A DNA stretch of 64,000 bases from assembly GCA_048939625.1 (NCBI GenBank), contig JBHLPH010000003.1, forward strand, positions 32,001 through 96,000, read 5' to 3'. Numbering within the stretch: position 1 is the first letter of the stretch; every line of letters starts with the position of its first letter. Below, one piece after another: positions 1 through 64,000 of this stretch. Origin of the DNA: Promethearchaeota archaeon (lineage in GTDB: Archaea > Asgardarchaeota > Hermodarchaeia > Hermodarchaeales > Hermodarchaeaceae). A program made the translations under genes and the position numbers. A model generated the notes under the pieces. That model searched no databases and was not told the origin of the DNA. It was given only the letters and a program-made list of their open reading frames with translations.

Positions 1-329
1 GAGTTTTGGGCACGTTCGCATAAAAAGCGCCCTAATGCGTCTCGAGTAATTTGAACTCCAACGGGCTGAGGGTAATCGATATGATGCATGGGTTGCCCAG
101 GTATTGAAAGTGATATTCCAGTTGTAATCCTTTCTGCGAGTTCGACCGGGATTTTACCTTCAGTTACACCTTCAGCTGTGAGGAATCCTCCACACGGTTT
201 CGTTTTTCCAGGAATCTGGTCTTTTTCAACTACCGCGACAGCATATCCCTGCTTTGCGATGATTTCCGATGCCAGTAGACCCGCGGGACCTGCGCCTACA
301 ATAACTGCATCATATCTTGACTCAACCAT
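1..329 (-). CDS. Geranylgeranyl reductase-family FAD-dependent oxidoreductase (5' part; runs off the window edge)
   Basis: Not in the ORF track. Manual translation from ATG at 329 gives MVESRYDAVIVGAGPAGLLASEIIAKQGYAVAVVEKDQIPGKTKPCGG: GxGxxG FAD-binding motif plus the KPCGG motif typical of the GGR family. Confidence 0.8.
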   Translation of the reverse strand, partial: MVESRYDAVIVGAGPAGLLASEIIAKQGYAVAVVEKDQIPGKTKPCGGFLTAEGVTEGKIPVELAERITTGISLSIPGQPMHHIDYPQPVGVQITRDALGRFLCERAQN

Positions 330-422
330 TGTAGGAGATTGTTAGGTGGTTAGGAATATAATCTTAACAGTTGAAGGTAAAGCCTAAAATTACTAATTGT
401 CCTCCAAGGAAGCGGTGTTTCT

Positions 423-971
423 ATGCGAATTACCGGATTAGAAGAAGAAAGGAAAGCAGTGTTAGATGTTGCTCGATTAATGCTGCTTGCAGCTCGGACA
501 GCACCAAAGGGTCGTGGTGACGATGATATCGAAACGATGATTTTGACAGGAAAAGAGAAGAATGCAGTTGCAAAAGAGATGTATAAGATATCTAAGGAGC
601 CTAATGATCACTGGACTCGAGATGCCAAGAATGTTGAGCAATGCCAGGCCTTATTTTTGATCGGACTCAAAGGACCAAAAACCTTGGGTACACAGTGCGG
701 AGCTTGTGGATATGAAAATTGTAGGCAAATGCTCAAAGTAGGAAGAAAAGAGGGGCAATTCTTTGCAGGACCCACATGTGTAATCAAGGCAATAGATTTA
801 GGAATTGCATTAGGAAGCGCGGTGAAGACCGCTCAAATTCATAATGTCGATAATCGAATCTTCTTCCGGGCAGGGGTCGCTGCTTACCGCCTGAAGCTCA
901 TACCTGAATCCACAATTATTATTGGCATTCCTTTAGCAGCTATGGGTAAGAGTCCATTTTTTGACAGGTGA
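423..971 (+). CDS. DUF2148-type ferredoxin-domain (4Fe-4S) protein
   Basis: AARTAPKGRG N-terminus, CGACGYENC cluster motif, DLGIALGSA and VDNRI motifs. Confidence 0.8.
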   Translation: MRITGLEEERKAVLDVARLMLLAARTAPKGRGDDDIETMILTGKEKNAVAKEMYKISKEPNDHWTRDAKNVEQCQALFLIGLKGPKTLGTQCGACGYENCRQMLKVGRKEGQFFAGPTCVIKAIDLGIALGSAVKTAQIHNVDNRIFFRAGVAAYRLKLIPESTIIIGIPLAAMGKSPFFDR

Positions 972-985
972 GATGAAAAAAGGAA

Positions 986-1111
986 TGGTAGCCCGTCGCG
1001 GATTCGAACCGCGGTCCCAAGGTTTCTCTCTCATTATAATTAATGGGTCCAGAGCCTCGGATGATTGACCAATGTGCATACTCACTTTGAAGTAATCTAC
1101 ACTAACGGGCT
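986..1111 (-). tRNA. tRNA-Gln(CUG) with two introns (D-loop 15/16 at ~1072-1096; canonical 37/38 at 1024-1048); CCA encoded
   Basis: Minus strand reads AGCCCGT TA GTGT AG[25 nt]TGGTCAATCAT C CGAGG CT CTG G[25 nt]A CCTTG GGAC CGCGG TTCGAAT CCGCG ACGGGCT A CCA. The A1-U72 pair is typical of archaeal tRNA-Gln; BHB central helices are GTGT:GCAC and CTCT:AGAG. Confidence 0.9.
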
Positions 1112-1135
1112 TCAGCGCAAAAAAGCGAGTTTGCC

Positions 1136-1405
1136 TTATTTAGTCTTTTTGCTTTTGGTTTTCGTTTCTTTCCTTGTGGATGGTTGTGGAACTTCTTTGG
1201 GTTCCTCTATTCGACTGATAAGTAATCCTGAATCGAGAAAAATTTTGAATTTGTGATCCTCATGTATGACCTCGAATGGAACAGGATACTGAGTTGCATC
1301 TTTTACTGCATCCGTTGTAACATAGAAGACCGCACGCTCACCACAAATTGGGCATTTGAGGGCTTTCCAGAATTTTCGAACAGATTCAGACATGGAATAT
1401 ATCAC
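1136..1405 (-). CDS. Small putative Zn-binding hypothetical protein
   Basis: CPIC...HEDH putative metal ligands, Lys-rich tail; lies directly downstream of prs on the same strand. Confidence 0.6.
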   Translation of the reverse strand: MIYSMSESVRKFWKALKCPICGERAVFYVTTDAVKDATQYPVPFEVIHEDHKFKIFLDSGLLISRIEEPKEVPQPSTRKETKTKSKKTK

Positions 1406-1408
1406 CAG

Positions 1409-2299
1409 TTATTTCAGATTCTCTATAGCGTTGGCAATTACAGGAGCAACTGATACATGACTTATTGCAGAGGGAACAGTATCTGTACCAACAACGTCTA
1501 GGGCCCCAGCTTCATAAATACGGACAAGCGCATTGAGGACCAGAAGAGGATGCGTACATGCAACGTAGATATTATTAGCGCCATTATCCTTCAGAACCCC
1601 GATTGCTTTGATGATAGTGTTTCCTGTACTGATAATATCGTCTACAATTAACACATCTCTCCCCTTGAGATCTAATCTACGGGGCTTAATTTCGACGGTT
1701 TCGGCATCGTGGCGTTTCTTCTCGAGAGCATCATAATCTACTGATAGTGCATCGGCTGCTGTTTTTGCCCATGCACCCGCTTCAGCGTCAGGTCCAATGA
1801 CTGCCGGATTTTGGAGGGTATGCTTCTTATTCATATAATTAGCAAGCTCAGCCATAGCCGTCAAATCATGCAAAGGAACAGTTGTAAGATTATCTTGATC
1901 AACAACTCGATGACGATGTGAATCGATCGTGAAAATGGAATCAGAGCCTGCAGCTTCAACGAGTCGACTGATGGTTTTTAGACTGATTGCTTCACCTGGC
2001 TTAAATCGTTCATCTTGTCTAGCATAGGCGAAATAGGGTAGAACCGTTATGACGCGTTTTGCTTTTAGGTCTTTAAGGGCATCAAGCATGAGAAAGAGTT
2101 CAATAAGGTGATCGTTTGGCTTCAGGGCAAGGGATTGAACCACAATAACCTCTTCTTTTGCGACTTCACTGAGAAATCTTACGTAGGTTTCACCATCAGG
2201 GAAATGCTTTATTTCGGTATTCAGGTATTTCGCTTTGAGTGCTTGAGCAACTTTCCAGGCAAGGAATTTTGAGGGGCTTCCGCTTGTAACTAAGACCAT
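1409..2299 (-). CDS. prs: Ribose-phosphate pyrophosphokinase
   Basis: FPDGE, PYFAYARQD and VDDIISTG (PRPP-binding) motifs; likely start MVLVTSG at 2299. Confidence 0.95.
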   Translation of the reverse strand: MVLVTSGSPSKFLAWKVAQALKAKYLNTEIKHFPDGETYVRFLSEVAKEEVIVVQSLALKPNDHLIELFLMLDALKDLKAKRVITVLPYFAYARQDERFKPGEAISLKTISRLVEAAGSDSIFTIDSHRHRVVDQDNLTTVPLHDLTAMAELANYMNKKHTLQNPAVIGPDAEAGAWAKTAADALSVDYDALEKKRHDAETVEIKPRRLDLKGRDVLIVDDIISTGNTIIKAIGVLKDNGANNIYVACTHPLLVLNALVRIYEAGALDVVGTDTVPSAISHVSVAPVIANAIENLK

Positions 2300-2390
2300 G
2301 GACGGTGTCCTCACGTGGCAATGCTTCTTAACTTTGACTAACTGCACATAAGCTTAGTGGAAGCCAGTTAGCATGCGGATAGACTATAGA

Positions 2391-3218
2391 TTACTTCGCA
2401 AGCATGGTTTCAAACCAGAGAACAAGAGCACGGAGTGCATCGTTAGAGAGTCGTTGTGAATATACTAGCACACTTCCAGCCTGATCGATTCGACAGGAAA
2501 GGGGGCGCCCGATTTGGTCGATTATTGGTGATATGAAACTGATGGCATGCAATGAAGCAGCGTTTTTCTGGATATCCTTGTATAAGCTTAATTTGTGTAA
2601 ATCACGGGCCCGAAGATTAACCTCGTCTAGCTCAGTTCCATTGATTTCGATGTTTCGAAATACTGCACGGACTAATTCACCTGGACCACCATTCGAATAA
2701 CTTGTAAGAGATCTAATGATTTTTTGCATTTTCCTGGAATCGATTTCAAAGGTGGATAATCGACCCGGATAACCAAGGACCGCAGAGGATAGAATCCAAG
2801 TAGCGGCATCAATTGCCCGACTGGGAATATCCATTATGAAACAAAATCCGGTTTCAGGACGCCATAGAATTGGTGCTGTGACCGTATAGGGAACAATGCG
2901 ATAACGCCTTTCGCGTCTCCCAAATTCAGGGATTTTTACCATCCGATCATAAGTGAGAGTTAGTTCGATAAAGGATGATGAAGCTTTTTGACATTGTAGG
3001 ACTGCATTAGGAAGAAGTTGTCCAACCCGACGGGTACTCATCCGACCACGTTTGAGTCCTGAAGAATCGGTATCTTCATCTGATCCTGCAGGTCCAACAA
3101 GATCTTCTAAACTAAATCGGATTTGAGTTAATTTTCGAGTAACTGGGACTATAGCTCGGGTTTCTGTAATATGGATAGCCTGCACGAAATACCTCCAACC
3201 ATTCAATATAATGTTCAA
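2391..3218 (-). CDS. Hypothetical protein
   Basis: 275-aa ORF with globular-looking composition; no family recognised. Confidence 0.6.
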   Translation of the reverse strand: MNIILNGWRYFVQAIHITETRAIVPVTRKLTQIRFSLEDLVGPAGSDEDTDSSGLKRGRMSTRRVGQLLPNAVLQCQKASSSFIELTLTYDRMVKIPEFGRRERRYRIVPYTVTAPILWRPETGFCFIMDIPSRAIDAATWILSSAVLGYPGRLSTFEIDSRKMQKIIRSLTSYSNGGPGELVRAVFRNIEINGTELDEVNLRARDLHKLSLYKDIQKNAASLHAISFISPIIDQIGRPLSCRIDQAGSVLVYSQRLSNDALRALVLWFETMLAK

Positions 3219-3334
3219 CTTCTATATATGTAAAAAAGCTGAGATTTTTGTCGCTTTTTATTTCTTGATTGGGAGGAAGGAATGATTCAAAAAGTACTGA
3301 TGAAGGATAAATCCACGTATCCGGAGGTTTACAA

Positions 3335-4093
3335 ATGGGACCAAAAGATGAAGAGCGAAAACGAGCTGTCATCACTCCTGATGAAGGTGAGCACCATCAT
3401 GGTCACTCCCATGGTCATAGTCATGGACATTCTCATCAGCCAAAGCCCGAAACAATCGATATTTCAGTAGAAGAAAATTTCATGGACCGGAATAAATCGC
3501 TAGCTCAGAAAAATCTTGAATATTTCAACAAACGGGGCATTCGTACCATTAACATACTGGGGAGTGTGGGGTCGGGAAAAACCTCACTGGTTGAAGCAAT
3601 TTCGCAGAAACTAGATCAACGTCGAGAGGAAATTCTTGTTATCGCAGGTGATGTCACAACTACTATCGATGCGGACCGAATCGCCAAACATGGAGTAAGG
3701 ACAATTCAAGTCAATACGGGTGTTGAGTGCCATCTCGATGCAAAATTAATTAAAAAGGCACTCGATTCAGCGAATTTAAGCAAAACAAAAATCATCATAA
3801 TAGAAAATGTTGGTAACCTTATCTGTCCTGCTGATTTCCCCTTGGGAAGCCACCTACGACTGGTAGTTGTCAGCGTAACAGAAGGCCCTTGGATGATTCA
3901 AAAGCACCCGGTCATGTTTCATGAAGCCGATATTCTGGTCATAAATAAAATCGATTTAGCCGATGTGATGGAAGTGGATGTTGATCAACTAGAACGCGAT
4001 GCTAAGCAAATTAACCCGAAACTTAAGGTCTTCCGAACAAGTGTTCGCAATGACATCGGCGTTGATGAGGTAATCAAGAATCTTGGCTTCTGA
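3335..4093 (+). CDS. hypB: Hydrogenase nickel incorporation GTPase HypB
   Basis: His-rich N-terminus (HHHGHSHGHSHGHSH), GSGKT, CHLDA, ENVGNLICPADF, NKID. Confidence 0.95.
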   Translation: MGPKDEERKRAVITPDEGEHHHGHSHGHSHGHSHQPKPETIDISVEENFMDRNKSLAQKNLEYFNKRGIRTINILGSVGSGKTSLVEAISQKLDQRREEILVIAGDVTTTIDADRIAKHGVRTIQVNTGVECHLDAKLIKKALDSANLSKTKIIIIENVGNLICPADFPLGSHLRLVVVSVTEGPWMIQKHPVMFHEADILVINKIDLADVMEVDVDQLERDAKQINPKLKVFRTSVRNDIGVDEVIKNLGF

Positions 4094-4106
4094 AGGCTAC
4101 TTGTTT

Positions 4107-4503
4107 TTAGCCAAAACCAAGCATTTTTTCTAGCCTGGCAGCTGTTCGTTTAAGCTCAAGCAGTAGTGGTCCTAAACGCGCGTTTTTTTCAGTAATGAAC
4201 AGAACAACGGCTAACGGTCCACTATATCGGAGAAGAATGTAGCCCTGGTCACATTTAACATAGATGTTGTCCAATTCGCCTTTGTTGAGATTATCCATGG
4301 TTGTAGATCCAATTGAGAGCATTGACGAGGCTAAGGCAGCTAGTTCAGCTTCCTCAATTTTCGCATCAACTGCACTTGCCATGGGGAGGCCGTCAGTTGA
4401 GACAACAGCCACGCCTTGAATGCCATCGACACTTTGCTCCGCCTCCCGGAGTATCTGCATAATCGCTTCCATTGGATCCTCGATATCGGGTGGCTCAGTC
4501 ATA
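4107..4503 (-). CDS. Roadblock/LC7 domain protein
   Basis: GIQGVAVVSTDGLPMAS...LAALASSML...G.LD.IYV...GYILL pattern, ~130 aa. Confidence 0.9.
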
Positions 4504-4572
4504 GACAACACGGAAACGGGCTGATATTAGCATTAACACTTGATTCGACTCCCTAAAAACCTGCGCTAGACT

Positions 4573-5337
4573 TTAGGATTGCTGTATCCATCCTAAATTC
4601 TTCACAGTCAGTAATAATCGCTGCGTAATTGGGAGCGCCACAAGAATTCCGACCATGACTTGCATGAAATTGAATGGTAATTCTACGATAGCAGCATATT
4701 GGAAGATGAAGAATTCATAGAGGAAGTAGCCTGTCATCATGAAAAGACCACCGAGAAGCATAGCCGTTACATTCCAGGCGGCTTTGGCATCGTATTTAAG
4801 CGTTAGAAAAATGGTCATGGATCCAAGAAAGATTGCTAAGATAAACCAAACCCAAGAGGGGAGGAAAAAGGGGATTTCCCACCAAGGGCTTCCCCATAGA
4901 GCAAGTTCTCCGCTAAAACGGAGAACCCCAATTATCACCATACAAAGTGCTAATCCCAAACCTAAGCCAATTCCAAGGTACCGTAATTGCTTGGGTTCAA
5001 TGCGATCTCTTAAAGCCCAACTTAAGTAACCGACAATAAATCCTTCAAGACCTTTGATAATTAGAGTCCCGGGAGCATAGTGGGCATATCCAGTGGCTAA
5101 ATCTGCAATCATTGATCCAACGCCTCCTGCGAAGCTTCCGATAATTGGACCAAAAAGTATCGCAGTGATATAGACTCCGACTTCACCCAAATTGAAGTAC
5201 CCTTGGGTTGCAGGGACTGCGATCTGAAACGACACAGTTAGTACAGCTATTAAAGCCGTCATCAAAGCGGTAAGAGAAAGTAGAAGTGTGTTGGGCATTT
5301 GAGGAAGTAAAGATGAAATCCGTTTCATCATTCTCAC
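4573..5337 (-). CDS. ECF transporter S component (possibly for pantothenate/pantoate)
   Basis: GYFNLGE, AILFGP, GGVGSMIADL, YAPGTLIIKG motifs; multi-TM; downstream of a pantoate kinase paralog. Confidence 0.85.
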   Translation of the reverse strand: MRMMKRISSLLPQMPNTLLLSLTALMTALIAVLTVSFQIAVPATQGYFNLGEVGVYITAILFGPIIGSFAGGVGSMIADLATGYAHYAPGTLIIKGLEGFIVGYLSWALRDRIEPKQLRYLGIGLGLGLALCMVIIGVLRFSGELALWGSPWWEIPFFLPSWVWFILAIFLGSMTIFLTLKYDAKAAWNVTAMLLGGLFMMTGYFLYEFFIFQYAAIVELPFNFMQVMVGILVALPITQRLLLTVKNLGWIQQS

Positions 5338-5364
5338 TTCTGTGTGCTACAAGACAACCCTCAC

Positions 5365-6291
5365 TTATGTATATCTTGGTCCAACCGGAAATACCCTTGA
5401 AACAAGAATTGAATTTGGAGGAACTAGGTGTTCCAATGACTCGGTTACAGAATCAACTGAATCCACGTGCACTAATGCGTGAAACGCTTCACCAATCATA
5501 TTCTGTGTAGCCCCAACAGCTCCGGCTTCTTGGACTCTTTCTAACACATTAGCCACACGAGGAGTTAGGAAGCCAACTTTCCTTGCGAATCCAAGACAGC
5601 GACGCATAAAATGAGCTGGGCTTGGATTTTCTTGAACCTGGTTTAACACCCTTTGACCTTCACGATTAACAACTTGTAATGCTTTCTTTGAAAAGATAAT
5701 ATTGGCCTTTGATATTGGAGCAAAGCTAGCTGTCACAATTCGATACGTAGGATCGAGGGGAATCCAATCCACTCTGTCATAACCTGGTGCTCCTGGTTCA
5801 AGGATTAGAATCATCCCCCCGCGAATGACTCCACTAACACTTCCAAGCCCAGTTGCACATCGAATTTCAGCAAAATGTGCAAACTCTCCGATTCTGTTTA
5901 AGGTGAGATTTAGTTCTAGTGCTCTATTTAGGGCCATGGCTGTACTGACTGCACCCGCAGCACTTGCACCATAACCCGCACCAATTGGAACTTCCACTTT
6001 ATGATGAACCTGGAGCCTGTATGGTGTCCCAAGGGTGCAAAGGAGCAACTGACAAACGTCTTGAGTTACTTTTGCCTCCGGGGCTATTTGCCCATTAATG
6101 GTAACCTCAACCTGGTTTGTGCTTGCTGGCGTAACAGTGATTTGAGTGTAGACCCCCTTTTCCAGAATGAATCCACCACCTCGAGCTCCTATTCTACAAG
6201 CGCCTTCCATTGTAGTAGGAGGTGACTCTGTGGCTACGGCTTGAAAGAAGCTCGATATTCCTGCAGGACAAAAAGCTGATGCACTGGTCAT
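5365..6291 (-). CDS. Pantoate kinase-like GHMP kinase (paralog 1)
   Basis: AFCPAGISSFF, PIGAGYGASAA (GHMP), AHFAEIRCATGLG, NMIGE. Confidence 0.85.
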   Translation of the reverse strand: MTSASAFCPAGISSFFQAVATESPPTTMEGACRIGARGGGFILEKGVYTQITVTPASTNQVEVTINGQIAPEAKVTQDVCQLLLCTLGTPYRLQVHHKVEVPIGAGYGASAAGAVSTAMALNRALELNLTLNRIGEFAHFAEIRCATGLGSVSGVIRGGMILILEPGAPGYDRVDWIPLDPTYRIVTASFAPISKANIIFSKKALQVVNREGQRVLNQVQENPSPAHFMRRCLGFARKVGFLTPRVANVLERVQEAGAVGATQNMIGEAFHALVHVDSVDSVTESLEHLVPPNSILVSRVFPVGPRYT

Positions 6292-6472
6292 ACAATGTAA
6301 GCATTCAGTGACATTGCTTCTTTAAGCTAATGGCGCCAAAAGGATTTATTTCATGTAAAAATGAGTATAGAATTTAAATTCTTTAAATATGGGTTGCAGA
6401 ATATTTATTTTCTCAAGTAACGTCACGCGACCTACAAAGTTACTCTAATATCCACGGCAGTAGGATCCAACA

Positions 6473-7390
6473 ATGAAAATAGCGCGCGCCTTTTCCCCTG
6501 GTCATATCACAGGTTTCTTCCAGATTTGTGACGAATCAGAGAACCTTCTAGAAAAGGGATCGCGAGGTGCTGGTGTGTCTTTATGCAGAGGCGTCATAAC
6601 CACAGTTGAAGCCAAACCAACAAAGGCTACAAAAATCAGGATAGAAATTAATGGCGACGCTTCCTCTCCTGCACCTGTATCTGAAACCGTCGCAACTCGT
6701 TTTCTTGAATGTGCGCCTAGTCCCCAGTATGATATCCGTATTAGTCATCAGGTTGATTTACCCATTGGTTCAGGGTTTGGTACTAGTGGAGCAGGAGCCC
6801 TCAGTTTAGCTTTAGCGTTAAATCAGGCAATTGGAACTGGGTTGTCTAAACTTGAAGTAGCCAAAATTGCACACATCGCAGAAGTCCAACATCGCACAGG
6901 GCTAGGAACTGTAATTTCTGAACTTGTTGGAGGAATAGAAATACGGACTGCGGCAGGTGCCCCTGGGATAGGTCAGGTGGAAACTTTACCCGTTAATGAA
7001 CAGTATAGGGTGATGTGTCTACATTTTGGACCAATCCCTACCTCCATACACCTAAACAATCTAAATTCTCGCAAGCTCATTAATGAAAGAGGCGGGTTAC
7101 TCACTGATGCCCTACGAGCGAGTCCGACAGTATCTAACTTCATGGAGTATGCACGTAATTTTGCCAAGCATATCGGTATAATCACCAAACGTGTTGAAAC
7201 AGTGCTTCATGAGGCAGACCAAGTTGGGATTGTTTGTAGCTCAGCGATATTTGGTGAAACCGCCTTCACGATATTACCAATAGATCAGATTCAGGACCTA
7301 ACAAGGATATTTGAGCGTCACCAAGTTTCTGGAGAAGCGCTAATGGTTATGGAAATTGACTCTGAAGGAGCAAGAGTATTAGATGCATGA
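6473..7390 (+). CDS. Pantoate kinase (paralog 2, first gene of the CoA operon)
   Basis: AFSPGHITGFF, GSRGAG, PIGSGFGTSGA, AHIAEV...TGLG; overlaps the start of phosphopantothenate synthetase. Confidence 0.9.
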   Translation: MKIARAFSPGHITGFFQICDESENLLEKGSRGAGVSLCRGVITTVEAKPTKATKIRIEINGDASSPAPVSETVATRFLECAPSPQYDIRISHQVDLPIGSGFGTSGAGALSLALALNQAIGTGLSKLEVAKIAHIAEVQHRTGLGTVISELVGGIEIRTAAGAPGIGQVETLPVNEQYRVMCLHFGPIPTSIHLNNLNSRKLINERGGLLTDALRASPTVSNFMEYARNFAKHIGIITKRVETVLHEADQVGIVCSSAIFGETAFTILPIDQIQDLTRIFERHQVSGEALMVMEIDSEGARVLDA

Positions 7391-8183
7391 ATATAAAGTG
7401 TCCCCCCGGCACCCAAGAGCCGTATCCCTACGGACTAGGGCAAAACTCGTCCAGGGTTTTGAAATCGGAGTAACATCGACTTTTGGTCTCTTTGCCCATG
7501 GCAGAGGAGAAGCCTTCGATTATCTCGTAGGGGAAATAACCACAGAAAATGCAAAACACGCCATTAAGGCTGCAGCAGCTAGGCTTTTGTTGGGCCACAA
7601 TTCTGTGTTATCAATAAACGGGAATGTGGCAGCACTCGTTCCAGACGAATTAATAAAACTCGAAAAGGTATCAGGCGCGAAATTAGAAATTAATTTGTAC
7701 CACCGATCAGAGGAGCGGGAAGCGGCGATTGAGCAGGTTCTCAAAAACGCTGGTGCTAAGGAAATCTATGGTATCGATCCTTTATATCACGAAACAATTC
7801 CTGAAATCCATAGCGAACGGCGCGTCGTTGATCATCGAGGCCTATTCATTGCAGATGTGGCTTTTGTTCCTCTGGAGGATGGTGATCGGACCGAGGGCCT
7901 GGTCCGACTAGGCAAACAGGTTATTACAGTAGACTTGAATCCACTTTCACGAACGGCGCAGATGGCAAACATCACGATAGTCGATAATATTGTTCGAGCT
8001 ATGCCCTTATTGATAAAAGCTGTGAAAAAACTTCGGAAAGAATCCGAAAAAGCTCTTCAGAGTATTCTAAGTGATTTCAATAATCAACAAAACTTGGCAG
8101 AAGCGATTCTACAAATTAACGACCGATTATCAAAACTAGCAGAAAAACAAAATCACGATAAACAGGGGGGAATACCAACATGA
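7383..8183 (+). CDS. 4-phosphopantoate--beta-alanine ligase (phosphopantothenate synthetase)
   Basis: HPR..SL..R, AHGRGEAFDYL.GE, SINGN, VPLEDGDR, DLNPLSRT. Confidence 0.95.
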   Translation: MHEYKVSPRHPRAVSLRTRAKLVQGFEIGVTSTFGLFAHGRGEAFDYLVGEITTENAKHAIKAAAARLLLGHNSVLSINGNVAALVPDELIKLEKVSGAKLEINLYHRSEEREAAIEQVLKNAGAKEIYGIDPLYHETIPEIHSERRVVDHRGLFIADVAFVPLEDGDRTEGLVRLGKQVITVDLNPLSRTAQMANITIVDNIVRAMPLLIKAVKKLRKESEKALQSILSDFNNQQNLAEAILQINDRLSKLAEKQNHDKQGGIPT

Positions 8184-9070
8184 TATTTGAACAAGTGATT
8201 GTTCTAGGAGCAGGGTCCATCGGTTCCGTTTATGGCGCACTGCTATCTCAGAATAACACAGTTACATTAGTCGGCAGACCTGCACACATGAACGCGATTC
8301 AGGACCACGGTTTGCATATCGAGGGCGATAAATCGGGTACTTACCAAATGGGAACAGCAACGAAGATTTCCAGCATCCCTCCAAAAACGCTTCTTCTAGT
8401 CACTGTGAAAGCCCATCAATTATATGATGCCCTTTCTCCCATTCGGTCCCTGATTCAAAAGGACACGGTCATATTACTTTTACAAAATGGATTGGGAATT
8501 GAGGCAGCTGTTCACAAAATTTTGGCATCTAGGGGCCTTTTAACTCGGGGAATCGTGGCTTTTGGAGCTGAGCTTCTTGAACCTGGACGAATCCATGTAC
8601 GATTGGGCTTTACCATCATGAATTCTGATGAACTTTCTAAGCAAACCTTACAGTTTCTTAATGATTCAGGAGTTCAAGGTATAAATTCGGAGAATTTTCA
8701 AACTGATATTTGGAGAAAAGCAACAATCAATTGCGTCGCGAATCCATTAAGCGCTATTCTTCGAACAGAAACAAAGGAGCTCGTATCACCCAAACTTACT
8801 CTAATTCGCCAGAAAATCGTTGAGGAATGCATTGAGGTTGGAAAAGCAGAAGGCATTGAAATCGATTTGAGTTTGCTCCAGATAATGGAAACGCAATTCC
8901 CAAGTTTTGAAAATCGAACCTCAATGCTTCAAGATATTCTGCATGGACGACAAACCGAAATTGACTTTCTAAATGGAAAAATCGTGGAGTTGGGTAAGCA
9001 CCACAAAATTGCAACACCGGTCAACGAAACAATCACACAATTGATTCGATTCTTGGAGAGACAAACATGA
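8180..9070 (+). CDS. panE: 2-dehydropantoate 2-reductase
   Basis: GAGSIG, LQNGLG, WRKATINC..N, SMLQD...GRQTEIDFLNG. Confidence 0.93.
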   Translation: MIFEQVIVLGAGSIGSVYGALLSQNNTVTLVGRPAHMNAIQDHGLHIEGDKSGTYQMGTATKISSIPPKTLLLVTVKAHQLYDALSPIRSLIQKDTVILLLQNGLGIEAAVHKILASRGLLTRGIVAFGAELLEPGRIHVRLGFTIMNSDELSKQTLQFLNDSGVQGINSENFQTDIWRKATINCVANPLSAILRTETKELVSPKLTLIRQKIVEECIEVGKAEGIEIDLSLLQIMETQFPSFENRTSMLQDILHGRQTEIDFLNGKIVELGKHHKIATPVNETITQLIRFLERQT

Positions 9071-9840
9071 TGACGATTGATGAAATTCGTGCAATGAAAG
9101 GAAAAACCAAGGTCACTATGCTCACTGCCTATGATTACCAAATAGCAAGAATCCTTGATGCGGCAAATGTTGACCTAATCCTCGTGGGCGATAGCCTTGG
9201 AATGGTCTTCCAAGGAAACCCGGATACTAAACAGGTTTCCATGGAAGCTATGATTTATCACACACGGGCTGTTGCTAAAGGCGCGAAAAATACCTTCATC
9301 ATTGCAGATATGCCGATTCATAGTTACGACACTCCCAAACAAGCATTAACAAACGCCAAAGAACTATGCAAGGTTGGAGCGCAAGCAGTAAAAATCGAAG
9401 GAAACCAAACTGAAGTGATTGAAATGCTTGTTGCCAATAACATCCCAGTTATGGGCCATGTTGGACTTTTACCACAATCTGCGGAGAAATTCCGAGTTCA
9501 AGGAAAAACACCTGAACAGGCTGATCGCATTTGGCGTGATGCGTTGGAACTTGATAAACTGGGAGTCTTTGCAATTGTTGTGGAATGCGTACCTGAGTGG
9601 TTAGCAAAAAAGGTCACACACGATGTGAAGGTGCCAACAATTGGGATTGGCGCAGGAAAATACTGCGATGGACAGGTTCTGGTTATTACTGAACTTCTTG
9701 GAATGGCTAGTAACGATCATCTTCCCAAATTCGTAAAGCAATATGCAAGTCTAGACAACATCATTAAGCAGGCTGTGAAAGAATTCATGAACGAGATTCA
9801 AACAGGTAAATATCCAGATAAGCAACATACCTATCATTAA
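9067..9840 (+). CDS. panB: 3-methyl-2-oxobutanoate hydroxymethyltransferase
   Basis: MLTAYD, LVGDSLGM, VKIEG, MGHVGLLPQ, PTIGIGAG..CDGQVLV. Confidence 0.97.
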   Translation: MMTIDEIRAMKGKTKVTMLTAYDYQIARILDAANVDLILVGDSLGMVFQGNPDTKQVSMEAMIYHTRAVAKGAKNTFIIADMPIHSYDTPKQALTNAKELCKVGAQAVKIEGNQTEVIEMLVANNIPVMGHVGLLPQSAEKFRVQGKTPEQADRIWRDALELDKLGVFAIVVECVPEWLAKKVTHDVKVPTIGIGAGKYCDGQVLVITELLGMASNDHLPKFVKQYASLDNIIKQAVKEFMNEIQTGKYPDKQHTYH

Positions 9841-9865
9841 GATTGCCATGAAATGAAACACGAGT

Positions 9866-11137
9866 GTGATATTGATGCCAATGAATTCTCATCCTTCAAA
9901 AGATATCGTCGAAACCCTTAGTACACAACTACGTGGTAAGTTTATTATTCTCTGCGTTACTGGAAGTGTTGCTGCTGTCCAGAGTTCTGAGATTGCACGT
10001 TTACTAATGCGACATGGTGCAGAAGTAATAGCGGTTTTTTCCGATGCGGCTCAGGAAATTATTCATCCTTATTTAATGGAGTGGGCGACAGGCAATCCTG
10101 TTGTAACGAAATTAACTGGGAGGATTGAGCATATTGCCCTAGCTGGAGAACACGCCGGAAAGGCCGATTTGGTTTTAATAGCTCCAGCTACTGCAAACAC
10201 CATATCCAAAATTGCCATGGGTATTGATGATACTCCAGTCACATCAACTGTAACAACAGCATTTGGATCAGGTATACCGATTATCATTATTCCGGCGATG
10301 CATGTTTCAATGTACAAGCACCCCATCGTTCGTGACAATATTAAGAAGCTTGAAGGACTGGCTGTAGAGGTTATTGGACCGCGAATAGAAGAAGGAAAAG
10401 CAAAGATTGCTACACCACAAGAAGTAGTAGAACATATTCTTGATCGCTTTGGGAACAAAGAGGACCTAGAAGGGTTGGAGTTCCTGATTACAGCAGGTCC
10501 AACTCTTGAGTATATTGATCCTGTTAGGATTATTACGAGTAAAAGTTCTGGGAGAATGGGCATAGAAATTGCTAAAGCAGCATATAGTCGAGGGGCAAAG
10601 GTTACACTTGTGTATGGCCATGGGAGTGAACCTGCACCGGAGAAGATGAAGGTTATTGACGTAGAAACCACTCAGGAGATGTATGATGCAGTAATGACCG
10701 AATTATCTTCGAAGAAATTCGATGTGGTTATTGCGGCAGCAGCTGTGGCAGATTGGACTCCTAAAACACCACAAAAGGAAAAAATCCCCACCGCGAAGAC
10801 GCAAACTCTCTCAGTAGACTTTAAACCAACACCCAAAATTGTAGATGGGATTAAAAGTAAACAAGAATCTGTGTTCCTTATTCTTTTCAAAGCAGAACAT
10901 AATGTCTCTGATGAGGAGCTTATTAAAAGAGCTCATACGCGTCTGACAAAAGCCAACGCTGATTTAATTGTAGCCAATGATGTTGGCCGAGAAGGTGTCG
11001 GGTTTGACACAATAACCAATGAATTATTCGTCATTAACAGAAAGAAAAAGACAATTCACATTCCGAAGTCGTCAAAAACACAAGTCGCCCACAAGCTCTT
11101 GGACATAGTTAAACCGATGATTAGCAAGAAGAAATGA
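9866..11137 (+). CDS. coaBC: Bifunctional phosphopantothenoylcysteine decarboxylase/synthase
   Basis: TGSVAA, APATANTISKIA.GIDD, PAMH, ITAGPTLEYIDPVR, SSGRMG, AAVAD. Confidence 0.96.
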   Translation: MILMPMNSHPSKDIVETLSTQLRGKFIILCVTGSVAAVQSSEIARLLMRHGAEVIAVFSDAAQEIIHPYLMEWATGNPVVTKLTGRIEHIALAGEHAGKADLVLIAPATANTISKIAMGIDDTPVTSTVTTAFGSGIPIIIIPAMHVSMYKHPIVRDNIKKLEGLAVEVIGPRIEEGKAKIATPQEVVEHILDRFGNKEDLEGLEFLITAGPTLEYIDPVRIITSKSSGRMGIEIAKAAYSRGAKVTLVYGHGSEPAPEKMKVIDVETTQEMYDAVMTELSSKKFDVVIAAAAVADWTPKTPQKEKIPTAKTQTLSVDFKPTPKIVDGIKSKQESVFLILFKAEHNVSDEELIKRAHTRLTKANADLIVANDVGREGVGFDTITNELFVINRKKKTIHIPKSSKTQVAHKLLDIVKPMISKKK

Positions 11138-11145
11138 AAAATTCC

Positions 11146-12162
11146 CTATATTGATTTGGAAAGTGCCTCCCAGAGAGCATCTGTTTCCGGTTGAAGCAGT
11201 GGTGTTACTGTTCCATCATTTTCGATTATTGTTCGCTGGTTTACATCTTCAACTAGGCGTCCAATAATAGAGGCAGAAATGCCCTCATCTTCTAAGGCTT
11301 TTATTACTGTTGAAGCATGTTCCGATTCAACCGCCATCAACATAGCACCACTTGAAATTAGGTTGAGGGGATCGATTTTGAGCAATTGACAGATTTGATT
11401 TGTTTCTTTGTGAATGACTAGCTTGCTCCGATCGACAATGAATCCAAGTTCTGAAGCATCGGCAAGTTCATGCAGCCCATTTGCTATCCCTCCCTCTGTA
11501 GGATCATGCATAGCTGTAACTACACCAGTTTCCATTGCTTTGAGTGCTTCTGGAACCACGTTGATACGCTGAATAAATTGCTGTGCACAATCAATCACTG
11601 AATCGGATAGTTCACTCCGGAGTAGTTTTTCTCGTTCTGTAGCTAAAATCGCCGTTCCTTCAATGGCTACTCCTTTAGTTAATATTATGGAATTATCTGG
11701 CTGTGCTTGAGTAGAGGTCACATACTTATTCTCTTCTGCTATCCCCATCATGAAACCAATGATAATCGGTCGATGTAAGTCAGCGGTTACCTCGGTGTGG
11801 CCACCAATAATACTAACCCCCAACTCCTGGGCTGCAGAATGCATTGAACCCATTATTTGTTTCAGCATTTGAGATTTGGCCTTTTCTGGAAGCAGGATTG
11901 TTGCTAAGAACCATCGAGGACGTATTCCAAAGGTGGCGACGTCATTAGCACAAATGTGGACAACATAGGCCCCTATATTGCGCACCACCCCAGTAATGGG
12001 ATCGGTAGTAGCAACTACAACTTCTCGCCCAACACGCACTAAAGCTGCGTCTCGACCGATTCCAGGACCATGGAGGACGTCGGAGTCATCAGCACCGAGA
12101 AAGGGGAAGACGGTTTTTTCTAAAAGTTTTGAAGAAACCTTTCCTAAGGGCAGTTCATGCAT
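11146..12162 (-). CDS. AIR synthase-related (PurM-like/HypE-like) protein
   Basis: GKV, DAA, TTDPITG, NDVAT.G, GGHTEVT, MHDPTEGGI...LHELA. Confidence 0.85.
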   Translation of the reverse strand: MHELPLGKVSSKLLEKTVFPFLGADDSDVLHGPGIGRDAALVRVGREVVVATTDPITGVVRNIGAYVVHICANDVATFGIRPRWFLATILLPEKAKSQMLKQIMGSMHSAAQELGVSIIGGHTEVTADLHRPIIIGFMMGIAEENKYVTSTQAQPDNSIILTKGVAIEGTAILATEREKLLRSELSDSVIDCAQQFIQRINVVPEALKAMETGVVTAMHDPTEGGIANGLHELADASELGFIVDRSKLVIHKETNQICQLLKIDPLNLISSGAMLMAVESEHASTVIKALEDEGISASIIGRLVEDVNQRTIIENDGTVTPLLQPETDALWEALSKSI

Positions 12163-12339
12163 TTGGTAGACACCACTTAGGCATTCTGCAGGAAAAATGG
12201 CTTAAATGTGTGTTTATCACTACCAAAATTTGATACATTCTGCTCGACGCGCATTTTTTAAAGCGCCAACCAGGAGAGCAATAGTTGGACACGGTTTGAT
12301 GATGGAAACGTGCATTAAGAATATGTTTTTGGTTGGCTG

Positions 12340-13014
12340 GTGATGAGTCGTACACGCGAAAAATGGGTGTATTATTGTCTTTGCATTGTAGTTGTTAGTG
12401 GCGTCGTTTTCTGGTTTGTAAATCCCATCATCGCCATACTAGCTGTAATTATTGACCTCCTTTCGGTGGCCATCATCTATGTTTATCGAACACCCGAAAA
12501 TGAAGCAGCGCCAGGTCCTCCCATTCAAGACGCCATTTCAACTGAAGAAGAAACTCAGGTGCAGGCTGCTCAGATTTCTGAAAAAAAAGAATCTGTGTTA
12601 GAACCAATATTAAATAAAGAACAATCATCTTCAGAAATAGACCTAATACCATCAAATCTTGAATCCTCAATTTTACAAGAAACTGATGATGCAACATCTG
12701 AGTTGCAACTACAAATTGCAGAATTAGAACAACGAGTTAAGTTATTAAATGAGCAGTTGGCACGGGATCCACGTTCTAGTGATGAAGACGAGATTGCAGG
12801 AACCAAGGAAGAGAAAGGTGAGATGGAAGATAGTGATGAAGAGCTATCGGAAAAAGCTATTCAACATCTTTTAGAATCTCTTGATGAGAAGCTTGCGAAA
12901 CGCGCAATTTCTAAGCAATTACACACCAGGTTACGCGACAAGTATATAGCAAGGATAGAGAAATCAAAGAGGAGACACGGCTCTGCAAAGCGGGGAACAA
13001 AGACTCAAGCATAG
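12340..13014 (+). CDS. Membrane-anchored protein (2 N-terminal TM, acidic linker, coiled coil, C-terminal SHOCT/CdvA-like motif)
   Basis: Hydrophobic N-terminus; LQLQIAELEQRVKLLNEQL coiled coil; LDEKLAKRAISKQLHTRLRDKY near the C-terminus. Confidence 0.7.
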   Translation: MMSRTREKWVYYCLCIVVVSGVVFWFVNPIIAILAVIIDLLSVAIIYVYRTPENEAAPGPPIQDAISTEEETQVQAAQISEKKESVLEPILNKEQSSSEIDLIPSNLESSILQETDDATSELQLQIAELEQRVKLLNEQLARDPRSSDEDEIAGTKEEKGEMEDSDEELSEKAIQHLLESLDEKLAKRAISKQLHTRLRDKYIARIEKSKRRHGSAKRGTKTQA

Positions 13015-13028
13015 GTGACAAATAAGGC

Positions 13029-13820
13029 ATGGTTAGCAAAAGAACGAGCGCCATCGTGGGCCTTTGGGTGATCGTGGCAGTCGTTTTAATCGTTGATTCC
13101 TTTCTCTTTTCTGCACTTTTACTTGACAGTCTTTTCCCCGGGTTAAGTGGGATCGTAAATGTCCTAATCTTTGCATTAATTCCCTTCATTTTTGCTAGTC
13201 TGCTACTTGACCGCCGTTCAACTCCTTCATCAACACCCAGTCCCTCTCGCCAGCCACCACGCGGAGCTCGATCTGCTTCTGGAGAACCTATTAGCAGGAC
13301 AAGACCAAAACCCCGGATAAAACGCGATAAGCGTGCCGAACAACTCGAAACCATTGTTGTTGAACCTGGAGCAATTGGAAATAGCAGTGGTCAATCCAAT
13401 TTATCAGCTACATCAACATCTAACTCTCAACAGCCAACGCCGTCAAGTTCAAGATTCCTTCGTTCTCGTCGAACGCAGTCAGAAGAAAACCATGAGATGG
13501 ACCAACAAGTCAAGGATCAACTTGATGCCATTGAGCTTGAAATGGCAAAGCTTGAGGAGCAACTTGAACAAAATGGCGTCTCGTCTACGCAAACGAACTC
13601 GAATTCTGTTTCTCCTCCAGAACCCATATCGAATAGTTCACCAGCACCAGCAATCCTGAGTGCTAATACACTTTCAAGTGAAGAAGCTACTTCGGAATTA
13701 CAAGCAATCGATGAACTACTCGCTCGGTTAGAACAACGGAAGCGCGCCGGAGGCGTTGATGAAGATACGTACGAGCGGCTGCGTGAAAAATACCTTAAAC
13801 GGCGTTCTGAACTAGCTTAG
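13029..13820 (+). CDS. Membrane-anchored protein (2 N-terminal TM, S/P/T-rich linker, coiled coil, C-terminal SHOCT/CdvA-like motif)
   Basis: Same architecture as the upstream gene; ends LARLEQRKRAGGVDEDTYERLREKY. Confidence 0.72.
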   Translation: MVSKRTSAIVGLWVIVAVVLIVDSFLFSALLLDSLFPGLSGIVNVLIFALIPFIFASLLLDRRSTPSSTPSPSRQPPRGARSASGEPISRTRPKPRIKRDKRAEQLETIVVEPGAIGNSSGQSNLSATSTSNSQQPTPSSSRFLRSRRTQSEENHEMDQQVKDQLDAIELEMAKLEEQLEQNGVSSTQTNSNSVSPPEPISNSSPAPAILSANTLSSEEATSELQAIDELLARLEQRKRAGGVDEDTYERLREKYLKRRSELA

Positions 13821-13878
13821 ACGATCAACCCTGTTCTACTACTCAAAAAGGACAAGTTTCTGGTAAGAGCAAGCAGGT

Positions 13879-14658
13879 TCAGTATTTTTTATGACGAAGT
13901 TTCATTACAGGTAAACTTCTTCGAACTGCTATAACATCGTCAAGGTCAATCATTGCATCAATTAGCTGGGGACCATTGTTTGCCTGAGCTAATGTTTGAC
14001 CATCTGGATGTATAATGGCGCTTCTACCACCAAATAGATTTGTTCCATCACTACCTACACGATTACATCCAATTACAAAGATTTGGTTCTCAATTGCTCG
14101 AGCCCGAAGTAGAGTAGCCCATATGGCAATTCGTTCAGCAGGAAATTGGGCAGGACAGAATATTACTTGGGCTCCATTTTGAGTTAGTTTTCCAGCAAGT
14201 TCTGGAAACCGAATATCAAAGCAAATCATGACACCAAAAAGCCCGAGTTCAGTTTTTATTATTGGAATATCAGTTCCTGCAGAAAGATATTGATCTTCTT
14301 GAAATGGAGGGAATAAGTGGACTTTGTCATAATTTCCAAGCAGTTTTCCGTCCTTTCCAATCAAATGACAAGTATTGAAAATCTGGGAATCACGCCTTTC
14401 GAGGATACTTCCTGCAACGATGAAAATTCTGAACCGACCTGCTAAATCCCGTAATAATTCGATTGTGTGACCCTTAGCCGATTCGGCGAGTTCTTCTGCT
14501 TTATCTAAACAATAGCCAGTAGTGAAAAGTTCAGGTAACACAATAAGGTCGACTTCTCGTGTTGCCGCTTCTTTCACCATCTGAACAGCAGTTTCAAGAT
14601 TGGTCTTCTTATCTCCTAATGCCACGTTCATTTGTGCACAAGCTACGCGAAACGCCAT
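13879..14658 (-). CDS. Carbon-nitrogen hydrolase (nitrilase superfamily)
   Basis: LPELFTTGY, YDKVHLF, ICFDIRFPE (E-K-C triad), RARAIENQ. Confidence 0.93.
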   Translation of the reverse strand: MAFRVACAQMNVALGDKKTNLETAVQMVKEAATREVDLIVLPELFTTGYCLDKAEELAESAKGHTIELLRDLAGRFRIFIVAGSILERRDSQIFNTCHLIGKDGKLLGNYDKVHLFPPFQEDQYLSAGTDIPIIKTELGLFGVMICFDIRFPELAGKLTQNGAQVIFCPAQFPAERIAIWATLLRARAIENQIFVIGCNRVGSDGTNLFGGRSAIIHPDGQTLAQANNGPQLIDAMIDLDDVIAVRRSLPVMKLRHKKY

Positions 14659-14752
14659 AACAACATAGCCCTTAACATGCTCACTCAAAAATGCTATCAA
14701 TCCATTTCAAGCAAGCAAAGCCTTTATGTTCCAAAGCCGTTATTGAGGCAGG

Positions 14753-15118
14753 TTGATTACCTTGACGGATACTAAGTTAAAACCTTCTACTCTGATGAAA
14801 CTCAAAGACCTGGATAATCTTGTGCGATTAGTCCATTGGTGGGCAGCGCGCGAGCGCACTGCAACGATTCTCTATTTCAAGAAAGGAGAGAAATACATCA
14901 TGGGTACAATGACGTCAATTCCAGGTTGGTATGATCTCCAAGGTATGCCACTTTTTCTTTACGTGGAAACTAGCAAGGCACCTAAAGGCGTGTTCATCAA
15001 ATACAAAGCCGATCCGGAAGAGCAATGGGACTATGCAAAGGGAACCTTTGATCGAACATGGATGTACATTCCACTAATCGAACTTTCCGCTATTCCGGAG
15101 TTCCTTAAGAACATCTAA
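14753..15118 (+). CDS. Conserved archaeal hypothetical protein
   Basis: 121 aa; WYDLQGMPLFLYV...FIKY...YIPLIEL resembles small conserved proteins of TACK/Asgard archaea (from recollection). Confidence 0.6.
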   Translation: MITLTDTKLKPSTLMKLKDLDNLVRLVHWWAARERTATILYFKKGEKYIMGTMTSIPGWYDLQGMPLFLYVETSKAPKGVFIKYKADPEEQWDYAKGTFDRTWMYIPLIELSAIPEFLKNI

Positions 15119-16314
15119 TCGATGGTGTCTTCACCCGCATCTTCGCTAATTATTTCAGCGTCTTCGAGAACTTGTTTTTCTAGGGAATCTGTTTCTTCTT
15201 CGAATAGCTCAGCGGATTCCATTAGTTCATCTGGTGCAGCAAAGAAGCTGAGTGCAAAAGCTAAGATAAAGATTAGACTTGACCCGACCATTAGTGTAGG
15301 TCGAAGGAAGTTGGCTGATACACTAAAGAAGCCATTAAGCACTTCTACGATGAGGAAAGCAGCTGCAAAGAGTATGCCGAAGATGGATAATTTCAGGTCT
15401 CCTCCAATGCCCACTGCGAATTTGACCAGATAGACGATTGCAATGATGCCGAGACAGAGGTAGTTAACGTAACTAACATTTCCTAGAGTTCCAGCAAACC
15501 CAATTGGGTCAGGAAAAGCGAGATTAAATGTCATCCCTGACGTGATTGACAAAGAGAAGAAGGGAATAAAGGGATTCAATACCACCCAAAAAATGGCGAA
15601 CAATGCTAGTTCTGCAAAGCGAATTAACCAGAGTTTTTGGCTATCCTTATGCTGTAGTATTCCACTTTCATCTAAGGTTCCATACGAAAGATGAAGAAGT
15701 GATCCAATTGCTAAGGCATTTACAATACAAAGTGACGTGAAGTACATTGGATCGAATAGAATCCACCAAGAAGTGAAGATTATCCCAGTAATAGCGATGA
15801 AGTATTGAAACCATATAATGGTGAAGTAGACCGGCATTATCGCCAATAGGATGAAGAGAATAAGTGTATAGCTACACCTTGCGCCTTGACTTTTTTGCCA
15901 GATATTTTCTGATCGGTGTACGATTCGATATGCAAGTACCAGAGCGGCAAAAATCGCCAATGGGGGTGAGAGGAAAGGAAAAATGAAGAATGCTAGGATG
16001 ATGAGAGTGTTAAAGCTGTAGAGCATTCGCCAACGAAGGGGAATGAGGTTTCCCTTTTTGTTCATTATCTCTGAGGCATTGATTGTGCGTTCCCGAAAGA
16101 TGTATACAAAAAGAATCCATGGAAATGAGAAGATTACGGGTATTATGAAGTAGCGAAAGATACTAGAAAGTGGTAGTTCAATTAGCCCGGGAATTAATGG
16201 GGCGAAAAAAGTGAGTATGTAAATTAGGCCGATAAAATAAGCAATCATCCCTATTGCGACTATAATAGGAAGAAGAAGGCTTGAGCGTTTGGCGTAAGGA
16301 TAGAGAAATGACAT
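15115..16314 (-). CDS. Polytopic membrane protein, hypothetical
   Basis: About 10 hydrophobic segments and an acidic C-terminal tail. Confidence 0.7.
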   Translation of the reverse strand: MSFLYPYAKRSSLLLPIIVAIGMIAYFIGLIYILTFFAPLIPGLIELPLSSIFRYFIIPVIFSFPWILFVYIFRERTINASEIMNKKGNLIPLRWRMLYSFNTLIILAFFIFPFLSPPLAIFAALVLAYRIVHRSENIWQKSQGARCSYTLILFILLAIMPVYFTIIWFQYFIAITGIIFTSWWILFDPMYFTSLCIVNALAIGSLLHLSYGTLDESGILQHKDSQKLWLIRFAELALFAIFWVVLNPFIPFFSLSITSGMTFNLAFPDPIGFAGTLGNVSYVNYLCLGIIAIVYLVKFAVGIGGDLKLSIFGILFAAAFLIVEVLNGFFSVSANFLRPTLMVGSSLIFILAFALSFFAAPDELMESAELFEEETDSLEKQVLEDAEIISEDAGEDTID

Positions 16315-16463
16315 GGCTGCTCGCTAGCGTCTAAGAGAATTCACCGTTTTTAATTTGCTGGCTTGGGACTGGTTTTCTGTGAAAAGAGGAGAAATGCTTA
16401 AATGGTGTTCACAGCTTAAACGCCTATATACTTTACAGCCATTAAGTATTTCAGGTGTAAACA

Positions 16464-17546
16464 ATGGGTCCGATTAGAGTTGCTATTGCCGGGCTAGGAA
16501 ATTGCGCATCCGCCCTCGTTCAAGGCGTGCACTATTATAAGGACGTCTCGGGAGACGAGGATCGCGTCACCGGCCTCATGCATCCATCTTTCGGAGGTTA
16601 TTTACCCCGCGACATCGAATTTGTGTCCGCCTTTGAAGTTAATGCGGGAAAAATCGGGAAGGATATTAGCGAGGCGATTTTTGTTCATCCCAATTGTGTA
16701 ATCAAATTTGCAGAAACACCCAAACTAGGAGTCAAGGTGCTTCCCGCCCCAATAATGGATGGAGTAGCCGAACACATGTTTGGTGCTTTTGATGTATATG
16801 ATCCCAAGGAAATTAAAGCCGTCGATGTAGCCGAAGAACTCCGTAATTCAAAAGCAGAGATTCTTGTCAACTTTCTTCCCGTCGGGAGTGCAGAAGCGTC
16901 TCGTTATTATGCTCAAGCAGCGTTAGATGCGGGATGCGGTTTCATTAATTGTATTCCTGAATTCATTGTCTCGGATAGCGGATGGCAAGATAAATTCCGT
17001 AAAGCCGGTCTCCCATTGGCGGGTGATGATATCAAAAGCCAAGTAGGGGCCACAATTCTTCACCGAGTTATCGCTCAATTGTTATCAGATCGCGGAATTG
17101 AAATTGATGAGACCTACCAGTTGAACATTGGTGGAAACACAGATTTTGAAAACATGCTTGCTGAACACCGTCTAAAAAGCAAACGAATTAGCAAAACTGA
17201 GGCTGTGACCAGCATTCTTGATTACCCGGTTCCAACACGGATTGGACCAAGCGACTACGTTCCGTTTCTCGATGACACCAAGGTATGCTATATCCATGCT
17301 CAAGGCAAGAAATGGGGCGGAATGCCCATCCAGATTGCTCTAAAACTTTCTGTTGAAGATTCCCCAAATAGCGCAGGAGTCGTTGCAGATGTCATCCGAG
17401 CCACAAAAATCGCCTTAGACCGCAGAACAAGTGGTCCATTATTGAGTATTTCGAGCTATTGCTTTAAGCACCCACCAGAGCAGATTGAGGATAGTATTGC
17501 TAAATTGCGGGTTGAAGAGTACATCCAAGGACAACGTGAACGCTAA
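16464..17546 (+). CDS. ino1: myo-inositol-1-phosphate synthase
   Basis: GLGNCASALVQG, GDDIKSQVGAT, QLNIGGNTDF, SKRISKT, DSPNSAG. Confidence 0.96.
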   Translation: MGPIRVAIAGLGNCASALVQGVHYYKDVSGDEDRVTGLMHPSFGGYLPRDIEFVSAFEVNAGKIGKDISEAIFVHPNCVIKFAETPKLGVKVLPAPIMDGVAEHMFGAFDVYDPKEIKAVDVAEELRNSKAEILVNFLPVGSAEASRYYAQAALDAGCGFINCIPEFIVSDSGWQDKFRKAGLPLAGDDIKSQVGATILHRVIAQLLSDRGIEIDETYQLNIGGNTDFENMLAEHRLKSKRISKTEAVTSILDYPVPTRIGPSDYVPFLDDTKVCYIHAQGKKWGGMPIQIALKLSVEDSPNSAGVVADVIRATKIALDRRTSGPLLSISSYCFKHPPEQIEDSIAKLRVEEYIQGQRER

Positions 17547-17562
17547 CTGGCATCTCTTTTTT

Positions 17563-17760
17563 TCAATCATCAGATGATTGGGGCATGGTTAGTGGTGATC
17601 CTGAGATCCAGAGTTCACGTTTGAGAAGATCACGGATTGCCACACGAATCGCTTCACTTCTAGTCGGATAAGTCCCTCTGTCAACAAGAGTATCCAATCC
17701 TCGCACATAGGCTTTGGGAAGTTTGACTGAGACCAAATGCAAGCGTATTACCCTGGACAT
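17563..17760 (-). CDS. Ribbon-helix-helix (CopG family) regulator
   Basis: LVSVKLP..YVRGLD.LV..G.YPTRSEAIRVAIRDLL. Confidence 0.88.
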   Translation of the reverse strand: MSRVIRLHLVSVKLPKAYVRGLDTLVDRGTYPTRSEAIRVAIRDLLKRELWISGSPLTMPQSSDD

Positions 17761-17891
17761 ACCCTGACCTATACCAGTGTATTATAAAAACACTTTCGCC
17801 TAACTCAAATCTAGCTTATTCCGAGTATGATTTTTCGGAAAAGCCTTTTAAGAAACTCCCGTTCGAAACAGTACAAACTCACCACTCTTGA

Positions 17892-19439
17892 GTGGTAACC
17901 ACAAAGGAGCGATTATTAATAATGGAAAAAATGCCACCTAAAGAACTTCCCTACACAACCCGATCGGTGTGTCCTGAATGTCTTTGCGTTGTTGATGCCA
18001 CCGTGTACGATGAAGACGGACAAGTCAAGATTAAGAAAGAATGTAAAGAACACGGTATTTACGAGGATACCTATTGGTCTAGTGTTGAGCAGTTCAACCG
18101 AGCATTTCAATTCGGCTACAAAGGTATTGGTCTTGATAATCCTAGGACCGAAACGGTTCATGGATGCCCTAATGATTGTGGTCTCTGTCCAAATCATAAA
18201 ACACACACTAATCTCGCCCTCATTGATGTCACAAACCGATGCAACCTAGAGTGCCCCATTTGTTTTGCACATGCAGGAAAAGCCGGATACGTCTATGAAC
18301 CTACTCTTGAAGAAATCCGAGGAATGCTTGAGAATCTTCGAGCTAATGAGCCGGTTCCTGCCCCAGCTGTCCAATTCGCTGGCGGCGAACCCACAATGCG
18401 AGCAGAGCTGCCTGAGATTATTCGAATGGCCAAAGAGGTCGGATTTCCCCACGTTGAGATTGCCACAAACGGATTATTACTTGGACAAAAAGGCTACCCT
18501 AAGAAACTCGCTGATGCGGGACTAAGTACAGTTTATATGCAATTTGACGGCATCACAAAAGAGCCGTATATTGCTGCTCGTGGTGTGAACTTACTTCCCC
18601 AGAAACTGAAAGCTCTTGAACGCTGCCGTGAGGAGGGTCTTCATAGTATTGTCCTTGTTCCAACACTTGTACGGGGAGTGAACGATCACCAGATTGGTGA
18701 CATCATCAGATTTGCTGTTAAAAATAGCGACATTGTGCGATGTGTCAATTTTCAACCCGTAGCAATCACTGGACGTATTGATGCTGACAAACGAAAAGAG
18801 ATGCGAATCACAATCCCAGATCTAAACTGCCTCGCTGAAGAACAAACCGAGGGCAAGTTAAAAACCACCGACTGGTATCCTGTTCCATTTGTTATGCCAT
18901 TTGCACGAGCTCTTGGCGCGTTATCAGGAAGCCCGATGGTCGAATTTTCCGAACATCCTGCCTGTGGCATGGCCACCTTTATCGTCATTGAAGATGACGG
19001 AAGCTGGGAACCTATTACAAAATATGTTGAAGTGGAAAAATTCCTCGGCACGCTTGAAAAGATGGCCAAGGACTTTGAAAAAGGTAGGCAGTGGCGTGGG
19101 AAAATGCGTGGTGTCATGGGAGCCATGCGTTTCTTCAAGAAACGAGGAATGCTCATGAACCTAGCGAACAACCTTCTAATCAAGAAGGATTATGACTCAC
19201 TTGCGGAATTCATGAAACGCATTATTATGATAGGTTCAATGCACTTCATGGACCCCTACAATTTCGATCTCGAACGCGTTGAACGCTGTGGAATTCACTA
19301 CGCTATTCCAGACGGTCGAATCGTACCATTCTGTTCGATGAACTCATTCCATCGATCTAAAATCGAACAGAAATTTGCGATGTCTGTTGAAGAATGGCAA
19401 AAAGCACATCCAGGGAAGAAGTTGAACGCACCAGCATAA
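17892..19439 (+). CDS. tes: Tetraether lipid synthase (GDGT macrocyclisation radical SAM enzyme, MJ0619-like)
   Basis: N-terminal SVCPEC...KKECKEHG, GCPNDCGLCPNH, CNLECPICF (radical SAM CxxxCxxC), GGEPT, HPACG, MHFMD.YNFDLERV.RC.IHY..PDGR.VPFC. Confidence 0.88.
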   Translation: MVTTKERLLIMEKMPPKELPYTTRSVCPECLCVVDATVYDEDGQVKIKKECKEHGIYEDTYWSSVEQFNRAFQFGYKGIGLDNPRTETVHGCPNDCGLCPNHKTHTNLALIDVTNRCNLECPICFAHAGKAGYVYEPTLEEIRGMLENLRANEPVPAPAVQFAGGEPTMRAELPEIIRMAKEVGFPHVEIATNGLLLGQKGYPKKLADAGLSTVYMQFDGITKEPYIAARGVNLLPQKLKALERCREEGLHSIVLVPTLVRGVNDHQIGDIIRFAVKNSDIVRCVNFQPVAITGRIDADKRKEMRITIPDLNCLAEEQTEGKLKTTDWYPVPFVMPFARALGALSGSPMVEFSEHPACGMATFIVIEDDGSWEPITKYVEVEKFLGTLEKMAKDFEKGRQWRGKMRGVMGAMRFFKKRGMLMNLANNLLIKKDYDSLAEFMKRIIMIGSMHFMDPYNFDLERVERCGIHYAIPDGRIVPFCSMNSFHRSKIEQKFAMSVEEWQKAHPGKKLNAPA

Positions 19440-19502
19440 GCGTTCGCTTCAAACCCTTCCCTTTATTTTTCAGTTCGTTCCCAATACAATGGGCGTTTTA
19501 TT

Positions 19503-20087
19503 TTGACAATAGATAAGTTACCTTTGAAAGTTGGGACAAGGCTATTAGGAATCGCCGAAAGTGGGGTAACTGGTGCTAGTAGTTCTATTCTATGTGGTGT
19601 TGTAATAAGAAGCGATTTAGTTATTGATGGAGTAATCTGGGACCATGTCACGATTCGTGGCATGGATGCAACCCAAACAATTCTTCGGATGCTTGAAAGG
19701 CTGAATCGCTTAGATATTCGTGGCATTATGCTTCATGGTACCGTTATTGCAGGTTACAATATTGTTGATATGACGCTATTATTCGAAGAATTGTCACTTC
19801 CTATAATCAGCGTTACGAAACAACCTCAAGAGAATTTAAAACAGCATCTCCTATCGACATTTCCAGAAGATTGGAGCAATCGATGGGTTGTGGCACAAAG
19901 AAACGGAGACATTTACCCAGTAGTCATCACTGATACCACAAAGATGTTTGTGCAATGCAAAGGATGCGAGTTGGAAGACGCAAAGAACATAATTAAGCAA
20001 TTTTCTCGATCAACTGGATTACCAGAACCGATTCGGGTAGCGCGTCTACTCGCTCGTGCTTTTGTTGAACAGACCAGTCAGCCTTAG
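19503..20087 (+). CDS. DUF99 / endonuclease dU family protein
   Basis: LGIAES, GVVIRSDLVIDG, GMDAT, GTVIAGYNIVD, PEPIRVARL. Confidence 0.85.
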   Translation: MTIDKLPLKVGTRLLGIAESGVTGASSSILCGVVIRSDLVIDGVIWDHVTIRGMDATQTILRMLERLNRLDIRGIMLHGTVIAGYNIVDMTLLFEELSLPIISVTKQPQENLKQHLLSTFPEDWSNRWVVAQRNGDIYPVVITDTTKMFVQCKGCELEDAKNIIKQFSRSTGLPEPIRVARLLARAFVEQTSQP

Positions 20088-20108
20088 ATTGAAAATATTT
20101 TGAACCAT

Positions 20109-21206
20109 TCAGGTATCTGGCTGATATTCACCGAGGAGCAGTTCAACGATTTCAAGATACCCTTCTGCTGGAAGAAGTGTGAAATAACTATGGGCATTAT
20201 ACCGTGATTGGAGCAGAAGATCTTGAAAGAGTAACAGATTGAGAGAACGGGAGAACTGGTTAACTGAAGAGTGAAAATTAATTTCTTCTGCGACTTGCAC
20301 AAATTGCCTGAAAAGGTTAGTTTTCGTTACATAGATGTGTCCAGGATTTGTGACAAAGTAATGTCCAATCGCTTGTAGAAGAAGAACAACTGTGGCATCT
20401 AATTCTGTAAGACTTGAAAGATGTCCGCTCCAAAAATCATAGTGAAGTGTTCGGGAATTGAGACAAGATTTTCGAATTAAATCAGCAGAAATATCGGAAG
20501 GTGAATTCACAAGGGGATGGAGATTTTGGAGCAACTCAACAACCGTAGCGGGTCTTTGGAAGTCTAGAATGCAAATGATGTCGGCTATGAATTCGCTAAT
20601 GTGCGATGGGAGTTGAGTGAGAAAAACCTCGGCGACTCGTTGTTCTACAATGTCTAATAATTCATGGTCGCTAAATGGTTCAAGTTCTATTGCGATATCG
20701 AGATCTTGTGATGTGCGTTGATCTATTTGTCGAGGAAAATAACGTGGTGCTGTTGCCATTGATGAAACTCCGTTTTCTTTGCACAGTGCTAAAAATTTCT
20801 TATATACGTCACTAGTCAGGGAGTCGACATCATCGAAGATGAAAACAAGAGGTACCTCAGATTTCCGAACGAGTCGCTTAATAAGCGTCCATTGCTCAGG
20901 AAGCAAATCCGGATAATTTGAACTCGGAGCCAAGGCATGAAGTGTATCTGCGATAAGCTCTGTGGAATGTTTGCCATTAAATTGTATTAACGGTCGCCGA
21001 TACATGAAGAGCTCTTGTTTGCCAAAGAACCTTAGAAGAGTTGTTCGACCGACCCCAAAGCTACCGTGGATTAAGATGTTTATTGAACTGTTTGAAGCCT
21101 CATTTGGATCGATTAGATTTGATAATGTCGCCAGTTCTTGCTCTCGGTGTAGAAGCTTTGATGGTAAGTAGTTTGCATTGAATAACGCATCAACTGACGC
21201 TGTCAT
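20109..21206 (-). CDS. Divergent Orc1/Cdc6-like AAA+ protein with degenerate ATPase motifs
   Basis: YLPSKLLHREQEL N-terminus typical of Cdc6; Walker A GSFGVGRT, Walker B FIFDDVD; PFS..EL.DI...R; probable C-terminal winged helix. Confidence 0.75.
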   Translation of the reverse strand: MTASVDALFNANYLPSKLLHREQELATLSNLIDPNEASNSSINILIHGSFGVGRTTLLRFFGKQELFMYRRPLIQFNGKHSTELIADTLHALAPSSNYPDLLPEQWTLIKRLVRKSEVPLVFIFDDVDSLTSDVYKKFLALCKENGVSSMATAPRYFPRQIDQRTSQDLDIAIELEPFSDHELLDIVEQRVAEVFLTQLPSHISEFIADIICILDFQRPATVVELLQNLHPLVNSPSDISADLIRKSCLNSRTLHYDFWSGHLSSLTELDATVVLLLQAIGHYFVTNPGHIYVTKTNLFRQFVQVAEEINFHSSVNQFSRSLNLLLFQDLLLQSRYNAHSYFTLLPAEGYLEIVELLLGEYQPDT

Positions 21207-21424
21207 ACTAACCTAACCGTTTTGCGTTTTCCACAGAACCTATTTAAACTACAATACGGTCAAGCAAACTATGAACATGTGGGGGAGACTGAAAGTAATA
21301 TTCTTGTGACTGAGAGTTTCGGTGCTCGCAACCATGTTGAAATGGCTTTGATGACTAGAGCAACCTTATAATAGTGAAACCACGAAGAAAAGAAAGTAGT
21401 CAGAATTTGAGGATGTCATGGACG

Positions 21425-22117
21425 ATGGCTGAGACTCCGTTTAAAGACCTTCAAGACCTTATGAGACGAATTGAACAATCTACAGGTCTTGAAGCACTTG
21501 CGGTTGTGACCCGTGAAGGTATTCGACTTGCCTGTGCAGTCAGTGGTGATGTTGACTCTGACATTTTTTCGGCAGCAACTGCTACGCTTGTTAACGTGGG
21601 TGAAGAAACGCTCCGACAACTTAGTCAAGGCAGTCTTTCTGAGGTCATTCTAAGAGGTAACAAAGGTTTTACCATCATCATGCGCGGAACACCGGAAACG
21701 CTCCTTGTTGGTGCAAGCCGAGATCAGATTCGCCTCGGATATTACATTGGTCTAATGAAAATCTATGCCACTAAAGTTACTAAAATCATGGAATCACATC
21801 CCCTCGAACCTGACCAACTTCTTGGATTCAGAAAAATGCCTGCCCCAGCTAAACCATCCACAGCTGAAGCAACTACTTTCACTGAACCAACACCTGAACC
21901 CGCCTCCTCAGAACCAACAACAGCCCCAGAAGCAATTATGCCGATGATGGAAGAAGAACCGCAGCCAACTGAGCCCACAATTGCTCCTGTTGAAGAGGAA
22001 GGTCTTGAAACAGTAAGTGTTTCAGAGGCGAGTAGCGAATTAAACGATGTTTCTGTAGACGATAAGGAAGCGATTCTTGCTGCACTTAAGGCATTAGGCT
22101 TCGATGAACCAGAATAG
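21425..22117 (+). CDS. Roadblock/LC7 protein with long Pro/Thr/Glu-rich C-terminal extension
   Basis: LEALAVVTREG, FSAATATL, G.L.EVILRG..G roadblock core; low-complexity linker; terminal EAILAALKALGF helix. Confidence 0.85.
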   Translation: MAETPFKDLQDLMRRIEQSTGLEALAVVTREGIRLACAVSGDVDSDIFSAATATLVNVGEETLRQLSQGSLSEVILRGNKGFTIIMRGTPETLLVGASRDQIRLGYYIGLMKIYATKVTKIMESHPLEPDQLLGFRKMPAPAKPSTAEATTFTEPTPEPASSEPTTAPEAIMPMMEEEPQPTEPTIAPVEEEGLETVSVSEASSELNDVSVDDKEAILAALKALGFDEPE

Positions 22118-22197
22118 CGCTATTACTCCCATTCTTTCATGTAATTAAATCCAATGCGTTCATTTTCTTTAAGTAGATTCGGTTATTTCTGTTGCAA

Positions 22198-22890
22198 TTA
22201 TACAAACAAACCGAGAACTGCAATTGCAACAAAGATGAGGAGAAGTATTACTGCCCCAAAAGCTACAAGGGCTTCCAAAAAAATGCTCATGCCCCATGTA
22301 AATTCAGGTGTCGTGATTCGTTCCCCAAGAACATCACGGAGCATTTTTTCAAACCAAGTGTCCTCATAGACTACATGAGAGGTTTCTTCGAGTGTAAGCA
22401 TAATTCCGAAGAGGTCGGGAATGATTTTGCTTGGATCATGGGCATATTCGTAATCAAGTTCGTATTCTTTTCTTCCATCCACTCGGAAAATGTGAAGATC
22501 GAGATCTTCCATATTAAGGGTTTCAGAGAATTTGATGGGATCCATTACGAGGGCAATTGCTTCTGGGAAAAATGCTTGATATCGCAGCTGGGTCGAGACA
22601 TCGGTTCCGGACATGAACACACCAAGTCCAGGGTGTGTATGATGCCAGCCGATGATTACCTCACCTGTTCCTCTTTCAGCTAGTTCCTCAGCAAGGATGG
22701 CCATGTCTGCATCATTAATGTATACATGGGTTCTTGACCCTCTCTGGCGGGGGAAGGTGGCTCGTGTGACAATGATTTTATCTCTTGTAATCTTGCCAAT
22801 GAGAAAGCCGCCAATTTCAGTACGATCAGCACGGGCGGCTTTGCTCAACATTAGTGAGAGGATTCCAGGGTAAATCTCGATTTTACGCAC
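22198..22890 (-). CDS. MPN+/JAMM metalloprotease (Rpn11/AMSH-like) with C-terminal TM anchor
   Basis: EIGGFLIG...GWHHTHPGLGVFMSGTD (intact JAMM E-HxH-S-D), ALVMDP; hydrophobic C-terminal helix. Confidence 0.9.
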   Translation of the reverse strand: MRKIEIYPGILSLMLSKAARADRTEIGGFLIGKITRDKIIVTRATFPRQRGSRTHVYINDADMAILAEELAERGTGEVIIGWHHTHPGLGVFMSGTDVSTQLRYQAFFPEAIALVMDPIKFSETLNMEDLDLHIFRVDGRKEYELDYEYAHDPSKIIPDLFGIMLTLEETSHVVYEDTWFEKMLRDVLGERITTPEFTWGMSIFLEALVAFGAVILLLIFVAIAVLGLFV

Positions 22891-22970
22891 TCTCTGAACC
22901 CCTACTACCTAAGAGTAAGACAAGACTAAAAAGCCTTACTTGTAGTTCTCAGCTAAAGTTATATTGAATC

Positions 22971-25556
22971 GTGTTGTCCATGCGGCCTTTGAAACCTCCT
23001 TTTAATCTTGCTTTATTTCCAGAGAAAAAAAGAGAGTTGGCAGCATTTATTGTAGTTTTTCGTCCTAAACGGCCGCACATACCAATATTACGAGCACGAG
23101 TTCAATTTCAAATGAGGGAGGGTCGACTTCGCCCAGAAAAACTTTGGCTAATTCAAAAGGGCGGGATTAGACCGATTGACCCACGAACCTTTGTCAATTG
23201 GGTACGAAATGCCGAGTATATTGCGATTCCACGACAACCACGGTTTCCTTTCCTTCCAGAACTTAAAGCGATGCTCCGCGATTTCAGCGTAAAAGACCCA
23301 GTAATTGTTCGAGCATGCAACTCTTGCATTGCGGACGGTCGATTGACGATGTTACGCAAACAGCAAGTCTACCAGCTTGAAGGACAACCAGTATGTTACA
23401 AGTGTGCGTCACGAGAATTAACTAACCGTCTCCAAGCCATGGATGTGGAAGTGTCGAAAAGAGCATACAGCAGCCTTGAAACTATGTTACAACAATTGCG
23501 GTCGGTAGAAAAGGTTGCGTCTTTTCTTTCATCACAATTTCGACCAAGTAAAAATCCTGCAATGACCCTTTATGATCAGGTTCAAGCTGTCAAAGAACCT
23601 GAGGAAAAGGTTCCTCTAGCATCTCTTTCCATTCCCAAAAAGCTGATTGATGTATTTGAACAATCAGGAGTGGAGTTTCTTCTTCCAATTCAAGTAAAAG
23701 CACTTGATTCAGGATTATTAGAAGGTCAGTCAATACTAGCTGTTTCTGATACTACAAGTGGAAAATCCTTGGTTGGTGAACTTGCAGGGCTCAAAGCTGC
23801 GATGCAGGGAAAAGTCTACATTTATCTTTCTCCTTTGGTTGCCTTAGCAAACCAAAAATATCATGAGTATAGGGATAAATTCGAACAACTTGGATTACGT
23901 GTGGCAATTCGTGTAGGTATGAGTGGAATCGAGGTAGGAGAGGAAGCTCTTGTTATCGTCGATGACGATGTTTCAGATGCAGATATCATAGTTGCAAGTT
24001 ATGAAGGATTTGACTATTTGCTAAGGTCAGGTAAAGCTGACGCATTTGGGGATGTAGGTGTCGTCGTTATTGATGAAATCCAAATGGTGGCTGATGAGGA
24101 TCGAGGTCCAGAATTAGATGGCTTGATAACTCGTCTACGTACTTTGTTTCCTAAAGCCCAAGTGGTTGCCCTATCAGCAACTGTGGGTAATCCAACAGAG
24201 CTAGCTCATGATTTAGATTTGGTTCCTGTCATTCTTCGTGGACGCCCGGTACCTTTACAACGACATCTGATAATGGTGCTCACTGAGTCTGATAAACTCA
24301 GAATAATTGCTGATCTAGCTAAAGCAGATTTTAGGCAAAAAAGTTCATACGGGTTTCATGGGCAAACAATCGTCTTCACAAATTCGCGACGAAGTACTCA
24401 TTCGATTGCGTCTGAGTTGAAAAAACAGCGGATTCCCTCTCGCGCCTATCACGCAGGGATGACTTATCCGCAACGTCATCAAGTAGAAACAGCATTTGCT
24501 TCAGGGAAAATTGCAGTCGTAGTAACAACAGCAGCTTTAGCTGCTGGAGTAGATTTTCCCGCAAGTACAGTGATTTTTCAAAGTTTAATGATGGGAACTA
24601 AGACCTTGAGTGTTGGTGAATTCACGCAAATGCTTGGTCGCGCCGGACGATTGGGAAAACATGATGTTGGAAAAGCTGTTTTATTGGCTGAGATTGGTCG
24701 ACGATACTTCGGAGATGAACCGAAAACCGAAGAGGAAGTTGCTTTAGATTTATTAAATAATCCCATTGAGGATGTCCACCCTGAAGCAACATTTGAACAA
24801 TCCGTCGATCAATTACTAGCAACTTTATCATGTTATGACTTAATTTCGCGTACTCAACTTGAGGATGCATATCAAAGGCTTCTCTCACGAACCATTACAT
24901 TCCAAGAGGGGCTTAGATTTTTACGGCGTCATAATCTAGCTACTCAACAAGGGCAGGATATCACGCCCACAGAATTGGGTCGCGCCACAGCTATTTCGTA
25001 TTTCTCCGCCTCCAATGTAGCGGCAATCCAAGAATATCGAAAGGACACAGCAGACGATTTATCAGTAAAAATAGAGCCCCTGAGGAACGTCTATTTGTCA
25101 CCGAGACTGCAGAGTGAGATTGAGCGTTCATTGCGTACTCGTTTCGCCACTCGTTTATTTGCTGGTGCTGTATTAGATTTAATGAGCACAAAACGAGGCA
25201 GTCGGTTAAAGCGGTTGCCACGATGGGCATTGCGAATGTTTAGTAAATGGACAGTTGATTTCTTCAATTGCCGCTGTAATGAGAATCCCTTCTGTGATTG
25301 TGGCCAGTGGAATGTATCGAAGGCTGTTTTAGATTTACGTTATCGCGGGCTAACACCATCACAAATCAATTCTAGGTTTCTTGAAGAGTATGAGCTTTTC
25401 ATCTATCCTGGTGATATCTTTGGATTCCTTGACAACCAAGTCCATATCCTTCAGGGTATTAACCGCGTGGCAGAGGTCATCGGTCGTTATGAGCTAGCGG
25501 AAAAAGCAAAGAAGGCTATTGAAGCGATTGAAAATCCATTCACGAGCGAAGGCTAG
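22971..25556 (+). CDS. Archaea-specific Ski2-like DEAD/DEAH helicase (DUF5814-type)
   Basis: TTSGKS, PLVALANQKY, DEIQ, SATVGNP, QMLGRAGR; CxxC pairs and C-terminal CRC..NPFCDC. Confidence 0.9.
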   Translation: MLSMRPLKPPFNLALFPEKKRELAAFIVVFRPKRPHIPILRARVQFQMREGRLRPEKLWLIQKGGIRPIDPRTFVNWVRNAEYIAIPRQPRFPFLPELKAMLRDFSVKDPVIVRACNSCIADGRLTMLRKQQVYQLEGQPVCYKCASRELTNRLQAMDVEVSKRAYSSLETMLQQLRSVEKVASFLSSQFRPSKNPAMTLYDQVQAVKEPEEKVPLASLSIPKKLIDVFEQSGVEFLLPIQVKALDSGLLEGQSILAVSDTTSGKSLVGELAGLKAAMQGKVYIYLSPLVALANQKYHEYRDKFEQLGLRVAIRVGMSGIEVGEEALVIVDDDVSDADIIVASYEGFDYLLRSGKADAFGDVGVVVIDEIQMVADEDRGPELDGLITRLRTLFPKAQVVALSATVGNPTELAHDLDLVPVILRGRPVPLQRHLIMVLTESDKLRIIADLAKADFRQKSSYGFHGQTIVFTNSRRSTHSIASELKKQRIPSRAYHAGMTYPQRHQVETAFASGKIAVVVTTAALAAGVDFPASTVIFQSLMMGTKTLSVGEFTQMLGRAGRLGKHDVGKAVLLAEIGRRYFGDEPKTEEEVALDLLNNPIEDVHPEATFEQSVDQLLATLSCYDLISRTQLEDAYQRLLSRTITFQEGLRFLRRHNLATQQGQDITPTELGRATAISYFSASNVAAIQEYRKDTADDLSVKIEPLRNVYLSPRLQSEIERSLRTRFATRLFAGAVLDLMSTKRGSRLKRLPRWALRMFSKWTVDFFNCRCNENPFCDCGQWNVSKAVLDLRYRGLTPSQINSRFLEEYELFIYPGDIFGFLDNQVHILQGINRVAEVIGRYELAEKAKKAIEAIENPFTSEG

Positions 25557-26329
25557 TCATCATAAACGAAGTACTTGCGGTTGCCAAGTAAATACGTGAG
25601 AATGGAATTAAACTCTGTTTCAACAACTTGGCTTGAATTTGAAGCGGCAACAGGATCAGTTTGCATTTCAATAATAATCCATTCATCAAACTGGATAGGT
25701 TTGAACGCTTCGAACATCCGTTGTTCAATACGGAACGTCCATATTCGATTAGGATCACTAAAGCGATTTCGCTCCAATGCCTCTTTAAAGGGTGTATACA
25801 ACCGATTCTTTTGCCCACCAAGTAAGAATCGTGCTTTCTTTAGTCCCGATACAAGCATGATATTCTTAGGAACAATATGTTGTTCTGCAATTAGGGTCCG
25901 AGGAATTCCGCCTTCTGTGGTTATCGTGAGGATTTGACCCGAATCTTCAACAGACCCCTTTTTGATGGCGAGTGTACGAATTATCTCCTGAACTTGTTCA
26001 ACCGATGCCTGCTCAAGGGGATCGAGGATTTCAGGGTTGAGAATGTCCAGAACGGGAATCGGTTCACGTGGTCGCATTTTCGTGGGATCGAAGATAACAG
26101 CCCCAACCAGATATTCTACGTCAACTGGTTCTCCTTTAATCAGAACCTGGCCTTTGACGACGCCGGGACCAATGAAGGCAGATCGTACAATTTCTCCTTG
26201 GAGGAAACTGAATAATTGTCTTGAGGCGATAAGCAGTTCTCCACGAAGCGTTTTTTTCTCACCAAAAATAGTAAAATCAGGAATGACAAAATCAAGGACC
26301 CAGAGAAGGGGCGGATTCTGTTCAGTCAT
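25553..26329 (-). CDS. Hypothetical protein
   Basis: 258-aa ORF, co-oriented with the upstream hypothetical gene. Confidence 0.65.
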   Translation of the reverse strand: MTEQNPPLLWVLDFVIPDFTIFGEKKTLRGELLIASRQLFSFLQGEIVRSAFIGPGVVKGQVLIKGEPVDVEYLVGAVIFDPTKMRPREPIPVLDILNPEILDPLEQASVEQVQEIIRTLAIKKGSVEDSGQILTITTEGGIPRTLIAEQHIVPKNIMLVSGLKKARFLLGGQKNRLYTPFKEALERNRFSDPNRIWTFRIEQRMFEAFKPIQFDEWIIIEMQTDPVAASNSSQVVETEFNSILTYLLGNRKYFVYDD

Positions 26330-26349
26330 TATATTTCAACTCAATTGAT

Positions 26350-27567
26350 TTAGGTTTCACTGCGGTTTTGTTTCGATCGGAGTTGAGGAATTTTAGCTAA
26401 AAGGTTTTCAAGAACATAATTCTCAATCTGAGCCCGATAGTCCTCACCAGCTAAGTCTTGGATTTCACGAAGTTCCTTTTTAACAACTGATTTCTTTGAT
26501 CGGGTCCAAGAAAACCGACTATCCAAGTCAAAGATAATGGTTGAACCGATTTTATCGAGGGGAGTCCCTTGTTCGATTAGATTATCTGTTACGGTAGTTA
26601 TTTTTTCGCGGAGAAATGGAGCGCGTTCATCAGGAGGTTTCATGGATGCAAGCCATACATCACGCTCTAGGTAATCCAAGGGAGTCTGTAAGGGTGGCCC
26701 CATTACGGGCCGGGCTGGAAAAGGAGCAGATACGAAGCCAAACTTTGGTTTTTCGTCAATAGATTCAGGCGGTGGCGGTGACACCTCTATGAGAATTTCA
26801 CCAGCTGTATTTGGAGACACAGTTTCCAGTGGACCTTGAACCTCTTTTGTTAACTTCTGAATCTCTCCAAGGATTTTTACCATCAATCGTGAAGCATCTT
26901 CTTCATCATCTTCTTGACTAAGAAATTGCTCATATCGTCGTAATTTAATGAGTAAGGAGGCTCTCGCTCCGTTAATTGCATCATCAATATCAGAATCCGT
27001 AGACCCGATGAGGCCCCCAGCAACCGCACGAACTGCAAGGGCGATGTTTGCCCCTTCATGCTCATTTAACCATCGTTCAATAAGTGGTTGAAAATAGCAC
27101 TCGTTGATTTTTCTTCGCTGTGCTAAAACGGCGATTACTTGTTCGTTGGCAGGCTCAATTTCATCAGCAATTGTACGGTCAAGATTCACTAGGTTTCTAA
27201 GATCTGCTAACAATACTTTGCCAAGTTGACCATATAGATATTCTATCCACTTTCCTTCGGTTAGAGCCACTTCTCTTTGATAAGTATCAATCTCAGGGAC
27301 CGGACTACCCTGTTTTGCTCGTCGATCAAACTCTTGCATTAGAATGTCACAGGAGGGCTTAGGATCAGTTATTGCGCCATCTAGCATAACTCGATAAGCC
27401 ACTCGGGCTACCTCTAGGTGAACATTGCATTCATCAGCTATGGCAATTGCTGCATCATCCGGGACACGAGACACCTTCTCATCAAGCGTTCCGTAGGTTG
27501 ATTCAAATTCTTCTGCTATCCGTCGACTTAAACGCCGTATTTCATCTTCATCAACAAAGTGACTCAT
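26350..27567 (-). CDS. Hypothetical, largely alpha-helical protein
   Basis: 405-aa ORF with GAGTGA/GAGG-like sequence upstream; no family recognised. Confidence 0.7.
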   Translation of the reverse strand: MSHFVDEDEIRRLSRRIAEEFESTYGTLDEKVSRVPDDAAIAIADECNVHLEVARVAYRVMLDGAITDPKPSCDILMQEFDRRAKQGSPVPEIDTYQREVALTEGKWIEYLYGQLGKVLLADLRNLVNLDRTIADEIEPANEQVIAVLAQRRKINECYFQPLIERWLNEHEGANIALAVRAVAGGLIGSTDSDIDDAINGARASLLIKLRRYEQFLSQEDDEEDASRLMVKILGEIQKLTKEVQGPLETVSPNTAGEILIEVSPPPPESIDEKPKFGFVSAPFPARPVMGPPLQTPLDYLERDVWLASMKPPDERAPFLREKITTVTDNLIEQGTPLDKIGSTIIFDLDSRFSWTRSKKSVVKKELREIQDLAGEDYRAQIENYVLENLLAKIPQLRSKQNRSET

Positions 27568-27766
27568 GCCTTCTCACTCCTCGGTATCACTAAGGCAGTT
27601 TTTCCGCTCGGTAGCCACGAGGATATAACAAAGTAGTTTTAGAATGGCTTAAGTGTTATGGCAAAGGTTGAGAAGACGATTATTCGCCTGACGAATATTT
27701 GATAGTGTAAATAGGAAATTCTTAAAGCAGGAATTTATCCAAGCCGGCGATGCTAAGGTGTAGTTA

Positions 27767-28984
27767 ATGTCGCGAAATATCGCTGTGACAAAAGCATTTA
27801 CGCTTCCTATAGAGCAACAATCACTAGAAATTGTTGAAAGAAAAGGAAAAGGTCACCCTGACACGATTCTCGATGCAGTTGTTGAGAATGTTGGAGTGAA
27901 ACTCTGTAATTATTATATTGATAATTTTGGTGGAATTCTCCATCATAACGTTGACAAAGGTTCGATAGCAGGCGGACGCGCCCATGTAGAATTTGGTGGA
28001 GGAGAACTCCTTGAACCAATTTACATTTGTGTTGTTGGTCGAGCTACCACCGAGATATTCAAAGACCAAAAATTAGCACGAATTCCTCTTGGTACCCTTA
28101 CTCTTGAATCGATGAAAAAAACATTGGAAAGCACTCTACGATTCCTAGATCCAACACAACAGGTTTTAATGGATTATAAGATTAAACCAGGTTCAGTTGA
28201 TCTTACACATGTCTTTGACCACACCGTCGACGATATTCCTCGTGCTAATGATACTAGCTTTGGTGTGGCTTTTGCCCCCTTTTCAGAAACAGAGAAAATT
28301 GTCTATCAGACGGAACAACTTCTCAACTCAGAAAAATTCAAGAAAAAACATCCTGAAGTAGGCGAAGATATCAAAGTCATGGGACTACGCACGGATAATG
28401 ACATCAAACTAACAGTTGCTGCAGCTATGATTGCACAACTAGTTCCTGATGCCGACCATTATAATGGTGTACTTGATGACGTCAGAGATGCGGTGCTTGA
28501 TCAGGCAAAGAAAATTACTGATCGAGACGTGAGTATTACCATTAACTCAGCGGATGACCCGAAACGGGGTGTCTATTACCTCACATTAACGGGAACATCT
28601 GCGGAAATGGGAGATGATGCCGGTGTTGGTCGAGGAAATCGGGCTAACGGATTGATTACTCCTTGCCGACCAATGAGCCTTGAGGCTACAGCAGGAAAGA
28701 ACCCAAAGAACCATGTCGGCAAAATCTATAATGTGTTGGCTCAACGCATTGCTGATCATGTAATCGCTGAGGAACCGAAAGTCTTGGAAATTGCTGTGAA
28801 AATCTTGACTCGAATCGGATATCCAATCGATCAACCATTAATTGCTTATACAGAAATCATTCCTGACAGAAATGCTTCATGGAGCGCCGTGGAAAAGAGC
28901 GTTGCTTCCATTGTTGATGCAGAGCTTGAAGATGTGTGTTCCGTTCAACAGCTTATCCTTGATGGTAAAGCACAGCTATTCTAG
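27767..28984 (+). CDS. mat: Archaeal S-adenosylmethionine synthetase
   Basis: [63 protein letters not shown]. Confidence 0.97.
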
Positions 28985-29012
28985 CAAAAATACCAATATT
29001 CTGTAAAAGTTC

Positions 29013-29228
29013 TTACAGTGCAAGGCTAATCAAAATTAGTTGTATTCCGAATCCTACAGATAAGGCAATTATGAGAATAGCAACAATCATTTTTGCCCAT
29101 GGAGGCTGGCGAGCTTTTTCAACGATGTATATTAGCCACACGGCAAGAAGAATACCAAAAGTAATGAGAAGACCGCCATACACAGGATACCAAGGAAGGA
29201 ATAACGACCATTGCATGGTGAATAACAC
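29013..29228 (-). CDS. Small 2-TM membrane protein
   Basis: Two hydrophobic helices; fills the intergenic space. Confidence 0.55.
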   Translation of the reverse strand: MLFTMQWSLFLPWYPVYGGLLITFGILLAVWLIYIVEKARQPPWAKMIVAILIIALSVGFGIQLILISLAL

Positions 29229-29311
29229 CTGTAAATTTCAGGGGAGAGTGAACTGCTTCACCTTTTTAATTATCTTTTGGTCTAGGGGATTTCGCTTATT
29301 GAAGCAAGGGC

Positions 29312-30064
29312 TTATACACTCATTGGATGCTTCTTATTGAATTCCTTCCCATCAACTAGAAGTGTACGATGGAGAATACCACTCCGTTTCGTTTTCAACC
29401 TCACATCTTTCGAACTGATTCGTTTCATATCAGGAGGGAATATGAGGTTTTGTATATCGTATGAGTTTGCGATTTGAAGTGTAGAGAAACCCGAAGGAAG
29501 TTCATCAAGGAAATCAGGAACAAGTTGATTAAGGACTTCGTTTAGAAACTCATTTCCATCGGGGACAGTGGTTGTGCAAAACTTCAATCTTTCTTTTAGC
29601 GGTGGCTCCTTCTGAGCCGAAGGGATTTTTGTTTTAGGTTTGTGGGTCCAACCAATCGTTGTGTTCAGTGTACAGAAAACATATGCTAGTTCTGGAATAT
29701 CGCCGTAGAGGGGTGCTACTTGTTTTGGTGAATATTTACCTGTCAATTTCGATTGAAACAATAGTGTTCGAGGTTTCTTCTTAGAGGGATCGGCTTTGAA
29801 CCCCAGCTCAGCTAAGATTTCATCGAGCGGTTCATACCCGAGAATTAATCCTGCCAGGGTGACTGTTTCTACCGGTGCTATTGAGACCATGACTGAGGCA
29901 GGCAAATCCTGATACATGTGGGTTGAACGCATTTTGACCTTGCCTGCTTTTGTGACTGTAATTTCAGCAGCAGGTCCTGGGTATACACCTCGTCCATATC
30001 GCAAAAAGTTCCTGTGCACGATATCGTCAATGGTACCGTTCAAGATTTTTGTAATGAAATGCAT
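29312..30064 (-). CDS. Conserved archaeal hypothetical protein
   Basis: MHFITKI....DD.VH..F.RYGRG.Y.GP N-terminus, C-terminal R.G...R...VDG. Confidence 0.65.
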   Translation of the reverse strand: MHFITKILNGTIDDIVHRNFLRYGRGVYPGPAAEITVTKAGKVKMRSTHMYQDLPASVMVSIAPVETVTLAGLILGYEPLDEILAELGFKADPSKKKPRTLLFQSKLTGKYSPKQVAPLYGDIPELAYVFCTLNTTIGWTHKPKTKIPSAQKEPPLKERLKFCTTTVPDGNEFLNEVLNQLVPDFLDELPSGFSTLQIANSYDIQNLIFPPDMKRISSKDVRLKTKRSGILHRTLLVDGKEFNKKHPMSV

Positions 30065-30194
30065 CTACTCACACCAACGAAAATTATCTGAATCTTTTGC
30101 AAAATAAGTATTAGGTAGATTGCTATCTTACATGCATACCTTTTTACTTTGATGTATACTTCAAATCATCAATGAGTTCTGTGAGGTACTTGGG

Positions 30195-30767
30195 TTGACG
30201 AGAGACAAGAGTTGGAAACGGGAAATTATTGAAGATGCCCTTGTGATCGGTCTTGTACTCGTTATTGTTTGGGGAACCGGTGTAGGACTCCAGTTGTATC
30301 TCCAAACGCCTTCACCACTACTTGCTGTTGAGTCTGAGTCTATGGAGCCTACCTTATATCGAGGAGATCTAGTAATCGTTCGAGCTGTCGATCCAGTCAC
30401 CCTGCAAGTTGGAGATATTGTTATTTATGATGGATCATCGCTTCCCGGTTATACTCGGAATGTTCCTATCGTCCATCGTATCATTGCGATTGATAACAGC
30501 ACGGGTGTCTTGTTCTTTTTTACACGAGGAGATAACAATCCGGCACCCGACGGTGGAAACAGGACAGCCGACGACATTATTGCAAAAGTCATTGGGAGTA
30601 TTCGTTATCTGGGTTTTGTAACTTTACTACTAATCTCACCCTACGGAATTACTTCTATCATTGTTTTAGTAGTGGTTTTCTTCTTAACGTCTTTACTATG
30701 TGAAAACTTGGCGCCACAAAAGAGGGATGAAGAACTCGAAACAGGCAAGGCGATAGAGCACGAATAG
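30195..30767 (+). CDS. Signal peptidase I (Sec11-type)
   Basis: SESMEPTLYRGDL, PIVHRI, TRGDNN. Confidence 0.93.
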   Translation: MTRDKSWKREIIEDALVIGLVLVIVWGTGVGLQLYLQTPSPLLAVESESMEPTLYRGDLVIVRAVDPVTLQVGDIVIYDGSSLPGYTRNVPIVHRIIAIDNSTGVLFFFTRGDNNPAPDGGNRTADDIIAKVIGSIRYLGFVTLLLISPYGITSIIVLVVVFFLTSLLCENLAPQKRDEELETGKAIEHE

Positions 30768-30877
30768 GCAGATACTTTTTAACCAGCATTTGGGAAGTTT
30801 ATGGTGTTCACATAATTGCTTCCATGGCGGTCCCTGGGAGAAGTGACACAGAACGAGAAATTTAGTAGGTGCTTTAA

Positions 30878-32494
30878 ATGACTACTGCAGTGACTTTTGA
30901 ATCAATATCGCCAGCCGATTTCTTCTATCGAAACCGATCGATTGCTGGTTTTGATAATAGTATGCGGGCACTATATACAGCAGTTCGTGAACTGGTAGAA
31001 AATTCCCTTGACGCATGTGAAGATGGAGGATTCCTTCCAACCATCGATGTGAAGCTCAAAGAGGCATCACACAATTGGTTTAAACTCCGGGTTCAGGACA
31101 ACGGAATTGGAGTTCCTCGAGATCATATCCTTCCAGCGTTTGGTCAAATTCTCTACGGTTCGAAGTATGAGCATAAACAGGCCCGAGGTCGGTTCGGCCT
31201 TGGAGGCAAAATGGCATTTCTTTTTGGGCAGATTACTACGAGTGAACCGTTGCAGGTAATTTCAGCTCCACTTGATGGTGAACATGTTTTCGATGTGATG
31301 TTACGGCAAGATATTGAAGAAAATAAACCAGAACTAATGAAGTGGGAACGCCGTAAAAATCGGGATAACGATCATGGTTGTATACTTGAATTCACTCTTG
31401 AAGGTAATTGGCGGAGTGCTAAACGTTATATTATTGATTATATTCAGCAAACTGCCCTCATTACACCATACGCTAGTTTAACATTTACGGAACCAGATGG
31501 AACCGTTCACAAGTATAAGCGATCAGTGAAGACCTTACCTCCACCTCCTCAACCAGTGAATCCGCATCCGAAAGGAATGGATATTGAACAGCTTTCTCGT
31601 GTGATTGAAGATACGAAGACCACAGATATGGTGACCTTCCTTCGGACTCACTTTCATCGTGTTGGACCAAAGACTGCGAAAGCATTCCTTAAAACAATCA
31701 ATATGCCCTATTCACAAGATCCCCGGGGACTGAAGCCAAATGACTTGGTAAAAATTGCTCGTGGTTTTGAAGAATATGATAAATGGTTGCCCCCAGATGC
31801 CCGGGTGTTATCACCGCTAGGTGTAAAACTGCTAGAGGCGGGTATCCATTCCACTCTCAATCCGGAGTTTGTCCAAGTAACCCAACGACCACCGAATAGT
31901 TATGGAGGCCACCCATTCATTGTTGAATGTGGACTCGCTTATGGTGGCGATGTCCCCATGAAAGAATCAATAATCATCTACCGGTTCGCTAATCGAATTC
32001 CATTAATCTTTGACGAATACAAAGATGTCTCTGCGAAGGTAATTCGGGCTATTCCTTGGTCAAGGTATCGTATTCGCCCTGGAATGCCAATAGCAGCTTT
32101 TGTGGCAGTTGTGAGTACAAAAATTCCATTCAAAACTGCCGGTAAGGAATTCATCGCTGATCTTACAGAATTAGAGTACGATATTCGAATGGGATTGATG
32201 GAGTGCGCTCGTGGATTAAAAGGACACTTACGGCAGAAAGAAAAGGTACAAAGAGAAAGGGTTCGAGCCAGCGTTTACGAAAAGTACTTACCAATTATTG
32301 CCAGGGATATTGCCGCATTAGCAGGAAAGCGGAAAGTTCCTGATACCAAATCGCTAGTCAAAAGCGCTTTGACGATTTCACTTGAGGGAGAAGAAGAAAG
32401 CGAAGAAGAATCGCCTGCTGAAGAGGGACTACTACAAGAGTCTCCTCCTGAAATTGAAGAACCAGAGGACATGGAAGAAATGGAGGAAGCATAA
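30878..32494 (+). CDS. top6B: DNA topoisomerase VI subunit B
   Basis: ISPADFFYRN, RELVENSLDA, DNGIG, GSKY, RG.FGLG, PHPKG, RFANRIPL. Confidence 0.97.
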   Translation: MTTAVTFESISPADFFYRNRSIAGFDNSMRALYTAVRELVENSLDACEDGGFLPTIDVKLKEASHNWFKLRVQDNGIGVPRDHILPAFGQILYGSKYEHKQARGRFGLGGKMAFLFGQITTSEPLQVISAPLDGEHVFDVMLRQDIEENKPELMKWERRKNRDNDHGCILEFTLEGNWRSAKRYIIDYIQQTALITPYASLTFTEPDGTVHKYKRSVKTLPPPPQPVNPHPKGMDIEQLSRVIEDTKTTDMVTFLRTHFHRVGPKTAKAFLKTINMPYSQDPRGLKPNDLVKIARGFEEYDKWLPPDARVLSPLGVKLLEAGIHSTLNPEFVQVTQRPPNSYGGHPFIVECGLAYGGDVPMKESIIIYRFANRIPLIFDEYKDVSAKVIRAIPWSRYRIRPGMPIAAFVAVVSTKIPFKTAGKEFIADLTELEYDIRMGLMECARGLKGHLRQKEKVQRERVRASVYEKYLPIIARDIAALAGKRKVPDTKSLVKSALTISLEGEEESEEESPAEEGLLQESPPEIEEPEDMEEMEEA

Positions 32495-32496
32495 CG

Positions 32497-33828
32497 ATGG
32501 CAGAATATACCCCCGACCACATTATTCGACAATTATCACGTCGATGGAAAACGACTAAGCGCCTAACAAAACTACTTAAAATCGACTCCACTCGACTTCG
32601 TCGAGCACTGAAGAAAATGGAAGAAGAAGGGTTAGTGGAATCCCGTAAGCGAACTGGGCAACTTGAGTGGCGATTGGCTAAAGGTGAAGCAAAACGTATT
32701 AGCCAAATCAAGAAGGAACCTAAGGCATTCAAAGAGGAGCAAAAAACATCTGAACAGATTCGCAATGATATGAAAGGAGTTGGTCAGACCCTATATCGGA
32801 CCCTTTCAAGAGGTCAGTTTCCAGAAATTGAATTGCCAAGTCGTAGTACGGGTAATATCCGATTTGACCAAGAATTAGGCCAGTATGTACTTGCAGGAAA
32901 AACCGTAACCCGGTCAACTAAGAATGTCGGTCAAATCCGAAGCTTCAGTCAATTTGTGTGGGTCATGCGGTTTCTAAAAGAATTGATCACTGAAGGTAAA
33001 TCCAGTACTTTACGAGATATTTATTACCAGTCATTTGGCTTCGGGGTGAAATTTGCTCAACAAAGTGAAAGTGATACAACGATCACTGATGTTGAAGCAA
33101 AGCTAAGGACTCCTCGTGAATCATTCCGAGTCTTTCCTGAGGAACGCGCAGCCATTTATGGTGATTTAACTGTTGAGTACACGTCACCTCCCAAATATGC
33201 AGGAAAACAGGTGAACTTAACTGATCACCCTGATGGCCTCATGATTGGTCCGTACCTGACATCTGCAAAATTCCTTAAGTGCAAAGCAAAGCGGGTAATT
33301 GCCATTGAATCGGGTGGTATGTTTACTCGATTCGTTGAAGATGGAGTTCACGAAACCCAAGATGCAATTCTCATTCATACCGCAGGCCAGGCGCCGCGCA
33401 GCGTTCGACGGACAATACGACGGCTTCGATATGAATTGAATTTACCAACCTTCCTGTTCGTAGACGCTGACCCTTGGGGAGCACATATTGCCATGGTAAT
33501 TATCTCAGGAAGCGCTTCTGCAGCACACCTTCGCGGACTGGCTACGCCAGATGCCATTTGGATGGGTGTTTGGGCTTCAGATATTCAGAAGTATAATCTG
33601 CCGAGTGATCCATTCACTGATACTGATAAGAAACGCACCCAAGATTTGCTGAAAGACCCTCGTTACCAAACCAAATTCTGGCAAAAAGAGTTGAATTTAT
33701 TCCTCAAAAATCAAAGAAAGGCAGAGCAACAGGCTTTCAGCCGGTATGGACTCAGTTTTGTCACCGAGGAATATTTGCCAAACAAGTTTAAGGAAATCAC
33801 TAAACTTCAACAACAAGGTATCCTCTAA
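32497..33828 (+). CDS. top6A: DNA topoisomerase VI subunit A with an extra N-terminal winged-helix
   Basis: TLRDIYY (catalytic Tyr), AIESGG, GQAPR, DADPWG (TOPRIM), KAEQQA. Confidence 0.96.
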   Translation: MAEYTPDHIIRQLSRRWKTTKRLTKLLKIDSTRLRRALKKMEEEGLVESRKRTGQLEWRLAKGEAKRISQIKKEPKAFKEEQKTSEQIRNDMKGVGQTLYRTLSRGQFPEIELPSRSTGNIRFDQELGQYVLAGKTVTRSTKNVGQIRSFSQFVWVMRFLKELITEGKSSTLRDIYYQSFGFGVKFAQQSESDTTITDVEAKLRTPRESFRVFPEERAAIYGDLTVEYTSPPKYAGKQVNLTDHPDGLMIGPYLTSAKFLKCKAKRVIAIESGGMFTRFVEDGVHETQDAILIHTAGQAPRSVRRTIRRLRYELNLPTFLFVDADPWGAHIAMVIISGSASAAHLRGLATPDAIWMGVWASDIQKYNLPSDPFTDTDKKRTQDLLKDPRYQTKFWQKELNLFLKNQRKAEQQAFSRYGLSFVTEEYLPNKFKEITKLQQQGIL

Positions 33829-33923
33829 ATCTCAAATCCCTAACACAATCAAAGATGGCGAAGGCAGAATTCTTTTGTACCGTAAGACTACCATTCTTAC
33901 GTCAGACTCATTTGGATGTGACG

Positions 33924-35180
33924 ATGGTGGATACCGTTAGTTTTCCTTACGGAAAGGAACAGGTTCAATTGAAGATTCCAGACCGCAATTTTCTCGGCTT
34001 TTTAGACGCCAAACCAATGAAAGGAACCGCCAATCCAAACCAGGTAGTAACTGAGGCGATTCTGAATCCTATTGGCTCGCCGCAATTAAGTGAAATCGCC
34101 CGGCCAGGACAGACCGCAGCCATAGTCGTTGATGACCACACCCGAGGCTTACCCTGCCATATTCTGATTAACCCCCTCATGGATCAGCTTCGCGAAGCAG
34201 GAATCAAGGAAAAGGATGTCACCATCATTTTTGGAACGGGAACACACAGGGCAACAAACCTAGAAGAACAGCAAGCTCTTCTATGTGATGTCTCCTGTCA
34301 AAGCCACCGCGTTAAAGTTCATAGTTGTGACGCCAAAGATTTGGTCGATGTGGGCACCACCTCGTTTGGAACCAAAGTAGAAATTAACCCAACATTTCAT
34401 GACGCGGATCTTCATTTACTCACCGGAGATATCGGTTATCATTATTATGCGGGATTCGGAGGCGGTCGAAAGAGTGTATTACCTGCAATAAGTAGCCGTG
34501 CCACTATCAACAAAAATCACGGCATGTTAACAGACCCCAAGGCAACTACCGGAAATCTCGAAGATAATCCCATCCACCTTGATATGACTGAAGCAGCCCG
34601 TCTAGCCCGAACCGATTTTATCGTTAATTTCGTACGGAACACAAACAAAGAAATTGTCACGGCTTATGCAGGTGACCTAGAACAAGCGTTCTTGGAAGGA
34701 ACCAGTTTCGCCGATTCAATGGGTCGAGTGAAAATCAAGGAAAAGGCAGATATCGTAATCACTAGCTGCGGATATCCGAAGGATATAAACCTCTACCAAG
34801 GAACGAAAGCTATGGTTCACGCACTCGGTGCAGTACGAGATGGTGGTGTACTAATTGCTCTTCTTGAATGTCGTGAGGGAATTGGTAACCAAGTCTTCGA
34901 AGAATGGGCGCACAAGTATCCATCTTTTGATGAATTAAGTCACCAGATTCAGACTAATTTCATCATGGGTGGACACAAGATCTTTTACATGGCCCAAGGT
35001 GCAAACCGCGTGCATCAATATTTGATTTCTAGTCTTGATCCTAAGGAACTGGAACAGTTCTACTATGTTACTCCCTTCAATTCAATTGAGAAAGCCCTAG
35101 AAGCTGCTTTTGAGCAAGTAGGCAACGATTCAAGCGTATGGGCAATGCCCCATGGGACTGATGTTTTGCCCTCGATTTAG
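33924..35180 (+). CDS. larA: Nickel-pincer-dependent lactate racemase family protein
   Basis: DDHTR, GTHR, HYYAGFGGGRKS.LP, GYPKDINLYQ..K, GGHK. Confidence 0.9.
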   Translation: MVDTVSFPYGKEQVQLKIPDRNFLGFLDAKPMKGTANPNQVVTEAILNPIGSPQLSEIARPGQTAAIVVDDHTRGLPCHILINPLMDQLREAGIKEKDVTIIFGTGTHRATNLEEQQALLCDVSCQSHRVKVHSCDAKDLVDVGTTSFGTKVEINPTFHDADLHLLTGDIGYHYYAGFGGGRKSVLPAISSRATINKNHGMLTDPKATTGNLEDNPIHLDMTEAARLARTDFIVNFVRNTNKEIVTAYAGDLEQAFLEGTSFADSMGRVKIKEKADIVITSCGYPKDINLYQGTKAMVHALGAVRDGGVLIALLECREGIGNQVFEEWAHKYPSFDELSHQIQTNFIMGGHKIFYMAQGANRVHQYLISSLDPKELEQFYYVTPFNSIEKALEAAFEQVGNDSSVWAMPHGTDVLPSI

Positions 35181-35210
35181 TCGAAAATATCTTCCCAGTA
35201 TTAACGAAGC

Positions 35211-36437
35211 TCAGGGAAAAGGTAATAAAAATCCCATAGTTAGCGGGGGAAGAAGGAGTATCACCATAACATAGGAGAGTGGTCCCACAATTTTCCTCCA
35301 AGTGCTAATCGGAGAAACATCATCAATTGGTCCTGGGTGCCGTCCTGCGAACAAAAAGAAGGCAATAAGTGCCATAAACCAATAACCAAAGATGAACAAT
35401 ACAAAAATGCCTACAAATGATACTAATCGGTGGAATCGGCCACCAACGAGGGCTCGGGAAACGTGCCCTCCATCAAGCTGCCCAATCGGGAAGTAATTTA
35501 GAGCTGTGATGAGAAAACCGACCCAACCTGCAAAAGCAACAGGATGCAGATACGCTGTATAACCTGCGGGAATACCAAAGGTGATTAACGCCCAAATCCA
35601 ATCAAAGAGAAGTGGTGTTGGAAGCGCACTGAAGGTAAGTCCATTGAGTTGCATCCACGCATATAGATCAGTGGATTGAGCTTGACTAAGAATGGGGCTA
35701 ATTGACAACCCAATCACCACGACTACTACTGAAACGAGAAAGCCAACGACTGGTCCACTGATTCCCAAATCAAAAAGGCTGTCTCGTGTTGGTGGAGGCG
35801 ATCGTTGAACAATGAGTGCACCAAAGGTTCCATAATAGAAACCTGGAATAAAGTAAGGCATCGAAGCTTCAACTTTATGATAACGACTTGCTCCAACATG
35901 TCCAAATTCATGAAGACCAATTATTGCTAGAAGGGCAATAGTATAGCCAATCATCACAATAACCGGATCATAGGTGATGCCGAAATAAGTAGCGTAAATA
36001 TAAGCAAATGCGGGATCAGTAGCGAAGAACCAGCCTGCAAAAAGAACCGTAATGACTGTAGCAACAAAGAGGATGATATTCATTGTATAGCTGCTGGCTC
36101 GTCGTGGGGGAGGAGCTGGAATCAGTTTAATCACTGTACTCTTTTCACCAGTCCCTGCGAACAGTTCAACGTGCCGAATTACAGCTAGCAGGTTGTGGGG
36201 TTCAAGACGTTTCGTTAGGCGATTTGATCGTTCCTTTATTTTCGAGTCAACTTCGATGACGAAAATAGGGAGATTATCATGAGCGTCAATGTATGCGTAG
36301 GTGACTACGAATTCTTCTTTGACGATATCTCTGAGCTTCAGAAGATAGGTATCTGGTATGAAGGTGTCTCCGCCCGAAAACATAGAAGTATCTTCTACGC
36401 TTGAATCTTTGACTGGGGGAGTTTCTTCATTTGACAA
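35211..36437 (-). CDS. Site-2 (M50) intramembrane metalloprotease
   Basis: HEFGH, PYFIP, GTFGA, NYFPIGQLDGGH. Confidence 0.93.
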   Translation of the reverse strand: MSNEETPPVKDSSVEDTSMFSGGDTFIPDTYLLKLRDIVKEEFVVTYAYIDAHDNLPIFVIEVDSKIKERSNRLTKRLEPHNLLAVIRHVELFAGTGEKSTVIKLIPAPPPRRASSYTMNIILFVATVITVLFAGWFFATDPAFAYIYATYFGITYDPVIVMIGYTIALLAIIGLHEFGHVGASRYHKVEASMPYFIPGFYYGTFGALIVQRSPPPTRDSLFDLGISGPVVGFLVSVVVVVIGLSISPILSQAQSTDLYAWMQLNGLTFSALPTPLLFDWIWALITFGIPAGYTAYLHPVAFAGWVGFLITALNYFPIGQLDGGHVSRALVGGRFHRLVSFVGIFVLFIFGYWFMALIAFFLFAGRHPGPIDDVSPISTWRKIVGPLSYVMVILLLPPLTMGFLLPFP

Positions 36438-36553
36438 AGGCGGTCACCGCAAAACTCTAAGCACGCCTGAGAGTCGAGGCACAAAAAGCTTTCCAAATAG
36501 TCAGGCGGTGAATTTTTAATGAACAATAGTATGGACTCTACTAGCTGATTTCA

Positions 36554-37039
36554 TTGACTGAGCTCCAAGGCATTGTCGTGCGAAAGGCAGAACCGACCGA
36601 TATCCCAGCAGTAATGAGGATCAATCTTGACACTCTGCCAGAGAATTACCCCGAATACTTCTTTCGCCAAATCCAAGAACGTTATGCTGAAGCGTTCTTT
36701 GTCGCTGAAAAAGAGGGGAAAGTGATTGGTTACATTATGTGCCGGATGGAGGGTGGGATTTCAAATTTCGGATTACGGTGGGTTCGTCGAGGGCATATTG
36801 TAAGCGTGGCGGTTTTACAAGAATACCGTCGCCAAAATATCGCATCGGAGCTTATCACACATTCTATGAAGACGCTTGAAACTGTATACGCGGCAAAAGA
36901 AATTATTCTTGAAGTGCGAATTTCAAATCATGCAGCGGTCAAGCTTTATGATAAACTTGGATTCAAGCGGATCCGAACCTTACCGACTTACTATCGAAAT
37001 GGTGAAGATGCGCAGCTTATGGCACTAAAACTTCGCTAG
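36554..37039 (+). CDS. rimI: N-terminal acetyltransferase (RimI/Ard1-type)
   Basis: LPENY, GHIVSVAV..EYRR, LEVRISN..A..LY, YYRNGEDA. Confidence 0.9.
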   Translation: MTELQGIVVRKAEPTDIPAVMRINLDTLPENYPEYFFRQIQERYAEAFFVAEKEGKVIGYIMCRMEGGISNFGLRWVRRGHIVSVAVLQEYRRQNIASELITHSMKTLETVYAAKEIILEVRISNHAAVKLYDKLGFKRIRTLPTYYRNGEDAQLMALKLR

Positions 37040-37122
37040 CGCCGGATTTATGAAGCATTGAACGAATTGTCTTTGTTCCAAAGATTTCAGGATATGATGT
37101 ACGAGACAGGGTGAGTTTTGTT

Positions 37123-38640
37123 ATGAAGTTGAAAGTTCAGATTTTAGATATTGATACTGGTGGTGTACATAAGATATTACTCAATCCCGTTGATATTACC
37201 CATTTAGCTATGTTTGCAGGAGAGCGCGTTCTTCTCAAGTTTCGCAACGAAGAAACTGTAGCGATTGCCGACTCCACGTCTCTAGTTGAGCCAGGAAAAG
37301 TGGGAGTATTAAATGAGGTTCAAAGGGAGCTCAATTTAAAGGAAAGGGACCTCATCGATGTTTCAGGCGATGTTAAACCTACCTCCATACGGGCAATCCG
37401 AAAGAAGATGGATGGACTAACATTAGATCGAGACGAAATCGAGGCTATAGTTGCTGATTTGGTCACGGGTCGGCTCGCTGATATCGATATCGCTGCCTTT
37501 TTAGTTTCTGAACAGATCAGAGGATTATCCCTTGAAGAAACTGTTCATCTCACCCGGTCAATAGCTCAAGAAGGCGAGCAACTAGATTTTGGAGCCAATG
37601 TTTTTGATAAACATAGTATTGGCGGAGTTCCGGGAAACAAAGTCTCTCTAGTTATTGTACCAATCGTAGCAGCAGCAGGCCTACTGATTCCTAAGACCAG
37701 CAGCCGGGCAATAACAAGTCCAAGTGGGACCGCTGATACAATGGAAGTTCTTGCGGATGTCGAGTTTAGTTCAGAGGAGTTGCTAGAAATTGTGAATGAG
37801 GTGAATGCAGCTATAGTTTGGGGTGGATCATTAAACCTTGCTCCTGCAGATGATCTCTTCATTCAAGTTGAACATCCATTGCGAATCGATCCTCGACCCC
37901 AAATGATTGCCTCTATTATGGCGAAAAAACTCTCAACCGGAATTCAATACCTAGTTCTAGATATTCCAACTGGGGATGGCTGCAAAGTCACTACCATGGA
38001 AGAAGCTAGAAAATTAAGCCATGATTTTATTACTGTTGGCAATGAACTGGGAATTAACGTCCACTGCGCAATGACATACGGTAGCCAACCAGTAGGGCAC
38101 GCAATTGGTCCAGCACTTGAAGCAAAGGAAGCATTAGAAACGCTCATGGGAAAAGGCCCAACAAGCCTTATAGAAAAATCAACAGGGCTCTCTGGTCTTC
38201 TTCTTGAAATGGGTGGATTGGCTGCACGAGGAGCCGGACGAAAATTAGCAAAAGAGATTTTGAGCCAAGGGAAAGCTTTGGAGAAAATGAGAGAAATCAT
38301 CAAGGCCCAGAATGGAAAATCAAACATTACTCCTGAAGAGATTCCCGTGGGAACTCACACCCATGATTTACACGCCCCCACGGATGGCTACGTTGCCACT
38401 TTGCAAAATCGCGCCTTAGTCCGTATTGCTCGAGCTGCAGGAACTCCCAAAATACAAGGAGCCGGGTTATACCTCCATGCAAAGATTGGCTCCCGTGTGA
38501 AGCAGGGAGAGCCCGTGCTAACTATTTATGCGGAAACCGAAGCAAAACTTAGTGACGCCATTGATGTTGCCAAAAGCTTAATGCCGTTTACTGTAGAAGG
38601 AATGCTCCTCCACACAATGACAGAAACGGAACAATTCTAA
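37123..38640 (+). CDS. deoA: AMP phosphorylase
   Basis: DKHSIGGVPGNK, KTSSRAITSPSGTADTMEVLA, NLAPADD, GPALEA; N-terminal beta-barrel region typical of AMPpase. Confidence 0.92.
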   Translation: MKLKVQILDIDTGGVHKILLNPVDITHLAMFAGERVLLKFRNEETVAIADSTSLVEPGKVGVLNEVQRELNLKERDLIDVSGDVKPTSIRAIRKKMDGLTLDRDEIEAIVADLVTGRLADIDIAAFLVSEQIRGLSLEETVHLTRSIAQEGEQLDFGANVFDKHSIGGVPGNKVSLVIVPIVAAAGLLIPKTSSRAITSPSGTADTMEVLADVEFSSEELLEIVNEVNAAIVWGGSLNLAPADDLFIQVEHPLRIDPRPQMIASIMAKKLSTGIQYLVLDIPTGDGCKVTTMEEARKLSHDFITVGNELGINVHCAMTYGSQPVGHAIGPALEAKEALETLMGKGPTSLIEKSTGLSGLLLEMGGLAARGAGRKLAKEILSQGKALEKMREIIKAQNGKSNITPEEIPVGTHTHDLHAPTDGYVATLQNRALVRIARAAGTPKIQGAGLYLHAKIGSRVKQGEPVLTIYAETEAKLSDAIDVAKSLMPFTVEGMLLHTMTETEQF

Positions 38641-38656
38641 CAATGAGCTGGTTCAG

Positions 38657-39841
38657 TTGACAGCGTATGAAGCTAATAATGTTAAAGATTCGCGTATTTT
38701 ATCTAGTGAACCAGCAGTACACAAAACCTTTAACATTTCACGACGCGAAGCTGTTCTAGCTTTAGTCCTTTTCGTTTTCTATTTGCTTTGCCTCTTTGTG
38801 TTCCAAAGCATTTTGTTATTAATTATTGGAACTGTGGCGTTGGCAGTTTGGTTAACATTTCGCGCTTCACATTTCGCCATTGATGGCTTGGAATCGTTAG
38901 GAGCCATCGCTGGATTAAGCGCATATTTCATTGGAGTACTCTCATCCATTGCTTCAAACACGCCTGAAGCAGTTGTGAGTGCACTAACCGCGTGGCGCGG
39001 TTATACCGCAGGAAATCCTGAATTGGTGGAAATAGCAGTTCTAAGCGTCATTATGGCTGCAGGATTTAATATTCTGTTATTAGGAATTGTTGTCATCCTT
39101 TCAACACGTAAAACACGAGAAGTAGAAGTTCCAAGTGAAGTCGTTAAGGATGATGCAGACCTAATACGATGGACCATTGTAGTAATGATTCTTCTCGTGG
39201 CATTTGGCATCCTCTTTTATGTTGATCAACTCATTCATGGTGTAATTCCTGAACTCACTTTTTTGCCTCCAGTTCTCGGATTCTTGATGGTGCTCTCATA
39301 TACTTTTTATGCAATTTATGCCGTCAAAAAACCCTCAGTAAAAGACAAACCAATTCCTCGACCTCGTCACTCTAAAAGGAATTCTGCAGTATTGGCAATT
39401 ATTGGATTTGTGGGCATCTTTATAGCCGGGTATCTCCTGACCGAAGCAATTGAGACAGCATTTGATTTAATACCATGGACAGTTTTTGGCCTAATCGGAT
39501 CCCAGCGTATTGCTATTATGGCCTTAATGATTGGAGCCGTGGGTGCACTTCCTGAACATGGCATTGCTGTAATTGCAGCTACAAAAGGCAAGGCAGACAT
39601 TGCTATTGGTAATACATTAGGAGGAACCACCCAAGTCTTGCTACTCATTGTAGGTGGCGTAGCTATGTTTCTGCCCTTACCACTGGACGCGGCGGTTCTT
39701 CTCCAGTTTGCCACAGCAGCAGGATCATTATGGTTCTTAAAACGTGCCTTAACAGATGATAAGAAGGTTGACATCTTTGAGGGCGCCATGATACTGTTGA
39801 TGCAGGCATTCGTTTTCATCCTCGTGCTGATGCCAATTTAA
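38657..39841 (+). CDS. Ca2+/cation antiporter (CaCA family)
   Basis: Two alpha-repeats (SNTPE; GALPEH...GNTLG); about 10 TM segments. Confidence 0.85.
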   Translation: MTAYEANNVKDSRILSSEPAVHKTFNISRREAVLALVLFVFYLLCLFVFQSILLLIIGTVALAVWLTFRASHFAIDGLESLGAIAGLSAYFIGVLSSIASNTPEAVVSALTAWRGYTAGNPELVEIAVLSVIMAAGFNILLLGIVVILSTRKTREVEVPSEVVKDDADLIRWTIVVMILLVAFGILFYVDQLIHGVIPELTFLPPVLGFLMVLSYTFYAIYAVKKPSVKDKPIPRPRHSKRNSAVLAIIGFVGIFIAGYLLTEAIETAFDLIPWTVFGLIGSQRIAIMALMIGAVGALPEHGIAVIAATKGKADIAIGNTLGGTTQVLLLIVGGVAMFLPLPLDAAVLLQFATAAGSLWFLKRALTDDKKVDIFEGAMILLMQAFVFILVLMPI

Positions 39842-39946
39842 GATAACCGCAGAATCATGCTCAGACCTGTTTAGCTTAACAAACTCTTTTAGGTAACCAA
39901 AAGAGGGTCTAAAATTAGTTCTGAGCAATGAACTGGTGGGAATGCT

Positions 39947-40660
39947 GTGTCTTTTGATAGCATGGAAGGAGAAATGATTCAAATGCCAGCTACCATCCTA
40001 ACCCAGTTGGGATTAGTAGCACCTTCAGTGTTGGCACCAAGCATCAAGTTATCAAACTTCATTCCCACAGAACGAGTGGTCTTGGTAAATCTTGATAACT
40101 TTGGATTACTTGAAGTTGTATTACATAAACCTCAATTTCTACTCAAAGAAGCCCGTTTACTCTTAACTTTAGAGACGAACAATGGTTTTGCGTCAAATGT
40201 CATCCATGAGCTTATCCATGGGAATCGACCCGATGGATTCAATCTCTTTTCCTTTCTCATTCACCAAGGCAAAACAGCAGTTTTAGTAGATCGCGAAACC
40301 CAACGAGATAACGCGGGTCAAGCAACCTTCCACGTTGCTGATACGGATATGCGTACTTACATTGAAACCGCAAAACTCCTTAATCGTTCAGATTTATTGT
40401 ATATCCATTTCCTCGACTTTGATACACTATATAGAGAGCATATCAGTCGACCACCGTTAGAATTAGCTCAGAAATTACTTCACCGTACAGATCGTTGGCT
40501 TCTCGGATTTTACAAACAGGCCCGAGCCAATACACTTTTTCTTATCCTCGGTAATCAGGGACAACGCGATTATGGTTTGAAATACGAAGGTAAATACCAA
40601 GATTGGGCAGCTGCAAATGTGCCCATTTGCCTCGTTATTTACAAACCTGGCGGAGAATAA
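39947..40660 (+). CDS. Hypothetical protein; possible degenerate alkaline-phosphatase-superfamily fold
   Basis: RVVLVNLDNFG, LLYIHFLDFD.L, D.WL......LFLILGNQG; the metal-ligand DHG appears replaced by NQG. Confidence 0.5.
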   Translation: MSFDSMEGEMIQMPATILTQLGLVAPSVLAPSIKLSNFIPTERVVLVNLDNFGLLEVVLHKPQFLLKEARLLLTLETNNGFASNVIHELIHGNRPDGFNLFSFLIHQGKTAVLVDRETQRDNAGQATFHVADTDMRTYIETAKLLNRSDLLYIHFLDFDTLYREHISRPPLELAQKLLHRTDRWLLGFYKQARANTLFLILGNQGQRDYGLKYEGKYQDWAAANVPICLVIYKPGGE

Positions 40661-40664
40661 GAAA

Positions 40665-41027
40665 ATGACCAGTCTAATTGAATCCGAGAACGAAAGCGAC
40701 GAAGAACCTCGCGAGCCCCTTGATCAGCTCGCCACAATTCTTTTTCTTGTATTTGGTGGAGCTTTGGGGTATTTACTTATTGCCTACAGTTATGGATTAT
40801 ACCCGTTTATTGTAGTAGACCCGATTCAATCACTTCTCCCCACCTGGGATGCTGTGATTACCTTCATTGCACTTCTCATCATTATGTTTGCAGGTCTAAT
40901 TGGTGGATTAGTTCGAATGCGCTATTCGATTTATCTAGTTGGAGCAGTCACCCTTATTGCGATTTTCGTGATCCTATTCTATGCTTTGCTTGCAGTTAGT
41001 CAATTAGTAGGTCCTTTAGCCCCTTAG
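40665..41027 (+). CDS. Small 3-TM membrane protein
   Basis: Acidic N-terminus then three hydrophobic helices; starts 4 nt after the upstream stop. Confidence 0.7.
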   Translation: MTSLIESENESDEEPREPLDQLATILFLVFGGALGYLLIAYSYGLYPFIVVDPIQSLLPTWDAVITFIALLIIMFAGLIGGLVRMRYSIYLVGAVTLIAIFVILFYALLAVSQLVGPLAP

Positions 41028-41091
41028 TAAGGACAAGATAAGCCTAAAAGCAAGTTCTCCATTTGATTCATATAACCGGAGCTACGCCTTC

Positions 41092-42066
41092 ATGACGCTT
41101 GCTGATTTGATGGATAAAGCGACTCTTCGTTTTCTCCTCTTTGGTGGAAAAGGTGGAGTAGGAAAGACCAGCAGTGCCGCTGCATCAGCGCTTTGGGCTG
41201 CAGAACATGGACGAGAAACACTCGTACTTAGTACAGACCCAGCTCATAGTCTTGGAGATTGTTTTGCTCAAGACATTAGTGGTGGTGAGATTATACCGAT
41301 TAAAGGCGTAAAGAATCTATACGGAATGGAAATCAATCCACAAAAGGCATATGAGCAATATAAAGAAACAGCCCAGCAATCAGATGCTGGTGATATGGAG
41401 GCGATGGGAGGGATGATGGGATTCGATGATTTGGCGGATATGTCCGCTCCTGGATCAGATGAAACCTTGGCTTTCGCAAAAGTATTGGAGTTCATCCATG
41501 AATGTGATTATGATTTAGTTGTCTTTGATACAGCTCCAACAGGCCACACTCTTCGGCTTTTAGGACTTCCAGAAATGCTGGATAGTTTCTTTGGTAAACT
41601 CATCAAGTTACGAATGCGATTCAGCAGTATGTTCAGCCGATTGAAAGTGATCTTTGGGAGAGGAGATTCATCAGAAGAAGAAAATCCAATGGAGAATTTA
41701 GAGAAACTCAAAGCTGCCATAAACGAAGCACGGGTTGAACTAACTGACCCAACCAGAACCAGCTTCGTCATCGTCATGATTCCAGAGGCCATGGCTGTAT
41801 CTGAGACTGAACGCCTTCTTCAAACACTTTACGAATATCAAATACCAACCAGTCACATCATTGTAAACATGATTTTTCCGGACGTTCCTGAATGCTATTT
41901 CTGTAAAGCCCGAAAGAACATGCAAAGCCAATATCTTACTCAAATTCATGATATTTATGACGATTTTACAATTTCTGAAGTACCCTTATTTGCGGATGAG
42001 ATTCGAGGAATCCCTGCATTAAGCAGACTATCGAATTTATTAACAACCGGATTACTTCCTGAATAA
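41092..42066 (+). CDS. Get3/TRC40 (ArsA-family) ATPase
   Basis: GGKGGVGKT, STDPAHSL, PGSDE, DTAPTGHTLRLL, ETERL, Met-rich insert and CYFC (CxxC) dimer motif; single ATPase domain. Confidence 0.9.
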   Translation: MTLADLMDKATLRFLLFGGKGGVGKTSSAAASALWAAEHGRETLVLSTDPAHSLGDCFAQDISGGEIIPIKGVKNLYGMEINPQKAYEQYKETAQQSDAGDMEAMGGMMGFDDLADMSAPGSDETLAFAKVLEFIHECDYDLVVFDTAPTGHTLRLLGLPEMLDSFFGKLIKLRMRFSSMFSRLKVIFGRGDSSEEENPMENLEKLKAAINEARVELTDPTRTSFVIVMIPEAMAVSETERLLQTLYEYQIPTSHIIVNMIFPDVPECYFCKARKNMQSQYLTQIHDIYDDFTISEVPLFADEIRGIPALSRLSNLLTTGLLPE

Positions 42067-42077
42067 GGCGAAAAAGA

Positions 42078-42185
42078 ATGAGGAAAAAACAACAAAATCT
42101 ACTTGTCGCAATCATCCTGATGATTCTCATCATTGGCAGTGTATTCATTGGCATCCTCCTACTAAGCCTTCCCTTCTTACCATGA
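42078..42185 (+). CDS. 35-aa single-TM micropeptide (unannotated)
   Basis: Manual translation MRKKQQNLLVAIILMILIIGSVFIGILLLSLPFLP*; basic N-terminus plus TM; starts 11 nt after the Get3 stop. Confidence 0.55.
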   Translation: MRKKQQNLLVAIILMILIIGSVFIGILLLSLPFLP

Positions 42186-42254
42186 CCTGTAATGGAACTG
42201 AGCAAAATTTATTAAGCGATGAGAGATGCCGTCTAGCAGTTCACACTTTTCGAG

Positions 42255-42470
42255 GTGCTCAAAATAACATTTCGTTGCGCTAAATGTGGGAAAACACTTT
42301 CGTGTCCATATTGCCAGACTCCGGTTCCATCGATGCCACCTAGTAATAGATGTCCCCATTGTGGAAAGCCGTTTGCAACGACCTTACCTTCCAGTAAATG
42401 TCCATTCTGCGGAGCCCGGATTATGTATAAGGAGCGCCCCCAAATTATCAAGAAACTTACCGCAAGGTAA
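42255..42470 (+). CDS. rpo12: RNA polymerase subunit Rpo12 (RpoP) with an inserted second zinc ribbon
   Basis: FRCAKCGK N-terminus and KCPFCGARIMYKERPQIIKKLTAR C-terminus match Rpo12; extra CPYC...CPHC lies in between. Confidence 0.75.
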   Translation: MLKITFRCAKCGKTLSCPYCQTPVPSMPPSNRCPHCGKPFATTLPSSKCPFCGARIMYKERPQIIKKLTAR

Positions 42471-42593
42471 TCCTTACGGGAGAGTAACCCCACAATCAGT
42501 TCTTAATTTTGAACCGATTTCCCAAGTAACTCCGTAAGCTTTTATAGGGGTTACATTGGATATCCCTATCACCATAACTCTCTGAGGTAAATA

Positions 42594-42902
42594 ATGTCAG
42601 AAATTTGTCCTATTTGCAGTTTGCCTAAAGAAATTTGTCGCTGCCAAGAATTGGCGAAGACCGAGCAGCGAATTAAAGTAAGCGTTGAAAGACGAAAATG
42701 GGGACGAGAAGTCACCCTTATCGAAGGCATTAACAGCCGAGACATCTCACTATCTGAGCTAGTCACAAAACTCAAAATGAAATGTGCCTGCGGAGGTAGT
42801 GCAAAGGAAGGCATCATCGTCCTTCAGGGAGACCATCGCCATCATATCAAAAACATATTAGGCGATCTTGGATTCCCTGCTGACAACGTCGACATCGCTT
42901 AA
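42594..42902 (+). CDS. sui1: Translation initiation factor aIF1 (SUI1)
   Basis: CPICSLPKEIC.C, RRKWGREVT.IEG, LK.KCACGG, LQGDHR. Confidence 0.95.
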   Translation: MSEICPICSLPKEICRCQELAKTEQRIKVSVERRKWGREVTLIEGINSRDISLSELVTKLKMKCACGGSAKEGIIVLQGDHRHHIKNILGDLGFPADNVDIA

Positions 42903-43062
42903 TACTGCAAGTCTCTCTGCCAATCTTGATAAGATTCCAAGTTTGCCACTGGCAAACGAAAAAGAGAGGACCGTATAAACTGCGGTTTCTATCCTTCAAG
43001 GCTGAGAGGAAACCTTTTTGTGGAAGCACTCGTTTCAACCTTTCTCCGTGCCGGGGCACCGT

Positions 43063-43217
43063 GCCGGGATTATGCTGGTAATTCCTTACCGGCTCCCGAA
43101 GGTGTAAACTGGTATTTGCCCAGGCGCAATGGTAGCATTGAAGCCTGTGGAATCCCATTTGTCCAGGTGGGATGCAGAAAGCTTTAGGTCGGGGTTCGAA
43201 TCCCTGTCCCGGCACCA
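43063..43217 (+). tRNA. tRNA-His(GUG) with three introns (8/9: 43071-43100; 15/16: 43108-43129; 37/38: 43151-43179); CCA encoded
   Basis: Spliced sequence: GCCGGGA TG GTGT AATGGTA GCAT T GAAGC CT GTG GA GCTTT AGGT CGGGG TTCGAAT CCCTG TCCCGGC A CCA. Each intron has a BHB (central helices CGGG:CCCG, GTGT:GCGC, CTGT:GCAG). Adjacent to hisS. Confidence 0.9.
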
Positions 43218-43271
43218 TTTTTCAATCCAAAGGAGGATAATAGATAGAAATTCGAATACGAGTTGAAAAAC

Positions 43272-44756
43272 ATGAAACGTGGAAAAGAGCTAGCCGTAGG
43301 TGGGTTTCGCGACTACTACCCAGAGCTTTACCAGAAAATCGATGTAATATTGCGCGCCTTCCGTGAAATCCCTAAGCTCTTCGGATATATCGAATACGAA
43401 TGCCCAACGGTAGAACCTCTGGAATTATACGAATTGAAATCGGGACCTTCCCTCGTTGAAGAAACTTTCAAAGTAACTGATCGGAAGAAGCGACGACTTG
43501 TATTACGTCCAGAAACCACACCGTCGTTAGCGAGGATGCTTGCAGTTCAACAACAAAATTATCCACGTCCCATCCGATGGTTTTCCATTTCACGTGTATT
43601 TCGAGACGAAACTCTACAACGAGGACGCGTCAAGGAATTTTGGCAATTAAACGTTGACATACTGGGTACAGAGGACGTCTCCGCTGATGCAGAAGTGATT
43701 AATGTTCTTGCAGCCATCATTCTGAGCTTAAACTTCACACCTGAAGACTTTGTTATTCGAATTAATGATCGCCGGCTCATCCAGAGCTTCATCGAATCCC
43801 TAGGTCTGCCAAATTATGTTGAGATTATCCGAGTGTTAGATCGTCGTGAAAAACTCTTACAAGAAACTCTCATTACTAAACTTACAAAGGCGGGTACCCC
43901 ACCAAAAAAAGCGGAAGAAATCGCACTCAAACTCCGTCATTTCTTTGTTGGTAAGCAGAAAGATATACCCAAACTTCCTCGCACAAAGCAAATAGAAGAA
44001 TTGAAAAAACAGCTTCCACGTCTTCAACGCGACGCACTAATGAAAACCTTATCTGATGCAGGTGTCCCTCAAGATGCTGCCCAACAACTCACAGATTTCT
44101 CAGCTATTCGAGGAACCCCAAAGGAGTTTCTTCAAAGAATGAAAGAGGTCAAACTAGATGAAGCTACAAAGAAAGCCTTAGAACCCCTTAGACAGCTAGC
44201 AGAACAGTTCGAAGATTTAGGATTAACGGAAGTCTGCGAATTCGATGCCGGAATTGCCCGGGGCCTTGATTACTATACAGGAATCGTCTTTGAAGCTTGG
44301 GATCGAAGTAGTGAATTACCTCGTGCAATTGCAGGAGGAGGTCGTTATGATGACCTTGTTGGCATTTTTGAGGGACAGCGCTTGCCAGGTACTGGATTTG
44401 GTTTTGGTGAGACTGTTATCATGGAGCTTGCTGAGGAAATGGGCATACTCTCACCACCTCCTCCACCAGCAGAAGTTTATCTCGCTCCTGTCTCCAAAAA
44501 GCAACTAAGCGTTTGTCGAGAAATTGCCACACAGCTTCGAGCAGCAGGAATCCGAACCATTTTCAATGGTTTCTCATGGTCCTTGTCTAAGCGTCTCGAT
44601 GATGCCAGTAAAAGACAGGTACCACTCGCCGCAATTGTCGGACCGCGCGAGCTTGAGCAAAAATCAGTAAATGTCCGAAATATGAAAAGCGGGAAAGAGA
44701 AAATTGTGAAAATAAGTGCCCTTGCAGACTATGTTAAAAGTACTCTGGATTCCTAA
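43272..44756 (+). CDS. hisS: Histidine--tRNA ligase
   Basis: GFRDY, LRPETTPSLAR, motif 2 FRDETLQRGRVKEFWQ, ARGLDYYTG.VFE, GGGRYD.L, C-terminal anticodon-binding domain. Confidence 0.96.
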   Translation: MKRGKELAVGGFRDYYPELYQKIDVILRAFREIPKLFGYIEYECPTVEPLELYELKSGPSLVEETFKVTDRKKRRLVLRPETTPSLARMLAVQQQNYPRPIRWFSISRVFRDETLQRGRVKEFWQLNVDILGTEDVSADAEVINVLAAIILSLNFTPEDFVIRINDRRLIQSFIESLGLPNYVEIIRVLDRREKLLQETLITKLTKAGTPPKKAEEIALKLRHFFVGKQKDIPKLPRTKQIEELKKQLPRLQRDALMKTLSDAGVPQDAAQQLTDFSAIRGTPKEFLQRMKEVKLDEATKKALEPLRQLAEQFEDLGLTEVCEFDAGIARGLDYYTGIVFEAWDRSSELPRAIAGGGRYDDLVGIFEGQRLPGTGFGFGETVIMELAEEMGILSPPPPPAEVYLAPVSKKQLSVCREIATQLRAAGIRTIFNGFSWSLSKRLDDASKRQVPLAAIVGPRELEQKSVNVRNMKSGKEKIVKISALADYVKSTLDS

Positions 44757-44855
44757 ATTCAAGCCGGATTATAGAACCCCTTTCGCATTGCTTTTTTTGT
44801 TAATGAAGAGAAGTCCTTTAATATTATTAGGATATTTTATCCTACGAGGAAGCAG

Positions 44856-45377
44856 GTGATGAAAAGCCATCTCATCATTGGACTTATGATGTTGTCAGCT
44901 CTTGGCATATTGATTACACCCCCTATTTCCTATAACCGCTCAGCCGCGACCATTATCCATGGATGTCTTGCTGCTGATATCGAGTTGACAATCGATTATG
45001 GCAATACAACACAACAGGTATTTTCTAACCAAATTGGAGTTACGGTTTTTGATATCCTGAACCAGACTAGTATCGTCACCTTTACCCAATACGCCTATGG
45101 TAAATTCATCACGTCGATTAACGGCGTTGAAAACAATGCTAATAATAATGGACGGTACTGGCAATATTGGGTCAATGACGAACTAGCACCAGTTGCAGCA
45201 GACAACTATCTTCTCACAGATGGCGATCAAGTCTTATGGAAATACTTAGCCTCAGAAACAACCCCCACAACCCCTCCGGTTCCTGGTCCTGAACTCTTAC
45301 TTGGCCTTGGATTAATTGTTCTTATCGGCGTTGTTACGGTTGTTGCAGCCTCAATTATCTATCTAAAGATTCGGTGA
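44856..45377 (+). CDS. DUF4430 (transcobalamin beta-domain-like) surface protein
   Basis: Signal peptide, TVFDIL, YGKFITSING, YWQYWVN...A.VAAD.Y.L..GD.V.W.Y, C-terminal TM. Confidence 0.85.
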   Translation: MMKSHLIIGLMMLSALGILITPPISYNRSAATIIHGCLAADIELTIDYGNTTQQVFSNQIGVTVFDILNQTSIVTFTQYAYGKFITSINGVENNANNNGRYWQYWVNDELAPVAADNYLLTDGDQVLWKYLASETTPTTPPVPGPELLLGLGLIVLIGVVTVVAASIIYLKIR

Positions 45378-45386
45378 ACCCTTTCT

Positions 45387-46109
45387 ATGAGAGCAAAAAC
45401 ATCCATCGGAATCTGTTTCATCTTGTCCTTAACAGTAATTCTATTGTGGGTTCAGCCCACAATGGCACAGAACCTATCGTATGCACCAGGGTTATATCCG
45501 ACAGCTCTACATACGCATAAACTTCATTGGCGCATTAACAACGTTACCAATGCTGCCGTTGAATATGGATTTGGTTCAGGCACTTTCTGGCAAGCAGAAG
45601 CGGGCCAAACAATTAGCTTTGAAATCCAAGAAATCGTCAATGATGAATTACACGGCCTATTTACAATCGGGAACCTAACGATACCCGCAAATGATTCACG
45701 AATCGCGGCAGAAATCGTTTTCAGTATTTGGCCCTGGTTCCCGGGTCTAGTATCCCATCTTGACTGGAGTTCAGTTGATCAGTCAGCCACAGAAGTGGCA
45801 GCCAGCTTTTATATGAATGGGAGTTTAGAGATCGAGACTAAATCAACAACTAAAACTTATGAATATCACCAAGGACCTTGGGGAAACCAAAATACAACTC
45901 TTACCTACGATTTGGGAACAGGAATTTTACTTTCAGCTTATACGGAGTTCTTTTTCCTTAATGATTATCATTTAGGCATCGATTTCCTCTTAATTACTCA
46001 AAACCCCACAAACCTAGCGACCCTTCTCTTCGTGGCAATTTTAGTTGTCGTTCTCATCATAGTAATCGCTAGCCTCGCCATTACAAGAGTGCGAACCAAA
46101 AAGGAGTGA
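45387..46109 (+). CDS. Secreted/surface protein with C-terminal TM anchor
   Basis: Signal peptide, N-x-T sequons, YDLGTGILL, TM plus basic tail. Confidence 0.7.
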   Translation: MRAKTSIGICFILSLTVILLWVQPTMAQNLSYAPGLYPTALHTHKLHWRINNVTNAAVEYGFGSGTFWQAEAGQTISFEIQEIVNDELHGLFTIGNLTIPANDSRIAAEIVFSIWPWFPGLVSHLDWSSVDQSATEVAASFYMNGSLEIETKSTTKTYEYHQGPWGNQNTTLTYDLGTGILLSAYTEFFFLNDYHLGIDFLLITQNPTNLATLLFVAILVVVLIIVIASLAITRVRTKKE

Positions 46110-46732
46110 TTTACGTGAAAGAAAATGGAGGAGAGCCCCTATCCTCGGACAAAACCATAGCAATCCGAGTAGCCCTAATTGCGATTTTTGCCGCCTTAGC
46201 AATAGGTGGCAATTACGCGCTAAGCGCTATTCCCAATGTGGAACTATCTTCTGTGATGGTATTTATCAGTGGATTCCTCTTTGGACCTGTAATCGGTTCG
46301 CTTGTTGGATTTATTGCCATGGTCATATACCAAGTCTGGAATCCATGGGGAGCCTTCATCCCGCCCATTGGACTAGCTGTAATTGGATGTACCATTTTCT
46401 TCGGGATTGTTGGAGGAATCCTAGGAAAAGCCCTCCAAAGACTCGATTATTCAGATTGGCGATGGTTTCTTCTGCCAGCCCTATTTGGTGTCCTCCTGAC
46501 GTTGCTTTATGATTTAGTAACCAATTTCGTATATAGTTTCAGCTTCGGAGTCCCGTTCATCATTGCACTTATTACAGGATTTCCCTACCTTTTGGTTCAT
46601 GTCATTAGCAATGGACTTTTGTTTGGATTACTTACTCAACCAGTCACACAAGCAATTGATCATCTTCAACTGTCATATTTACAATCTTCAAATCATAAAA
46701 TAGCATCCAAGAAAGAAAAGCTATCCAAATGA
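46106..46732 (+). CDS. ECF transporter S component (CbrT-like, probable cobalamin)
   Basis: IPNVEL, G.LFGP..G, NPWG, YDLVTN, HVISN; clustered with DUF4430. Confidence 0.82.
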   Translation: MIYVKENGGEPLSSDKTIAIRVALIAIFAALAIGGNYALSAIPNVELSSVMVFISGFLFGPVIGSLVGFIAMVIYQVWNPWGAFIPPIGLAVIGCTIFFGIVGGILGKALQRLDYSDWRWFLLPALFGVLLTLLYDLVTNFVYSFSFGVPFIIALITGFPYLLVHVISNGLLFGLLTQPVTQAIDHLQLSYLQSSNHKIASKKEKLSK

Positions 46733-46756
46733 TTTGCTAGAAGGATGAAACGCTGA

Positions 46757-47383
46757 ATGAAGCTTACTCAAATTCTAAACACTGACATCCGTCACGGACA
46801 TCCTAAGCAGTTTCATCCATGGCACCTTCTCGCAGCGTTCTACACCTTTTGTCAAAGCACTTCTCCTATCGGTCGGTACCAACTGGGTTCGAACCTTGGG
46901 CTAGGTGATGGAAGTATTCGCTCCCTTATTCGATTTCTACGAAACCAAGGACTCATTAACCCAGTAAAGCGGCAAGGTCACCGACTATCCCCTGATGGTG
47001 AACATTACTGCCAAAAGCTAACTCAAATTCTGATTAAATTCGTTGAACTTCCAGAGAATGAGTATACTATTGATGTGTTCAACTATGGTTGTCACCTACG
47101 ACAACTGGCTCCCTTTGTCACAGATGGTGTGCTCCAGCGAGATGCTGCCATGCGAGCTGGGGCAAGTGGTGCTACGACCTTCATCCAGGATTCAGAACTC
47201 AACACCTTAATCATGGCAAAGGACCATCGAATAGACAAAAACGATCTTAAGATAGTGCTTGAACAATTCGATATCGGAATTGGTGACGTATTAGTCATCG
47301 GATCAGGGACAAATTTTATTTCTGCACAACTTGGTGCATTTGCAGCATCGTTAACGCTACTTAAGAAGCGGGATGAATCCTAA
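46757..47383 (+). CDS. DUF4443-family HTH protein
   Basis: PIGRYQL...LGLGDGSIRSL, LQRDAAMRAGASGATT. Confidence 0.8.
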   Translation: MKLTQILNTDIRHGHPKQFHPWHLLAAFYTFCQSTSPIGRYQLGSNLGLGDGSIRSLIRFLRNQGLINPVKRQGHRLSPDGEHYCQKLTQILIKFVELPENEYTIDVFNYGCHLRQLAPFVTDGVLQRDAAMRAGASGATTFIQDSELNTLIMAKDHRIDKNDLKIVLEQFDIGIGDVLVIGSGTNFISAQLGAFAASLTLLKKRDES

Positions 47384-47934
47384 GAGGTTCGGTTTAGAAT
47401 GGTTCTAGCAAGTTCGGAGAAAGCAAAATCAACATTCGTATCTTCTTTTGCACTTGTTTCAACAAAGACCATCGAGTACTCCTCAGCCTTTTTTCTACCC
47501 TCTGCAGCCGACACTTTTGCATCAAGATCTGACTTATTGGCAATAAGAACCAGCGGAACATCTCCGCACCCACGTTTGACTTCATTCAACCAATAATCAA
47601 CCCGTTCGAAAGAATCTGGATTCGTCCGATCATATACAAGCAGAACCCCCTTTGCCCCACGATAATACAACTGACGAATTGGACCAAATCGTTCTTGCCC
47701 GCCCGTGTCCCATGCTTGTAATCGCAGGACATTCTCTCCTACAACAATATCTTTTACATGAAATGCCACACCAATTGTTAAAATATACGTTGGATTAAAT
47801 ATATTTTTTACATATCTAACAAGTAGGCTAGTCTTTCCGACAGCTGCGTCTCCGACTACGACAGCTTTAGCGATGTGGGTGTAAGGGCGCCTTGCGGTGA
47901 TTGGTTGGGTGGTGCTTTCGGTGGGATTACTCAT
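47380..47934 (-). CDS. Rab-like small GTPase
   Basis: GDAAVGKT, TIGVAF, WDTGGQERF, YYRGA, LVYD, NKSD, ETSAK; no C-terminal prenylation cysteines. Confidence 0.95.
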   Translation of the reverse strand: MSNPTESTTQPITARRPYTHIAKAVVVGDAAVGKTSLLVRYVKNIFNPTYILTIGVAFHVKDIVVGENVLRLQAWDTGGQERFGPIRQLYYRGAKGVLLVYDRTNPDSFERVDYWLNEVKRGCGDVPLVLIANKSDLDAKVSAAEGRKKAEEYSMVFVETSAKEDTNVDFAFSELARTILNRTS

Positions 47935-48752
47935 AGGATTTCCATCACAATTTTTTCGGTTAAAGAGTAGGTTTTGAGGCGGGTTTCTTCCGTTCGAATA
48001 AGAGGGCTTATATGCTCGAAGACGAGGGACTGGTAGGTTTGCTTGGGCATTGTTTTGCGGGTAAGTAGTATTAATTCATGGAAGATTTGAAAAAGAACAT
48101 TTCGGAATTTTTGGTATTTTATTTGTTGGGGGTCGATGGATTCGTAGATAACCACGCCTGTTTCGTCGATTTGGATACCAACTAATTCCGGGATTTTTTC
48201 CATGTTTGTTTTAAAGATTTTTTCGATTTCTTTCTTGTATGTGCGACGTGAGATTTCTGTGAGAAATTGTTGGAGAATACTGTTGTAAAAGCGGGTAAAG
48301 ATTTCAAAGATGTCCATGACCTTTGCTGCCGTAATTGTGGTTTCACCCATCCACCAAGTGAGAACGAGATCGTCGATAAAGCCATCAAAACTTTTGAAGA
48401 GATTTGTATCAGTGGTTCCATCTTCATGAAGCTCTTCAAGCTGTTTTTGATACATCTGCACGAATTTCTTATTAAGAAGCCCAAGGTATTTCCTAAATCG
48501 GGCAGGGCTTTCGCTGACATCGGTAATGAAGACCAGTAGTAGACTGTTTGTTTCGTCGATTTGGAAGAAGAATCGGCGGTCTTTCATGTTTACGACGTTG
48601 ACATGTTGAGCGGCGACTTGCTGCGCCATGTGCTCCATGCTTGCAAGGAATCCTGAAAGGAGTGCGCTGTCGACATCGGATTGAGACCACTTCCTACTAT
48701 AGAGTGGAAAGCCTTCACGTAATCCGATGACGTAGAAACTGTGTACCGTCAA
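47931..48752 (-). CDS. Longin-domain protein with helical C-terminal region
   Basis: FYVI...G.PLYSR, D..LLSGFLASM, LLLVFITD, L..LNKKF..Y, F..F...ID longin pattern; 4-bp overlap with the GTPase gene. Confidence 0.78.
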   Translation of the reverse strand: MTVHSFYVIGLREGFPLYSRKWSQSDVDSALLSGFLASMEHMAQQVAAQHVNVVNMKDRRFFFQIDETNSLLLVFITDVSESPARFRKYLGLLNKKFVQMYQKQLEELHEDGTTDTNLFKSFDGFIDDLVLTWWMGETTITAAKVMDIFEIFTRFYNSILQQFLTEISRRTYKKEIEKIFKTNMEKIPELVGIQIDETGVVIYESIDPQQIKYQKFRNVLFQIFHELILLTRKTMPKQTYQSLVFEHISPLIRTEETRLKTYSLTEKIVMEIL

Positions 48753-48926
48753 TACAAAAGTACCCTCTTAACAGCCCAACCTGTCTGAACAGATTCAAGT
48801 TTCCTCCTCGCACCACGTTACTAAAATATTGTGTTCAACAGCGATTTGAGACAGTTTCTTCTTGGATATTTGTAGCTGGGTAAAGCTGAATAAGACAGAC
48901 GCATCAGTTTGTTCGGGTTAGGTCTG

Positions 48927-50687
48927 ATGTCTTCACAACCAATTGAAACACTTGAGTTTTCCCAAATTTCTCGTCAGCAACAGCTTGAGCGACTCAAGGA
49001 AAGAACTTGGGATATCATTGTAATTGGGGGAGGAATTAATGGTGCTGGGGTCGCATTCGAGGCTAGTCAACGAGGCTTGACCGTTGCCGTGTTAGAACAA
49101 AATGACTTCGGATTCGGGACATCCAGTCGATCTACAAAGCTTGTACATGGTGGTTTTCGTTACATCGCCCAGCTGGAGTTTGGGCTGGTACGAGAAGCAG
49201 CGACTGAAAGGAATTGGCTTCGAGAAAAGGGATTACCTCACCTCACACGCCCAACACGATTTCTTTACCCCATCCTCTCGGCGGATGAGAACGATGAACG
49301 CGAACTTCCGAAAAGCTGGAGTTACCGAGCTGTTCGGCTTGGTGCGTTTTTGTATGATTTAATAACTTGGTTTAAAAGTTTCAAAGGCGCCAAGGGGATT
49401 AAGAATGTGGAAAAAATCCAAGCTCTTGAACCACTACTCGAGGCGTCTCGTCTTAAAGGAGCCGTTACGTGGTATGATTCGAATATTGATGATGGACGAT
49501 TAGTCATTGAAACTTTCAAACAAGCAGTTTGGACGAATAACGCGTTACCCCTGAATTATGTTCAAGTTGTTGGATTCACTCACGATTCCAGCGGTCTAGT
49601 AAATGGTGTAGAAGCCATTGATGTTCATAGACCAAAGTCGATGAAATTTCAAGTACGAGGAAAAGTTGTCATCAATACAACAGGTGTATGGGCTGACCAG
49701 ATTCTATCCCTAAATTCTGACGAAGCTGAGAAAATAATACGACCAACGAAAGGTGTCCACTTAGCGTATCATAGAAAGGATTTCCCTATCAACGATAGCG
49801 TCGCAACAAATTCCATTGATGATCGCCGATTCTTCTTTGCCATTCGACGGAATGAGTGGGTACTTGTTGGCACAACAGACACCGATTTTGCAGGGGACCC
49901 AGCAGAGGTGTACTGCACTCGTGAGGATGCTGATTACCTCCGACGAACTATCAGAATTCTGTTTCCAAAGGCAAAAATTGATGATCATAATATCCATGGA
50001 AGTTACGCAGGACTGCGACCATTAGTCACAGAGACTGGAAAAGCGGAAAGTGACGTTTCCCGGAAACACACTGTGTTAGAACGAAAAGATGGCTTGTACA
50101 GTCTCCTTGGAGGGAAACTCACCACCTTCCGTAAAATGGCAGAGGACCTCTTGTTAAACCATGTGCGAAAAGCGCATATAAAGCATAACTTACCGAAATT
50201 CCTAGGAAAGAAAAACCTCACAAAAATTGCTTATGCCATATCACTCTCAGAAAGCGATTGGAACTCATTGCCGGAAGTACAGAAATCAACACTTTCACCT
50301 TTCATTCTTAGACATCTCTATCAACAATATGGTCGGGGTGGTAAAACAATCCTCCAATTAATCGAGAGCCAACCCGAATTAGCAGCCCGGATATTAGATG
50401 TGTCGGAATATCCCGTCGAAGTGGCACCTTGGATTGAAGCCGAAATCGATTACATACTACGCCATGAAGCTCCACTCCGCATCGAGGACGTGCTTTGCAG
50501 GCGCATGGAAATTAGCTGGTTGGTTCGTCCAGAATTTCAAGCACAAATCGCTGAGAAGGTCGCGAATAGTATGGAAAGAATTCTTGGGTGGTCTCCCCAA
50601 ACCAAAAGAGAGGAAATTGCCAACTATTTGGAGATCATCCGGAAGAACTGCTTCTTTTATGAAGGGAAGATACCAGTTCCACGATAG
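48927..50687 (+). CDS. glpD: FAD-dependent glycerol-3-phosphate dehydrogenase/oxidase
   Basis: IGGGING.G, GTSSRSTKLVHGG.RY, RPTKGVH, GTTD, AGLRPL, SRKH, GGKLTTFR.MAE. Confidence 0.92.
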   Translation: MSSQPIETLEFSQISRQQQLERLKERTWDIIVIGGGINGAGVAFEASQRGLTVAVLEQNDFGFGTSSRSTKLVHGGFRYIAQLEFGLVREAATERNWLREKGLPHLTRPTRFLYPILSADENDERELPKSWSYRAVRLGAFLYDLITWFKSFKGAKGIKNVEKIQALEPLLEASRLKGAVTWYDSNIDDGRLVIETFKQAVWTNNALPLNYVQVVGFTHDSSGLVNGVEAIDVHRPKSMKFQVRGKVVINTTGVWADQILSLNSDEAEKIIRPTKGVHLAYHRKDFPINDSVATNSIDDRRFFFAIRRNEWVLVGTTDTDFAGDPAEVYCTREDADYLRRTIRILFPKAKIDDHNIHGSYAGLRPLVTETGKAESDVSRKHTVLERKDGLYSLLGGKLTTFRKMAEDLLLNHVRKAHIKHNLPKFLGKKNLTKIAYAISLSESDWNSLPEVQKSTLSPFILRHLYQQYGRGGKTILQLIESQPELAARILDVSEYPVEVAPWIEAEIDYILRHEAPLRIEDVLCRRMEISWLVRPEFQAQIAEKVANSMERILGWSPQTKREEIANYLEIIRKNCFFYEGKIPVPR

Positions 50688-50768
50688 CATAATATCCAGG
50701 AACACAATTTTCGAAACCCCACAACTTTTTGAGGATAAGACGAGGACCTAGACAAGGGCATCATAAAT

Positions 50769-51356
50769 ATGACATCGCGGTCTTGGTTCCACACAGATAA
50801 GCTGTGGATTCTCGTCACGAGTATTCTGTTTGTCTTAGCTTCAGGTGCCCATATCTGGATACAGATTACAGGAGGATATAGCGCGGGTTCATACCTGGAC
50901 ATGATTCCCCACTTCCTATTCGGAGCAGCAATTTGCGCATTCCTCCTGAACTTCAGCCTAATCCGATCCTGGAAGAAGACACTCCCAATCGTTCCGCCAC
51001 TCCTCTTGGTAATCCTCCCAGCAATACTTTACACTCTCGCCGTAGCTTTCACCTGGGAAATGTTCGAAGAATTTCTCTCCATCTTCTTTCCATGGCTCGG
51101 GATTTATTCCAATTTCTGGTGGAATGGAGTCCGCGACATTGTCATGGGACTTCTAGGAGCCACATTAGCCGCAGGATTATACTTATGGCATTTCCCCGTC
51201 CTCATGGAACAGCAGACTGCATTTGAAAAAACGACGTCAAGGAGGCGTGGTCAGGGATACATTCCAGGTAAAAGTGCAATGCAATACTGTGAAAACTGTG
51301 GATCTGTAATAGAACCAGGTTCAAAACATTGTTCTCATTGTGGTCATAGGCTCTAA
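50769..51356 (+). CDS. Membrane protein (VanZ/DUF2238-like) with C-terminal zinc ribbon
   Basis: D..PHF..G, WE..E, D...G..G; CENCG...CSHCG. Confidence 0.65.
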   Translation: MTSRSWFHTDKLWILVTSILFVLASGAHIWIQITGGYSAGSYLDMIPHFLFGAAICAFLLNFSLIRSWKKTLPIVPPLLLVILPAILYTLAVAFTWEMFEEFLSIFFPWLGIYSNFWWNGVRDIVMGLLGATLAAGLYLWHFPVLMEQQTAFEKTTSRRRGQGYIPGKSAMQYCENCGSVIEPGSKHCSHCGHRL

Positions 51357-51431
51357 CTTAAGATAATTACCAGAATTTTCGCTGGAACATAAAGATATTC
51401 AAGGGACACTCATGTATTATGACAAATCCTG

Positions 51432-52529
51432 GTGAAATCCATGAGTAGTGATCCTGTATATGAACGATTGCGAGAGCATCTCGACAATCTTCCGGTTGGT
51501 TTTCCAAAAACAGAATCAGGAGTAGAAATTCGAATACTAAAACAGCTTTTCACTGAAGAAGAGGCTGAGATGGCCATCCACTTAACCTATATTCCTGAAA
51601 CAGTTGACCAAATTGCTCAACGAGCGGGTCGAACCCCTGATGAGATTAAACCATTACTAGAACAGCTAGCTGACAAGGGATTGATTTTCCGCTCTCATAA
51701 AAGAGGAACTACTCAGTATCGGGCTGAATGGTTTGCTGTTGGTATTTATGAGCATCAAGTCAATAACATGACCAAAGAATTCGCTGAGGATTTCGAGCTG
51801 TATATGGAAGAGGCTTTACAGGATGAGCTTGTTGCCTCAGCTGACCCACCTCAACTCCGAGTAATTCCAGTAGCAGCAAGCCTATCTCCTTCAATGGGAA
51901 TCCTACCACATGAAGATGCCCGAGAAATCGTGAAGAAGCAAAGTAAAATCGCGGTTGCCCCCTGCATCTGTAAACGCGAGAAGGAGGCATTGGGTGAATC
52001 GTGCGATAAACCTGAAGAAGTTTGTATGGTCTTCTCATCTGGTGCATACTATTATATTGAAAATGGATATGGCCGCGAAATCACAGTAGATGAAGCGCTA
52101 AAGATTCTTGACCAAGCACACGAAGCTGGTCTGGTGTGCAGTCCAAGCAATGATCAAAAGGGCTTTGTTATTTGTAACTGCTGTGGTTGCCACTGTGGCA
52201 TCTTGACGAATCTAAAGAAGCTACCAAATCCTGCAAAACTGGTTGCTAGTAATTATTACGCAGAAGTTGATGTTGATAGTTGTACTGGCTGTGAAACGTG
52301 TTTAGATCGCTGTCAGATGGATGCCATTTCATTGGAAACCGGCACAGCAAAAATCGATTTAGATTACTGCATTGGCTGTGGATTGTGCGTTACCACTTGT
52401 CCCTCCGAGGCTCTTTCACTGAAGCGGAAAGACGAACCAGAGGTTAGCATTCCACCAGCAAATGCCTTTGAACTGTACCGTGAAATTGGTGAAAAACGCC
52501 TTCAGCGAAGAGTTAGCAGTTCAAATTAG
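51432..52529 (+). CDS. 4Fe-4S ferredoxin-domain protein with N-terminal HTH-like region
   Basis: GFPKTESGVE, CICK, ICNCCGCHC, CTGCETCLDRC, CIGCGLCVTTC. Confidence 0.88.
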   Translation: MKSMSSDPVYERLREHLDNLPVGFPKTESGVEIRILKQLFTEEEAEMAIHLTYIPETVDQIAQRAGRTPDEIKPLLEQLADKGLIFRSHKRGTTQYRAEWFAVGIYEHQVNNMTKEFAEDFELYMEEALQDELVASADPPQLRVIPVAASLSPSMGILPHEDAREIVKKQSKIAVAPCICKREKEALGESCDKPEEVCMVFSSGAYYYIENGYGREITVDEALKILDQAHEAGLVCSPSNDQKGFVICNCCGCHCGILTNLKKLPNPAKLVASNYYAEVDVDSCTGCETCLDRCQMDAISLETGTAKIDLDYCIGCGLCVTTCPSEALSLKRKDEPEVSIPPANAFELYREIGEKRLQRRVSSSN

Positions 52530-52615
52530 TGTGAATCCTGTATCGAAAAATTACTAAAACGAGGAAAGAAGCAATAAGAGTGCTTCCAACTCTGCTTAAA
52601 TCTAGGAAGCGGTTT

Positions 52616-53386
52616 TCATTCTAAGATGACATACTCCCGCTGAGAAACCTTGTTAAACCCAAGCTTTTGGGCGATTCGAACTGAGGGCAAATTATCATCA
52701 CCTGCACTCCAAACAGGCGTAATTTTACGTTCTTGTAAAGCCTCTGCCACAATCGAAGCCGCAGCACTAGCTAATCCTTGATTTCGCCAATCTTCTCGTG
52801 TGATCACTCCAATATCAGCATATTTCGTGGTATGTCCACCAGTATGGGCAATCGAAATTATCTCACCGGAGGCAATCCCACAGGCAACTAGCCCATCTTC
52901 AAGCAACCCACGTGGTGAACCATATCCGTGCCCACGAAATTCCTTAGGCGCAACCTCTAACAACTCCAAATCCTCAATGGTTAAACTTCTGACAAGCTCA
53001 TGCTCAAATCGTTTAACAGGAACCGAGAGAGTGTAATAGAAGTCATTACAATAGCGGACTGGTCGTTTCAGTTGTTTCTGCACGAACGAGCCAACAGTCG
53101 AGGCTATCTCCGCTGGGACATTCACACAGTCCCATCCTTTAATAGTTTGAAGTAACACCCAAACTGCATCAAGATTAGTTCCAAAAATACTAGGCTCGTG
53201 CGGCATGTTGATAAACTGTATCAGAGCAGCCTTCACCTCGGGAATCTCGCCAACAACAGTTGCCTTACAATATAGTCGTTTCAATGCATGGACAGCAAGA
53301 ACGGTTTCAGGGGAATCACCTAGAAACTCTGCTAACATGGACATTTGTTCTGCATCCAACACAAAATATGATTCTAGATTATTCAA
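52616..53386 (-). CDS. GNAT family acetyltransferase
   Basis: IGV.T...WRNQGLA, P.WS....N..S.RIAQKLGF. Confidence 0.85.
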   Translation of the reverse strand: MNNLESYFVLDAEQMSMLAEFLGDSPETVLAVHALKRLYCKATVVGEIPEVKAALIQFINMPHEPSIFGTNLDAVWVLLQTIKGWDCVNVPAEIASTVGSFVQKQLKRPVRYCNDFYYTLSVPVKRFEHELVRSLTIEDLELLEVAPKEFRGHGYGSPRGLLEDGLVACGIASGEIISIAHTGGHTTKYADIGVITREDWRNQGLASAAASIVAEALQERKITPVWSAGDDNLPSVRIAQKLGFNKVSQREYVILE

Positions 53387-53451
53387 TGCAGATTCCCTGG
53401 TGAATGAAAGGTATGTAAAAGATGAAAAATTTTAGCAAAAAAGTATGGAGA

Positions 53452-53476
53452 AACCCTCCCAGCAGAAGGGAGAGTT
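53452..53476 (-). terminator. Possible hairpin/T-tract terminator downstream of fadD
   Basis: Stem CTCCC...GGGAG with flanking AAC/GTT pairs, followed on the minus strand by a T-run. Confidence 0.35.
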
Positions 53477-53487
53477 CCTTTCTGTTA

Positions 53488-55227
53488 CTATTTTGTTAAT
53501 TCTTCATCCCGAAGGACACGCCGAAGAACTTTACCCACGGCCGACTGTGGTAGCGAGGTTCGAAATTCGATAACCCGTGGACGTTTATAGCCTGCCATAC
53601 GGTCCTTAGCCCAGGTGATGATTTCTTCTTCTGTCGCCGATTCACCTGGAGTAAGTACCACAAAGGCTTTCACAGTCTCATTCGCAGGATCATCTTCACG
53701 TGGAACACCAATCACTGCAGCCATCTGGATCTTCGGATGCTCAACCAGCATCTCCTCGATTTCGGCGGGATAGGCTTTGAAGCCTGAAACGTTGATCATG
53801 TCTTTCTTGCGGTCGGTGATGTGGAGGTAGCCTTCTTCGTCGAAGTGTCCGATATCGCCGGTGAGGAAGAAGCGTTCGCCTTTGATGTCACGCATGACAG
53901 CTTCGGTGGCTTTGGGTTTCTGCCAGTAGCCTTTCATGACTTGTGGTCCTGAAATGGCTACTTCGCCGTCTTCGCCAGTTTTCTTCTCCTTGGTTCCGGT
54001 TTCGAGGTCGAGGATTTTGATGACGGTGTCTGAGATTGGGAAGCCGACGGATCCGAATTTACGTGTGCTGAGTTTGGAGGGATCAGCGCTTGCGAGGGGA
54101 GAGGTTTCGGTAAGTCCGTATCCTTCAAAGAGAACGGCTCCGGAGGCGGCTTCAAAGGCTTTGGCTGTAGCGGGTGGCAGTGGAGCTGCTCCTGATCCAC
54201 AGGCTTTGAGGCTAGTCAGGTTGTATTTTCCGATGTCTGGATGGTAGGCCATACCTGCGTAGATGCTTGGTACGGCATGGAGAAGAGTGCCTTTATTGTC
54301 TTGGGTTTGTTTGAGGAGATCTGAGAGCGGGGGTTTTCCGGCGCGGGGATCGGGTATGCAGACACAAGCGCTTCGGTGGTAGACTGCTGCTATCATGGTG
54401 AGGGTGAGACCATAGCTGTGATACCAGGGTAAAGCGCCGATATAGACTTCTTTGCCGGTTTCGAGGGGTTGGGCTTTCCCGCCACCTTTAGGTTCGAGTT
54501 TGACCCATTCATCGTATTGCATGACGTTTGCGTAGAGGTTGTAGTGAGTTAACATGGCGCCTTTGGGAACGCCAGTGGTTCCTCCAGTGTAGAGGATGAG
54601 GGCAAGATCGTCTTTGGGTTTCAGTTTGATACTCGGTAGTGTGGGTTCGTATTGGTCCATGATGTCGGAGTAGAAGGTTGTTTTGTCTTCTTCGTAGTAT
54701 TTGCTTTTTGGAATTTTGCCTAAAAGCCCGCCAAGAACTGCTTTTCCTTTGGAGAGGAAAGGTTTGATGCTGCAAACGATTACATGACTACAGTCAGTAT
54801 CAACTAGTGCATCATAGCTATTAGGGACAAAAATCGGATGGTCGAATACGAAAACTGCTTTCGCTCCAGAATCTTTGAGTTGGTGGTGCAATTCGGCTGT
54901 CTTGTATTGTGGGTTACATGTAACGACCGTAGCGCCTGCTTTGAGAATGCCAAAGAATGCGGAGGGATAGTGGGGAACATTTGGCATGTAGATGGCTACA
55001 CGGTCACCTTTCTTAATTCCGAGTTTGACCAAAAAATTGGTAATTCGATTGGCGCTTTCATTCACTTCTGCGAAGCTTTGGGAGTTCCCTGAATAGACTG
55101 TATATGGTTTGTCACCGGCTTCTTGAGCTGCTTTGTCGAGGATTGCGAAGAGTGGCTCTTCGGGGTATTTGATGGTTTTTTTGACCTCTTCGGGCCATTT
55201 ATGTTTGTGCCATAGCATTTCTTTCAT
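53488..55227 (-). CDS. fadD: Long-chain fatty acid--CoA ligase
   Basis: YTGGTTGVPKG, EGYGLTE, GPQVMKGYW, TGD, DRKKDMI, GKVLRR. Confidence 0.93.
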   Translation of the reverse strand: MKEMLWHKHKWPEEVKKTIKYPEEPLFAILDKAAQEAGDKPYTVYSGNSQSFAEVNESANRITNFLVKLGIKKGDRVAIYMPNVPHYPSAFFGILKAGATVVTCNPQYKTAELHHQLKDSGAKAVFVFDHPIFVPNSYDALVDTDCSHVIVCSIKPFLSKGKAVLGGLLGKIPKSKYYEEDKTTFYSDIMDQYEPTLPSIKLKPKDDLALILYTGGTTGVPKGAMLTHYNLYANVMQYDEWVKLEPKGGGKAQPLETGKEVYIGALPWYHSYGLTLTMIAAVYHRSACVCIPDPRAGKPPLSDLLKQTQDNKGTLLHAVPSIYAGMAYHPDIGKYNLTSLKACGSGAAPLPPATAKAFEAASGAVLFEGYGLTETSPLASADPSKLSTRKFGSVGFPISDTVIKILDLETGTKEKKTGEDGEVAISGPQVMKGYWQKPKATEAVMRDIKGERFFLTGDIGHFDEEGYLHITDRKKDMINVSGFKAYPAEIEEMLVEHPKIQMAAVIGVPREDDPANETVKAFVVLTPGESATEEEIITWAKDRMAGYKRPRVIEFRTSLPQSAVGKVLRRVLRDEELTK

Positions 55228-55487
55228 GTGTCATCCTACACTCCATTGGAGTAATTGTAGTTAGTGTGAATTTAGTATCGGGTATTGGTACTGTTCTAGT
55301 TGAATTACCTTTTGGCAGAGTGAGAAAATGGCGACAAAAATCAGCAATTGTAGGTTTCTCAACACGAGTATATGCGCTATATTCGTTGTTTTGGTTGAAA
55401 TCAAATAGACATAGATGTGAAGAGGACTAGCGTGTTTTGTGGATTCTAGGAAGAAAAGGTGAGAAAAGCTGGATCTGAGCTAGTTAC

Positions 55488-56528
55488 TCAGACCTCAACT
55501 TTGAGACCGAGTTCCCGGACAAGTTCTTTGTAGCGGTTGCGTACAGTGACTTCGGTGACTCGGCTGATTTCGGCAATTTCACGTTGGGTACGGCGTTCGC
55601 CTTCCTGGATGGAGGCAATGTAGAGGCTAGCTGCGGCGAGACCGGTGGGGTCTTTGCCAGCTGTGATACCTTTGGATCGGGCTTGGTCCACAATCTCTGC
55701 GGCTGTGTGTTGAACATCACCACTAAGCTCTAAGGCTTGAGCAAAACGTGGGATGAAATCGGTAGGTGAGGCGATTGGGATTCGAACTTCGAGTTCCCTG
55801 AGAAGGAGTCGATAACAGCGTCCGAGTTCTTTGCGGCTGATTCGACTGTGATGAGCAATCTCATCGAGGGTTCGTGGAACCTGGCGGAGGCGACAGGCTG
55901 CATAGACACAGGAAGCTATCATAGCTTCAATACTGCGACCCCTGATAAGGTGGTGTTCGATGGCACGGCGATAGAGGATAGCTGCTGCTTCCTTTACGGG
56001 TCTGGGAACGCCAAGTTGACTGGTTAACCTGTCCAATTCACTCATAGCGTAGGCGAGGTTTCGGTCTATGCTGGAGTGTACCCGTGTTCGGATTTGCCAT
56101 TTTCGGAGTCGATAAATTTGCGCTCGTCGGCTGGGAGCTAATTTCTTTCCATAGGCGTCGCGATTCCGCCAGTCAATCATGGTGCTTAGGCCTTTATCGT
56201 GCACCGTATAGGTCATTGGGCTTCCAACTCGACTACGTTTGTCGCGTTCTTCCGAGGTAAAAGCCCGCCATTCGGGTCCTTGATCAACCATATGGGCATC
56301 AAGTACAAGTCCGCAGTTTCGACAGATAATTTCACCGCGTGTGGTATCACGGATGACCTCTTGGCCACTACAATCTGGACATCGAGTTACTTGTTGAGGA
56401 GAGTCTGGCGGACTGACCCGTAGTTTTTCTTCTACAAAAGGAGCTTCTTCAACCATTACTCTTTCGACCTTCTTTCTCCGATGAAGAGGGGACCGGGGAT
56501 ATTGAGAGAGTCTGCTCTCTAAGAGCAT
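55488..56528 (-). CDS. tfb: Transcription initiation factor IIB
   Basis: CPDC...CRNCG Zn ribbon, DQGPEWRAF, HDKGLST, GRS, GKDP.G.AAA, VTEVTVRNRYKEL; true start may be 56456. Confidence 0.97.
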   Translation of the reverse strand: MLLESRLSQYPRSPLHRRKKVERVMVEEAPFVEEKLRVSPPDSPQQVTRCPDCSGQEVIRDTTRGEIICRNCGLVLDAHMVDQGPEWRAFTSEERDKRSRVGSPMTYTVHDKGLSTMIDWRNRDAYGKKLAPSRRAQIYRLRKWQIRTRVHSSIDRNLAYAMSELDRLTSQLGVPRPVKEAAAILYRRAIEHHLIRGRSIEAMIASCVYAACRLRQVPRTLDEIAHHSRISRKELGRCYRLLLRELEVRIPIASPTDFIPRFAQALELSGDVQHTAAEIVDQARSKGITAGKDPTGLAAASLYIASIQEGERRTQREIAEISRVTEVTVRNRYKELVRELGLKVEV

Positions 56529-56638
56529 CGTCCCAGTCTGTTGGTAGGTATTTCAAGCCATTTTTTCCATCGTCCGCTGGTTACGACGGAAAAGGATGCT
56601 ATCATCTAGTGTATTTGTGGTATTTTTCCCCGCTTGGT

Positions 56639-56666
56639 CTGGCGAAACCTTTATAAGGTTCGCCAG
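56639..56666. promoter_or_regulatory. Inverted repeat centred on a TATA-like box upstream of tfb
   Basis: CTGGCGA A ACCTT TAT AAGGT TCGCCAG. Confidence 0.45.
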
Positions 56667-56835
56667 TAGGGAACGGGCTTCCAGCCTTTTAAAGCTTTCT
56701 TCAATCATATGTGTAAACATAATAACGTTAATGATAGCTTTACACATATCTTCGTATTACCCGACTCAAATCCGTTTTTTCACAAGTTTTTTCGATTTCA
56801 TCGATTCGTTGGAAAAAAATCAAATTTTTTTAAAT

Positions 56836-57852
56836 TTATTCGGTGGTGAGTTCAATGCCGTCCTTGGTGATTAAGAAGGTATGTTCGGTTTGGGCAACCT
56901 TACTACCCTTAGTGTCGGCGAGCACACTGTACTGTCGAAGAACTTTCTTTGTGGTAAGTTCGCGTAATCCCATCGCTAGACTAAGTTTGGATATATGCTT
57001 GGTCAAATAGCGGCGACTAAATGGTAGACCTTTGAATTCACGAGCTACGAGGCGGAGAATGTCACGGGCACCTTGAGTTCGGACTGGGGTTCGTGTGGGA
57101 TTTAGGCTGAAGATATAATATTGACCTGTTTCATGAACGCTCCCAGTACCCGTGGTAGCAAATGTTTCAAGGGCGTAGGCTTCGCCTTCTTCAAGGATGG
57201 AGCCATGAGGAACAGCAATGTTTGGGAGACTCTTGGGTCCATGGAGAACGTACTCGTCTAATTGATGGCCACTGAGATCTCGAATCGGGCGATAGCCATA
57301 CCCGCGAATTGTGTTTTCTATGATTTTTCCAAGATCTTTGCTGTTGGTTTTGGGTCGGATAAGAAGAAGGGCTTTACTAAGAGCCTCACGACTTGCTTCA
57401 ACAAGGGAATCCAATTCGGTGTCAAAACTGACCGTAGTTGCTGTGTCAGCAATATATCCATCGATATGAACGCCGATATCGATTTTGACGATGTCGCCTT
57501 CCTGAATTACTGTTGTATCTTCTTCAGGGCTAGAATAGTGGGCTGCAACCTCATTTATGGAGACATTGGTCGGAAAACCAATTCCACCACCTAATTCAAT
57601 AATTCGTGCTTCTACAGTTTCACAAAGCTCAAGAGCGCTAGCTCCAATCTTTATTTGAGGGAGGATTTCTCCACGGACTTGGCTTGCAATTTTTCCTGCC
57701 CGCCGGTATTTGTCCTCAGGACTTTCTTCGGACTCCTGTTTCTCTTCTTTCTCCAGTGTTTTTTCTTCCGAAGTAGGAGGAACAGGTGGGGTTTCCGTGG
57801 CTTTTTCTGGTTTCTCGTCTGGTTTTTCCTTAGCTTTTGTTCGCTTTGCCAT
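56836..57852 (-). CDS. map: Type II methionine aminopeptidase
   Basis: FPTNVSINEVAAHYS, KIDIGVHIDGYIADTA, GH, ETFAT, Q.EHT. Confidence 0.95.
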   Translation of the reverse strand: MAKRTKAKEKPDEKPEKATETPPVPPTSEEKTLEKEEKQESEESPEDKYRRAGKIASQVRGEILPQIKIGASALELCETVEARIIELGGGIGFPTNVSINEVAAHYSSPEEDTTVIQEGDIVKIDIGVHIDGYIADTATTVSFDTELDSLVEASREALSKALLLIRPKTNSKDLGKIIENTIRGYGYRPIRDLSGHQLDEYVLHGPKSLPNIAVPHGSILEEGEAYALETFATTGTGSVHETGQYYIFSLNPTRTPVRTQGARDILRLVAREFKGLPFSRRYLTKHISKLSLAMGLRELTTKKVLRQYSVLADTKGSKVAQTEHTFLITKDGIELTTE

Positions 57853-58009
57853 GATGATTGCAGCCTCTTTGTGTGGTTTGCCAGTTGAAGGGGGATTCTT
57901 TAAGGTTTACGTTCCTCAATAGGAGAGGTATAGCTTCCCTTTCTAAATTTGCGCATTGACCAGAACAATTTTAGCTGTTTTGAGATATTTACGAAAAGGG
58001 GTTCTGTTA

Positions 58010-58384
58010 ATGTCGGCTACAGCCAAGAATCTTCAAGCCCTCCTTCGCCAAATGGAGAGTACGACACCGGGCATCGAAGCAAGCGCTATTGTCACGGCTC
58101 AAGGGTTACCAATTGTAGCAGCGATGCCTCAAACCGTCAATGAAGCCATCGTCGCTGCAATGACAGCGGCGTTATTGGGTGTTGCAGAGCGCGCGTTAAC
58201 AGAGATACCACGTGGGAAACTTATGCAGATTACTGTGGAAGCAGAAAATGGTTATATTATTTTGAAAGGTGCAGGAGAAAATGCAATCCTCACTTCTTTA
58301 GTAAAGAAAAGTGCGAATCTTGGAATGATATTCTTGGTTATGAAGCGATATAGTAGCCAAATCGAATCGATCCTCCAAGCCTAA
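58010..58384 (+). CDS. Roadblock/LC7 domain protein
   Basis: PGIEASAIVTAQGLPI, VAAMTAALL..AER, G.L.QI.V....GYII...AG. Confidence 0.92.
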   Translation: MSATAKNLQALLRQMESTTPGIEASAIVTAQGLPIVAAMPQTVNEAIVAAMTAALLGVAERALTEIPRGKLMQITVEAENGYIILKGAGENAILTSLVKKSANLGMIFLVMKRYSSQIESILQA

Positions 58385-58440
58385 CAAACGATTCGAGTAA
58401 TTGTTGGAGCTTTTTTTGATTTGGCGATTGACAAAAAGGT

Positions 58441-58512
58441 GGCGGCTCTAGTCCGCCCGTCGTTCACTTCATCTTGGTATCAGTGCGATCAGGTTTCCTC
58501 TTCATTGCCGCC
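58441..58512 (-). ncRNA. Candidate C/D-box guide sRNA (predicted target SSU rRNA Cm1402, E. coli numbering)
   Basis: Terminal stem GGCGGC/GCCGCC; box C AUGAAGA; D' CUGA; C' AUGAAGU; guide GAACGACGGGCGG complementary to the universal CCGCCCGUC; variant D box CUAGA; followed by a T-tract. Confidence 0.7.
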
Positions 58513-58534
58513 GAGATAAGAGGAGAGCTAAGCG

Positions 58535-59149
58535 TTACTTAAGGGTTGTGAGCAGATTATCGATTTGCTGTTGAATTTGGTTTTGCACTTCACGAATCGA
58601 GCACGTTGCATCAATTATCGTGAAACCATTTTCTTGTGCCCTTTCAATGAAGATTTGTCTTACCTTCTCGAGGAAGGTGACATATTCGAATTTTTCTTTT
58701 GGTTTTGGTCTTCTCTTTCGTGCTAAAGCAGTTTTGGGGGCAATATCGAGCACGAAGGTGATGGTTGGAGTGAGGGCATACCGATTTAGGTTCTGCACCC
58801 ATTCGCGATCAAGTCCGGAAGAACATTGATAGGCAAAGGATGATTCAACATAGCGATCCGTGATGACGATTTGTCCTTTATCCAGAGCCGGCTGAATTTT
58901 GTTCAATGTATTATCAATGCGATCAGCTGCAAAAAGTAAGGCATCAATTGCAGGCGATACCGTTGTGTCTTGTAATATTTGCCGTATCAGCTTTCCAATT
59001 CGTTCATCTGTTGGTTCATGGGTTTCGACTACTTCGAACCCTTTTTTTCTCAGCCATTTGCTCAGTAATTTTGTGTGAGTGGTTGTACCACTTCCATCGA
59101 TTCCTTCTAGCGCAATGAAAAGTCCTTGTTGCATTTCAAGCACACTCAA
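58535..59149 (-). CDS. tmk: Thymidylate kinase
   Basis: EGIDGSGTTT, EPT, LLFAADR, DRY..SS.AYQ. Confidence 0.95.
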   Translation of the reverse strand: MSVLEMQQGLFIALEGIDGSGTTTHTKLLSKWLRKKGFEVVETHEPTDERIGKLIRQILQDTTVSPAIDALLFAADRIDNTLNKIQPALDKGQIVITDRYVESSFAYQCSSGLDREWVQNLNRYALTPTITFVLDIAPKTALARKRRPKPKEKFEYVTFLEKVRQIFIERAQENGFTIIDATCSIREVQNQIQQQIDNLLTTLK

Positions 59150-59219
59150 GAGAACTTGTTTTGGTCCTGAATGAGTTAGAGGTTATTAAATAAAAAGGGA
59201 GTGATGAGATTCTTTATTT

Positions 59220-59735
59220 ATGAATGTCCAGCCACTATTTGCCTCTTCCGTCTTTACAATATCTTCGAACCTTGAAGTATACCAGGTAATCAATTATGAT
59301 TATTCTGATCCAGAAGGGGTGTACGCAGAGATTCTTGAAGATGAGGAAGCGGTCGAAACTGAAATCACCAAGATTCATTCTAACATGGCTGAATTTCTTG
59401 AAGCAGAAAAGGTGTATATTAACGGCACTCAAGTAAGACAAGAAATTGTGCATGTCGATATTGGATTGCGTGGAACACCTGAAATCGCGTATTTCCAATG
59501 GGTTATTCATTTCCAGGGTGCACCAATAAAGGATGAAAACATCTTAGCGAGTGATGTTGAAACAGAAGTAGCAGAATATGATATCGAAGTACTGTATTTG
59601 TTTCCAAAGAACACACGAATTCTTGAAGTCATCACTCCGATGGAATCTGAGATTCGTGGACCATTGTTTTTTGTTTGGGCACTAAAAGGGGATCTTGTTG
59701 GAGGACATGAATCAGTTCGATTCCGATTTACTTAG
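59220..59735 (+). CDS. Conserved archaeal hypothetical protein
   Basis: Acidic 171-aa ORF: Y.Y.DP...Y, NM..FL..E...ING, E.AEYD, G..VGG.E...F. Confidence 0.65.
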   Translation: MNVQPLFASSVFTISSNLEVYQVINYDYSDPEGVYAEILEDEEAVETEITKIHSNMAEFLEAEKVYINGTQVRQEIVHVDIGLRGTPEIAYFQWVIHFQGAPIKDENILASDVETEVAEYDIEVLYLFPKNTRILEVITPMESEIRGPLFFVWALKGDLVGGHESVRFRFT

Positions 59736-60637
59736 CGTTGAAGCAGCCGCCCACAGGAATAGCACCACTTAGTTCCTAGAGTGATTTTTGCTTGACAGTA
59801 AGGACAGATACCTTTTCCTTTCTGATCTGTTTTCTTCTTCTTACTAGAAGTAGATTCGGTTGGTTGGGTAAGAGGAGCGGCCACTGTTCCTAGGATTGAA
59901 CGAAGCCCTGCGATGATACTTGTTGTTTTATTGAGTTCATCGTCTATTGCCTTCAGCTGTTTATTCACATCCTTTTTTGATACCTCATCGATACGGGCGC
60001 GAATCTGAAGTGTCTCTTTTTCAAATTCGAGTTGTTGTTTACGCTCTTCTAATTTCGCTAGCCAACCATTTGCTTGGGAGAACTCATTTTCAAGCTGTTG
60101 ATTTGTTTCAGCTAGTTTACTTCCATACTCAGAGGACAACCGCTGATAAATCGCGTCATCAACTTCTCCAGATTTCCGAAGATCATCAAGACGTTGAATA
60201 CGACCTTCTTGGACTTTCTTTTCTTGTTGAAGTTGCTCAAGTGGTGTAATGGCTTTGTTTTCCAAGTCATCGATTTCTTTTGAAATAGGATCTAATCGGG
60301 TTTGTAGCTTTTCAGACTGGGATGTTGCCTCTTTTTCTGATAACTCGCCCACGAGTTGTTTTACTTTGATGGTTTCTTGCTCTTCATCAAGAGCGGCTTT
60401 TTGTGATCGAAGCCTCTCGAGTTTTCCGCGCATGATTAGGGCTGATTCTGCCATGGGAGGGATGGCTTCGACCTCTTTTATCAGTTCGTTTGATGGAGTG
60501 GGTGCTGCACTCGTTGTTTTTGGTTGAACAGCGGTCGCCATTCTTTGCCGGGCAGTTAGTGAAACTCCGCAATATGAACAGAACTTGGCGTTAGGCTTTA
60601 ATTTTCGCCCGCATTCGGGGCATTGTTGATTTGACAT
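59732..60637 (-). CDS. Zinc-ribbon-flanked CdvA-like coiled-coil protein
   Basis: N- and C-terminal CxxC...CxxC ribbons; central RLDDLRKSGEVDDAIYQRL...LEER...L..R..I.EVS pattern recalls the CdvA coiled-coil domain. Confidence 0.7.
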   Translation of the reverse strand: MSNQQCPECGRKLKPNAKFCSYCGVSLTARQRMATAVQPKTTSAAPTPSNELIKEVEAIPPMAESALIMRGKLERLRSQKAALDEEQETIKVKQLVGELSEKEATSQSEKLQTRLDPISKEIDDLENKAITPLEQLQQEKKVQEGRIQRLDDLRKSGEVDDAIYQRLSSEYGSKLAETNQQLENEFSQANGWLAKLEERKQQLEFEKETLQIRARIDEVSKKDVNKQLKAIDDELNKTTSIIAGLRSILGTVAAPLTQPTESTSSKKKKTDQKGKGICPYCQAKITLGTKWCYSCGRLLQR

Positions 60638-60712
60638 CGTTCTCAGTCCTATCAGCTATCTTGAAAGAGCAGGAACGAACTTATAAAGTCGGGGGATTAG
60701 GCTACTCGCCCT

Positions 60713-62002
60713 TCAAAGGAAATAGTAAATTCCTAAAAATTGGAGAATCGTCAAAATCGTAGCTGTTATAATAGGCACCGCAAGGTTGTCATCTAACCGT
60801 AAAGGGAGGAGCTCAATAACCGCTGCGATGATTACTGTTAGGAGCGCCGAGATTGGAGACACAATAAGGATGAGAACGAAAAATGCTGAAGTAAACCCGA
60901 TTAATGTGCCTTCAATTGTTTTCTTACGATTGAAAGGATAATGGTGTCTTCCTAAAAAGATCCCGCCTATAGTGGAGAAGGCATCACCTATCAGGAATGC
61001 AATTATGCTTGCTACTGCAATATGTGGGAGTTGAAGTAGAGTGCCGAAAATGAGAAGTGGAAGTGTGACTCCTGCAGCGAAATATAAAGGAGAGAGCACA
61101 TAACTATCAATCTCTTCTTCTCGACCCGCGGCGAGTACCATATTTGAAATTAAAGGTATCTTTATCCCAAAACTCCTGAGAACCTCGGAGAGGATAAACA
61201 ACAGTGTTAGACTCCCAATTAATATGTAGATTAAACTGTGCCATGAAACATCTAAAAACCAAAGAAGCGGGATAAATACCGCACTTGCATGGAGAAGTTG
61301 ACGAAGGAGTTCTTGCCCTAGCCGTCGGGGGACGTGGACTTGTAAAGAAGGAGAAGTTAAGTAAGGCAGCAGGGCACGTAAATCTGGTGTGTTTACAACA
61401 ACCCGAACATATTGGCGTGCAACTTGATCTGGGCGGAATCCAATGGCCAAGTTAACGTATTTGAAAAGTGGAACGTTGTTGCGATCATTCGCGACTGCTA
61501 CAGTTTCATAATCAGATAACTGGTGCCTATCAATCAAATCTTCGAGCGCATCGACTTTGGTTTTCCCTCGACAGTCTAAAGCGGCAATGTGACCTGTTAG
61601 TCGGTTTTCTTCGAGCTCAACTCGGATTCCGCTAGCAAAATGAGCTCCCAGAGTTTTACTTAGCCGCGCTACGGCGAAATCAGGAATGCCTGAACTCGTC
61701 AGTACAATGATATGGTGTTGTTGTCTGAGGATTTTGAAGGACTGCTCAACACCTCGATGTAAATACACCTGGTCAGTCATGCGGATGAGCCAATCTTTTG
61801 GGACTCCACGAAGTAATCGATAGGAATATCGCATGAAGGAGGCAACTTCCATGATTCGAGCCTCATAAAGAATTCCTAATACACCGAACACAAAGGCTTT
61901 GACTAGGCCGAGTCGTGCAATGATTTGAGATAGCCAGAAACCATTGACGATTGTTCCATCAACATCAAAGGCAATTATGCGACGAGAGTTCGACTTGGCC
62001 AT
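60713..62002 (-). CDS. HAD phosphatase fused to a CTP-dependent dolichol/phytol-type polyprenol kinase domain
   Basis: N-terminal FDVDGT, SSG, K HAD motifs; C-terminal E..RQ.LH, GD..S..GG...G, KKTIEG, DDNL.VP in a TM domain. Confidence 0.82.
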   Translation of the reverse strand: MAKSNSRRIIAFDVDGTIVNGFWLSQIIARLGLVKAFVFGVLGILYEARIMEVASFMRYSYRLLRGVPKDWLIRMTDQVYLHRGVEQSFKILRQQHHIIVLTSSGIPDFAVARLSKTLGAHFASGIRVELEENRLTGHIAALDCRGKTKVDALEDLIDRHQLSDYETVAVANDRNNVPLFKYVNLAIGFRPDQVARQYVRVVVNTPDLRALLPYLTSPSLQVHVPRRLGQELLRQLLHASAVFIPLLWFLDVSWHSLIYILIGSLTLLFILSEVLRSFGIKIPLISNMVLAAGREEEIDSYVLSPLYFAAGVTLPLLIFGTLLQLPHIAVASIIAFLIGDAFSTIGGIFLGRHHYPFNRKKTIEGTLIGFTSAFFVLILIVSPISALLTVIIAAVIELLPLRLDDNLAVPIITATILTILQFLGIYYFL

Positions 62003-62134
62003 GAGTTATTCTACACTTCGTTTGTCCTTTTATCAATAGCTAAAATATAGCTGTAGGTAAGTAGTTTCCTAGGTTGACAACAAAGTTTTACCCACATCAA
62101 CTCTAAAATTGGGTTGAAATAAGTGAGGTGCTAG

Positions 62135-62632
62135 TTGATGCGACAATTTCTCTATGCGGACCCTACAGTGTGTGTTGGTTGTCGAATCTGTGAAGCCATC
62201 TGTAGTCTACATTATGAAAAGACAATAAACCCCAAGAAATCACGTATCCGAGTACGTCGAGTCAATCCTGGGCTAGATGTAGTTGTTGCTTGCCGAAATT
62301 GCGATCAGGCTTGGTGTATTGAAGCGTGTCCAGAGGAAGCTCTACGAAAAAATCGGAAAGGGATTGTGATTGTGGATTCGAAGAAATGCAAGGGATGTGG
62401 GGCATGTGTGGAGGCATGCCCTTTTGGAGCGATATTCTTGAACCCTGATACACAAAAAGCCATCAAATGCATTGCATGTGGATTCTGCACGAAATATTGC
62501 CCTGTTGAAACCCTTCGCATTCTGACAGAAGAGGAATTGGCAGCGTTGAAGCAGCAGAAGGTGATTCAACATGAATGTAGAGATCTCCTTGATGAGCTTA
62601 GAATAGAAGAAGCTGAGGGGGGTGAGAGCTGA
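62135..62632 (+). CDS. 4Fe-4S dicluster electron-transfer subunit of AOR
   Basis: Four CxxCxxCxxxC-type motifs; its TGA overlaps the AOR ATG. Confidence 0.9.
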   Translation: MMRQFLYADPTVCVGCRICEAICSLHYEKTINPKKSRIRVRRVNPGLDVVVACRNCDQAWCIEACPEEALRKNRKGIVIVDSKKCKGCGACVEACPFGAIFLNPDTQKAIKCIACGFCTKYCPVETLRILTEEELAALKQQKVIQHECRDLLDELRIEEAEGGES

Positions 62633-64000
62633 TGGGGAAGAAAGCGAAGCTTGGTGGATATTCAGGGCAGCAGTTACATGTGGATATGACAAAAGAAACA
62701 TGTAAGCCGGTCCCAATTGACAAAGATTTAGCTCTCATGTATCTTGGCGGACAAGGCTTTGCCTCACGAATTATGTATGATCACGTTGGACCAACAACTG
62801 ACCCACTGAGTCCTGATAATATCCTCATTTGGGCAACAGGTCCCTTCACGGGGACATTATGGCCTCAAGCAGCCCGTTATGTTGTAGCAGCTAAATCGCC
62901 TTTGACAGGCATCTTTGGTGAAGCCCATTCAGCGGGGCATTGGGGACCCGAACTCAAATTCGCAGGGTTTGACACAATCATCGTAACTGGACGGGCAAAA
63001 AAACCGCTTTACTTAATTGTTGATAATGGTTCAGCCAGATTAGTCGATGCTCAGGATCTATGGGGGAGGAATACATCCGAGACTGAAGACATGATTAAAG
63101 AAGCGCAAGGTGATCCAAACTTTCGCGTCTCTTGCATCGGGCAAGCAGGAGAAAATCTTGTCAGATTTGCCGCAATAATCAATGACTATGATCGAGCCGC
63201 CGCTCGCTCTGGTATTGGTGCTGTGGCAGGAAGTAAACGGCTCAAAGCAGTTGCAGTCCGAGGGGGACAAGATATTCCTATTGCGAAGCCTGATCGCTAC
63301 CTTGATGTAATTGATGAATTGCATCGAAAAATGCTGGCAAGCCCCTTCACGGCTAGTCGGGCTATGTATGGGACAACTAACTTAGTTGAACTCATGCAAG
63401 AAATCGGTCGGCTTCCTAGCTACAATATGCGTTCTGGCGTGTTTGCTGAATATCAGAAAATCAGTGGTGAAACAATTCGAAAGAAGTACCTTGTAAAACC
63501 ACGCGCAGATTTTGCATGTTTACAACGTTGTGGGCGATACACACGGGTCAAAACGGGTCCCTATGCTTATTGTGGAGGATCTCCTGAATATGAAACTCAG
63601 GCAGCTATGGGGAGTCGATGTGGAAATGATAATCTTGAATCCATTCTCTATGGACACCATTTAAGCAACCTATATGGGATGGATACGATCTCAACCGGCG
63701 CGACTATTAGTTGGGCGATGGAAGCCTGGGAAGAGGGACTTATTACTGCTGAAGATACAGGCGGCATTGATTTGAGTTGGGGGAACCATGAATCGATTAT
63801 CAAACTAATCCACATGATCGCGAAACGTGAGGGATTTGGTGACATTTTAGCCGAAGGGAGTTTCCGTGCTGCACAACGCATTGGAAGAGGTACTGAGAAA
63901 TTCGTAATGCATTGCAAGAAACAAGAAATCGCTGGACAAGAACCCCGTGCACAAAAATCAATGGGATTAGCAGCGGCCACAGCAGCGCGTGGTGCGGATC
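62632..64000 (+). CDS. aor: Aldehyde:ferredoxin oxidoreductase family (tungsten) protein, truncated at the window end
   Basis: Manual translation MGKKAKLGGYSGQQLHVDMT...YLGGQG...KSPLTG...GG.WGPELKFAGFD...IGQAGENLVRFA...AARSG.GAV.GSKRLKAVAV...PEYET...GMDTISTG...RGAD. Confidence 0.92.
   Translation, partial: MGKKAKLGGYSGQQLHVDMTKETCKPVPIDKDLALMYLGGQGFASRIMYDHVGPTTDPLSPDNILIWATGPFTGTLWPQAARYVVAAKSPLTGIFGEAHSAGHWGPELKFAGFDTIIVTGRAKKPLYLIVDNGSARLVDAQDLWGRNTSETEDMIKEAQGDPNFRVSCIGQAGENLVRFAAIINDYDRAAARSGIGAVAGSKRLKAVAVRGGQDIPIAKPDRYLDVIDELHRKMLASPFTASRAMYGTTNLVELMQEIGRLPSYNMRSGVFAEYQKISGETIRKKYLVKPRADFACLQRCGRYTRVKTGPYAYCGGSPEYETQAAMGSRCGNDNLESILYGHHLSNLYGMDTISTGATISWAMEAWEEGLITAEDTGGIDLSWGNHESIIKLIHMIAKREGFGDILAEGSFRAAQRIGRGTEKFVMHCKKQEIAGQEPRAQKSMGLAAATAARGAD

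Follow-up and report, generated by a model that had tools for sequence, protein, structure and literature searches.

Few identity marks in translation are as conserved as the guanosine at position -1 (G-1) of tRNA-His. To our knowledge, exceptions to the G-1 rule are limited to a single clade of alphaproteobacteria and a small number of protists. The canonical archaeal system either encodes G-1:C73 or combines C73 with a templated Thg1-like protein (TLP), while the eukaryotic cytosolic system consists of A73, a G-1 added by Thg1 and a HisRS that depends on G-1. The alphaproteobacterium Caulobacter crescentus (RRCH/RCS clade) has a tRNA-His with A73 and no G-1, a single divergent, longer and co-evolved HisRS and no G-adding enzyme, and this pair was proven to work via the anticodon, A73 and U72 (PMC3064791). 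Its motif-2 Gln (E. coli Q118) is replaced by Gly (PMC3561963), its HisRS insert is located in the anticodon-binding domain, and its tRNA has a G1:U72 pair and a 9-nt D-loop with U20a (PMC3064791). T. brucei and A. castellanii contain no Thg1 and have tRNA-His without G-1, which their HisRS was proven to charge (PMC4338351, PMC3561963). No archaeal exception is listed in a 2023 review on tRNA identity (PMC9976931), and the literature searched contains no description of an A73, G-1-less tRNA-His with the HisRS type reported below in Asgard archaea.

The locus examined here is contained in a 64,000-nt stretch of DNA from a Hermod archaeon, referred to as the window; all coordinates are positions in the window and all features are on the (+) strand. 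With a probability of roughly 0.77 the locus is a co-evolved HisRS/tRNA-His pair that is independent of G-1, analogous to those of Caulobacter and the protists, independently derived, and distinct from the eukaryotic Thg1 system.

Structure of the tRNA-His gene

A genuine tRNA-His(GUG) gene interrupted by three introns was found at 43063-43217, 54 nt upstream of hisS. A scan for splicing motifs followed by manual parsing gave exons at 43063-43070, 43101-43107, 43130-43150 and 43180-43217, and the spliced 74-nt sequence was identified by ARAGORN as tRNA-His(gtg) with a score of 122.4 and a perfect cloverleaf. Exon 1 (GCCGGGAT, positions 1-8) contains the 5' acceptor strand GCCGGGA (43063-43069) and is separated from exon 2 by the 30-nt intron 1 (43071-43100, between positions 8 and 9), which has a central helix CGGG/CCCG, bulges ATT and AAG, and an inner hairpin stem that covaries among Hermod genomes. 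Exon 2 is a 7-nt micro-exon, GGTGTAA (positions 9-15), placed by the motif parse and by ARAGORN on the spliced sequence. The 22-nt intron 2 (43108-43129) lies in the D-loop and has a helix GTGT/GCGC, bulges AAA and AAT and an inner CTGG/CCAG, with no outer helix. Exon 3 supplies the remaining D-arm, the anticodon stem and the anticodon GTG (43146-43148), and is followed at the canonical 37/38 position by the 29-nt intron 3 (43151-43179), the top-scoring motif, with an outer helix of 7 bp and an inner helix of 9 bp. Exon 4 contains the 3' strand of the anticodon stem, a 4-nt variable loop, the T-arm, the 3' acceptor strand TCCCGGC (43207-43213), the discriminator and CCA. The spliced tRNA has a G1:C72 pair and a 7-nt D-loop, AATGGTA.

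The splicing motif of intron 3 is a strict bulge-helix-bulge, while those of the other two introns are relaxed. The sister Hermod genus (g2) has neither intron 1, which confirms the exon 1 junction, nor intron 3, reading CTGTGGA uninterrupted, and Heimdall orthologues without intron 2 show the predicted D-arm TGGTGTAATGGTA(A/G)CAT; the exon junctions are thus fixed by relatives lacking a given intron, independently of the splicing-motif rule. With its bulge-helix-bulge introns and the cloverleaf formed by its joined exons, the gene belongs to the archaeal intron-containing tRNA genes. The introns were not mentioned in the sequence-only reading of this DNA.

The segment made up of the leader end and the 5' acceptor strand has a near-copy, CCGTGCCGGGG, within the 5' leader (43046-43062), and this repeat is kept in Hermod genus g1 and missing from g2. 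A run of five T (43218-43222) immediately 3' of CCA is likely to be an archaeal terminator between the tRNA gene and hisS.

Because three introns split the gene, it is missed by common search tools: ARAGORN with default settings found no tRNA in the window, intron-enabled ARAGORN on the genome missed tRNA-His, and the Rfam tRNA model gave only 20 bits in the window, with the acceptor stem wrong. Removal of single introns by brute force followed by ARAGORN gave ambiguous Gly, Tyr and His identities. The Tyr identity arises from a misplaced cut at 37/38 and was ruled out by the strict splicing motif and the intron-less g2 genes.

The base at -1, the discriminator and the integrity of the gene

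The base at -1 is T (43062), the discriminator is A73 (43214) and CCA is encoded at 43215-43217. These bases and the motif-2 sequence RDETLQRGR, reported in the sequence-only reading, were read again and stand, as does the position of the HisRS gene next to the tRNA. T-1 and A73 recur in about 20 Hermod genomes, and contigs from two independent studies have variable introns and no variant at 43062 or 43214. A sequencing error at A73, named in the sequence-only reading as a possible refutation, is thereby ruled out, and the same holds for T-1.

It is barely credible that the window gene is a decaying or accessory copy, or that A73 is an assembly error, and that a canonical G-1:C73 gene went unassembled. 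The assembly is incomplete, and ARAGORN recovers only 26 tRNAs from it, so tRNA genes are evidently hard to find in this genome. Against this, the exons are invariant and the introns variable over about 20 genomes and independent metagenomes (strain variants in independent contigs being concentrated in intron 1), the cloverleaf is intact, and the adjacency to hisS is kept throughout the Hermod family. A custom scan covering the entire assembly found neither a second tRNA-His, the G-1:C73 copy that would have undermined the original interpretation, nor any other GTG tRNA, and G042, a Heimdall-type genome in a single contig, shows the same tRNA-His state. Contigs from RNA libraries carry the unspliced tRNA-His gene and so are uninformative on ends or splicing.

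The histidyl-tRNA synthetase

The hisS gene (43272-44756; PF13393, PF03129, PF00587) encodes a histidyl-tRNA synthetase of 494 aa from ATG and gave the sole PF13393 match, making it the only HisRS gene in the genome. The protein is a class IIa enzyme (PF13393 171 bits, PF03129 66 bits) with the GGGRYD His box. Its closest solved structures are 1WU7, 3HRK and 3HRI (PDB match E = 4e-67), and the score against 1WU7 was 230 bits, compared with 117 bits for human HisRS. The insertion domain (about residues 182-316, 43815-44219) is all-helical and enlarged, being about 60 aa longer than that of 1WU7 and opening a gap when aligned to 1WU7 and 3HRK; the alignment to 1WU7 puts the extra length at residues 210-313. 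This domain has an AF2 pLDDT of about 90 and a weak internal repeat (z about 2.7). All members of the HisRS clade are about 500 aa long, compared to 410-460 aa for the nearest outgroups. The anticodon-binding domain (HGTP_anticodon, 44472-44741) has no insert, and residues 314-489 align to 1WU7 250-422 with no large gap.

In the complex from T. thermophilus, the residues that hold G-1 and its phosphate are Arg7, Arg115, Arg122 and 71'RGGR74'; Gly72-Gly73 form the G-1 pocket, and Arg122 is described as "absolutely conserved" (PMC4357726). Alignment to 4RDX revealed that every one of these G-1-contacting residues differs in the window HisRS. Gly10 (43299-43301) stands in place of Arg7, which contacts the tRNA 5' end, and RKKR (residues 71-74, 43482-43493) in place of 71-RGGR-74. 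In the motif-2 loop RDETLQRGRVK (43602-43634; RDETLQRGR being residues 111-119, 43602-43628) Thr114 replaces Arg115, Leu115 replaces Pro116 and Lys121 replaces Arg122. The altered motif 2 singled out in the sequence-only reading is therefore real, but three further elements are changed as well, and the Gln equivalent to E. coli Q118 (Gln116) is kept, being invariant in 36 clade members. In the closest 142 HisRS representatives from outside the clade, the Arg7 position is K/R in 111, the first Gly is kept in 103 and Arg122 in about 139. Clade members such as G217, G218 and G051 have Arg at the Arg122 position, so the Arg122 change is not obligatory. By alignment, the G-1-independent HisRS of T. 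brucei retains both GG and Arg122, and the loss of these residues is consequently suggestive and not diagnostic.

Search for a G-1-adding enzyme

No match to PF04446 or PF14413 exceeded the cut-off in the window genome, and tblastn with eight Asgard Thg1 domains gave nothing better than E = 0.5 there. Neither Thg1 nor TLP was found in any of 51 genomes over the five families with this HisRS type, comprising 18 of the Hermod family and 33 of four Heimdall-type families (f4 0/21, f13 0/7, f25 0/2, f27 0/3), and Thg1 was found in none of four further Heimdall MAGs. The absence of G at -1, a discriminator other than C73 and the failure to find Thg1/TLP are three class features of G-1-independent pairs, and all are observed here.

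The sequence-only reading had proposed, as one of two options, non-templated G-1 addition of the eukaryotic type. In this scenario G-1 would be added opposite A73 after transcription, by a Thg1/TLP whose gene was not assembled or by an unrelated enzyme, and the HisRS would still require G-1. The gene does have the eukaryotic configuration of A73 with G-1 not encoded (PMC3245924), Thg1 is present in 13/201 Asgard genomes, and the window genome is 87.6% complete. The missing part could harbour Thg1 or another tRNA-His, but this is unlikely given the absence across 51 related genomes. Archaeal TLPs moreover perform templated addition, and opposite A73 they stall or add U (PMC3245924), and the G-1 pocket and clamp are gone from the HisRS. 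Addition of G-1 after transcription is accordingly considered improbable. The label "eukaryote-like" given to the tRNA holds for A73 and does not extend to the rest of the system, as Thg1 was not found and the HisRS is not of the LR[FY]DLT/GG type. The other option, a G-1-independent pair that co-evolved, fits the changed G-1 contacts, the failure to find Thg1 and the distribution described next.

Covariation of HisRS type and discriminator

A quick ML tree places the HisRS sequences of the clade on a single branch (SH-aLRT 100). Among 400 sampled genomes this HisRS type marks five families (16/18, 30/31, 3/3, 10/12 and 11/12 genomes), including some labelled Heimdallarchaeota in public records. 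The suggested survey of N73 across Asgard archaea gave a clear pattern: every clade member with tRNA-His read has A73 and a base other than G at -1. The genomes read were about 20 Hermod genomes, G202 and G203 (f25), G147, G217 and G220 (f13), G239 (f27), and G021, G042 and G144 (f4). Most Hermod genomes have T at -1 and a single one has A, while the Heimdall genomes have A, T or C; G was never seen in about 30 genes. C73 was read in five Asgard genomes whose HisRS is canonical, together with encoded G-1 in four (G022, G023, G033 and G039) and with T-1 and Thg1 in G027. HisRS type and N73 thus covary over Asgard lineages, the independent contrasts being few because the compared genomes are related.

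The tRNA-His covariance model used (R1) was not specific, intron-rich tRNA-His being outscored by other tRNAs, and matches were checked by hand; a search by anticodon and T-loop pattern was very noisy. Three candidates were rejected as not His: L146 (probably tRNA-Trp), L147 (tRNA-Glu CUC) and L148. In a search with the N-terminal region the closest relative outside the clade was the HisRS of family f9. The main tRNA-His of this family was searched for and not found, and the only His gene seen there, in an intron-less tRNA array, has A-1/U73.

The -1 bases also bear on the idea that a nucleotide other than G is retained. Pairing of T-1 with A73 would extend the acceptor stem to 8 bp, RNase P would cut one base upstream as in bacteria, and the mature tRNA would carry U-1. 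T-1 is conserved in nearly all Hermod genes, a -1:73 pair directs aberrant RNase P cleavage in bacteria (PMC4338351), and the A. pernix HisRS reportedly accepts A-1 or C-1 (PMC9976931). However, one Hermod genome has A at -1, and 6/10 of the Heimdall-type genes read have A or C there; neither base pairs with A73, so that -1:73 pairing is not conserved with the HisRS clade. In genus g1 T-1 lies within the duplicated leader segment, which explains its conservation there, and the pocket for the -1 base is occupied by Lys-Lys. A retained U-1 is judged quite improbable.

Proposed function and comparison with known systems

The changed G-1 contacts, the failure to find Thg1 and the covariation of HisRS type with N73 together argue for the co-evolved, G-1-independent pair. 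In such a pair the archaeal splicing endonuclease and ligase would process the three-intron pre-tRNA-His, and RNase P would be expected to make its ordinary cut at -1/+1, since the -1 base is other than G and a G-1:C73 pair is impossible. With no Thg1/TLP, G would not be added, and the mature tRNA-His would probably start at G1 and end with A73-CCA. The HisRS, predicted to have neither the pocket nor the arginine clamp for G-1 and the 5' phosphate, most likely reads the GUG anticodon via its unchanged anticodon-binding domain, and the A73/acceptor end is most likely read via the altered loop of motif 2 together with the insertion domain in its enlarged, duplicated form.

The Caulobacter pair shares A73, the lack of both G-1 and a G-adding enzyme, and a single divergent longer HisRS with the window pair, and differs in domain of life and, judged from published descriptions and not from direct alignment, in HisRS lineage. 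The window pair has none of the three Caulobacter-type characters tested, as Gln116 is retained, the extra length falls within the insertion domain and the tRNA has G1:C72 with a shorter D-loop; the changes here are instead at Arg7, the GG pair, Arg115 and Arg122. The trypanosomatid HisRS (3HRI, 3HRK) is the second-best solved match at about 200 bits and has an LRPE-type core in common with the window enzyme; it has Gln at the Arg7 position and no Arg115 or Pro116. T. brucei differs in its U73 and short insertion domain, and the HisRS of A. castellanii, which rescues a yeast thg1 deletion, belongs to the usual eukaryotic type. With the eukaryotic cytosolic system the window pair has A73 and an unencoded G-1 in common, but its HisRS has LRPETT and RKKR instead of LR[FY]DLT/GG, a type carried by the C73-bearing Asgard lineages. 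The tRNA architecture, archaeal introns and class IIa domain order are shared with the canonical archaeal system, which also provides the nearest solved structure (1WU7, Thermoplasma acidophilum HisRS). The difference is in A73, the lack of G-1 and the lost HisRS contacts, the canonical state being kept in other Asgard lineages.

A G-1-independent pair at this locus would bring the exception to the third domain, and the different HisRS lineage with different changes suggests that the rule was rewired independently. With five families carrying it, the trait would not be rare among Asgard archaea. The Heimdallarchaeota are the group placed closest to eukaryotes, and the trait bears on the origin of eukaryotic A73. 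The textbook order begins with C73 and G-1 and lets A73 arise afterwards, in early eukaryotes. That order would be reversed if an A73, G-1-less tRNA-His with a dedicated HisRS was ancestral to the Heimdall/Hermod Asgards, the lineage that gave rise to eukaryotes, the universal eukaryotic A73 was inherited from it, and non-templated Thg1 addition was imposed later with replacement by a GG-type HisRS, a scenario that we regard as unlikely. The window pair is also a new candidate orthogonal HisRS/tRNA pair, and its tRNA gene illustrates that multi-intron tRNA genes can escape standard tRNA finders altogether.

The tRNA-His gene and its introns

The window was searched with ARAGORN, which returned no tRNA, and the Rfam tRNA model scored only 20 bits at the locus, with a poor acceptor stem. 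Positions 43063–43217 contained a T-arm, a GTG-bearing anticodon arm and an acceptor stem with all 7 bp matched (GCCGGGA/TCCCGGC). A scan for bulge-helix-bulge splicing motifs placed two introns: intron 3, of 29 nt, at the canonical 37/38 position (43151–43179, strict motif) and intron 2, of 22 nt, in the D-loop (43108–43129, relaxed motif). Intron 1, of 30 nt, separates positions 8 and 9 (43071–43100) and has a central helix CGGG/CCCG and an inner hairpin that covaries among related genomes. The exon junctions rest on more than the cutting rule because intron-less orthologues exist: introns 1 and 3 are absent from the sister Hermod genus, which reads directly GCCGGGAT/GGTGT and CTGTGGA/GCTTT, and intron 2 is absent from Heimdall orthologues, where the predicted D-arm is present. 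The spliced 74-nt sequence was identified by ARAGORN as tRNA-His(gtg) with a score of 122.4. With T at -1 (43062), A as discriminator (43214) and an encoded CCA, the gene bears out the T-1/A73 tRNA-His described in the sequence-only reading; the three introns and a 7-nt micro-exon had gone unremarked there. A five-T run lies directly 3' of CCA, and hisS starts 54 nt after CCA (spacer 43218–43271). This adjacency was found at all Hermod loci and not in Heimdall genomes.

Across the whole genome (2.3 Mb) only 26 tRNA genes were found by ARAGORN with introns allowed and 17 passed threshold by Rfam; many of its tRNA genes probably contain several introns and escape standard tools.

It had been allowed that another tRNA-His might be the functional copy, or that A73 was a sequencing error. 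An assembly-wide custom scan (GTG anticodon arm followed by a T-arm, intron allowed) matched the window gene only, and ARAGORN with introns gave no other tRNA-His in the assembly. The same gene lies directly upstream of hisS in approximately 20 Hermod genomes, with variable introns and almost invariant exons. Contigs from two independent sediment studies span the gene and differ within the introns, with no difference at 43062 or 43214. This makes a sequencing error at A73, or decay of the copy, very unlikely; the feature is real, and a non-functional window gene is exceedingly improbable. Nearly all strain-level variants among public metagenome contigs lie within the three introns (43071–43118, 43153–43174), the exons being invariant.

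The HisRS and the G-1-contacting positions

The assembly contains a single HisRS gene (43272–44756). The nearest solved structure was that of Thermoplasma acidophilum (1WU7, 230 bits), followed by the trypanosomatid enzymes 3HRK and 3HRI (~200 bits), with human HisRS at 117 bits; close relatives were records named Hermodarchaeota (Asgard lineage). In the Thermus thermophilus complex, the elements that hold G-1 with its 5' phosphate are Arg7, Arg115, the "absolutely conserved" Arg122 and 71'RGGR74' of the other subunit, whose Gly72-Gly73 forms the extra-base pocket (PMC4357726). Direct alignment to chain 4RDX of this complex placed Gly10, Thr114, Lys121 and R71-K72-K73-R74 at these positions in the window HisRS. 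Pro116 is replaced by Leu and Gln117 is kept; the changed motif-2 loop noticed earlier was borne out. Of the 142 HisRS representatives closest to, but outside, the clade defined below, 111 have K/R at the Arg7 position, 103 retain the first pocket Gly and ~139 retain Arg122.

The insertion domain between motifs 2 and 3, which touches nucleotides 72–76 in the T. thermophilus complex (PMC4357726), is ~60 residues longer in the window HisRS than in 1WU7 and was modelled as all-helical (pLDDT ~90). A weak internal repeat at 43848–44120 (residues ~193–283; LLQETLITKLTKAGTP and LQRDALMKTLSDAGVP) gave an alignment score of 40 versus 26.6 ± 4.9 in shuffles, and the extra length resembles a helical unit duplicated in tandem. 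Comparison of the anticodon-binding domain with solved structures revealed no insert.

Search for a G-1-adding enzyme

Eukaryote-type addition of G-1 by Thg1, the first explanation offered for A73, was not upheld. Pfam Thg1 and Thg1C gave nothing over cut-off against the genome (assembly of 2.31 Mb, 83 contigs, 87.6% complete), and tblastn with eight Asgard Thg1 catalytic domains gave a best E of 0.5. Thg1 was present in 13 of 201 sampled Asgard genomes, none of which belonged to the 18 of the Hermod family or the 33 of the Heimdall-type families f4, f13, f25 and f27; four Heimdall MAGs identified via their HisRS lacked it too. A hidden enzyme that adds the G is accordingly considered improbable.

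Covariation of HisRS and tRNA-His across Asgard

The HisRS type was surveyed in 400 genomes with the N-terminal 176 residues as query (E ≤ 1e-48, frames of ~500 aa). It was found in the Hermod family (f1, 16/18) and in f4 (30/31), f25 (3/3), f13 (10/12) and f27 (11/12), hereafter the clade, whose proteins are almost all publicly named Heimdallarchaeota or Asgard. In a quick ML tree they grouped on a single branch (SH-aLRT 100), and the Hermod sequences fell within the Heimdall rows. Every readable tRNA-His from genomes with the clade HisRS carried A73 and a non-G at -1: approximately 20 Hermod genomes, G202 and G203 (f25), G147 (the same genome as G204), G217 and G220 (f13), G239 (f27), and G042, G144 and G021 (f4). 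C73 was found in five Asgard genomes with canonical HisRS (R/K at Arg7, KG[GD]R, [R/E/N]PQ, GR[YF]RE); G-1 is encoded in four (G022, G023, G033, G039), while G027 has T-1 and a Thg1 gene. In this survey of N73, a check proposed with the original observation, A73 tracks the clade HisRS and C73 the canonical HisRS, and the two states were never mixed in what is a small sample of related genomes.

The closest HisRS outside the clade in the N-terminal search came from G046 and G182 of family f9 (43–45% identity, 430–460 aa). These keep R/K at the Arg7 position, Pro-Gln and Arg122, with KG or EG for the GG pocket, and appear intermediate in sequence. Another f9 genome, G036, contains Thg1 and an intron-less array of five tRNAs (His, Ala, Gln, Tyr, Asp) at ~10 nt spacing (C266:6700-7400). 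Its tRNA-His has A-1 and U73, which could pair, and may represent a third identity state or genes of a mobile element.

Proposed recognition and comparison with known systems

The changed HisRS contacts, the failure to find Thg1 and the covariation of HisRS type with N73 make a co-evolved, G-1-independent pair, the second explanation offered originally, the best-supported reading. RNase P would cut at the normal -1/+1 site, no G would be added to the 5' end, and the HisRS would have lost its pocket and clamp for G-1. Alternatively U-1 could be retained and paired with A73; several clade members have A or C at -1, this pairing is thus not conserved, and retention is judged quite improbable. By analogy with Caulobacter (PMC3064791), the HisRS of the G-1-independent pair most likely reads the anticodon together with A73 and the acceptor end, and the enlarged insertion domain and remodelled motif-2 loop are likely to provide the new read-out.

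The window pair would work like the G-1-less systems of alphaproteobacteria and protists, yet it is a member of neither. The Caulobacter type has a motif-2 Gln to Gly change and an insert in the anticodon-binding domain, both lacking in the window HisRS, and its tRNA-His has G1:U72 and U20a (PMC3064791), neither of which occurs in the window tRNA-His. A73 is the only feature shared with the eukaryotic system. A 2023 review of tRNA identity lists no archaeal exception (PMC9976931), and a literature search on tRNA-His, Thg1 or HisRS in Asgard, Heimdall or Hermod returned nothing relevant. Judged from sequence, the pair is a new, archaeal variant of the known exception to the near-universal G-1 rule, with some bearing on where eukaryotic A73 originated.

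Within 43046–43069, the tRNA leader contains a near-exact tandem copy, CCGTGCCGGGG, of its last four bases joined to the 5' acceptor strand, CCGTGCCGGGA. This copy is conserved in Hermod genus g1 and absent from genus g2, and could pair with the 3' acceptor strand as an alternative partner or fold into a hairpin in the leader.

Follow-up and report, generated by a model that had tools for sequence, protein, structure and literature searches.

A conserved box C/D sRNA of Hermodarchaeota with a variant D box and a predicted guide to the 16S decoding site

Introduction

Does a short, unannotated stretch of DNA beside a thymidylate kinase gene in a Hermodarchaeota genome encode a guide RNA for the decoding site of the ribosome? 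An earlier note on this DNA had read it as a box C/D sRNA with non-canonical boxes. It proposed that the second guide of the RNA directs methylation of C1402 in 16S rRNA, that the organism has G at 1408, and that the RNA may be an archaeal counterpart of the eukaryotic snR70/SNORD43 snoRNAs; the first guide was left unassigned. In bacteria, the same nucleotide receives the same 2'-O-methyl mark (PMC5053481, PMC2831307) from RsmI, a stand-alone protein enzyme that acts without a guide RNA. In eukaryotes, the snoRNAs of Rfam clan CL00059, snR70 (yeast Cm1638/1639) and SNORD43/U43 (human Cm1705, Arabidopsis Cm1641), address the same rRNA nucleotide with a D-box-proximal guide (PMC3511168).

Here, we examine the element in its window, by which we mean the whole 64,000-nt stretch of contig JBHLPH010000003.1 that was analysed. 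The genome is a 2.31-Mb metagenome-assembled genome (MAG) of an uncultured member of the Hermodarchaeota (Asgard) and is 87.6% complete.

Results

The element has the anatomy of a box C/D sRNA

The minus strand of the window from 58512 to 58441 matches the RNA written out in the earlier note letter for letter over 72 bases. It reads, in order, GGCGGC, A, AUGAAGA, GGAAACCUGAUCGCA, CUGA, UACCAAG, AUGAAGU, GAACGACGGGCGGA, CUAGA and GCCGCC, and is followed by ACCUUUUUGU. The features of the element and its flanks are, in the direction of the minus strand:

58535-58543, minus strand: TATA-box-like motif CTTAAGTAA, 22 nt upstream of the sRNA, with a putative promoter role
58507-58512, minus strand: 5' half of the terminal stem, GGCGGC, pairing with 58441-58446 and invariant in the genus
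Minus strand, between the 5' stem half and the C box: single A
58499-58505, minus strand: C box AUGAAGA (consensus RUGAUGA), with A at position 5
58484-58498, minus strand: D' spacer and guide GGAAACCUGAUCGCA, 15 nt, without an assigned target
58480-58483, minus strand: D' box CUGA, as read in the sequence
58466-58472, minus strand: C' box AUGAAGU, which is AUGAGGU or AUGAUGG in relatives
58452-58465, minus strand: D spacer and guide GAACGACGGGCGGA, 14 nt, of which 58453-58462 pair with 16S C1399-G1408
58447-58451, minus strand: variant D box CUAGA, that is, CUGA with an A inserted at 58449
58441-58446, minus strand: 3' half of the terminal stem, GCCGCC, completing the 6-bp stem GGCGGC/GCCGCC
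58431-58440, minus strand: T-rich tract ACCUUUUUGU, a candidate archaeal terminator

The terminal stem is of the kind expected next to a C/D K-turn, and the C box and a D-side guide of at least 9-10 bp are likewise present. The C box departs from its consensus once, at position 5, and keeps the GA of the sheared pairs; the same deviation is found in Odinarchaeota and in other archaeal copies. The D' and C' boxes, which would form a K-loop, lie 7 nt apart, with UACCAAG between them. Two traits fall outside the norm of the archaeal box C/D sRNA class. The spacers, at 15 nt (D') and 14 nt (D), exceed the usual length of ~12 nt (relatives have 13-16 nt and 12-15 nt, respectively), and the D box is CUAGA instead of CUGA, with its GA still abutting the stem.

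No open reading frame of 40 aa or longer overlaps the element. A search expression for the complete order of C, D', C' and D boxes with a terminal stem matched the 2.31-Mb genome twice, whereas three shuffled genomes gave no match at all. At gathering thresholds, no Rfam family matches the element. In permissive mode, all matches are sub-threshold C/D-box families, the best being SNORD103 at 17.2 bits; the element reaches 13.8 bits (E 4.8) with SNORD43, whose cut-off is 45, and this match covers the D-guide half only.

Canonical C/D candidates are few in the genome as a whole, with 14 loose matches against ~7 in shuffled genomes. Two further candidate C/D sRNAs of the same genome (G000), outside the window, are a plus-strand locus at C36:37899-37960, which has a 9-bp terminal stem and reads AGUGACGA ... 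CUGA, and a minus-strand locus at C83:8768-8820, which reads AUGAGGA...CAGA...CUGAUGG...CUGA. A search of the genome for other sRNAs with a CUAGA or CCAGA box returned five candidates against two to five in shuffled genomes and so gave nothing beyond the element itself.

The element is conserved in its genus and in other Asgard groups

By DNA search, 11 more genomes of the genus proved to contain the element, and a covariance model built on those sequences showed that 13 of the 14 genus genomes carry it. In the genus alignment, 12 sequences agree fully in the stem, the boxes and the D-guide core CGACGGGCGGA, while the flanks are unalignable. The sole exception in the guide core within the genus is genome G011, whose copy (L078:1501-1575) reads CGACGGGCGAAA and then CCAGA; a G-to-A change and one extra A put its guide register one base off that of all other copies. 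A second subgroup of the genus combines the D box CCAGA with the C box AUGAGGA. The D' spacer is variable: positions 2-4 adjoining the D' box differ even between close relatives, and the second subgroup has an unrelated spacer (AAAGCAAUAGGGA).

With the covariance model, the sRNA was also recovered from the sister genus and from three more Asgard families, Odinarchaeota included. The guide and the D box of these copies read:

Sister genus: ...CGACGGGCGGA, CUGA, GCUGCU (...GGCGGA / CUGA / GCUGCU)
Family f2: CGACGGGCGAU, CUGA
Family f3: AUCGAUGGGCAGU, CCGA
Family f7: GCGACAGGCGGU, CUGA

Family f2 was identified as Odinarchaeota from the sequence identity of its G030 copy to an Odinarchaeota MAG locus (L115). 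In the copies of the sister genus and of all three families, guide position 5 lies opposite C1402. Across the five Asgard families, 94.6% of the cells of the terminal stem are paired and four of its six pairs have changed on both sides. For stem cells as a whole, 96% are paired and five pairs have changed on both sides; none of 500 shuffles reaches the observed percentage paired or the covariation score.

Together, the exact anatomy, the conservation and the absence of the architecture from shuffled genomes bear out the earlier reading: the element is a genuine, conserved and unannotated box C/D sRNA. The guide and boxes are kept in relatives, both in the genus and in further Asgard groups, and this was one of the points on which the earlier note had made its reading depend. 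The boxes it had called non-canonical, AUGAAGA and CUAGA, are there in the sequence, and CUAGA can now be described as a one-base insertion in CUGA.

The D guide matches the decoding site of relatives' 16S rRNA

We sought 16S and 23S genes in the organism's own genome assembly and found none, so pairing was checked on same-genus and same-phylum rRNAs only. In the genus, the family and other Asgard lineages, the 16S sequence at this site is ACCGCCCGUCGCUCC, and ACCGCCCGUCG with G1408 is found in 16S genes of the genus and the phylum, in agreement with the predicted G at that position. If the D box is taken to start at the C of CUAGA, 10 Watson-Crick pairs join guide positions 2-11 to C1399-G1408 in the 16S rRNA of relatives. 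Position 1 (A) faces A1398, and position 5 (G at 58456) faces C1402. Chance alone gives a best match of ~9 bp on average in 20 kb of target, which a 10-bp match exceeds only modestly, so the case rests on conservation. Thus, 10 bp with 1399-1408 and position 5 opposite C1402 in relatives support the target proposed earlier, and the D guide most likely directs formation of Cm1402 at the decoding site, as judged from complementarity and register. An alternative site for this guide, a 12-bp match (UCCGCUCGUCGU) at the variable tip of helix 44 in the 16S gene of G007 (L045:1245-1258), was rejected as species-specific chance, being missing from G005 and G016.

For the D' guide, we searched the 16S and 23S genes of genomes from the same genus and family, with their introns, and 13 tRNAs of its own genome. 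Its best match to rRNA or tRNA was 10 bp with two G-U pairs in the 16S 5' domain (UGAUUAGGUU), which we rejected as a target because 115 of 200 shuffled guides match or beat it. In the 16S and 23S genes of relatives and the tRNAs of the genome, the D' guide thus has no target above chance; it stays unassigned, as before, and is probably an orphan. Orphan guides are common in archaeal sRNAs (Lui et al. 2018).

As a separate observation, the main subgroup of the genus and the sister genus both begin their D' spacer with AAACCUG, which makes up its 5' half and is similar to the D' guide UAAACCCAGCA seen in Methanomassiliicoccales copies (A2 alignment; L112, L116, L132, L137 and L140).

The inserted D-box base is probably bulged

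The sister genus has CUGA at the same place, so CUAGA and CCAGA are CUGA with one inserted A. This insertion introduces a one-nucleotide uncertainty into the methylation ruler, C1402 versus G1401. The same RNP could have its ruler shifted or split by the inserted A: with UAGA or CAGA as the D box, the target would be G1401, or both G1401 and C1402 if two K-turn registers are used. The GA is fixed beside the stem, UAGA or CAGA can fill the D-box slots with G-U or G-C as the fourth pair, and the copy in G011 shows that register drift is possible inside the genus. There is also a precedent in yeast: van Nues and Watkins (2017, PMC5389607) describe extended or unusual D' boxes that adopt alternative structures, with methylation at two sites of a single target region. 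The yeast snoRNAs of that study, snR48, U18 and snR13, share with the element a D-type box of more than four bases that allows two registers with the C-type box. In contrast to the element, whose variant box is the terminal D box of an archaeal sRNA, theirs are internal C'/D' motifs of eukaryotic RNAs for which two-site methylation has been demonstrated.

The pairing of the boxes argues against a moved ruler. We counted box pairs in a 23-copy alignment of five Asgard families, which was fitted to the model and in which the box columns are unambiguous. All 22 distinct sequences have complementary bases at C-box position 5 and D-box position 2 (12 A-U, seven G-C and three G-U), whether or not the extra A is present. 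Odinarchaeota and f7 have A-U here, f3 has G-C and the sister genus G-U, while the two subgroups of the window's genus have A-U or G-C. With the A bulged, the C and U of the D box can pair with C-box positions 6 and 5. Because the complementarity holds with or without the extra A, the A is probably bulged and C1402 is favoured. Taking C as the first D-box base also gives the conserved pairing at positions 2-11, which is the register of relatives with a normal D box. We therefore regard a shifted or split ruler as unlikely, and the alignment favours a Watson-Crick pair at C5-D2 with the inserted A as an extra base and the ruler at C1402. We give a low probability, too, to a reading in which CUAGA or CCAGA together with a Watson-Crick 3b-3n pair makes a non-standard K-turn that moves the fibrillarin site (Gm1401, or G1401 and C1402), or in which the RNP is coupled to removal of the 16S insert described below.

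A hairpin insert adjoins the target in some 16S genes

Some Asgard 16S genes carry a hairpin-forming insert of 31-33 nt between A1398 (...GCACACA) and C1399 (CCGCCCGUC), immediately 5' of the guide target. Carriers belong to three families: G005 (L041) and G007 (L045) of the same genus, G016 (L037) of the sister genus and G029 (L040) of another Asgard family. In G005, the insert is on the minus strand at ~4870-4910 of the reverse complement (L041). Its stem shows compensatory differences between genomes, and its 3' end, GUGUA(G/A)A, is conserved. The insert is presumably a mini-intron; introns shorter than 50 nt have been described in 16S genes of Thermoproteales. A canonical bulge-helix-bulge intron was considered and rejected, as the predicted fold has no clean motif. 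The 16S gene of G005 (L041, G005:C71:619-4212) spans 3.6 kb for a 1.5-kb rRNA and so has several introns, one of which is a further insert in the helix 45 loop region, after GUAGGGGAA.

The position of this insert raises another reading of the element, in which the C/D RNP mainly serves as a chaperone that helps the 3' minor domain of pre-16S rRNA to fold or be processed and keeps 1399-1408 single-stranded beside the insert, with methylation secondary or absent. The insert ends exactly at C1399, the first paired target base, and the degenerate boxes and long spacers could reduce catalytic efficiency. The guide and its register are, however, kept in many archaea whose 16S rRNA is insert-free, and a register conserved relative to the D box would be needless for a pure chaperone. 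Nor did our inspection of the inserts and the sRNA alignment reveal any pairing between sRNA and insert that is conserved between subgroups, or any extra complementarity to the insert. We consider a chaperone role improbable. The complementarity of the guide lies wholly in the downstream exon, so the RNP could bind before or after removal of the insert.

The element has candidate transcription signals of its own

The thymidylate kinase gene (PF02223, E 3e-51) occupies 58535-59149 on the minus strand, and its stop codon lies 22 nt before the element. The element is convergent with a Roadblock/LC7 gene. Farther along, a 301-aa protein encoded on the minus strand at 59732-60637 has zinc-ribbon domains at its N- and C-terminus (PF13240 and others) and no other Pfam matches.

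In the window's genus, the motif CTTAAGTAA coincides with the final two codons of the thymidylate kinase gene and its stop codon. Sixteen genomes from two genera have the motif without variation, 20-22 nt upstream of the stem. In the sister genus, we found no plus-strand ORF of at least 50 aa that ends at CTTAAGTAA, and the upstream ORF is divergent; a stop codon therefore cannot explain the conservation of the motif there. We conclude that CTTAAGTAA is probably a TATA-like promoter element spanning -31 to -22 and centred near -26. T-rich tracts also occur downstream of the stem in most relatives, and the tract is likely to be the terminator of the sRNA.

We give almost no credence to the idea that there is no RNA gene here and that the GC stem and T-run are the terminator hairpin of the thymidylate kinase gene, with boxes and guide due to chance: the element does lie 22 nt past the stop codon and does have a T-run at its end, but in the sister genus no gene ends just upstream, so that it cannot be that gene's terminator there, its interior (boxes and guide) is conserved like the stem whereas the flanks are not, and the architecture is missing from shuffled genomes.

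The same genome encodes the proteins of a C/D RNP. Genes for fibrillarin (PF01269, 298.6 bits) and Nop5 (PF01798, 219.4 bits) are adjacent on contig 12, and L7Ae-family matches (PF01248) are found on contigs 19 and 73.

The guide occurs across archaeal phyla

We scanned one genome per species, 185,579 species in all, for the pattern C box...C' box...GACGGGCGRN-CUGA. At least 120 loci matched, and among the matches listed, 75 of 80 are archaeal by their record titles; by our own estimate, chance would give ~5 matches, mostly bacterial. Archaeal loci among the matches listed come from Thermoplasmatota (including Methanomassiliicoccales), Bathyarchaeia, other Thermoproteota, Nitrososphaerota, Korarchaeia, Methanomethylicia, Heimdall-, Odin- and Hermodarchaeota, and Iainarchaeum (DPANN). 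The element has GACGGGCG(G/A)N immediately 5' of the D box and downstream of the C' box, and its guide CGACGGGCGGA, followed by the C of the D box, is in the same register as in the 75 archaeal loci listed. With at least 120 loci, nearly all of those listed archaeal and spread over many phyla, the guide is pan-archaeal.

It is also not new. Hoeppner and Poole (2012, PMC3511168) equated sR12 of Pyrococcus and Sulfolobus with yeast snR70 and U43; sR12 (Gaspin et al. 2000, as discussed in PMC3511168) is predicted to guide Cm at the C1402 equivalent. The supplement of Dennis et al. (2015, PMC4644070) gives a '16S C1389*' prediction for two sRNAs and lists Sac-sR122 with a GCGAUGGGCGGC guide. A/G1395 in that work corresponds to E. 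coli A1408, so we read its C1389 as C1402. The papers searched for Asgard C/D sRNAs contained nothing specific to that group. The archaeal C1402 guide was thus already known, and the element adds a member.

Compared with the known archaeal C1402 sRNAs (sR12 and the C1389* sRNAs), the element has the same dual-box architecture and terminal stem and the same GACGGGCG(G/A)N adjoining a D-type box (D or D'), and position 5 likewise faces C1402. It differs from them in the inserted A of its D box (CUAGA/CCAGA), in A or G at C-box position 5, where a Watson-Crick pair replaces U-U, in its spacers of 15 and 14 nt (theirs are ~12 nt) and in its D' guide, which is unrelated to those of other phyla and for which we found no target. 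The element belongs, as a new member, to an archaeal family that is known and widespread; its lineage-specific D-box insertion is its sole unusual trait.

The proposed link to snR70/SNORD43 holds in part. The site is the same by register, but the counterpart is not a new one, given sR12 and the C1389* sRNAs, and its guide spans archaeal phyla. Guidance of methylation at the C1402 equivalent, as in CL00059, is predicted from complementarity and register, and the SNORD43 score of the element falls below the family cut-off. What sets the element apart from snR70 and SNORD43 is that it is not intronic, has a putative promoter of its own and possesses a second spacer and a complete C'/D' motif of the archaeal type. 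The guides are alike because the target is universal. Homology over convergence cannot be shown, and Hoeppner and Poole, who placed the SNORD43/snR70 clan in the last eukaryotic common ancestor, likewise found the two inseparable (PMC3511168). Since the guide is pan-archaeal and has been described before, it carries no special weight as evidence on Asgard-eukaryote ancestry.

Discussion

From the anatomy, conservation, complementarity and register of the element and from the protein genes in its genome, we infer its transcription, RNP assembly and methylation activity. The element would be transcribed independently as a box C/D sRNA of ~72 nt. L7Ae would bind at its C/D and C'/D' motifs, which would also bring in Nop5 and fibrillarin, and its D guide would pair over 10 bp (guide positions 2-11) with 1399-1408 of 16S rRNA. 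Fibrillarin would then 2'-O-methylate the nucleotide opposite position 5, C1402, in the decoding centre. The extra A of the D box is most likely bulged from stem II of the K-turn, which would leave the ruler unchanged. We hold this reading as a whole, that of an independently transcribed sRNA whose D guide directs Cm1402 with the extra A bulged and whose D' guide is an orphan, to be probable.

These results add an unannotated RNA gene to Hermodarchaeota genomes and a decoding-site Cm1402 guide that is kept across Asgard lineages and most archaeal groups. The variant D box offers a natural test case for how far the K-turn and the 'N+5' ruler tolerate an inserted base. More broadly, the conservation of this guide supports the view that guide RNAs are an ancient route to a mark for which bacteria use a protein enzyme.
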